From Myxococcota bacterium (GTDB lineage: Bacteria > Myxococcota > JACRCW01), in the NCBI GenBank assembly GCA_040752415.1, contig JBFMGU010000124.1, positions 1-30,728 on the forward strand: a stretch of 30,728 nt of DNA, written 5' to 3'. The notes beneath the pieces are model-generated. The model was not told the origin of the DNA, did not search any database, and saw only the letters and a list, made by a program, of their open reading frames with translations. Both the position numbers and the translations under genes were made by a program. Shown piece by piece: positions 1 through 30,728 of this stretch (position 1 is the first letter of the stretch; each line of letters begins with the position of its first letter).

Positions 1-94
1 CGTCGGCGCCAATGATGTCGCGCGCGGCGGCCGGGGCGGACAGCAGTCCCAGCAACGCGCTGCCCAGCATCAGTCTCTTCAGCCAATGGGACAT
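1..94 (-). CDS. 5' end of a secreted protein, running off the left edge (MSHWLKRLMLGSALLGLLSAPAAARDIIGAD...)
   Basis: ATG at 94 (minus) with GGAGGAG Shine-Dalgarno (plus ctcctcc, 101-107); Sec-type signal peptide ending AAA; co-oriented just downstream of the DsbA-like gene; not in the ORF track. Confidence 0.75.
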   Translation of the reverse strand, partial: MSHWLKRLMLGSALLGLLSAPAAARDIIGAD

Positions 95-128
95 TCGTCT
101 CTCCTCCGCTCAAAACGCGCCGCGTGGT

Positions 129-1085
129 TCAGCGGCAGGAACCCTGGCCACGCACCCGCTCCATGGCCAGGCGGCTCTCGAAGTTCTCCATGGAACGCCG
201 CAGCCCGAAGCGGCGCCCGTTCACATACACCGTGGGCGTGCTCTGGATTCCCAGCGCCTCCCCCTCCTTGCGACTGGCCTCCACGCGCCCCAGCAGCGAG
301 GGGTCCCCGAGGTCCGCCTCGAAGCGCTTCATGTCCAACCCCAGCTGGCGCGCCAGGGTGCGCAGGGTCTCCTGGGACAGGTGCTCCTGGTTCTCGAACA
401 CCTTGTCATGCATCTCCCAGAACTTGCCCTGTCGCCCTGCCGCCTCCACCGCCACCGCCGCGTCCTTGGCCGCGGGATGACCGGAGAGGGGGAAGTGCTT
501 GTAGATGAGACGGACCTCCCCCGGGTACTTCTTCACCAGCGCTTTGAGGGTGGGCGCGGTGTCGCGGCAGTGCGGGCACTCAAAGTCCGAGTACTCCACG
601 ATGGTGATGGGCGCGCTGGCCGGACCCAGGGTGGCGTAGCCGTCCAACACCAGGTTCTTGGGCGGTGCGTTGTAGCCGCCGCTGAAGGCCTCCGTGAGCT
701 GCTCGCGCAGGATGTCCTCCGGCATGCCGGCCTTGATGTCGCGGACGATCATCTGGGCCATCAGCGGCGCGGCGGGGCACTTGCTGTCCGCCTGCAGGCA
801 GGCCGCCAGGGTGACGGGGCAGTCGCAGGGGCAGAACTCATCATTGGCCACCTGGATGAACAGCTCCCGCTGGCGGTCATCCAGCTCCCCCAGGTCCACC
901 TGGGCAAAAGTGCGCACCGCGGCGCCGCCGGTGGGCGCGGTGGGCGCGGCCTTCCCGGGGGTGGCCACCGCGGCGGGCGCAGGGGCGGGGTCCGGCGGTG
1001 CGGACTGTCGCGAATTGCTGCAGGTGGCCGCCCCGAGCAGCGCGCTGGCTGCCAGGACCCAGCCGGGGTTCAACCAATGACGCAT
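129..1085 (-). CDS. DsbA/thioredoxin-fold oxidoreductase, probable lipoprotein, with an extra N-terminal Cys-rich domain
   Basis: ITIVEYSDFECPHC active site, YKHFPL, and QSTPTVYVNG cis-Pro loop; signal peptide with AATC; start refined to the ATG at 1085 (alternative 1088) after GAGG. Confidence 0.9.
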   Translation of the reverse strand: MRHWLNPGWVLAASALLGAATCSNSRQSAPPDPAPAPAAVATPGKAAPTAPTGGAAVRTFAQVDLGELDDRQRELFIQVANDEFCPCDCPVTLAACLQADSKCPAAPLMAQMIVRDIKAGMPEDILREQLTEAFSGGYNAPPKNLVLDGYATLGPASAPITIVEYSDFECPHCRDTAPTLKALVKKYPGEVRLIYKHFPLSGHPAAKDAAVAVEAAGRQGKFWEMHDKVFENQEHLSQETLRTLARQLGLDMKRFEADLGDPSLLGRVEASRKEGEALGIQSTPTVYVNGRRFGLRRSMENFESRLAMERVRGQGSCR

Positions 1086-1320
1086 CATGGACCTCAAAAG
1101 GCGCAGCCGAGCCCGCCTTGAGCGTGCGGACGGGGTGACCCCAGCAACGTGCGGCCGGCATCTATCGCTCCTGGGCTGGCGGGTTCAAGCGCTGCCTTGA
1201 CAGGAGGGGCGGGGCGTCCTGGGCCCTTGGCAACAGCCCCGCGCAACCCGTAGAGTGGCCCGTCAAGCAGGTCCCGCCTTCACCTCCCCCGGAGAGGGAC
1301 GGCGACCCCGGACGCGGCAC

Positions 1321-2244
1321 ATGGCGGATTTTGAAGACACGTCGGAAAAGACGGCCATTGTGAAGCCCCACCAGCTCAAGCCGCTGGTGCAGGAAGGTGA
1401 AGCCGCGCCCTATCTCATCGTCATCGCGGGCAAGCAGATCGGCAAGCAGTACAAGGTGACCGGCCCGGAGATGATCATCGGCCGCTCCCCGGACTGCCAC
1501 GTGCAGATCGAGGACGACGGCGTCTCCCGGCGGCACGCGCGCGTGGCCAACCAGAACGGCGTGTACATGCTCTCCGACGCGGGGAGCACCAACGGGACCT
1601 TTGCCAACAGCAAGAAGGTGGACCAGCACCCGCTGCGCGACGGCGACAAGATCCAGATCGGCTCCAACACCGTGCTGAAGTTCACGGTGCAGGACAGCCT
1701 GGAGGAGAACGCGCAGCGGGCCCTCTATGAGAGCGCCACCAAGGATGCGCTGACGGGCGCGTACAACAAGAAGTTCTTCGCGGAGCGGCTCAAGAGCGAG
1801 TTTGCCTTCGCGTTCCGTCGGACCAGCACCTCGCCGCTGTCCCTGGTGCTCTTCGACATCGACCACTTCAAGAAGATCAACGACACCTACGGCCACATCG
1901 CCGGGGACTTCGTGCTGAAGAACCTGGCGGGTGTGGTGCAGCGGCAGCTCAGGACCGAGGACATCTTCGCGCGTTACGGCGGCGAGGAGTTCGGCATCAT
2001 CCTGCGGGAGACGGACGGGGAGAAGACGTTCATCATCGCGGAGCGGGTGCGTCGCGCGGTGGAGGGCTTCAAGTTCATCCACGAGGGCAAGCAGATCCCG
2101 GTCACCATCTCCATGGGCGCCGCCACGCTGGATTCCAAGCTGCACCCGGACCCCAAGGCTCTGCTCAAGGCCGCCGACGACCTGCTCTACAAGGCCAAGC
2201 GCGGCGGTCGGAACCGCACGGAAAGCAGCATGCTGGGCGGCTGA
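1321..2244 (+). CDS. FHA domain-GGDEF diguanylate cyclase
   Basis: FHA motifs IIGRSPDC, VSRRHA, GSTNGTF, LRDGDKIQIG; GGDEF motifs DALTGAYN, DIDHFKKINDTYGH, RYGGEEF with RxxD I-site (RTED); likely start ATG 1321. Confidence 0.93.
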   Translation: MADFEDTSEKTAIVKPHQLKPLVQEGEAAPYLIVIAGKQIGKQYKVTGPEMIIGRSPDCHVQIEDDGVSRRHARVANQNGVYMLSDAGSTNGTFANSKKVDQHPLRDGDKIQIGSNTVLKFTVQDSLEENAQRALYESATKDALTGAYNKKFFAERLKSEFAFAFRRTSTSPLSLVLFDIDHFKKINDTYGHIAGDFVLKNLAGVVQRQLRTEDIFARYGGEEFGIILRETDGEKTFIIAERVRRAVEGFKFIHEGKQIPVTISMGAATLDSKLHPDPKALLKAADDLLYKAKRGGRNRTESSMLGG

Positions 2245-2436
2245 GCGCCTGGCGAACCGGCTCATCTCGAGAGAACGCGATCTCCCGACGGGGGCTCAGC
2301 CGTGATGGGACGGCCGACAGTCGACCTTCACCGGGTTGAACCCCAGGCCCCCGCAGCGGTTCCCGTTCGAGGATGACCGACGCGACAGTCGTCTTCCCAA
2401 TCCCAATTCCAATCCCCGCGCGGTCCGTATCTGGCG

Positions 2437-2724
2437 ACCGTGGGTATCAGCGGCAGCCAAGGCTGCACCTGGAAAGGCACCAAGCCCGGCCTCGAAGGCA
2501 CGCCTGCACGACGTCACCGCGCCGGGCTCTGCGTTGGTGGAGGTAGGCGACGTGGTTTGCGGTGTCCACGTCGGCGAAAGGACCTCATCTGGTCGCTCCT
2601 CTCAGCCACGTCACCTTATCACCATCAACGCAGAGCCCGGCGCGGTGACGTCGTGCAGGCGCGCCTTCGAGGCCGGGCTTGGTGCCTTTCCAGGTGCAGC
2701 CTTGGCTGCTGCGATACCCATGGT
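2437..2724. repeat. Long inverted repeat element A (REPIN/MITE-like)
   Basis: Arms about 2437-2557 and 2604-2724; core 2453-2536 vs 2626-2709 is reverse-complementary at 83/84 nt; shares the CTGGAAAGGCACCAAGCCYGGCCTCG...CCGCGCCRGGCTCTGC core with element B at 16071-16424. Confidence 0.92.
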
Positions 2725-2754
2725 GCAGACGGTTGGTTGATGAGGACCACGTGG

Positions 2755-2884
2755 GATTTTCCGTCGTCACTGGGCCGGGAAGGGAGACGATCCTTGATCT
2801 GCGGCGCGTCTTCTCGTTGGAAAGAGGGCTGCGTGTTCACCGAACGCACTCCCCCTTCCCGGGACGCGGTGACGACGGAGAATC
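2755..2884. repeat. Imperfect inverted repeat enclosing two small hairpins
   Basis: GATTTTCCGTCGTCACTGGGCCGGGAAGGGAG (2755-2786) pairs with CTCCCCCTTCCCGGGACGCGGTGACGACGGAGAATC (2849-2884). Confidence 0.65.
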
Positions 2885-2885
2885 A

Positions 2886-3003
2886 ATCCCCATCTCGGAT
2901 ATCAGTGGCGCCTGGTTGCTGGAGATTCAGTGTGCTCTTCGTCGGGGGCCGCGGCCGCGAGGGCACGGCGGTCCCACGTTCCACTGACATCCGGGATTGG
3001 GAT
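2886..3003. repeat. Imperfect 23-bp inverted repeat with a nested hairpin
   Basis: ATCCCCATCTCGGATATCAGTGG (2886-2908) vs CCACTGACATCCGGGATTGGGAT (2981-3003), 20/23 complementary; internal GTGCTCT...AGGGCAC stem. Confidence 0.65.
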
Positions 3004-3006
3004 GGG

Positions 3007-3044
3007 AAAATCGAAAAGGCCGGGCACGCCGTCCCGGCCTTTCC
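3007..3044 (-). terminator. Intrinsic terminator of the lipoprotein gene
   Basis: Minus strand AAAGGCCGGG-acggcgtg-CCCGGCCTTT, continuing TCGATTTT, about 25 nt after the stop at 3067. Confidence 0.75.
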
Positions 3045-3066
3045 GTTCTTCACGACGTGCGGGGGG

Positions 3067-4116
3067 TCAGACCTCGTTGGGCAGCTGCTCCTCGGTGAAG
3101 GCGCACTGGGTCTCGTCGCCCTCGGTGGGACGCACGGAGTTCCGGAACTCCTCCGGCAGCTCCGGCGGCGTGGTCTCCTGGAAGACGACGTTGAACATCT
3201 CATCCCAGCACTCCGTGGCGGTCACCGCGTTGCCCGGGATGCTCTGCGCCGCCATGTCCGCCGGGACCTCACCCTCGCCGATGCTGACGTCGGAGCGGCC
3301 GCGGCCGTCGGCCAGCCAGCGGGAGCGGATGGTCATCTCCTCGATGAGCGGCTTGTTCTCGGTGGCCTTGTGGATGTTGCCGTGCGCCTGGAACTGGAAG
3401 TTGCCCGAGCCGTCGGTTGCCTCCTCGTACACGTACTTGGCAGGCTGGCGCTCGACGGTGTCGCCGTCGCAGCGGTTGCGGAAGTCAATGAAGTCCACGC
3501 TGATGGCCTTGGGCTCGGTGTCCGCGGCGAACTTCACGCGCGCCGTCCCCTCCAGCACGTCGCGGTTGCCGTTGCCGCAGCTCTTCTGCTCCACCGCCTG
3601 CGCGTTGTCGAAGTAGATGCCCAGCTCACCGTGGCCGCGGTTGGGATTCTGCTCGCCGCGGGTGACGTCGCCGTCGAAGATGACCTTGTAGTCGCTCTCA
3701 CTGCTGGAGCCCTTGGGGCGGCCCTCCAGCTTGAAGGTGAAGCGACCCTCCTCCACCTTGGTGGCCTGGAAGCGCCACTGCACGCGCTCCAGACCCTTGG
3801 GCTCCGAGGGACCCCAGGTCCAGGTGTTGCCTTCCTTCCTGGTGGGCTGCTCGTTGGTGATGGCGCGGGCAATGGACAGCACGAAGAACACGAAGCCGTT
3901 GATGCCGCGGCTCACGTTGTAGGTCGTCTCGTAGAAGGCGCTGCGCTCACCCACCAGGGCCTGCCCGCTGCCGCTCTCACCCGGCACGGAGATCTCCACC
4001 GCCTTGTCCTCCGGCAGGGCCTCCTGGATGTTGAACTGGTCCTGGTTGCACCCGGTGAACAGAAGGGAACCGCTCACCAGCAGGGTCACGGCGGAAACAT
4101 TCGCTCGGCGAAACAT
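3067..4116 (-). CDS. Hypothetical lipoprotein (349 aa)
   Basis: ATG 4116 preceded by GGAGGT; signal MFRRANVSAVTLLVSGSLLFTG-C lipobox; strong GC3 bias; beta-rich acidic body with paired Cys. Confidence 0.8.
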   Translation of the reverse strand: MFRRANVSAVTLLVSGSLLFTGCNQDQFNIQEALPEDKAVEISVPGESGSGQALVGERSAFYETTYNVSRGINGFVFFVLSIARAITNEQPTRKEGNTWTWGPSEPKGLERVQWRFQATKVEEGRFTFKLEGRPKGSSSESDYKVIFDGDVTRGEQNPNRGHGELGIYFDNAQAVEQKSCGNGNRDVLEGTARVKFAADTEPKAISVDFIDFRNRCDGDTVERQPAKYVYEEATDGSGNFQFQAHGNIHKATENKPLIEEMTIRSRWLADGRGRSDVSIGEGEVPADMAAQSIPGNAVTATECWDEMFNVVFQETTPPELPEEFRNSVRPTEGDETQCAFTEEQLPNEV

Positions 4117-4321
4117 TGAAACCTCCCGGAAAGGAACCCACGCGCCTTTGTAGCCATGGACCCGCCCGCCCCGGCAAACCGAAAAGGCGTCTGCAGTGGG
4201 GAGGCAAGTGGTTGATCCCGCGCCGTTTTCCGGAGCAGCAGATCCTGCGCGACCCACGGGGGAATGCGCGTTGCCTCAGCGTGCGGGGGCCCATTAAGGG
4301 TGCGGTGTGGTGAGCAGCGTG

Positions 4322-5701
4322 ATGCAGGGCGTGCGGGGGGCCGTCGTCGGGGCGCGACGGGTGTGGCGCGGTCTGTCCTGGCGGAGGATGGAGCGCGCGC
4401 TGCTGGTGCTGTTCCTGGTGGCCAAGGCACTGGCGCTCTACCGACGGTGGGGCGTGCAGATGGGCCACGACGCGTTCTTCCAGATGGAAGTCACGCGCAT
4501 GCTGGGCTGGAAGAAGCTGACCCTGGGCCTGCGCGACTGCTTCAACTGCTACCAGCCCCCGCTGGGCTATCTGATCCCCAAGCTGTTCGCGCTCCTGGGA
4601 TTCAACGAGGTTCTGTCCGCGCAGTTGGCGTCGTTCACGTCGTCGCTGGTGGCGTTCCTCCTGTTGCGCGGCGCGGTGCAGCGCATGGGCCTGTTGCGCC
4701 GGCCCGAGGGCATCGTCTTCCTGTACGTGTCGTCGTCGATTCCCATCCAGCTCTACCTGACCACCAGCATCACGCTGGACTCGTTCATGTACGCGTGGGC
4801 GTGCGCCATCCTGTACACGTCGGTGGTGGCGTTCTGGCGGTGGGGCGCGCCGCAGCGTGGCCGACGCGTGGCGATGGTGGCGCTGGTGTTGCTCCTGGCC
4901 AGCAGCACGCTGGTGAAATACTCGGGGTTCATCCTGTTCAGCATCCCGGTGTTCGTGGCGCTGCTGCAGGCGCGCGTGCGTCGCGGGTCGATGCGGAGCG
5001 GGGGGAGATGGCTGGCGCCTTCGGTGCGCGCGGTCATCCTGGGCGTGACGGCCACCGCGTTGGTGATGCCGTACTACTACCAGCGCTACTACACGCAGAC
5101 CGGCAAGCTCTTCCCCATTGCCAGCGACTGGCTCCGCGCCGAGGACGTGCGCAAGGGCCGCACCATGCGCGACCAGCACACCGCGATGTTCGTGCGCGCG
5201 TTGTTGACGCCCCCGGACCACGCCGACGAGCACCCCGACTGGGCCGACCAGAAGGTGTGCCGCCTCCACGACGCGTGGCGCCACTTCTGGATCCGCTTCC
5301 ACGTCACCGGCTGGGGCGGGCCCACCGCGTTCCAGCTCAGCAAGCTGTACCTGGCGTGGATGCCGTGGCTGCTGCTCGCCGGCGCGGTGTACTTCGTGCG
5401 GCGGATTCGACGTCGTGACGCGTGGAACGCGCTGGGGATCCTGGTGGTGCTGGTGGGCGGGCTGCACGTGGCGGGGCTCATCCGGCACATCTGGGACAAC
5501 CCGTTCGCGGAGTACATCCCGGCCAAGGCCTATTACATCAGCCCGGTGTGCTGGATGTTGGGCTACCTGATGGCCAACCTGACGCGTGCGCGTGGCCTGG
5601 CGCCCATGATTCTCGCCGTGAACTGGCGCAACGGGCGGAAGGTTCTCGTCGCTGTGGCGGGGGTGTTCATGTTCGCCAACCACTGGGTCACCATCTTCTG
5701 A
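4322..5701 (+). CDS. Polytopic membrane glycosyltransferase, GT-C fold (ArnT/PMT-like)
   Basis: About 10 hydrophobic segments; acidic residue after TM1 (GHDAFFQ), YQPPLGY, TLDS and LVKYSG motifs typical of GT-C enzymes; start uncertain (4310/4322/4388). Confidence 0.65.
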   Translation: MQGVRGAVVGARRVWRGLSWRRMERALLVLFLVAKALALYRRWGVQMGHDAFFQMEVTRMLGWKKLTLGLRDCFNCYQPPLGYLIPKLFALLGFNEVLSAQLASFTSSLVAFLLLRGAVQRMGLLRRPEGIVFLYVSSSIPIQLYLTTSITLDSFMYAWACAILYTSVVAFWRWGAPQRGRRVAMVALVLLLASSTLVKYSGFILFSIPVFVALLQARVRRGSMRSGGRWLAPSVRAVILGVTATALVMPYYYQRYYTQTGKLFPIASDWLRAEDVRKGRTMRDQHTAMFVRALLTPPDHADEHPDWADQKVCRLHDAWRHFWIRFHVTGWGGPTAFQLSKLYLAWMPWLLLAGAVYFVRRIRRRDAWNALGILVVLVGGLHVAGLIRHIWDNPFAEYIPAKAYYISPVCWMLGYLMANLTRARGLAPMILAVNWRNGRKVLVAVAGVFMFANHWVTIF

Positions 5702-6301
5702 TGCGCGTGCTGCTGGGCTGCGTGCTGGCGGTGAGGATTTCGTTGTCCTGAAAGGCGTGCGGAGGGCGTGACGGAGGTTGCCGCGGAATTCCGGCGGGGA
5801 GCCCGGGGGGCCTTCGCGGGGGCGTTCGTTTGTGATACGTGCCGTGGTATCATGTATGAAGAGGCCGGAGACCCCTCCCCCGCCACCCGCCGTGCGTGAC
5901 GCCGCCAGCGGTCCTCCGACGCGCCCATCCGTCACGCCTTCCCAACGCATTGGGAACGGATGGGCCCAGCGGGAAATCTCGTCGTGCGCTCAGGCATCTT
6001 GTGACGCGCTTGCTGGTGGGCTGCGTGCTGGCGGTGAGGATTTCGTGGTCCTCAAAAGGCGTGCGGAGGGCGTGACGGAGGCCGCCGCGGAACACCGGCG
6101 TGGGGGCGGGGGGCCCCTTTGGGGGGGTGTTCATACATGATATGTCGCAGGGTATCATGTGTGAAGGGGGGCTGGAGCCTCACCCCCCGCGCAACCCGCC
6201 GTGCGTGACGCCGCGAGCCACGCGGTTCTCCGGCGCGTCCCTCCGTCACTCCTTCCCAACGCCTTTGGGGCCAAGCGTGAAACCCCGGTCGGCGCTCAGG
6301 C
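5692..6301. repeat. Two diverged tandem copies of a ~303-bp unit, each containing a ~200-nt long hairpin
   Basis: Identical blocks 5714-5743 = 6017-6046 (30 nt) and 5751-5777 = 6055-6081 (27 nt), plus ACCCGCCGTGCGTGACGCCGC in both copies; arms 5751-5776/5928-5951 and 6055-6080/6241-6266 are complementary. Confidence 0.9.
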
Positions 6302-6728
6302 GCGCTGCAGTCCGAGGCTGGCGTGCACGGGGAGGTGGTCCGAGCGGAATGGCACCGCACCGCCGTAGCGCACCACCGACGCGCCACGGTGCACGAAACG
6401 CACGTCGTCACCGTCCCGGGTGAAGATGCGGTCAAAGCGATGCGGCGAGTCCCGCCACGTTCCGTGCGGCAGGTGCGGGGTGGTGGCGTCGCAGAGGCTC
6501 ACGCGGTTCCCAGTCAGATTGGCCGGGGAAGTGATGGCCCTTGGCCGCGGAATCGCAGACAAGAACCATCGCCTCGCAGGTGCCAGGGTCACCCTCCGCC
6601 ACGGTCAACTCCACCGGGAACCGCTGTAAGAAGGCAGCTCATCCACCTGGCGCGCCCGCACCCGCGCCGCGGAGCGGTCCGCCTGCGCCTGCGGGGAAGG
6701 TGTTGAGGGTGGCCGCGCGCAGCAACAT
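6296..6728 (-). pseudogene. Degraded endonuclease/exonuclease/phosphatase (EEP) family remnant
   Basis: EEP-like motifs in colinear order but split across reading frames: LRAATLNT / RARQVDEL / MVLVCD / GTW...RFDRIF...SDHLPVHA, ending at TGA 6296. Confidence 0.6.
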
Positions 6729-6866
6729 CGACGTGGACGTTCGCGTGCGCCGCACCGCGCGCCACGCGACCGATGCGACAAGGTGGTTGGGCGGCCCATC
6801 CGCGTTGCGGCGGCTGGTGACGTTTTTCGTCGCTGGCAACATGCGCTCCTCGTGAGGGAACGCCGC

Positions 6867-8438
6867 ATGACGTATGCCGCTGTCCAAAAGCATCCGCGTT
6901 TCACGGTCAAGACTCCGGTCCTGGTGATGACCTCCGCGGGACTGCAGACGTTGGAGCTGGAGAACATCTCACTGGGCGGCGCTTTCGTGCGCACCGACCA
7001 ACCTCCGGTCACCGGTGGCTGCGTGCGCATGCGCCTGGACACCCGGGACGCGGCGGTGGATGCGCTGGCGCGGGTCATCCACGTGGTGGAGCACCGCAAC
7101 ACGTTGCCGCCGGGGATGGGCGTGCGCTTCGAGGAGATGACCGGTGACTCCCGGGGAGCGCTGCAGCGCTACGTCGACAAGCTGGCCAGCGCGGTGCGGG
7201 AGCGGGACGCCCACGTGCGCGCGGGGCCGCGCTTCGTGGGACAGGCGGCGGTGACCATGAGCGTGGGCGACCGCGGCGGGCTGCAGCAGCTGTGGCTGCA
7301 CAACATCTCCAAGGGCGGGTTGTTCGTGGAGACCAAGGCGCCTCCCGGTCGCGGCACGCTGGTGACCGTGGAGCTGGGCACGCCCGGTGGCGCGCTGAGC
7401 CTCAAGGCGGAGGTGGTGCACGTCCTCGACGAGCAACAGGCGCAGTCGCTCTCCCTGCCCGCCGGCGTGGGACTGCAGTTCCTGCCGCTGGACGAGGAGA
7501 CACGCCGCGCGCTCAGCAGCTACCTGGAGGGACGCGCCGCCAAGCTGTCCAACACGGTCTCACGCGCACCGGAGCCGCCGGGCAACACGCTGCTCGCCGA
7601 GGTTCGTCGCTTCTTTGAGTGCGTGGACCGCCAGGACATGTTTGGCGCACTGGGCCTGCCCGCCACCGCCACCGCGCCCGAGGTGGAACAGCGCGTGGCC
7701 GAGCTGAGACGCCTGTTCCGGGCCCGTCCCGACGACGCCTCCCCCGGCCTGCTCGCGCGGCTGCAGGCGGGGCTGCGGGTGATGACGCGGGTGGAGGAGG
7801 AGACGCGTTCCATCCTCAAGGCGCGCGAGGAGCGCCAGGGCGAGATTGTCTGCGTCACCGAGCCCGCGCCACCGCCCCCGACGACGACGAGCCTGGAAGC
7901 CCGGGTGCGCAAGCTGGTGGAGGAGGCGGGCGCGGAGCAGTTCCGCGGGGAGCTGGGCCGCGCGGAGCACTACCTGATGCAGGCCCAGATGCTGGCCGCG
8001 GATGACGACGGGATCCGGCAGCGCCTGGCGGCGGTACGCAAGGCCATCAAGACGGCGGAGGAACGCCGCAACGACGACCGCGCGCAGGACCTGCTCATGA
8101 AGGCCGACGTGTTCTCCCTCAACCAGGGCATGCGCGAGCAGGCCGCCGCCTACGCGCTCCAGGCCGCCACCCTCACCAGCAACCGCAGCATCCGCGTGCG
8201 CGCCCTGGTGGTGCTCAGCAAGGCGGGCGCGGCGCAGCCGGCGGTGAAGCTGGCCAAGCAGCTCATCGAGGAGGACGCGCAGGACCCCGCGCCGTGGCAG
8301 GCGTTGTTGCGCATCTATGAGTCGCGTGAGCACTGGGCGCTGGCCTCCCGCGTGGCGGAGACGTTGGCACGCCTGTGTCCCGACGACGCCGCCGTGGCCC
8401 GGCACGCGCGCCAGCTCATGGCCCGGGTCCGACGGTGA
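6867..8438 (+). CDS. Tandem PilZ domain protein with a DnaJ-like helical segment and C-terminal TPR region
   Basis: Two PilZ units (HPRF...NISLGGAFV...ARVIHV...GMGVRF; GPRF...NISKGGLFV...AEVVHV...GVGLQF); DMFGALGLPATATAPEV J-like start with no HPD; helical TPR-like tail; ATG 6867 after GAGGGA. Confidence 0.85.
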   Translation: MTYAAVQKHPRFTVKTPVLVMTSAGLQTLELENISLGGAFVRTDQPPVTGGCVRMRLDTRDAAVDALARVIHVVEHRNTLPPGMGVRFEEMTGDSRGALQRYVDKLASAVRERDAHVRAGPRFVGQAAVTMSVGDRGGLQQLWLHNISKGGLFVETKAPPGRGTLVTVELGTPGGALSLKAEVVHVLDEQQAQSLSLPAGVGLQFLPLDEETRRALSSYLEGRAAKLSNTVSRAPEPPGNTLLAEVRRFFECVDRQDMFGALGLPATATAPEVEQRVAELRRLFRARPDDASPGLLARLQAGLRVMTRVEEETRSILKAREERQGEIVCVTEPAPPPPTTTSLEARVRKLVEEAGAEQFRGELGRAEHYLMQAQMLAADDDGIRQRLAAVRKAIKTAEERRNDDRAQDLLMKADVFSLNQGMREQAAAYALQAATLTSNRSIRVRALVVLSKAGAAQPAVKLAKQLIEEDAQDPAPWQALLRIYESREHWALASRVAETLARLCPDDAAVARHARQLMARVRR

Positions 8439-8486
8439 GCCCGATGTTGGCCCCGGCGGGAGGGATGGCCTAGCGTCCCCGCCGTG

Positions 8487-9332
8487 ATGAGACGAATGGC
8501 ATGTGTGGGTTTGGCGCTGGGGCTCTGGGCATGTCCGCCCCCGCCGGGTGGCTCCTCCGATGACAGCCCGTACTTCAACCGCAGCGTGACGAGCTCGTCG
8601 TCGTCGGCCGCCTCCAGCGCGTCGGCGAGCACATCCTCCGGCTCCAGCTCCAGCGGTGGCGCCGCGTCGTCGTCGTCCTCGTCGTCGTCGGGTGGGGCCG
8701 CGGTGGGCTCGTCCTCGTCGTCCGCGAGCTCCTCGTCGTCGTCCAGCTCCTCGTCCAGTTCGTCGGGTGTCACGTCTTCCAGCAGCAGCTCCACGGGCGG
8801 CGCCGGGACGTCGTCCGGCGGTGATGTGTGTGAGGCGGTGGTGGAGGTGCATCCACCGGTGAGCAGTCCGCACGTGGCGGCGTGCTCGGTGGTCAACTAC
8901 GAGACCAACCCGCCCACGTCGGGACCGCACTACGGGCAGTGGGCCGCGTACAAGACGTACACCTCACCCGTGCCGCGCGGTTACTACGTGCACGCCATGG
9001 AGCACGGCGGCGTGGTGATTGCGTACAACTGCCCGGACGGCTGCGCGGACGACGTGGACGCGCTGGAGGACTTCATCGACGGTCGCCCCACCGACCCGGC
9101 GTGCCCGGCCTCCGTGGGCAAGCGCATCATCCTCACGCCCGACCCCCTCCTGGATGCACGTTTCGCCGCTGCGGCGTGGGGCGCGTGGCTCAAGGCGGAC
9201 TGCGTGGACCTGGACGGGTTGGCGCTGTTCCTGGACACGTATTACGCGCACGCGCCGGAGAACATCTGCGGCACCGGCCTGGACCCCACCAGTCCCGACG
9301 CCGGTGTCCCCGAGAACTGCGGGGAGCCCTGA
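8487..9332 (+). CDS. DUF3105-family lipoprotein with a poly-Ser linker
   Basis: Lipobox LWAC; long Ser-rich spacer; NPPTSGPHY, VHAMEHGGVVIAYNC and AAAAWG motifs of DUF3105. Confidence 0.85.
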   Translation: MRRMACVGLALGLWACPPPPGGSSDDSPYFNRSVTSSSSSAASSASASTSSGSSSSGGAASSSSSSSSGGAAVGSSSSSASSSSSSSSSSSSSGVTSSSSSSTGGAGTSSGGDVCEAVVEVHPPVSSPHVAACSVVNYETNPPTSGPHYGQWAAYKTYTSPVPRGYYVHAMEHGGVVIAYNCPDGCADDVDALEDFIDGRPTDPACPASVGKRIILTPDPLLDARFAAAAWGAWLKADCVDLDGLALFLDTYYAHAPENICGTGLDPTSPDAGVPENCGEP

Positions 9333-9414
9333 GGGCGTTGAGCTCGTCGAGCGCGGAACCATCCAGGGCCACCGTCACGGAACCACTTCTTCATGAGCTC
9401 CTCCGCGGCCTGAA

Positions 9415-10143
9415 ATGTCGGCGTTGCCCCCGCGCCCAGCCTTCCTCCCGTCCGCGCTGCGCCTGCTTGCCGCTGCCGCAGTGGGTCCGCCCCTGCTCAC
9501 CACCGCCACCGCGGCCGGCGCGCTCTCCAACCGTACCGGAATGTGGATCCTCCGCGGGTGGAGCGCGTTGGAGCTGCGCATCCTGGGTGTCGACGTGGAA
9601 CTGGAGGACCGCACCGGCGGCCTGCGCGCTCCGCCCTACGTGTTCGTGCAGCTCAACCAGGGCAGCCTGCTGGACGTGCTCCCCTGGATCCAGAGCGTGG
9701 ACCTCCCGGTGCGGCCCATCATCAACGTGGAGTTCGCGTTGCTGCCGTTCCTGGGCTGGGCGCTCACGGCGGGCGGCGGGATCGTGGTGGTGCGGCAGTG
9801 GTCCTGGCAAGCCCGACGAGCGATGGCGCGCGCGGAAGCGGCGTTGCGCGCGGGAAGCAGCGTGGGCGTGTCCATTGAGGGACGACGCAGCCCCGACGGC
9901 ACGTTGCTGCCGTACAAGAAGGGACCGGTGATGTTGGCGCTTCGCGCCGGTGCGCCACTGGTGCCGGTGGTGTTCCATGGCACGGCCGCGCGGCTGCCCT
10001 ACGGCGAGTGGCGCGTGCGACCGGGGAAGGTGCGTGTCACGTTGTGCGAACCGGTGGAGACGCGCGGGCTCACCGTGGCGTCGCGCGACCTGCTCGTCGA
10101 GAAGCTGCGCAGCGTTGCCCAGGCCGAGCTGCAGCGGGCGTGA
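9415..10143 (+). CDS. PlsC-like lysophospholipid acyltransferase family protein with atypical motif I
   Basis: NQGSLLD (HxxxxD position), LPFLGW, IEGRRSPDG.LLPYKKG, PLVPV motifs. Confidence 0.8.
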   Translation: MSALPPRPAFLPSALRLLAAAAVGPPLLTTATAAGALSNRTGMWILRGWSALELRILGVDVELEDRTGGLRAPPYVFVQLNQGSLLDVLPWIQSVDLPVRPIINVEFALLPFLGWALTAGGGIVVVRQWSWQARRAMARAEAALRAGSSVGVSIEGRRSPDGTLLPYKKGPVMLALRAGAPLVPVVFHGTAARLPYGEWRVRPGKVRVTLCEPVETRGLTVASRDLLVEKLRSVAQAELQRA

Positions 10144-10215
10144 AGGCCACGCTTGGGTCCGTGATCCCGTCGAGCGGCTTGCTCCGCCGGTGCGGGTGAC
10201 CATATTGGAGACCCC

Positions 10216-11040
10216 ATGGGCACCACCTCCGCCGCTCCCTCGGACCACGTGCTGATCGAGGCCGCGCGCGCGGGCGACCGTCGTGCGCTGGAGACGCTGC
10301 TGGCGCGGCACCAGGACACCATCTACCGCTTCGGGGTGCGCATGTGCGCCAATCCCGACGACGCGCAGGACGTCCTGCAGGACACCATGCTCGCGGTGGC
10401 GCGCAACCTCCACAGCTTCCGCGGCGCGTCGTCGTTCTCCACGTGGGTGTACGCCATTGCGCGTAGCTTCTGCGCCAAGCGGCACCGGCCGGGGCGCTCC
10501 GTGCGGGCGGCGGATCTCGACGAGGAGGCGGCGGCGGAGGGCGTGGCGGATCCGCGCCGGGGACCGGAGGATGCGCTGCTGGAGCGTCGACTTCAGCGGT
10601 CCCTGGAGGACGCCATTGCCGCGCTGGAGCCCATGTACCGCGAGACGTTGCTGCTGCGTGACGTCGAGGGACTCAGCGCGGCCGAGACCGCGGAGGTGCT
10701 GGGGCTGACGGTGGAGGCGGTGAAGAGCCGGTTGCACCGCGCGCGCGTGGCGGTGCGGGACGCCATGGCGCCGGCGCTGGGGACTCTCGACGAGACGCCG
10801 CCCACCGCCGCCTGCCCGGACATCCTCACCACGCTGTCCCGTCACCTGGAGGGGGAGATCTCACCGGCGCAGTGCGCGCAGATGGAGCAGCACGTGCAAG
10901 GTTGCACGCGGTGTCGCACGGCGTGTGATTCGCTCAAGCGCACGCTGGCGTTGTGCCGGGCCGTCCCCGCCGGGCCCGTGCCGGAACCGGTCCAGCTCAA
11001 GGTGCGCCAGGCGCTGTGGGAGCTGCTGGCCCGGCCCTGA
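10216..11040 (+). CDS. ECF RNA polymerase sigma factor with a fused C-terminal zf-HC2 (ZAS-type) domain
   Basis: Region 2 DAQDVLQDTML...FRGASSFSTWVYAIARS; region 4 LLLRDVEGLSAAETAEVLGLTVEAVKSRLHRAR; C-terminal C...HVQGCTRC (HxxxCxxC); GGAG RBS. Confidence 0.92.
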   Translation: MGTTSAAPSDHVLIEAARAGDRRALETLLARHQDTIYRFGVRMCANPDDAQDVLQDTMLAVARNLHSFRGASSFSTWVYAIARSFCAKRHRPGRSVRAADLDEEAAAEGVADPRRGPEDALLERRLQRSLEDAIAALEPMYRETLLLRDVEGLSAAETAEVLGLTVEAVKSRLHRARVAVRDAMAPALGTLDETPPTAACPDILTTLSRHLEGEISPAQCAQMEQHVQGCTRCRTACDSLKRTLALCRAVPAGPVPEPVQLKVRQALWELLARP

Positions 11041-11100
11041 CGCGCTCTTTTTTCCTGAATCCTCCGGCGACCCGCTGGCTCCCATCCCGTGGAGGCAGTC

Positions 11101-11187
11101 GTGGACCTTTGGACGTCGCTGGCCGTGCTGACGGTCTGGATCCTGTTGCAGGCCCTCATCCTCCCCAAGATGGGAGTGGGGACCTGA
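11101..11187 (+). CDS. Small membrane protein MDLWTSLAVLTVWILLQALILPKMGVGT (28 aa); UGA may encode Sec, extending the ORF to 11265 (54 aa)
   Basis: GGAGG at 11091-11095, GTG at 11101, one hydrophobic helix, GC3-rich codons; TGA 11185-11187 followed by an open frame to TGA 11263-11265; not in the ORF track. Confidence 0.7.
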   Translation: MDLWTSLAVLTVWILLQALILPKMGVGT

Positions 11188-11226
11188 ATGGTGCCGAAGC
11201 CGCGCCGTGATGCGCGGAAGGAACCA
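11188..11226 (+). promoter_or_regulatory. Candidate bacterial SECIS element
   Basis: Immediately 3' of the UGA: lower stem TGGTGCC(11189-95)/GGAACCA(11220-26), upper stem CCGCGC(11200-05)/GCGCGG(11212-17), loop CGTGAT with G at position 2, loop 18 nt from UGA. Confidence 0.5.
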
Positions 11227-11278
11227 CGAAACAACGAGGACGACCAACCCGGTTGCATGGATTGAGATGAGGAAGAAG

Positions 11279-11578
11279 ATGACGGGAATCCTGGAATGGC
11301 TCACCGGCGGGCCCAAGGTGGATGCGCGGGAGCTGGTGCAGAAGGGCGCGTTGCTGCTGGATGTGCGCACGCGGGAGGAATACGCGCAGCGTCACATCCC
11401 GGGCGCGGTGAACGTCCCCGTGCAGGAGCTGGCGCAGCGGGTGGCGGAGGTGGGCAGCAAGACGCGCACCGTGGTGGTGTACTGCCGGAGCGGTCAGCGC
11501 AGCGGCGTGGCGCGCGACCTCCTGCTCCGCGCCGGATTCCAGGACGTGGTGAACCTGGGCTCCATCAACAACTGGTGA
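11279..11578 (+). CDS. Single-domain rhodanese (PspE/GlpE-like sulfurtransferase)
   Basis: LLDVRTREEYAQRHIPGAVNVP and VVVYCRSGQRS active-site loop; start 11279 (alternative 11267). Confidence 0.92.
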   Translation: MTGILEWLTGGPKVDARELVQKGALLLDVRTREEYAQRHIPGAVNVPVQELAQRVAEVGSKTRTVVVYCRSGQRSGVARDLLLRAGFQDVVNLGSINNW

Positions 11579-11662
11579 CCGAGCTTCGTCGTCGTCACGG
11601 ATGGGGCACGCGGCGCAGGATGGTCACGCCCGGGCCCGATGCCGTCCGGTGGGCGTGTTGCT

Positions 11663-11761
11663 TCAGCCCGGCAGCGTCACGAGGTTCCACAACGCGTAGG
11701 CCACATTCAGCACGAACAGGGCGGCACAGATCCACGGCGTGAAGTCGGTCTCGTCTTCCAT
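11663..11761 (-). CDS. Small single-pass membrane protein MEDETDFTPWICAALFVLNVAYALWNLVTLPG (32 aa)
   Basis: GGGAG RBS 7 nt before ATG 11761; acidic N-terminus plus one TM helix; GC3-rich codons; not in the ORF track. Confidence 0.55.
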   Translation of the reverse strand: MEDETDFTPWICAALFVLNVAYALWNLVTLPG

Positions 11762-11909
11762 GGCGCGCTCCCGGTTTCGCCCCAGGAACGCCCTTGGTGA
11801 CGCGATCCTTCCCACCCGCTCCGTTTGCCGCGGAGAAGTTGCGTCGTTGTCACGCCCGACTCACCAAGGCGTCACACGCCGCTCCAACCGTTGGGCGTGA
11901 CGTCGAGGA

Positions 11910-13358
11910 TCAACCCCGGACCTGGCCGTGCGGTGTGCCCTCGATGAAGCCCGCGGCGGTCTGCACGCCCACCACGGCCTTCTCATGGAACTCACGCAGG
12001 TTGAGCGCGCCCACGTAGGTCAGCGCGGACTGCAGGCCGGTGATCATCTCGACGAGGAGGTCCCCCACGCTCTCGCGCCCTTCCTGGATGTAGATGCGGG
12101 AGCGGGAGATGCCCTCACGGAAGAAGCCCTTCTTGGCGCGCTCAAACGCGTCCAGGCCCGCGGTGCGGTCGCTGACGGCGCGCGCGGAGGCCATGCCGTA
12201 GTTCTCCTTGTACATGCGCCCCTGCGCGTCCAGGCGCACGTCGCCGGGGGACTCCCAGGTTCCGCTCAGCGCGGTGCCCACCATGACGCGGGACGCACCA
12301 GCGGCCAGGTAGAGCGCCACGTCGCGGGGGAAGCGCACGCCACCGTCGGCCCAGACGTGTTTCCCCAGCGCGCGCGCCTGGCGGGCACATTCCAGCACGG
12401 AGGTGAAGGTGGGGCGGCCCACGCCGGTCTGCATGCGCGTGGTGCACATGGCGCCGGGGCCCACGTTGACCTTCACCACGTCGGCGCCGGCCTCGATCAG
12501 CGCGCGGGTTCCCTCGGCGGTGCACACGTTGCCGGCGATGATGGGCATGCTGGCTCCCACCGCCTTGCGCACCTCCTGCAGCGCTTCCAGCATGCGTCGC
12601 TGGTGTCCGTGCGCGGTGTCCAGGACCAGCGCGGACACGCCGAGCTCCTTGAGCTGAGCGGCAATGCGCGCGGCGTCGGCGCTGATGCCCACCGCGGCGG
12701 CCACCATGAGCTCACCGTGCGCGTCCAGCGCGGGACGCAGCAGCTCCAGGCGGACGGCGTCGTCGCGGGTGAGCACGCCCACCAGGCGACCGGCCTCGTC
12801 GAGGACCGGCACCGCCTTGAGGCGCGCGTCCTCCATGACCAGGAACGCCTCCTTGTTGGTGGCGCCCACCCGGATGGTGACCATGCGCTTGGACATGATG
12901 GCGCTGGCGGGCGTGTACTGGTCGCGGTCACGCAGGTCCGCGGGAGTGACCAGGCCCACGGGGCGCCGGTCTCCGTCGACGACAACCACCAGGCCGTGCG
13001 CGCGCTTGCGCATGATGCCTTCAATGTCGCGCAGCGTGGCGTCGGGATTGACGGAGAGCGGGGTGTCATAACGCGGGTCCGCGCGACGGATGTGCCCCAC
13101 GATGCGCTCGACGGTGTGGAGGCTCATGTCCTGCGGCAGCACGCCCAGTCCGCCAAAGCGCGCCATGGTTTCCGCCATGCGCTTGCCGGTGACCGCGTTC
13201 ATGTTCGCCGACACGATGGGATGGCTGCCGCCGGGGAAGTCCTGGGGTGTCAGCGTGGTGTCCAGGCGGGACACGCCGTCGAAGCGGTTGGGGACCAGGA
13301 AGACGTCATCCAGCGTCAGCTCGAGCTGGGTGTCGCGTTCAGGATGCAGGAAGCGCAC
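11910..13358 (-). CDS. guaB1: GuaB1-family IMP dehydrogenase-related protein / GMP reductase with a CBS pair
   Basis: N-terminus MRFL...LTLDDVFLVP, SANMNAVTGKRMAETMARFGG, CBS insert, DTAHGHQ, GPGAMCTTRMQTGVGRP, VWADGGVR.PRDVALYLAAGA, FREGIS; GTG start 13358 after GAGGTGGAG. Confidence 0.88.
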   Translation of the reverse strand: MRFLHPERDTQLELTLDDVFLVPNRFDGVSRLDTTLTPQDFPGGSHPIVSANMNAVTGKRMAETMARFGGLGVLPQDMSLHTVERIVGHIRRADPRYDTPLSVNPDATLRDIEGIMRKRAHGLVVVVDGDRRPVGLVTPADLRDRDQYTPASAIMSKRMVTIRVGATNKEAFLVMEDARLKAVPVLDEAGRLVGVLTRDDAVRLELLRPALDAHGELMVAAAVGISADAARIAAQLKELGVSALVLDTAHGHQRRMLEALQEVRKAVGASMPIIAGNVCTAEGTRALIEAGADVVKVNVGPGAMCTTRMQTGVGRPTFTSVLECARQARALGKHVWADGGVRFPRDVALYLAAGASRVMVGTALSGTWESPGDVRLDAQGRMYKENYGMASARAVSDRTAGLDAFERAKKGFFREGISRSRIYIQEGRESVGDLLVEMITGLQSALTYVGALNLREFHEKAVVGVQTAAGFIEGTPHGQVRG

Positions 13359-13528
13359 GCTCCACCTCAGGCCGCGGGATGTCGCGGAGACGCCGCGGCG
13401 ACGGGAAATCGCACGGACGCTATCGGTCCGGGGGCGGGCTGTCACGTCGAGCGCCAGCGGCAACGTGGGCGGGCGGAGCCAGGCCGGGTGCGAGGATCGC
13501 GTGCACCATGGCGCTCACGCGGAAGGGA

Positions 13529-15997
13529 TCACCAACGGACTTCCACTTCCACGTGCGTGAGGTTTCCCTGGACGGTGAGGGTTCCCGGCGTCATCTCGAG
13601 CGGCTGCGCGGGATTCATCAGCACCACGGCCAGGCGAGCGTCGTCGTCGCGGCTGCGCAGACACGGTGCTGCCGCGGGCTCCGCGCACGACGAGAGCGCC
13701 TGGCCACCCTGCTGGAACCCGCCGGGAACGGCGCCCGCGGGAGAGCTCAGCACGTAGCGAATGCCCTCGCGCTCCTCAAAGCTCCCGTCGGCGCCGAGGA
13801 AGACGCGGAGCACGCGCCGCCCAGCGACGTCGTCGAGGTCCACGAGCGGCGGGTCGGCGGGAAGCAGGGTCTCCACCGTCGGGTCCAGCAGCGGGATCAC
13901 CGAGCCGGCGCGGGCGTGCAGACCGATTTCCGTGACGGGGAGAGCCAGGGTGACGTCGGTGGGACCGGTCACCGGAGCGCCGCCGTCCCACGGCAGCCAG
14001 GTGCCGGGCGGAAGGTGCGCGGTGCGGGAGGTGGCGCCCTCGTCGACAACCGGGCTCACCAGCAGCGCGGGTCCCAGCATGAACTGGTCGGACACGGTCC
14101 ACGTCACGCCGTCCGAGGGAAACTCCAGCGCGAGGCCCCGCACCAGCGGGATGCCGCGCGTCTCCGCGACCTTGGACCCGCCGTCCAGGTACGGGAACAG
14201 CCGGATGTGGAACGACGCCCAGCGCTTGAAGTGCGCCAGGGTCTCCTCGTCCTTGCCCCACCACCAGTTCGCGCGCGCGTCGATGCCGTGGTGCGTGCGC
14301 ATGACCGGGGAGAGCGCGCCCAGCGTGGTCCACCGGAAGTACAGCTCCTTCGTCGACGGATCGTTGGTGGCGCTCTGGTATCCCGCGATGTCGTGGCCGT
14401 ACGTCGAGACGCCGGCGAGGCCGAGGTTGATGCCGATGGGAATGACCGTGAAAAGCCCGTCGTCGCGCTGGAAGCTGGTGCGCTGGTCACCCGCCCAGAA
14501 CACCGGCACGTGCGTGTTGGAGCGCAGCCAACCGGAGCGCGCGAAGAAGAGGCGCTGTCTTCCGTCGGTGCGCTCGGCAAGGACCTCCGCGCACACGCTG
14601 GTCCATTCCCGCGGATAACGATTGTGCGCTGCAAGAGCGTCTTCTCCCGACGACAACACCGCGTCGTGCGGCAGCCACTCCCCGTAGTCCGCCATCCAGC
14701 CGTCAAAGCCCACGTCAACCGCGGCGCGCAGGTGCTGCTTCACCCACTCGCGCGTCTCCGGGCGGGAGAGGTCGGCAAGCGCGGTGGGGTCGAACGTCAC
14801 GCCGTCGAACAGGTACGGGTCACCGCTGGTCTTCTTCACCACGTGACCGTCGGCAATGGCCTCGTCGTAGATGTCCGCGCCCTGCACGATGAACGTGTTG
14901 TAGTACGCCATCCACGCGAAGCCGTTGGCGTGCAGCTCGGCGGCGAGCGTCTCCGCGTCGGGATAGAGCGCGCGGTCCAGGTCCCAGTCCTCCTCGAGCC
15001 GGTAGCCCTGGCCCTCCACGTCATTTCCACCGCGGAAGTCCTCCGACCAGATGAGTGACGACGGAACGTGTTGCTCCCGGATGAGCCGCGCCATGTCGCG
15101 CACGCTCTGGCTGCCGTAGACGGCGTCATGCCACGGCGCGAACGCGAGGGGCGGCGGACGCACGGGACGTCCCAGGGCCCCGGCGGTGGCGCGCTCCAAG
15201 GCGAGCATGGGCTCCGGTCCGTCGTACAGCCACAGGTCCATCCGACGGTCCCACACCTCCGCGCGCCAGGCGTCCGCGCGGGTGGAGCACATCTCGAAGA
15301 TGCTGCGGTGATCATTGTCGACGACGGCGAGGTAGCCGCGGTTGGAGAGCCAGGTGGGCAGCCCCATGCTGCTGGCGTGACGCGTGCCCTGGAGGAACCA
15401 GAACTCGTTGGGCTCGTCGCTGTCGCTCTTGCCGATGCCGGGCTCGCTGGTCCAGATGGCCACGGTGTGTCCGTGATGGTCCACGCTGTCCGCCTGCGCG
15501 CCGAAGCCCAGGAACCGGTCACTCTCGGCGCACGCAAAGGCCATGGCCACGCGGTTGACGTCGGGAGCGGAGGCCTCAAACGCCACGTGCAACGCGCCTT
15601 CCGACGGAGATTCCAACGTGGTCACACCCAGCGCGTTTCCGTCGGACGCGGTCCAGGCCAGGCGGACCACGCCGTTCTCCAGCGAGGAGGTTGCGTTGGC
15701 GGGGGCCGTCCACGGAGCGATTCCGTCGGTGATGAGGAAGCTGCCGTACAACATTTCGAACGTGGCCTCGTCTGAGCGCACGGACACCGGGGCATAGCCG
15801 GGTTCCAGGTTCACGGAGTCCAACAACACGCGGCCGGGGTCGGAGGCGCTGCGCACCGTCACATGCGTGCCGTCGACGTCCACCCGGAATGCGCCCACCA
15901 CGTGGGACACCGAAGAGGGGTGCTCCGCCTTGGGACACGCCACCATCCACACGCTTGCCAGCACTGCCAGCCACGTCTGCTTCCGTCGGAGTTTCAT
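13529..15997 (-). CDS. Glycoside hydrolase family 31 lipoprotein (YihQ-like clade)
   Basis: Lipobox WMVAC; nucleophile motif GWMADYGEWLP; acid/base WAGDQ; HDIAGY, ELYFRW, VMRTHHG, DQFMLGPALLVSPV; ATG 15997. Confidence 0.88.
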   Translation of the reverse strand: MKLRRKQTWLAVLASVWMVACPKAEHPSSVSHVVGAFRVDVDGTHVTVRSASDPGRVLLDSVNLEPGYAPVSVRSDEATFEMLYGSFLITDGIAPWTAPANATSSLENGVVRLAWTASDGNALGVTTLESPSEGALHVAFEASAPDVNRVAMAFACAESDRFLGFGAQADSVDHHGHTVAIWTSEPGIGKSDSDEPNEFWFLQGTRHASSMGLPTWLSNRGYLAVVDNDHRSIFEMCSTRADAWRAEVWDRRMDLWLYDGPEPMLALERATAGALGRPVRPPPLAFAPWHDAVYGSQSVRDMARLIREQHVPSSLIWSEDFRGGNDVEGQGYRLEEDWDLDRALYPDAETLAAELHANGFAWMAYYNTFIVQGADIYDEAIADGHVVKKTSGDPYLFDGVTFDPTALADLSRPETREWVKQHLRAAVDVGFDGWMADYGEWLPHDAVLSSGEDALAAHNRYPREWTSVCAEVLAERTDGRQRLFFARSGWLRSNTHVPVFWAGDQRTSFQRDDGLFTVIPIGINLGLAGVSTYGHDIAGYQSATNDPSTKELYFRWTTLGALSPVMRTHHGIDARANWWWGKDEETLAHFKRWASFHIRLFPYLDGGSKVAETRGIPLVRGLALEFPSDGVTWTVSDQFMLGPALLVSPVVDEGATSRTAHLPPGTWLPWDGGAPVTGPTDVTLALPVTEIGLHARAGSVIPLLDPTVETLLPADPPLVDLDDVAGRRVLRVFLGADGSFEEREGIRYVLSSPAGAVPGGFQQGGQALSSCAEPAAAPCLRSRDDDARLAVVLMNPAQPLEMTPGTLTVQGNLTHVEVEVRW

Positions 15998-16070
15998 CGT
16001 GTTTCGCCTCGTGGGTGCTCTTCTTGCCGCACGCGCCCCGCCATCGCAATTGCGCGCATTCGCTCCTGCC

Positions 16071-16424
16071 AATGAGATTGGGTGCGGCTCTATTGAATTT
16101 GAAACGACGGTCGACGTCACCGGCGGCTCAAGCCGCATGCTGGAAAGGCACCAAGCCTGGCCTCGCAGCCCGTTGGCCCACTTGGCCGCGCCAGGCTCTG
16201 CGTTGGCGGCATAGGGAGCGTGGTTCGCAGAATCCAGGTTGTCGCAAGAGCTCGAGACAACGTCGCAATCTCAAGCCTCGCTTCTTGTGGCCACCGAGGC
16301 AGAGCCTGGCGCGGCCAAGTGGGCCAACGGGCTGCGAGGCCAGGCTTGGTGCCTTTCCAGCATGCGGCTTGAGCCGCCGCTGACGTCGACCGTCGTTTCA
16401 AAAGAGCCGCCACCCCATCTCATT
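16071..16424. repeat. Long inverted repeat element B (same family as element A)
   Basis: 16098-16201 vs 16299-16402 reverse-complementary at 103/104 nt; imperfect extension to 16071/16424; shared core with 2437-2724. Confidence 0.93.
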
Positions 16425-16530
16425 TAGCAGGGGAAGGGCGTCGTCCCAAAAGTGCCGCGCCCATCGCAACCGGCGCTGCAGGGGCGTGACGTGGCGGGGC
16501 AACGTGGTTGATGCGCGCGGGCCACGTTGA

Positions 16531-17544
16531 TCAACGCTCCCGCCGCACGACCCGGTTGCGCAGCACGCCCAATCCCTGCACCTCCAACTCCACGACGTCG
16601 CCGGGCTTCAACCAGCGGTCCAGCTCCAGCCCGCACCCGCCCGGCGCCGTCCCCGAGCCGATGAACTCTCCCGGGTACAGCGTCTCATCCTGGGACACGT
16701 GCGCAATGATCTCCTCGAACGTGTGCCCCATCTCCTTGCTGCTCCCACGACTCCACTCCTGGCCGTTGACGCGCGCCACCATGGTCAAGGCGTAGGGATC
16801 GGGAACCTCGTCGGCGGTGACCAGCCAGGGACCCATGGCGTTGCCGGTGTCAAAGTCCTTTCCCTTGGCCGGCCCCAGACGGCCCTGCATCTCCTTGAGC
16901 TGCGCGTCGCGGGCGCTGAAGTCATTGAAGATGGTGAACGCCGCCATGTGCTCGCGCGCCTTCTCACGCGGAATGTCCTTGCCCTGCTTGCCGATGAACA
17001 CGCCGAACTCGAGCTCGTAGTCGAGCTTCTCGGTGTAGCGGGGCCAGATGACGTCGACGTCGGTGCCCACCACGCTGAAGGGATTGCTCTTGTAATAGAG
17101 GGGCTGCTGGTACCAGACGCGCGGCGCGCCAATCAGCGCACGCCCTGCCACCTTCTCGACGAGTGCATCCAGGTGCGCCAGCGGTGCGAAATGCCATTTC
17201 ACCACCGTGCGCGTGGCCCGCACCACGTGCTGCTCGAAGGCCATGCAGTCGCGGATGGAGCGCGGGCGGGGCACCGGGGCGAGCAGCTGCACGTCGGAGA
17301 GCGGGAAGATGGCGTTGGGCGGCTTCTGCGCGGCAAGGAAGTCCAGCGCCTGCTCCGCGGCCTCCCGGGCGGCCTGCGCACCGTCGAGGAAGGCCAGCGC
17401 GTCTGCCAGGTGCGGAGAGGACGTGCCACCACGCGCGAGCGCGCCTTGTTGCAGGTCGGCAATGGACTGGCCGTCGGTCATGAGCGCGCCCAGGCGCGGT
17501 GACGACGACGAAGCGGACTTGGGAATGAAGGTACAGAGCTTCAC
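16531..17544 (-). CDS. Fumarylacetoacetate hydrolase family protein
   Basis: LLAPVPRPRSIRD, LDYELEFGVFIGK, FTIFNDFSARDAQ, KGKDFD, GPWLVT, GSGT; GTG start MKLCTF at 17544. Confidence 0.92.
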   Translation of the reverse strand: MKLCTFIPKSASSSSPRLGALMTDGQSIADLQQGALARGGTSSPHLADALAFLDGAQAAREAAEQALDFLAAQKPPNAIFPLSDVQLLAPVPRPRSIRDCMAFEQHVVRATRTVVKWHFAPLAHLDALVEKVAGRALIGAPRVWYQQPLYYKSNPFSVVGTDVDVIWPRYTEKLDYELEFGVFIGKQGKDIPREKAREHMAAFTIFNDFSARDAQLKEMQGRLGPAKGKDFDTGNAMGPWLVTADEVPDPYALTMVARVNGQEWSRGSSKEMGHTFEEIIAHVSQDETLYPGEFIGSGTAPGGCGLELDRWLKPGDVVELEVQGLGVLRNRVVRRER

Positions 17545-17637
17545 GAGGCGGTCGTACCACACGCGGAACGCGACGGGGAGCCGCACCACGAGCCGCGGTC
17601 CGAACGTCACCCGTCGTCATTCCGTGTGAGGCGCGGT

Positions 17638-17844
17638 TCAGATGGCCTCGCGGTCCACCGCGTAGCGCGAGAACTTGTCCGGTTCCTTCATGAACTTCGC
17701 GGCGCACGCGTTGGAGCAGAAGTAGAAGGTCCTGCGTTGATGCGTCGCCGTGTGGGCCTTGTAGGGCTCCACCTCCTCGCCACAGACCGGGTCCGTGACC
17801 CGCGTGATGGCAGAAGGCTCGATGTACTGGTTGTGATGGGTCAT
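17638..17844 (-). CDS. YHS/TRASH metal-binding domain protein (68 aa)
   Basis: DPVCG...FYFCSNACAAKF..EPDKF; GAGGAG RBS before ATG 17844. Confidence 0.88.
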   Translation of the reverse strand: MTHHNQYIEPSAITRVTDPVCGEEVEPYKAHTATHQRRTFYFCSNACAAKFMKEPDKFSRYAVDREAI

Positions 17845-17993
17845 CGCCGCTCCTCGTGTCCTCGCCGGAGACTGCGGCGGTCCAGGCAGCCCCGGGGCTT
17901 CACGGAAGCACCTAACAACACGCTCATGACGACGCCAGACGGCCCGTGCTTCCGAGGAGGAAGACGCTCCCGGCCACGGCCACGACCTGGCGC

Positions 17994-18998
17994 TCAAGAC
18001 GCGGTCACGACGGAAGCAACCTGGAGCGCACGCCGACAGACGTCCGCGGGATCCGCGGGCCATGCCAGGCGCAAGCGGACCGTGCGCTGCTGCTGGAACA
18101 CCTCCGCTCCCGCCACCACCACGCGCGGCGCGCGGGGACGCCGGCCAATCTCGTCAAGCGTCTTCAGCGTCTGCGCATCCGCCGGCGGGTCCACCACGAG
18201 CAGGAGGTCCAGTGCTTCCCCGGCCATGACGTCGAGGACGCTGTCCACCGAGCGCTCCTCGAAGATGCGGGGAACCTGCGTCCTCAGCGCCTCGCGCAGC
18301 TGGGCGCGGATGCGCGCGTCGCTGGCCACCACGCACGCGGTGTGCAGCGTGGTCGACGACGTCACCTGCTGGGTCACGCCCGCGTCCCCGCGCGTGGTGT
18401 CGCCGGCGCCGTGCCACAGGAGGAACTCGCCGGTGGACGCGGTGAGGAATTCCCCCGGGCCCAGCGGCTCCAGTCGCGCGCGCACGTCCGGCAGGTTCTC
18501 CACCGTGGGGAGCAGCGCGGTTCCCACGACGAGCGGAGGGTCCTCGTCGGGCGCGGCTGTCTGCCCGTAGGTCTCGTCGAGCTTGCGGGTCAGCGCGGCT
18601 TCGTCCACCAGGAGCACGTCGAGGTCACAGCCGGTGACGCGCCTGACGGCGGGGATGGCAACGTCGTCGGTGGGGTCGCTGGCGGCCAGGCGGAGCACGG
18701 AGCGGTTCCCTGACGACGTCAGGCCCACCGGCAGCACGCGACGCATCCGCGCCAGGACCTCCGGGACCAGCCGGGCCACGTCGGGAGGGATGGTCATGCG
18801 GCCCAGCGCCAACGGCGGCAGGGCCAGACGCGTTCCCAGGAGGGCACTGATGCGCGTGGGCTCCGCCAGGCCCGCACGCACGACGAGGTACGCCAGCCCC
18901 AGCCCCGAGCTCTCCTGTTGGTCTCGCAGCGCCTGCAGGGTCGTGGCGTCGAGGATGCGCTCCTCGAGGAGCATCTGGCCGAGGGAGGCGCCGCCCAT
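17994..18998 (-). CDS. GspE/MshEN N-terminal-like domain protein with no ATPase, possible degenerate receiver-like C-terminus
   Basis: LGQMLLEERIL...LAYLVVRAGL, LVPEVLARMRRVLPV, LRLAASDPTD; no Walker motifs. Confidence 0.75.
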   Translation of the reverse strand: MGGASLGQMLLEERILDATTLQALRDQQESSGLGLAYLVVRAGLAEPTRISALLGTRLALPPLALGRMTIPPDVARLVPEVLARMRRVLPVGLTSSGNRSVLRLAASDPTDDVAIPAVRRVTGCDLDVLLVDEAALTRKLDETYGQTAAPDEDPPLVVGTALLPTVENLPDVRARLEPLGPGEFLTASTGEFLLWHGAGDTTRGDAGVTQQVTSSTTLHTACVVASDARIRAQLREALRTQVPRIFEERSVDSVLDVMAGEALDLLLVVDPPADAQTLKTLDEIGRRPRAPRVVVAGAEVFQQQRTVRLRLAWPADPADVCRRALQVASVVTAS

Positions 18999-19056
18999 GC
19001 ACTGGTGTTCTAGTCGGCGGGGGGAGGAGAGAAAACGTGTTAGTCAAGCTCCCGGA

Positions 19057-19512
19057 ATGGACGACCTCGAGATTGCGCTCGCCACGGAAGTGGACATCGA
19101 CGCCATGCATCAGATTCGGCTGGCCGTCCGGGAGAACCGCCTGAGCGATCCTCGCCGGGTCCAGCCGAAGGACTACCAGCCCTTTCTCCGTGACGATGGA
19201 AGAACGTGGGTGGTGCGGAGCAGGGGACGAATCGTGGGGTTCGCCGCGGTGGATGTCAGGCGCGCCAATGTCTGGGCGCTGTTCGTGGACCCGGACCACG
19301 AGGGCCGTGGCGTCGGACGTTTGCTGCACGACACCATGATGGCCTGGTTCTTTGGCCACGCGCATCCCGAAGTCTGGTTGAGCACGGAGCCGGGAACACG
19401 GGCCGAACGTTTCTATTGCGCTGCGGGATGGCGTCGGACGGGCCAGGCGTCCCATGGCGACGTCCGGTTCGAGATGACGAGGGCGGAGTGGATTCGTCGC
19501 AACGGCACGTGA
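19057..19512 (+). CDS. GNAT family N-acetyltransferase
   Basis: VRENRLSDP, IVGF, WALFVDPDHEGRGVGRLL (motif A), RAERFY..AGW; real start ATG 19057. Confidence 0.92.
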   Translation: MDDLEIALATEVDIDAMHQIRLAVRENRLSDPRRVQPKDYQPFLRDDGRTWVVRSRGRIVGFAAVDVRRANVWALFVDPDHEGRGVGRLLHDTMMAWFFGHAHPEVWLSTEPGTRAERFYCAAGWRRTGQASHGDVRFEMTRAEWIRRNGT

Positions 19513-19596
19513 GGCGTGCGCAGGGACCGAACCGCCATTCCGCAGCGCACCATGCAAGGACCGCTCGCCTTCATCACCATGCCGGCGCCCATGGCG

Positions 19597-20487
19597 TCAT
19601 GGAGTCCCGGTCCCAGGTGCCGTGACCACAGCTTCCGCCCGAAACGGTGGTGGCATCAGCTTCGGTGGCGGTCCCGGGTTTGCAGAGGTGGATCGCGGAG
19701 CGTCTGACGTCAGGAACGGCGACGGGATGAGCGGGTGCAGGAGTTGGCGAAGGAAGCCACGGGGAACGGATTCCGTCACTCCCAGGGGATAGTTCTCGTC
19801 GAGGGGGCGATGGTGGGTTCCGAAGATGATGTCGAGGTACGGCGCAAGATTGGCAAAGTTGTGTCGACAGTGGTCCGCGCGCGCGTGATGCCACCGATGC
19901 AACACCGGGTCTCCCAGGAGCAGTCCCACCCATCCCAGATCCACCCGGACATTGCTGTGAACGAAGACGGCGCACAGGGAGCGCAGCACCAACAGCGGAC
20001 CCACCGCGGTGACGTCGACGCCGAGCACGACGGCGGGGAGGTTGAGCCACAGCTGGCTGTACAGACCATCCAACGGATGCTCGCGGTGCGCGGCAATCCA
20101 GTCGAGGTGCGTGGATGAATGATGGACGGCGTGGAAGCGCCAGAGCAGAGGGAAGACGTGGCAGGCGCGGTGCGCCCAATACAGGAGAACATCCCCCAGC
20201 ACGGTGACCAGCAGGACCTGGAGCACAACCGGCAGCGCATGAACCCGCTTCACCATGGCGGCCGGGCCCAGCGGCCCGAGGAAAAGCTGGAGCCTGCTGT
20301 TGAACCACACCATCACGCCCACCATCACCAGGTACTGGAAGATGAGGAAGGTGACGTCGAGAGAGAGGCCGGGCCGGACATGTCCTTGGGGGCGCGCGGG
20401 CAGCACCCGCTCGAGCGGCACGAACACGGCAATCATCGCCACGACCGCGATGGCCAGGTCGACCAGGGCGTCCTCGAGTTGGGTCAT
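19597..20487 (-). CDS. Sterol desaturase / fatty acid hydroxylase family protein
   Basis: His boxes YWAHRACH, WRFHAVHHS, HPLD, FVHSN, HRWHH, HNFA; N-terminal FVPLER; ATG 20487. Confidence 0.92.
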   Translation of the reverse strand: MTQLEDALVDLAIAVVAMIAVFVPLERVLPARPQGHVRPGLSLDVTFLIFQYLVMVGVMVWFNSRLQLFLGPLGPAAMVKRVHALPVVLQVLLVTVLGDVLLYWAHRACHVFPLLWRFHAVHHSSTHLDWIAAHREHPLDGLYSQLWLNLPAVVLGVDVTAVGPLLVLRSLCAVFVHSNVRVDLGWVGLLLGDPVLHRWHHARADHCRHNFANLAPYLDIIFGTHHRPLDENYPLGVTESVPRGFLRQLLHPLIPSPFLTSDAPRSTSANPGPPPKLMPPPFRAEAVVTAPGTGTP

Positions 20488-20675
20488 GGCGGTCCCCCGT
20501 CGGAGGAAGCGGCTTTCACGCCACCGTCGGCGGAGATGGCCGCGGCTCTTTCCGCCTTCTTCCTCTGCATGGCTCCAAATTTGGGACCGACGATGGCCGC
20601 AAACGTGAGCAGGATGAACCCGACAATCAGCACTTCCCAGATGGTGAGGAACGCCTTCTTCTTCTTTTCCGACAT
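20484..20675 (-). CDS. Small membrane protein with a prepilin-like N-terminus (63 aa)
   Basis: MSEKKKKAFLTIWEVLIVGFILLTFAAIVGPKF...; its stop overlaps the desaturase start (ATGA at 20484-20487). Confidence 0.7.
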   Translation of the reverse strand: MSEKKKKAFLTIWEVLIVGFILLTFAAIVGPKFGAMQRKKAERAAAISADGGVKAASSDGGPP

Positions 20676-20977
20676 CCCCACAACCTCGCCCGCGTTGTGA
20701 CGTTGAGCAAGCGCTTGCGCGAGGTTGGAGCACCCCCAACCCGAGGGAGGAGTGGCTTCGTCGTCGAGCCAGTTGACCGGCGAGGCGGATGAAGGAACGA
20801 CACGCCGGGCTCGCGAGCCGCGTGTTGCCCGCGCCATCGTCGCAACGTTCCGCAAGCAGGAGCCGGGGCCGGTTCGGGTGGGGCACACGGCGGGGTGACG
20901 ACCCAACACGGACGCGGGTAAGTTGTCCGGGCCTGTCCCCGCTGGTTCACCCGGTGTTGCCCACGAGGTGGAATGCA

Positions 20978-21823
20978 GTGCTCGGTCCTGTGGTGCTTCC
21001 CTGCCTGTTGCTCCTGGGCGCTGCCCCGACGACACCCGCGCCTCCCGTCACGCGCACGCTGGCGGTCTTCTCCCTGGAGCCCAAGGTGGGCGTTCCCAAG
21101 CCCGTGGCCGACCTCTTGAGTGAGACGTTGGTGGCGGAGCTGCGGTCGTCCAAGGCGTTTGCCCGGGTGGTCAGTCCCCGGGAGATTGCGGTGTTGATGC
21201 CGGCGGAGCAGCAGAAGTTCCTCATCCAGTGCGCATCCGACCAGTGCGGGATGGTCGACGAGGACCTGGCGGGTGTGTTGGGGGTTTCTCATCTGCTGGT
21301 GGGAAGCCTGGGCCGACTGGGAACGTCCTATTTGCTCAACCTCAGGATCCTGGAGCTGCGGACCAGCGTGGCCGTGGCCACCGTGGCCGAGCGCATCAAG
21401 GGTCAGACGGATGAAGCGCTGCTGGATGCCATGGGCCCGGCGGTGCACAAGCTCCTCGTCGACGGAGGCTGGGCGCCGGAACCCCAGGCTCCCAAGGACG
21501 TCGTCGCCGCACCGTCACCCGCGGCGGAACCAACCTCGGCGGAACGGTCCAGTCCGCTGAAGCTGGCCCGGCTGGGGCTGCGCGTGCTGGGCGGCGTGGG
21601 GCTGGTGGTGGGAGCGGTGGCGCTCCTGGGTGGGCTGACGGCGGCCGCCACCGCGGGGACGAGTGTGTTGGCGGTGCGGGTGCCACGCTCGGACCACTAT
21701 GTTCCCCAGCTGCAAGCGGCTTTTGCCGTGGGCTCGGTGAGCGCGTTGGTGTCCTTGGCGCTGACGGTGGCATTCGCGGGATTGGGAGTGACCCTGTTGG
21801 CCGCGTCGGCGGCGCCGCTGTAG
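20978..21823 (+). CDS. Exported protein with a TolB-N/CsgG-like alpha/beta domain and C-terminal hydrophobic helices
   Basis: Signal-like N-terminus; CASDQC...LAGVLGVSHLLVGSLGRLGTSYLLNLRIL pattern; Pro-rich linker; two TM-like segments; GTG 20978 after GAGGTGG. Confidence 0.6.
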   Translation: MLGPVVLPCLLLLGAAPTTPAPPVTRTLAVFSLEPKVGVPKPVADLLSETLVAELRSSKAFARVVSPREIAVLMPAEQQKFLIQCASDQCGMVDEDLAGVLGVSHLLVGSLGRLGTSYLLNLRILELRTSVAVATVAERIKGQTDEALLDAMGPAVHKLLVDGGWAPEPQAPKDVVAAPSPAAEPTSAERSSPLKLARLGLRVLGGVGLVVGAVALLGGLTAAATAGTSVLAVRVPRSDHYVPQLQAAFAVGSVSALVSLALTVAFAGLGVTLLAASAAPL

Positions 21824-21830
21824 GTGACGG

Positions 21831-24062
21831 ATGCGTGGGAAACTCCTTCTCTTCTCCGTCGTCACCACGCTGGCCGCGTGCGATGCGCTGTTCTTCTGGT
21901 GGCCGGCCTCCAGCTGTGAGACGGACCAGGACTGTCGCGCGGAGAACTTCTGCTCCGGCGGGCTCTGCCAACCCAGGACCCCGATGTCGCCGGATGCGGG
22001 AAGCACGGGGCAGGGAATTGACGACGTGGTGTCGCTGTCCGCCGGGGAACAGCACACCTGCATGGTGAAGGCGGATGGGACGCTGTGGTGCTGGGGCAGC
22101 AACACCTACGGTCAGCTGGGGCAGGGGAACCTGAACCACCAGGGTCAGCCGACGCGCGTGGGCGTGGAATCCGACTGGGTCATGGTGAGCGCGGGCACGC
22201 GGCACACCTGCGGCATCCGACGGCCGGGGTCGCTGTGGTGCTGGGGCGAGAATCTGAGTGGACAAGCCGGACTCGGTGCCCGACCGACCGCGTACCTCCC
22301 GCTGCAGGTGGGCGACGCGGAGGATTGGAGGGAGGTGGCGGCCTCCGACGTCAACACCTGTGGCCTGCGCGGAACCGCACCTTCGCTCCTGCTGTGCTGG
22401 GGGAACACGGGTGTGATTCCCGCCGGCATCAGCAACGTCCCCGCGGAAGTGGCGGACCAGCACGACTACAAGACCCTGACCGTGGGCTGGCGCCACGCCT
22501 GTGCCATTTCCGTCGACGGCGCGCTGTGGTGCTGGGGCGACAACAACTACGGACAGCTGGGCCTGGGCGACGAGCTGCCCCACGTGGGCGTGACACGCGT
22601 GGGAGATGGAACCGACTGGACCTCCGTCTCCACGGGCTTCTTCCACACCTGCGGCGTGCGCGCCGGATTCCTCTTCTGCTGGGGCGTCAACGACGTCTAC
22701 CAGCTGGGCACTGTTGCCGTGGTCAGGGAAAACGCGCCCTACCAGGTGACGGCGGCTCCGGAATGGCGGGCGGTCCGGGTCTCCGCCAACACCAGCTGCG
22801 GGCTGAAGAATGACAACACGTTGTGGTGCTGGGGCTACAACCAAGGGGGCCAGGTGGGTGACGGCACGCTGAAGAATCCCGTCGAGCCGGTGCAGGTGAC
22901 GGGGTTGGAATGGACGCTGGTGGAGGTGGGTGGCGTCCATGCGTGCGGCGTGGGCGCGCAGGGGTTGGCGTGCTGGGGCCTCAATGACCGCGGTCAGCTG
23001 GGCCTGGGGACGGTGGGAGCCAGCGTGGAGCCCGTGTTGGTCGCGGAAGGGGAAACGTGGAAACACGTGGCCACCGGGGAGGGGCACGCGTGCGCCATCC
23101 GCCACGACGACACGCTGTGGTGCTGGGGCGACGGACGGGAAGGACAGCTGGGCGTCGACGACCGGAACCAGCGGCTGACACCGACGCAGGTGGGCGATGG
23201 CACCTGGCGCACCGTGGTCGCCGGCACCCGTCACACCTGCGGTCTCCGCTCCGACGCGACGGCCTGGTGCTGGGGCGACAACACCCATGGCCAGTTGGGG
23301 GATGGGACCTACCTGGATGACACCGCCGACAAGCTCAAACCCACCGCGCCTCTTGGCGCGCCCGTCATGATGTGGCTGGCGGCGGGCACGCAGCACACCT
23401 GTGGCATCCGCGACGACGGGCGACTGGTCTCCTGGGGCGCCAACGTCGTCACGCCGACGCAGGAGGACCCCCGGGATGACTGGGACGGGACCGTGGTCAC
23501 GAGCACCGCGCCCGCGGCGTACACCTCCTGTGCGTTCCGGAATGACAACTCCGTGTGGTGTTTTGACAACGCGCTGGGCGCCAACACCGCACCGCTGGAA
23601 TGGGGCGTGGGCGGCAGCTGGCGGACCGTGGCGCATGCCACCTCCGTCGCGTGCGCCATCGACACCAGCAACGCCGCGTTCTGCCTGGGTGAGAATCGCC
23701 TGGGGCAGGTGGGCAGCAACTCCGGGGAGCCCTTCCACACCACGCTCACCCGCGTGGCCGGCAATCATGCGTTCAGGGACGTCCGGCCCACCGTCGGCTA
23801 CGTCTGCGCCATCACCACCGGGGAGGAGCTCCTGTGTTGGGGCGGCACCGCGCAGTACGGAGTCGCCGAACAGGACTCGATGGTCCCCGTCATTCGCGGC
23901 GCGGACGCACGCTGGCGGCAGATCAGCACCAGTGGCTCGTTCATGTGCGGCATCAAGACCGACAACACGCTGTGGTGCTGGGGCTACGCCGGTTTTGGTG
24001 TGCTGGGGAACGGCGCGGGCGGACGCACCACGCCCACCCTGGTCCCATCACCGCCCACCTGA
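21831..24062 (+). CDS. RCC1/BLIP-II beta-propeller repeat lipoprotein
   Basis: Lipobox LAAC; Cys-rich CETDQDC...FC..GLC module; more than 12 repeats of AG..HTCG...G.LWCWG.N..GQLG. Confidence 0.92.
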   Translation: MRGKLLLFSVVTTLAACDALFFWWPASSCETDQDCRAENFCSGGLCQPRTPMSPDAGSTGQGIDDVVSLSAGEQHTCMVKADGTLWCWGSNTYGQLGQGNLNHQGQPTRVGVESDWVMVSAGTRHTCGIRRPGSLWCWGENLSGQAGLGARPTAYLPLQVGDAEDWREVAASDVNTCGLRGTAPSLLLCWGNTGVIPAGISNVPAEVADQHDYKTLTVGWRHACAISVDGALWCWGDNNYGQLGLGDELPHVGVTRVGDGTDWTSVSTGFFHTCGVRAGFLFCWGVNDVYQLGTVAVVRENAPYQVTAAPEWRAVRVSANTSCGLKNDNTLWCWGYNQGGQVGDGTLKNPVEPVQVTGLEWTLVEVGGVHACGVGAQGLACWGLNDRGQLGLGTVGASVEPVLVAEGETWKHVATGEGHACAIRHDDTLWCWGDGREGQLGVDDRNQRLTPTQVGDGTWRTVVAGTRHTCGLRSDATAWCWGDNTHGQLGDGTYLDDTADKLKPTAPLGAPVMMWLAAGTQHTCGIRDDGRLVSWGANVVTPTQEDPRDDWDGTVVTSTAPAAYTSCAFRNDNSVWCFDNALGANTAPLEWGVGGSWRTVAHATSVACAIDTSNAAFCLGENRLGQVGSNSGEPFHTTLTRVAGNHAFRDVRPTVGYVCAITTGEELLCWGGTAQYGVAEQDSMVPVIRGADARWRQISTSGSFMCGIKTDNTLWCWGYAGFGVLGNGAGGRTTPTLVPSPPT

Positions 24063-24092
24063 CGCGGTGGGGGAGGATTGCTGCAACGCAAC

Positions 24093-24134
24093 AAATGCAA
24101 AGGCCCGCGACGCCACGAGGGAGCCGCGGGCCTT
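24093..24134 (-). terminator. Probable intrinsic terminator of the phaC-ligase-fabG operon
   Basis: AAGGCCCGCG(24100-09)/CGCGGGCCTT(24125-34) stem; minus strand reads CTTTGCATTTGTT after it; lies between convergent genes. Confidence 0.6.
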
Positions 24135-24155
24135 CACGATGGGGCACGGGGAAGA

Positions 24156-24902
24156 TCAGGTCCCCATCACCAGGCCGCCGTCCACGCCCAGCACCTGACC
24201 GGTGATGAACGAGGCCTCGTCGGAGGCGAGGAACAGGTACGCCCGGGCGATGTCGACGGGCTCACCCAGCCGGTTCATCGGCGTGCGCTGCTGCATGGTG
24301 GAGAGGATGTCCGCCGGCATGGCCGCGGTCATGTCCGTCTTGATGAACCCCGGCGCCACCGCGTTCACGCGCACGCCCTTGCGACCGAGCTCACGCGCCC
24401 ACACCTTGGTCAGACCAATCACGCCCGTCTTGGTGGCGACGTAGTTGGACTGCCCGAAGTTGCCGTAGGTGGCCACCACGGAGCTGGCGTTGAGGATCAC
24501 GCCGCCGGTGGCCTTCTGCACCATGACGCGCGCCACGGCCTGGCCCATCAGGAAGACGCCCTTGAGGTTGACGTCGATGACGTCGTCCCACTGGTTCTCC
24601 TCCATCTTGAGCAGGGAGATGTCGCGGGTGATGCCGGCGTTGTTCACCAGCACATCCACGCGGCCAAACGCCTCCACCACGCGCAGCACGGCCTTCTCCA
24701 CGTCGGCCTTGTCGGCCACGTTGCAGGAGAGGGCCAGTGAGCCCGCGCCGCACGCGGCGGCGGTGGCGTGAGCGCCCGCTTCATCCCGGTCCAGCGCAAC
24801 CACCTTGGCGCCTTCCCGTGCAAACAGCTCGGCCGTCGCGCGGCCAATACCCTTGGCGGCGCCGGTAATCAGCGCCACCTTGCCATCCAGTCTACCCGTC
24901 AT
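24156..24902 (-). CDS. fabG: SDR 3-oxoacyl-ACP/acetoacetyl-CoA reductase (FabG/PhaB-like)
   Basis: ITGAAKGIG, NNAGITRD, GNFGQSNYVATK (YxxxK), VNAVAPGFIKTDM, VDGG; ATG 24902. Confidence 0.88.
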   Translation of the reverse strand: MTGRLDGKVALITGAAKGIGRATAELFAREGAKVVALDRDEAGAHATAAACGAGSLALSCNVADKADVEKAVLRVVEAFGRVDVLVNNAGITRDISLLKMEENQWDDVIDVNLKGVFLMGQAVARVMVQKATGGVILNASSVVATYGNFGQSNYVATKTGVIGLTKVWARELGRKGVRVNAVAPGFIKTDMTAAMPADILSTMQQRTPMNRLGEPVDIARAYLFLASDEASFITGQVLGVDGGLVMGT

Positions 24903-24904
24903 TG

Positions 24905-26395
24905 TCAACGACCCCATTGCTCTTTGAGCACCGGTTTGAGGACCTTGCCGCTTGCATTGCGCGGCAGGGAGGGAACAAACACCACACTCTTGGGAACCTT
25001 GTATTTCGCCAGGCGCTCCTTGCAGTGCGCCAGGATGTCCCCCTCGGAAAGCGTTGCGCCGGAACGCAGCACCACCACGGCGCGACCCACCTCCCCCCAA
25101 CGTGCGTCATGCAGGCCAATCACGGCCACCTCGGCCACTTCGCTGCGCTGCAAAATGACCTGCTCCACCTCCGCCGGGTACACGTTCTCCCCGCCGGAGA
25201 TGAACATGTCCTTCTTGCGGTCGACGATGTAGTGGAACCCCTCCTCGTCGCGCCTGGCCAGGTCACCGGTGCAGAACCAGTCACCGCGGAAGGCGGCGCG
25301 CGTGGCGACCTCATTGCGGAAATAGCCGTTGAACACCACCGGTCCGCTGAGCTGCAGCTCACCCACCTCGCCGGGCTTCACCTCGTTGCCGTTCTCGTCG
25401 ACGATGCGGGCCTGCAGGTAGAAGTTGGGCAGACCAATGGAGCCCATCTTGGCGTAGACGTGGGTCTCCGGGAGCGAGAAGTCATTGGGCCCCACCTCGG
25501 TCATGCCGAAGCCCTGGCGGAACTGCAGGCCGCGGGCCTTGTAGGTCTCGATGAGGCCGAGCGGGCAGGGCGCGCCGCCCACCAGGATGAAGCGCACCGA
25601 CGAGAAATCCGTGGTCTTGAACGCCGCGCACTCCGCCACGCCTTCAAACGTGGTGGGCACGCCCATGTGCGCGGTGATGCGCTCCTGCTCGGTGAGTTGG
25701 CACACGCGCTCCGGATCAAAACGCTTCATCAGCACCACGCGACCACCGTGATGGAAGATGGGCGTGGCCAGGCAGTTGAGTCCGCCGGTGTGGAAGAGCG
25801 GGAGGAACACCAGCGTGGAGTCGCGGTTGGACAGCCCCACGGCCAGGTTGGTGTTGTGCGAGTTGTAGATGAGCTGGCGGACCGGGAGCATGGCGCCCTT
25901 GGGCCGGCCCGTGGTCCCCGACGTGTAGAGCAGGATGGCCACCTCATCCAGGCCCACCGGCTCCAGCGCCAGCGGCGCCGCCGACTGCGCGCCCACCAGG
26001 TCCTCGTACGCGGCGCCAAAGGACACCTTGCGCGGAGCTTCCAGCGCGTCGGCCAGCTCACAGCAGGTGGAGTCATGGAAGAGCACGCGCGGGTCCGCGT
26101 CCTTCATGATCTCGGCGAGCTCGAAGCGGGACAGACGCCAGTTGAGCGGCGTGAAGATGGCGCCCAGCTTCATGCAGGCAAACAACAGCTCGAACTGCTC
26201 TCCGCAGTTGTGCGCCAGCACCGCCACGCGCTCGCCCTTCTTCACGCCCGCCGCGGTGAGCGCGCGCGCCAGCCGGATCACCCGCTCATGCAGCTGCGCG
26301 TAGGTGAGCCTGCGGCCGGTGTCCGGTTCAAACAGCGCCTCCGCCTGCGGCGTGCGCGCGGACCAGTGCTGCAACCAATCTGCATAGTGGATCAT
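24905..26395 (-). CDS. Long-chain fatty acid--CoA ligase (AMP-binding, MenE/FadD-like)
   Basis: YTSGTTGRPKG, GFGMTE, TGDLA, DRKKDMFISGGENVYPAEVE, LPRNASGK; ATG 26395 overlaps the phaC stop (ATGA). Confidence 0.92.
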   Translation of the reverse strand: MIHYADWLQHWSARTPQAEALFEPDTGRRLTYAQLHERVIRLARALTAAGVKKGERVAVLAHNCGEQFELLFACMKLGAIFTPLNWRLSRFELAEIMKDADPRVLFHDSTCCELADALEAPRKVSFGAAYEDLVGAQSAAPLALEPVGLDEVAILLYTSGTTGRPKGAMLPVRQLIYNSHNTNLAVGLSNRDSTLVFLPLFHTGGLNCLATPIFHHGGRVVLMKRFDPERVCQLTEQERITAHMGVPTTFEGVAECAAFKTTDFSSVRFILVGGAPCPLGLIETYKARGLQFRQGFGMTEVGPNDFSLPETHVYAKMGSIGLPNFYLQARIVDENGNEVKPGEVGELQLSGPVVFNGYFRNEVATRAAFRGDWFCTGDLARRDEEGFHYIVDRKKDMFISGGENVYPAEVEQVILQRSEVAEVAVIGLHDARWGEVGRAVVVLRSGATLSEGDILAHCKERLAKYKVPKSVVFVPSLPRNASGKVLKPVLKEQWGR

Positions 26396-27567
26396 GCGGA
26401 TGCCCTCCTCTTGTTGCCACCGGCGGCGCGGGCGCGGGGCGGCTTGCTCGTCGTCGTCGTAGAGCTCGCGGGTGTGGTGGGACGGGGCGGCTCGGCGCGT
26501 TGCAGCAGCCACTTGGCCACGCGCGGCCACAGGTTCTTCTGCGCCGAGGAGCCGGTGGTGAGCCCGATGTGACCGCCCGGCATGCGGATGGTCTCCTTGT
26601 CGGTGCTGCCAATGCGGGCCATCATCCCGTCGGAGGCGCGGGGCGGGCAGATGTAGTCCTCTTCCGCCACGATGGAGAGCACCGGGCAGCGGACCTTGGA
26701 GAGATCCACCCGCTCCCCGTCGAGCTTCCAGGTGCCGCGCATCACCGCGTTGTTCTTGTAGACGTCCTCAATCCACTCCTGGAACGCGCGTCCCGGGAAG
26801 GGCACGTTGTCCTCCAGCCAGGTCTCCATGGCCAGGAAGAAGCGGCAGAAGTTGTCGTCCGTGACCTTTTGCTGCGCGTGCACAAATTTCTGCACCAGGC
26901 CCATGGGGTCCATCATCTTGAAGGCCGGCTGCAGGATGTACGCGGGGACGTTGCCAAAGCCCTCCACCAGCTCCCCGGCCTTGAAGCTCTCCGTGCGCGT
27001 CCAGCTGGTGAGGATGCCGCCGTGGTCGCAGTCCACCGGCGTGGCCATGGCCACCAGGGAGAGCGCGTCCAGCTTGCCGGTGGCAATGGCGCCCAGCGCC
27101 AGCGTGCCGCCCATGCAATAGCCCATCACGTGCGCGGGCCGGCCGATCCGCTCCGCCGCCTCCGGGAGCAGGCGCAGCGCGTAGTGCGCCAGGCCGTTGT
27201 TGCGGTCCGCGGGAAGCGCGCTGCCCCAGTCCAGCACGTACACGTCCAGGCCCGCGGCGCGCAGCCCACGCACCACGCTGCGCTCCGGCAGCAGGTCCAG
27301 GATGTAGTGCCGGTTGATGAGCGAGGGGACGATCAGCAGCGGCGTCTTGCGCTCACCCTCCCCGCCGTAGCGGATCAGTCGCACCGCGCCCTTCTGCCAG
27401 ACCACCTCTTGCTGCGTTGCACCCACGGCCGGGAAGTCCACCGGGTCCTTCTTCTGGGTGGCGCGCAACATGTTGATCCAGCCAAGCAATCCGGTCCGGT
27501 ACAGGCCCTTGAAGGACGAGTACAGGGCGTCCACCGGCTGCAACAGGGCGAGGTTCGTCTTTGACAT
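26392..27567 (-). CDS. phaC: Polyhydroxyalkanoate synthase, class III/IV-like PhaC (391 aa)
   Basis: PLLIVPSLINRHYILDL.PERSVV, DVYVLDWG, GYCMGG catalytic Cys box, FGNVP, Asp in EEDYICPP, His in GGHIG; ATG 27567. Confidence 0.85.
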   Translation of the reverse strand: MSKTNLALLQPVDALYSSFKGLYRTGLLGWINMLRATQKKDPVDFPAVGATQQEVVWQKGAVRLIRYGGEGERKTPLLIVPSLINRHYILDLLPERSVVRGLRAAGLDVYVLDWGSALPADRNNGLAHYALRLLPEAAERIGRPAHVMGYCMGGTLALGAIATGKLDALSLVAMATPVDCDHGGILTSWTRTESFKAGELVEGFGNVPAYILQPAFKMMDPMGLVQKFVHAQQKVTDDNFCRFFLAMETWLEDNVPFPGRAFQEWIEDVYKNNAVMRGTWKLDGERVDLSKVRCPVLSIVAEEDYICPPRASDGMMARIGSTDKETIRMPGGHIGLTTGSSAQKNLWPRVAKWLLQRAEPPRPTTPASSTTTTSKPPRARAAGGNKRRASA

Positions 27568-27605
27568 TCGTCCGGCCTCTCTGCCAGGATGCCCGGACGT
27601 TTTAT

Positions 27606-27647
27606 TGTGCGCGTGCACACAAGTCAACACATTTTTTGTGCAATGCA
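27606..27647. promoter_or_regulatory. Putative PhaR operator boxes in the divergent phaC/phaR promoter
   Basis: TGTGCGCGTGCACA dyad (27606-27619) and TGCAATGCA (27639-27647) in an AT-richer spacer; resembles TGC-N3/4-GCA PhaR sites. Confidence 0.55.
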
Positions 27648-27663
27648 AGAAAAGAGATCGGTC

Positions 27664-28422
27664 ATGACCGGGTCGGAGAAGAAGAAGCGGGGCAGGCCGC
27701 CCAAGGCCGCAGGGAAGGGGAAGGGCGCGGCGGCGGCGGCGGGGTCCTCGGAGAATGGCGACGTCACGCTGATCAAGAAGTACGGCAACCGGCGGCTCTA
27801 CGACACCCGGCGGAGCAAGTACGTGACGCTGGAGGACCTGGTGGACGTGATTGGCCGTGGGGAGGAGATCCAGGTGGTGGACGCCACCACGGGGGAGGAC
27901 GTCACCAAGCGGGTCATGACGCAGATCATCCTGCACGAGGAGGAGAGCCGGCACCTCAACCTGCTGCCGCTGAACTTCCTCAAGAAGCTCATCCAGCACC
28001 GGGATGAGTCCATGCGGGAGTACTTCCAGAAGTACCTGATGATGTCGTTGGACATGTACATGCAGGCGCAGCGGGCCATGGAGCAGCGCATGGAAGGCCT
28101 GGCGGGCGGAATGGCGACGGGAATGCCGCAGATCCCGGGGATGCCCGCCATGCCGGGGATGGGCGGGATGCCGGGCATGATGCCGGGGATGCCGGGTGCG
28201 GTTCCGCCGGGCATGGACCCCGCGCGCATGGCGGCCATGTTCCCGTGGATGGGGATGGTGAATCCCATGGGAGTGCCGGTGCCGCCCGCCGCCGCGCCCA
28301 CGCCGCCGCCCGCCGCGCCGCCACCCGCCGCGGAGCCCCCGCCCGACGAGCACGTCAGCGACGACATTGCCGAGCTGAAGAAGCGCCTGGCGGACCTGGA
28401 GAGCCGGTACCGCAAGAAGTGA
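27664..28422 (+). CDS. phaR: PHA synthesis regulator PhaR-like DNA-binding protein
   Basis: IKKYGNRRLYDTRRSKYVTL...VVDATTGEDVT...QIIL.EE...LLP..FL..LI; N-terminal KRGRPPK; MPG-rich linker; C-terminal IAELKKRLADLE; start 27664 (alternative 27643). Confidence 0.9.
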   Translation: MTGSEKKKRGRPPKAAGKGKGAAAAAGSSENGDVTLIKKYGNRRLYDTRRSKYVTLEDLVDVIGRGEEIQVVDATTGEDVTKRVMTQIILHEEESRHLNLLPLNFLKKLIQHRDESMREYFQKYLMMSLDMYMQAQRAMEQRMEGLAGGMATGMPQIPGMPAMPGMGGMPGMMPGMPGAVPPGMDPARMAAMFPWMGMVNPMGVPVPPAAAPTPPPAAPPPAAEPPPDEHVSDDIAELKKRLADLESRYRKK

Positions 28423-28859
28423 TGCGGGAGCGCGCGGTGCCGGAGGACGTGATCACGCTGGCGGTTCCCGACGTGCCGGGCATGACCGAGACGGTGCGGA
28501 TCACCCGGCTGGACGCGCGGACGATGCGCCTGGAGGAGACGCCGCTGTTTCTGTGGAACGCCGAGGTGGACGAGGAGCCCTCGGTGCGGTGGGGGGACGT
28601 CGTCGAGGTGGAGCCCGGGGAGCGGGAGGACCGCGTGGTGCGCGTGCTCCGGCGGATGCCGGTCACCACGTACACCATGACGGTGGCGCCCAATGCGGTG
28701 ATTGATGCGCTGTGCGCGCGCCTGGTGAGCGAGGGCGGGATGTGGGAGCGCGTGTTCGGCTCGCTGCTCATCCTGCACGTACCCGACACCTGCAGCGACG
28801 AGGTGGAGACGGCGCTGACGGAGGTGTTGGCGACGTCTTCCGACGAGGAGTCGCGCTAG
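28422..28859 (+). CDS. Hypothetical protein, DUF4265-like (145 aa)
   Basis: TGATG coupling with phaR; E.V...L...RL.ETPLF...V.WGDVVEV pattern resembles DUF4265. Confidence 0.55.
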   Translation: MRERAVPEDVITLAVPDVPGMTETVRITRLDARTMRLEETPLFLWNAEVDEEPSVRWGDVVEVEPGEREDRVVRVLRRMPVTTYTMTVAPNAVIDALCARLVSEGGMWERVFGSLLILHVPDTCSDEVETALTEVLATSSDEESR

Positions 28860-30421
28860 GGCGCGGGAGGGGTGAAGCTGTTGAACGTGTTGCGCAGCTC
28901 GGTCTCCACGCGACGGAGATGCGAAGGCGCGCCCCACGCCATGACCTGCGCGGCGCCACCCGGCCACGTCGTCACGTAGACCAGGTATTCCAGCTTGGTG
29001 GCGCGGCTCACCCCACGCACGCGCACCAGCTTCCCCTTGGGCAGCGTCTCCGTCCCCAGGTCGTCCACGCCCTTCAGCCAGGACTCGTTCGTCAGGGACG
29101 TGCGCACCCAATTCATGTACTTGTCGAGCTCAACCTCTGCTTCCGTTTCTTCGGGGATCACGATGAGATGGACGTCGAGGTCGGGGTGGCTCAGGTGCGC
29201 ATCCGCGTCGGAATTGAGGCGCGTGGTTTCCGCCCGGCTCAGCTGCCACCAGCCCGGTGGTGATGTCAGGCGCCAGGTCACGTCGACACCCTCGACGGCA
29301 TCGGGAGCGGCCCGCGCCCCGTCGAGCCAGTACTGTAGACGCGCGGCGGGATGGAACCGGGTCACCGGCGCAACCTCGGCCAGCAGGTCACTCAGCAGCA
29401 CCACACCCGCGAGGCTGGCGGCGGCACGCACCAGGGTTGGACGCTTGAGCCACAGCAGCGCCGTCGCCGCGACCCCGAAGCAGGTCTGCAGCACCAGGCT
29501 GACGACGTCATTGGCCGCCAGGTGCAGGCTGGCGTAGAGCACGGTGCCAATCACCGCACGCAACGCCACCAAGGGAACCACGCCACGGTTGCCACGCAGC
29601 AGGGCCGCGCCCAGGGCCGCGTCGATGAGCACGCTGGCCGGATTGATGCGCAGCGGATGGTCCCCGGCCCCGCCGACGCTCAGCCCAAGCACGTTGAGCA
29701 GGGAATTGGCGACGAGGAGAAGCCCCACCACCCGCGCACCGTCCATCCCGGCCGTGGGGGACGCCGTCACCGCCAGCGACGGACCCGCGACGGAGACGCC
29801 GCCCGGACCAGCCACGCCCCTCCCGTCGGCGGATTCGGCGTCCTTGCGGGGCGGTGGCGGCGGAGCGGACACGCCGCGGGCGTTGGCTTCGTCCTTGAGC
29901 TGTTGGGTGATGACCTCGGGGCGGACCTTGGCCAGGACCTTTCCCACCAGCTCCCACGCGCCATGCATGGTGGGATTGATCGAGATGGTCTTTCTCCCGG
30001 ACGCCAGCGTGATGTTCCCCCCGCCGAGCAGCCCGCGCGACGCCTTGGTCACCTCGTCCCACCGGATGCTCACGGGGTCCTTGGACCAGGGGGAGAACGC
30101 CCGCATGCCCTCGTCGTCAAACACCACGCGACGGCGCTGCTCCACGGCGCCGATGGCGAGGATGAATCCCAGGAAGGCCGTGGCGAACGCCGCCGGCATG
30201 CTGCGGGACACTTCCGCGAGGGCGAGCCCAGTGCACGCGATGGCGCTGAGCCAAGCCGCGACCGCCAGGGCTGTCACCGCGATCACGTTGCTGCGGGGGA
30301 AGTGAACCTCGCGACCGTCGGGCACGTCGCGGGCAGGCGGCTCCGCCTTGCCCCGTCGGAACGCTTGCACAACGAGGGTCGCAATGACGCCACCCAGGAT
30401 TCCCGCCGAGATCGAGCTCAT
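28856..30421 (-). CDS. Multi-pass membrane protein (bacterial PH-like domain, TM bundle, C-terminal soluble domain)
   Basis: ATG 30421 after GGGGAG; TM pair then RVVFDDEG...IRWDEV; Pro-rich linker; further TMs; long ORF with GC3 bias. Confidence 0.65.
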   Translation of the reverse strand: MSSISAGILGGVIATLVVQAFRRGKAEPPARDVPDGREVHFPRSNVIAVTALAVAAWLSAIACTGLALAEVSRSMPAAFATAFLGFILAIGAVEQRRRVVFDDEGMRAFSPWSKDPVSIRWDEVTKASRGLLGGGNITLASGRKTISINPTMHGAWELVGKVLAKVRPEVITQQLKDEANARGVSAPPPPPRKDAESADGRGVAGPGGVSVAGPSLAVTASPTAGMDGARVVGLLLVANSLLNVLGLSVGGAGDHPLRINPASVLIDAALGAALLRGNRGVVPLVALRAVIGTVLYASLHLAANDVVSLVLQTCFGVAATALLWLKRPTLVRAAASLAGVVLLSDLLAEVAPVTRFHPAARLQYWLDGARAAPDAVEGVDVTWRLTSPPGWWQLSRAETTRLNSDADAHLSHPDLDVHLIVIPEETEAEVELDKYMNWVRTSLTNESWLKGVDDLGTETLPKGKLVRVRGVSRATKLEYLVYVTTWPGGAAQVMAWGAPSHLRRVETELRNTFNSFTPPAP

Positions 30422-30540
30422 GTGTCTCCCCGTGTTCAACGCACGATAGCGCGCGCGTGAAGGGATGGGGATCCATGGTGAACATTGGCGCCACCCACGC
30501 TTCGTCCTGCTTCGGGGCCCGCGGCGGCACCAGAACGGGA

Positions 30541-30728
30541 CACGACGACAACGATGTAGGGGCTGCCGATCCGCGTTGGTGGCCGGATTGCGCGCAGTGG
30601 CAGCGGATCGTCAGCCCGGGGCCAGCGGTGCGCGACGGCACACGACCGGATCACGACGACAACGATGTAGGGGCTGCCGATCCGCGTTGGTGAGGCAACC
30701 GTGCGCAGTGGCAGCGGATCGTCAGCCC
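30541..30728 (+). repeat. Tandem GTAG-type REP-like repeats (111-bp period, may continue past the edge)
   Basis: CACGACGACAACGATGTAGGGGCTGCCGATCCGCGTTGGTG at 30541 and 30652; each has GTAG followed by the hairpin GGGCTG.CGATCCGC...GCGGATCG.CAGCCC. Confidence 0.85.

Follow-up and report, generated by a model that had tools for sequence, protein, structure and literature searches.

Does the TGA codon at positions 11185 to 11187 of the 30,728-nucleotide stretch of Myxococcota DNA analysed here (the window) end a microprotein of 28 residues, or is it read as selenocysteine (Sec) within a longer protein? Judging from homologues, we consider it highly likely that the candidate gene at 11101 to 11265 on the forward strand, with 54 residues and a predicted membrane anchor, is a genuine selenoprotein gene of an uncatalogued family.

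An interrupted open reading frame precedes a rhodanese gene

A Shine-Dalgarno sequence, GGAGG (11091 to 11095; all features given here are on the forward strand), lies 5 nt ahead of a GTG start codon (11101 to 11103). The 28 codons from this GTG end in LPKMGVGT and are followed by the TGA in question. Beyond it, the frame stays open for 25 codons, which is unremarkable by itself in 70% G+C DNA, and ends at a true stop codon, TGA (11263 to 11265), with a single nucleotide between it and the first ATG of the rhodanese open reading frame. A preliminary description of the locus had listed the ribosome binding site, the start codon, the open frame reaching almost to the rhodanese gene, and a two-tier stem-loop behind the first TGA; sequence, translation, and centroid fold bear out each of these features, coordinates included. 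At the position of the GTG at 11101, alignment places the ATG of the G001 homologue and the M-D/N start of 50 family members, while an in-frame GTG at 11089 was supported as a start by 0 homologues. GC3 in the helix part, counted by hand from the sequence, is 26 of 28 codons. A search of the window's own genome returned no second copy of the gene, and a scan of 10900 to 11700 for sigma-70-type promoters (ECF-type sites are outside the tool's coverage) returned none.

In the AlphaFold2 model, residues 3 to 23 (11107 to 11169) form a transmembrane helix (pLDDT, 86 to 90) with a mid-helix Gln and a near-invariant Trp. The motif P-K-M-G-V-G-T (11164 to 11184) stands directly before the putative Sec, which would be residue 29; P22 and G25 are invariant in the family, and T28 is nearly so. 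The remaining 25 residues (11188 to 11262) make up a charged, predicted cytoplasmic tail that is modelled as disordered (pLDDT, 42 to 65) and has one Cys (11254 to 11256), at U+23, the third residue from the C terminus.

The bSECIS-like stem-loop (11189 to 11226) starts 4 nt 3′ of the UGA. Its outer tier pairs TGGTGCC (11189 to 11195) with GGAACCA (11220 to 11226), and its inner stem, 15 nt from the U of the UGA, pairs CCGCGC (11200 to 11205) with GCGCGG (11212 to 11217). The apical loop, CGTGAT (11206 to 11211), starts 21 nt after that U. Taken alone, the window hairpin could be due to chance (z, −1.15 in a fold that 24 of 200 shuffles equalled or bettered, and −1.4 in a second estimate). The significance of hairpin and open frame is a matter of homologue comparison entirely.

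Homologues carry TGA or a Cys codon after the conserved Thr

A profile search of 401 Myxococcota genomes (cut-off, E ≤ 1e-3) gave 86 matches in 82 genomes. An in-frame TGA was present in 85 of these, and the remaining one had a Cys codon; TAA or TAG was the only in-frame stop in 0 of the 86, in line with the condition that the preliminary description had set for homologues (TGA, TGC, or TGT at this position, never TAA or TAG). In 50 translated Myxococcota loci, the internal codon was TGA in 49 and TGC in 1, whereas the terminal stops of the same loci were divided among TGA (28), TAG (18), and TAA (4). At the terminal-stop frequency, the chance of 49 TGA codons in 49 is 4.6e-13, a figure that ignores the kinship of these related genomes. 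A DNA-level search of 60 relatives recovered only the rhodanese gene and one 47-nt match. The latter led to the G001 homologue, in which TGA, hairpin, and tail are all conserved in another gene neighbourhood.

Homologues with Cys in place of Sec have a continuous frame and the same tail (L079/P0001 and P0002), and the two forms share the tail motif (for example, CMSGAC versus UMSGAC). Cys was found at the Sec position in 32 of 52 representatives examined and in 17 of 19 metagenome matches. Some database homologues have R or S there, and some entries have W or G, which we infer to come from gene prediction under codes 4 and 25.

The family is large, with 1858 representative proteins (clusters) at E ≤ 1e-3 in a profile search. 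Beyond Myxococcota, TGA forms occur in Desulfobacterota (including the cultured Geomobilimonas luticola and Geobacter sp. OR-1), Acidobacteriota, Planctomycetota, Chloroflexia, Nitrospiraceae, Spirochaetes, and cyanobacterial MAGs, mostly with a U-x4-C motif. The other-phyla set used below was collected with a degenerate DNA pattern allowing TGA, TGC, or TGT and comprises 80 loci among the matches listed; all 80 are TGA forms, which is not a census of Sec versus Cys forms. Although high G+C content yields long spurious open reading frames and the single-sequence fold z-score is weak, conservation among homologues (1858 representatives in many phyla, with invariant residues) refutes the reading of the locus as a chance frame and hairpin in intergenic DNA with no gene, a reading also at odds with the Shine-Dalgarno site and the high GC3 of the helix part and to which we give virtually no credence.

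A bSECIS-like hairpin accompanies the TGA forms

The hairpins of Myxococcota TGA forms were scored by three features: a stem no shorter than 6 bp, 5 or more GC pairs, and a loop beginning at +19 to +25. This criterion picked out 45 of 49 TGA forms, versus 4.3% of 2000 windows drawn at random from these loci, and a G was among the first two loop bases in 48 of 49. Because a MAFFT alignment of the hairpins put the stems out of register, they were compared with a covariance model and a register-free script. In the alignment fitted to the structure of the covariance model, which includes 3 off-target rows, 95.6% of cells were paired, with compensatory changes at 7 of 7 pairs. This level of pairing was matched by 0 of 500 shuffles, and slid controls were 32 to 50% paired. 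Of the 80 listed Sec forms of other phyla, 72 passed a hairpin criterion, versus 2 of 13 Cys forms, and the mean fold z was −1.64 for Sec forms and 0.02 for Cys forms; the hairpin is a feature that Cys-codon homologues lack. The bSECIS model as outlined in a 2026 review calls for a G at loop position 1 or 2 and a loop 16 to 37 nt from the UGA (PMC13188914), and the window loop (start, +21; CGUGAU) fits it. Both the loop G and a hairpin conserved among homologues had been put forward in the preliminary description, and both held up, the hairpin at a fixed position with covarying stems.

That description had also called for Sec machinery in the genome, and this too was found. The window's genome has a tRNA-Sec (73.8 bits; called by ARAGORN as tRNA-SeC, anticodon tca), SelA (1.5e-127), the SelB wing domain, and SelD. 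The selD gene itself holds an in-frame TGA. Across the phylum tally, SelA was found in 76 of 81 carriers and 220 of 320 non-carriers; the five carriers with no SelA match have tRNA-Sec and/or SelB. Since SelA is present in 296 of the 401 genomes, co-occurrence within the phylum is only moderately informative. SelA or SelB was present in 10 of 10 diverse carriers checked.

These data bear on whether a tRNA for Trp or Cys might read the UGA as a near-cognate codon, or the UGA be a reassigned stop, giving a full-length protein with no Sec. The W and G database entries would agree with such readthrough. However, the same genes end in TGA (28 of 50 Myxococcota loci and 43 of 80 listed loci from other phyla), so TGA is a stop in these genomes; moreover, every carrier checked has at least part of the Sec machinery, and the hairpin fits the bSECIS model (PMC13188914). 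Near-cognate reading or reassignment is most improbable.

In-frame cysteines mark the tail as translated

Of the 49 Myxococcota members, 45 have an in-frame Cys in the tail, as do 77 of 80 listed members from other phyla. It stands at U+5 in 14 of the 49 Myxococcota members and in 59 of the 80 others, versus 0 to 1 in the other reading frames of either set. The last three codons include a Cys in 25 of 49 Myxococcota members (0 to 1 in other frames); for the 80 listed members of other phyla, the corresponding counts are 6 in frame and as many as 5 in other frames. The window's own member is without the U+5 Cys. By codon position, tail differences numbered 23/13/29 in 6 independent pairs (P = 0.049), which is non-significant beyond the hairpin. 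The tail evolves fast, and constraint on it rests mainly on the Cys. Conservation of the downstream frame, another expectation of the preliminary description, was observed in this form, as Cys at set places in the tail.

A different account of the locus separates its elements: a 28-residue microprotein with an ordinary UGA stop, an untranslated tail, and a hairpin that acts as a regulatory or terminator-like RNA or as a coupling device for the rhodanese gene. UGA is the commonest terminal stop in these genomes (28 of 50), the window TGA is directly followed by ATG, gene callers list 29-residue products, and codon-position bias in the tail is weak, all of which would fit. Yet the internal codon is TGA in all 49 stop-bearing homologues while TAG or TAA ends 22 of 50 tails, and Cys-codon homologues run through into the same tail motif. 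In 26 of 49 members, an Ala (15) or Gly (11) codon, and not a start codon, follows the UGA, so there is no restart. The in-frame Cys residues at fixed places (U+5 in both sets; the last three codons in Myxococcota) and the absence of the hairpin where the codon is Cys also speak against separate elements, as does the window hairpin itself, after which no T-run and no terminator-like site were found. We therefore regard an ordinary stop as very unlikely. Comparison of homologues shows instead a recoded UGA, a SECIS-type hairpin, a translated tail, and a large family with Sec and Cys forms. The proposal of a 54-residue membrane-anchored selenoprotein with a distal Cys, missed by gene callers, is likewise supported. 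Databases hold the family only as "hypothetical protein" or as 29-residue stumps, and the catalogues also appear to be without it. Two points go beyond that proposal, namely, the large multi-phylum family and the partner Cys at U+5 in most members.

Possible functions of the proposed micro-selenoprotein

The family consensus before Sec is L-P-[RK]-[LMF]-G-[VI]-x-T. Within the helix, Q17 is invariant in alignment A7 and nearly invariant (at least 90%) in the wider alignment A8, and W13 is nearly invariant in A7. The conserved mid-helix Gln suggests a helix-helix contact and possibly homo-oligomerisation. K and R are more numerous on the C-terminal flank of the helix in 128 of 128 members. We infer an N-out/C-in topology, which would place Sec at the cytoplasmic face of the membrane, right after LP[RK]xG[VI]xT. 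Searches for relatives gave little: Pfam matches of 65 members at E ≤ 10 were at chance level, with no metal-binding family model among the matches. NCBIfam (release 20.0, E ≤ 10) gave no selenoprotein-model match for the window protein (whole or cut at the UGA), the G001 homologue, or 15 others, the chance-level matches (E, 0.049 to 0.23) lying far below cut-offs; one of these was PrxQ, for member L100 (E = 0.075). The one match in a profile search of solved structures, over 12 residues of a glutathione transferase (E = 0.16), is at chance level. The nearest ESM Atlas cluster is a "hypothetical protein" (score, 0.88), a lead only.

In the window, the gene lies between an ECF sigma factor gene (10216 to 11040) and a single-domain rhodanese gene (11267 to 11578). 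The former encodes a fused C-terminal zf-HC2 (ZAS-type) domain (Pfam Sigma70_r2, Sigma70_r4_2, and zf-HC2; NCBIfam ECF models), and the latter a PspE/GlpE-like sulfurtransferase (Pfam Rhodanese, 1.4e-20; NCBIfam PspE, 3.2e-18) that may start at ATG 11267 or at ATG 11279, which is preceded by GAGGAAG. The rhodanese gene is probably co-transcribed with the microprotein gene, and the annotation of the locus can be corrected to a putative operon of sigma factor, micro-selenoprotein, and rhodanese. Elsewhere in the family, ECF sigma genes adjoin members in 3 of 29 Myxococcota loci (the window included) and in 6 of 76 listed loci from other phyla, overlapping downstream in these 6. An ArsR-type regulator lies directly upstream on the same strand (0 to 9 nt) in 5 of the 76, with a sixth 308 nt off, and a CsoR-type regulator is adjacent in 1. 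Other neighbours encode thioredoxin, TlpA-like redoxin, rhodanese, an SQR-like flavoprotein, DUF302, rubrerythrin, hybrid-cluster protein, YeeE, and an ArsP permease with an HMA domain. The neighbourhoods are heterogeneous, with no neighbour in more than about a fifth of loci, so any functional reading drawn from them is weak.

In the mechanism that we propose, the ribosome would start at GTG 11101 and make a single transmembrane helix, and the stem-loop would recruit SelB carrying Sec-tRNA to the UGA at 11185. Sec would be inserted, and translation would run on through the 25-residue charged tail to TGA 11263. Sec and the tail Cys, at U+5 in most members and near the C terminus here, could then act as a dyad for redox chemistry or thiophilic ligands, forming a selenenylsulfide on encounter with oxidant, sulfane sulfur, or a soft metal and being restored to the reduced state by a thioredoxin-type reductant. 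The gene may work in thiol, sulfur, or metal stress regulons; here it stands between the ECF sigma/ZAS gene and the rhodanese gene. A dyad of Sec and Cys cannot be universal, since the tail has no Cys in 4 of the 49 Myxococcota members and in 3 of the 80 listed others. We advance the redox dyad tentatively, as somewhat short of an even prospect, and any particular substrate with less confidence still.

A competing possibility keeps the selenoprotein and drops the dyad: the protein, anchored in the membrane, would bind or pass on soft metals or metalloids (Hg, Cu, As), selenium, or sulfane sulfur, or it would be a small membrane partner or sensor modulating the adjacent ECF, ArsR, or CsoR regulators. 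The adjacency of such regulator genes at some loci, the ArsP permease with its HMA domain, YeeE, and rhodanese among the neighbours, and the mid-helix Gln (invariant in A7, nearly so in A8), with the helix-helix contact that it suggests, are consistent with such a role. However, redox stress is indicated just as well by the thioredoxin, redoxin, rubrerythrin, and hybrid-cluster-protein neighbours. Members matched no metal-binding family model, and all of these neighbours are infrequent. We view a binder or sensor as possible but doubtful. The boldest reading of the family, which we think quite unlikely, would make this the smallest known selenoenzyme: a membrane-anchored selenol of about 50 residues at the lipid-cytoplasm interface that reduces lipid hydroperoxides or takes up sulfane sulfur or soft metals, as an equivalent in bacteria of GPX4 or SELENOK. 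Adjacent regulators (ECF sigma/ZAS, ArsR, or CsoR) would respond to its oxidation state, which would make it both detoxifier and membrane redox sensor in at least 8 phyla.

Comparison with known selenoproteins and thiol peroxidases

Inventories of selenoproteins go back about twenty years. This family, although widespread, appears to be missing from them, and it is without a Pfam or NCBIfam model; size cut-offs in screens based on open reading frames hide recoded genes of this kind. In the literature searched, no description of the family was found; it would be the first bacterial micro-selenoprotein with a single membrane helix to be described. With one helix, Sec, and one Cys, it would offer a minimal, chemically synthesisable system for membrane-surface selenol chemistry and bSECIS function.

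Among known systems, the eukaryotic SELENOK and SELENOS are small proteins with one transmembrane helix and a disordered cytosolic tail bearing Sec, and SELENOS has a Cys partner for a selenenylsulfide. The new family is alike in its size, single helix, and disordered Sec-carrying tail. It differs in that Sec comes directly after the helix and not near the C terminus, and in being encoded by a bacterial gene with the SECIS inside the coding region; nor is it related to them in sequence, the SELENOK and SELENOS Pfam families being absent among matches at E ≤ 10. The YgaP-type DUF2892 membrane domain (presumably PF11127), which is fused to rhodanese, has a G-[IV]-x-T-C motif at its end, and a rhodanese gene follows the microprotein gene here. 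The family has one helix, however, and not two, and no DUF2892 match was found in 65 members at E ≤ 10.

The 2026 review counts 119 prokaryotic selenoprotein families, and the family fits none of them (PMC13188914). The inventory in that review (Table 1) includes a MerT-like transporter, YeeE/YedE, SaoP, TsoA (LULAxC), and KCU-star, which are likewise bacterial, with UGA-encoded Sec and a downstream bSECIS, and some of which are membrane proteins or very small; none of these is a single-helix microprotein with LP[RK]xG[VI]xT-U (PMC13188914). At E ≤ 10, neither the window protein nor any of 24 further members was matched by the Pfam and NCBIfam models of these selenoproteins.

A likeness in detail is to the active site of the atypical 2-Cys peroxiredoxin PrxQ/BCP (P-x6-Cp-x4-Cr), in which the spacing of Pro, reactive residue, and second Cys is identical to that of the main subgroup of the family, as seen when LPKMGIST-U-MRNAC is set beside YPRDDTPG-C-TREAC of the genome's own PrxQ genes. 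Membership in PrxQ/BCP was rejected as unsupported: there is no AhpC-TSA or Redoxin Pfam match, the model is a helix with a disordered tail, and 54 residues leave no room for a thioredoxin fold. An hhalign comparison places the family U on the PrxQ peroxidatic Cys, a placement that is non-significant (probability, 0.9%; E = 0.06). The family Thr is at −1 and not −3, and the window member is without the +5 Cys, but the P-to-U and U-to-C spacing of PrxQ is matched, with the Thr displaced, in 59 of 80 listed members and 14 of 49 Myxococcota members, and thioredoxin genes are among the family's neighbours. The PrxQ likeness is a working analogy, not membership, for a Sec and a Cys that may cooperate at the membrane surface.

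A probable UGA-interrupted membrane protein gene

A GGAGG Shine-Dalgarno sequence (11091-11095, +) precedes a GTG start codon at 11101 (+), which opens 28 codons ending in LPKMGVGT before an in-frame TGA at 11185-11187 (+). Directly after the TGA, the centroid fold places a two-tier stem-loop on the same strand, with an outer tier at 11189-11195/11220-11226 and an inner stem of CCGCGC (11200-11205) and GCGCGG (11212-11217) around the apical loop CGTGAT (11206-11211). The tail frame (+) then stays open for 25 codons, with a TGC Cys codon (11254-11256, +) within the last three, and stops at a TGA (11263-11265) that ends 1 nt ahead of the first ATG of the rhodanese ORF. The preliminary description had proposed this layout, from the ribosome binding site to the distal Cys and the end of the frame just ahead of the rhodanese gene; each element was read in the sequence or, for the stem-loop, reproduced by the fold. 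By itself, the window hairpin is not beyond chance (z, -1.15; 24 of 200 shuffles fold as well or better), and an open frame of 25 codons is uninformative at 70% G+C.

Homologues retain UGA at the internal codon

Searching the DNA of 60 relatives turned up a single short match across the TGA and hairpin, in a genome of the same family and a different genus (G001). This homologue reads MDL...LPRLGVRT, TGA, and then MAPNPRRDAR...GCG, retains the hairpin with a single loop base changed, and has neighbors unlike those in the window, a Ser/Thr kinase and an adenylate cyclase. Directly 3′ of it lies a 63-residue two-helix membrane ORF (L031:1598-1786, +) with a C-x3-C-x-P motif, contained in a longer GTG-start frame; we take this ORF to resemble DUF6132, which is also found beside another locus (L065).

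A profile built from the window and G001 sequences was searched against 401 genomes of the phylum, yielding 86 matches at an E value of ≤1e-3 in 82 genomes. An in-frame TGA is present in 85 matches and no stop in one (G067), and TAA or TAG is the sole in-frame stop in none of the 86. At an E value of ≤0.1, carriers account for 17/18 genomes of family f4, 55/67 of f15, and 7/20 of f6; matches in f11 (25/172) were all weak (E ≥ 0.006) and were taken as chance. When the 50 best loci were translated, the internal codon was TGA in 49 and TGC in 1, whereas the terminal stop was TGA in 28, TAG in 18, and TAA in 4. These counts bear out the expectation that homologues would keep TGA or TGC/TGT at this site and never TAA or TAG alone. 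The start codon is ATG in 43 loci and GTG in 7 and lies 27 to 31 codons from Sec; Sec is followed directly by Met (23), Ala (15), Gly (11), or Val (1). At one locus (L087; G194:C5), where the match counts two TGAs, the tail ends in ...PGA, TGA, TGC, and instead of being the stop, the second TGA may be recoded and precede a Cys.

The reading of the UGA as an ordinary stop followed by a regulatory hairpin is contradicted by this TGA-only usage: drawing 49 TGAs of 49 at the terminal-stop frequency has a probability of 4.6e-13, a figure overstated since the genomes are related. It is also contradicted by the non-start codons that often follow the UGA: Ala or Gly there makes a second, separately initiated ORF impossible in at least 26 of 49 loci.

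The family is widespread and uncatalogued

When one genome from each species was scanned with the degenerate DNA pattern Q-x2-[VI]-L-P-[RK]-[LMF]-G-[VI]-x-T with TGH as the next codon, at least 120 stretches were returned. TGA occupies the site in all 80 loci fetched from among the matches listed, which is not a Sec/Cys census. Carriers among the matches listed belong to Desulfobacterales, Syntrophales, Geobacter sp. OR-1, Geomobilimonas luticola JCM 17780, Acidobacteriota (Thermoanaerobaculia, Holophagales), Planctomycetota, Chloroflexia, Nitrospiraceae, Spirochaetes, Polyangiales, Haliangiales, and two cyanobacterial MAGs.

Only chance-level matches were obtained in Pfam (E ≤ 10; the window protein, 50 members, and 15 more) and in NCBIfam release 20.0 (E ≤ 10; 18 queries). 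The 119 prokaryotic selenoprotein families in Table 1 of a 2026 review (PMC13188914) include no single-helix microprotein and no LP[RK]xG[VI]xT-U-type motif, and a literature search of main article texts found no description of the family. Zhang et al. (2006) report 11 selenoproteins in Anaeromyxobacter dehalogenans, none of this type. By Pfam, NCBIfam, and Table 1 of the review, the family is uncatalogued.

The hairpin has the features of a bacterial SECIS element

A register-free script was run on the 49 Myxococcota Sec forms, with 2000 random 50-nt windows from the same loci as controls. In 45/49 Sec forms, compared with 4.3% of random windows, an uninterrupted stem (≥6 bp, ≥5 GC pairs) closes a loop that starts 19 to 25 nt after the U of UGA, and the first or second loop base is G in 48/49. 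The script's heuristic chose a different stem for the window; CCGCGC/GCGCGG, with its loop at +21, fits the family register. Stem sequences vary across the family (CCGCGC, GCTTGCCG, CCGATCC, GGCCCCG, GCGTGCC, and others). In a covariance-model alignment (46 matches, three off-target; six members missed), which was fitted to the structure and so leans towards it, 95.6% of cells are paired and both-side changes occur at 7/7 pairs; 0/500 shuffles reached that pairing, and slid controls were 32 to 50% paired. The hairpin is therefore conserved in homologues, as had been predicted. The proposed SECIS-type loop G likewise holds: in the review (PMC13188914), the bSECIS model has a G in the first or second loop position and 16 to 37 nt from UGA to loop, and both the CGTGAT loop of the window and the family hairpins fit it.

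Cys forms were compared with Sec forms. The G067 locus (L079) has TGC at the Sec position within a continuous 54-residue ORF (...LPKLGIPT-C-MSGAC...); its product is P0001, a "hypothetical protein" at NCBI, and P0002 is another Cys form. A metagenome pattern scan limited to TGY gave 19 stretches. All but L220 and L233 are true members (17), and 13 distinct Cys-form stretches had enough 3′ sequence for hairpin analysis. Stems of ≥5 bp whose loop has G at its first or second base occur in 2/13 Cys forms and, in other phyla, in 72/80 Sec forms; the mean fold z was 0.02 versus -1.64 and mean stem length 4.2 bp versus 6.4 bp. The hairpin thus tracks the UGA and not the peptide. An ordinary stop is contradicted further by the tail that Cys forms share and by the absence of the hairpin in those forms.

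A profile of 50 members matched 1858 of 1.84 billion representative proteins at an E value of ≤1e-3 (30 at 1e-10), and homologues are on record only as "hypothetical protein." Cys occupies the site in 32 of 52 fetched, usually within T-C-M-S-G-A-C. Trp (nine) or Gly (three) there apparently reflects gene callers translating TGA under code 4 or 25; two entries are stumps of 29 residues whose last residue is the T preceding the UGA, and one is an unrelated repeat protein. Arg (three) or Ser (two) occupies the site in P0011, P0013, P0021, P0027, and P0083 and may be either a natural substitution or an error. P0021 is nearly identical to a TGA-form locus (L169) but carries R in place of U and C at a position that is W in L169. 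P0083 is a 198-residue call in which an N-terminal part resembling ArsC/low-molecular-weight phosphatases runs into a family member; two adjacent genes were probably read as one, which hints at an arsenate-reductase neighbor.

The tail frame is retained

The preliminary description had also looked to a downstream frame kept in homologues, and the tail Cys confirms it. An in-frame tail Cys codon is present in 45/49 Myxococcota members and 77/80 members from other phyla (absent from 4/49 and 3/80). Cys lies 5 codons after Sec in 14/49 and 59/80, versus 0 to 1 in either other frame, and among the last three codons in 25/49 Myxococcota members, versus 0 to 1 in other frames. The latter signal is missing in other phyla (6/80 in frame versus 1 and 5). 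Tail differences by codon position in six independent pairs were 23/13/29 (P = 0.049), a bias that is not significant outside the hairpin. These patterns indicate a translated tail whose sequence, Cys aside, is under weak constraint.

Carriers have Sec machinery genes

The window's genome (G000; 11 Mb, 520 contigs, 96.8% complete) was checked for selA, selB, selC, and selD, and all were found: a tRNA-Sec (73.8 bits; called by ARAGORN as tRNA-SeC, anticodon tca), a SelA match (1.5e-127), a SelB wing domain, and a SelD gene. The last (G000:C171:7395-8327, L011) has one in-frame TGA, from which SelD is itself a predicted selenoprotein in this genome. A PrxQ-like peroxiredoxin gene (G000:C390:16205-16621, L242) also has one in-frame TGA and probably encodes a Sec-peroxiredoxin.

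SelA is widespread in the phylum sample (296/401 genomes, a tally that takes in the unpublished genome G195, on which no other result rests). It was found in 76/81 carriers and 220/320 noncarriers (odds ratio, 6.9, with kin not independent). The five carriers without a SelA match are incomplete assemblies, all with tRNA-Sec and/or SelB. Of 10 carriers checked in other phyla, nine have SelA and the tenth SelB; the Cys-form genome G067 also has SelA. Read-through of the UGA without Sec, or reassignment of the code, is contradicted by this constant presence of the machinery and by TGA terminating many of the family genes themselves. The conservation rules out a chance ORF.

Anatomy and predicted topology

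AlphaFold2, given the 50-sequence alignment, modeled a single helix at residues 3 to 23 (pLDDT, 86 to 90) and a tail of pLDDT 42 to 65. M1, Q17, P22, G25, and U29 are invariant in the Myxococcota alignment, with W13, L16, L21, V26, and T28 nearly so; across 101 sequences from other phyla and Cys forms, the motif L, P, G, and T and U/C stay invariant. The N-terminal flank averages 2.9 residues and 0.22 K+R, the 19 residues from Pro onward 3.1 K+R, and in 128/128 members the C-terminal flank carries the greater positive charge. By the established positive-inside rule, an N-out/C-in orientation is predicted, which would put Sec at the cytoplasmic membrane face.

Neighbors and proposed function

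The window gene lies 60 nt 3′ of an ECF sigma factor gene with a fused zf-HC2 domain and 1 or 13 nt 5′ of a PspE/GlpE-like rhodanese gene. The sigma factor (10216-11040, +) has its own C-terminal zf-HC2 domain (ZAS-type, HxxxCxxC), so that sigma and a redox-sensing anti-sigma-like module are fused in one protein; a matching architecture adjoins the family member at L070. Elsewhere in the window, a short ORF at 11663-11815 (-), between the rhodanese and IMP dehydrogenase genes, would give a product of 50 aa (first GTG) or 32 aa (internal ATG) that is hydrophobic over its C-terminal half; it may be another unannotated membrane microprotein. A DUF3105 protein (8484-9332, +) has about 100 N-terminal residues that are almost wholly Ser, Gly, and Ala.

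No frequent partner gene was found in 29 Myxococcota and 76 other-phylum loci. Immediate same-strand neighbors in the former include DUF302 (6), ECF sigma (3), and thioredoxin (2); SQR-like flavoproteins, similar to TIGR03169 and type III SQR at scores under the model cutoffs, adjoin 2/29, and one locus has a MauE gene on the opposite strand about 1.1 kb off. At L058, L059, L062, L074, and L078, a conserved 314- to 320-residue protein without a Pfam or NCBIfam match is encoded in the same orientation some 530 nt upstream, with DUF302 in between in three of the five, suggesting a three-gene cluster. In the other phyla (150/157 neighbor ORFs scanned), a same-strand gene for an ArsR-type regulator is found upstream in 6/76 loci (five within 9 nt, one at 308 nt), ECF sigma genes overlap the 3′ end of the family gene in 6/76, and a YkuD gene is downstream in 5/76, four of these with a TlpA-like redoxin upstream. 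DUF302 (3), thioredoxin (2), hybrid-cluster protein (2), and YgbA (2, one locus shared with hybrid-cluster protein) are also adjacent, and among the neighbors seen once are CsoR, Fur, rhodanese, YeeE, rubrerythrin, an ArsP permease with an HMA domain, and C_GCAxxG_C_C.

From these neighbors we infer a shared theme of thiol, sulfur, metal, or oxidative stress, and on that basis a selenol/thiol dyad is proposed. Sec and the tail Cys would cycle via a selenenylsulfide, which a thioredoxin-type protein would re-reduce.

The main subgroup, LP[KR]xGxST-U-xxxAC, matches the PrxQ/BCP motif YPRDDTPG-C-TREAC, taken from PrxQ genes of G000 itself, in both spacings, from Pro to the reactive residue and from there to the second Cys. 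An hhalign comparison aligned the family with PrxQ in exactly that register at a probability of 0.9% (E, 0.06). The likeness is an analogy of spacing that does not argue for shared ancestry with PrxQ/BCP.
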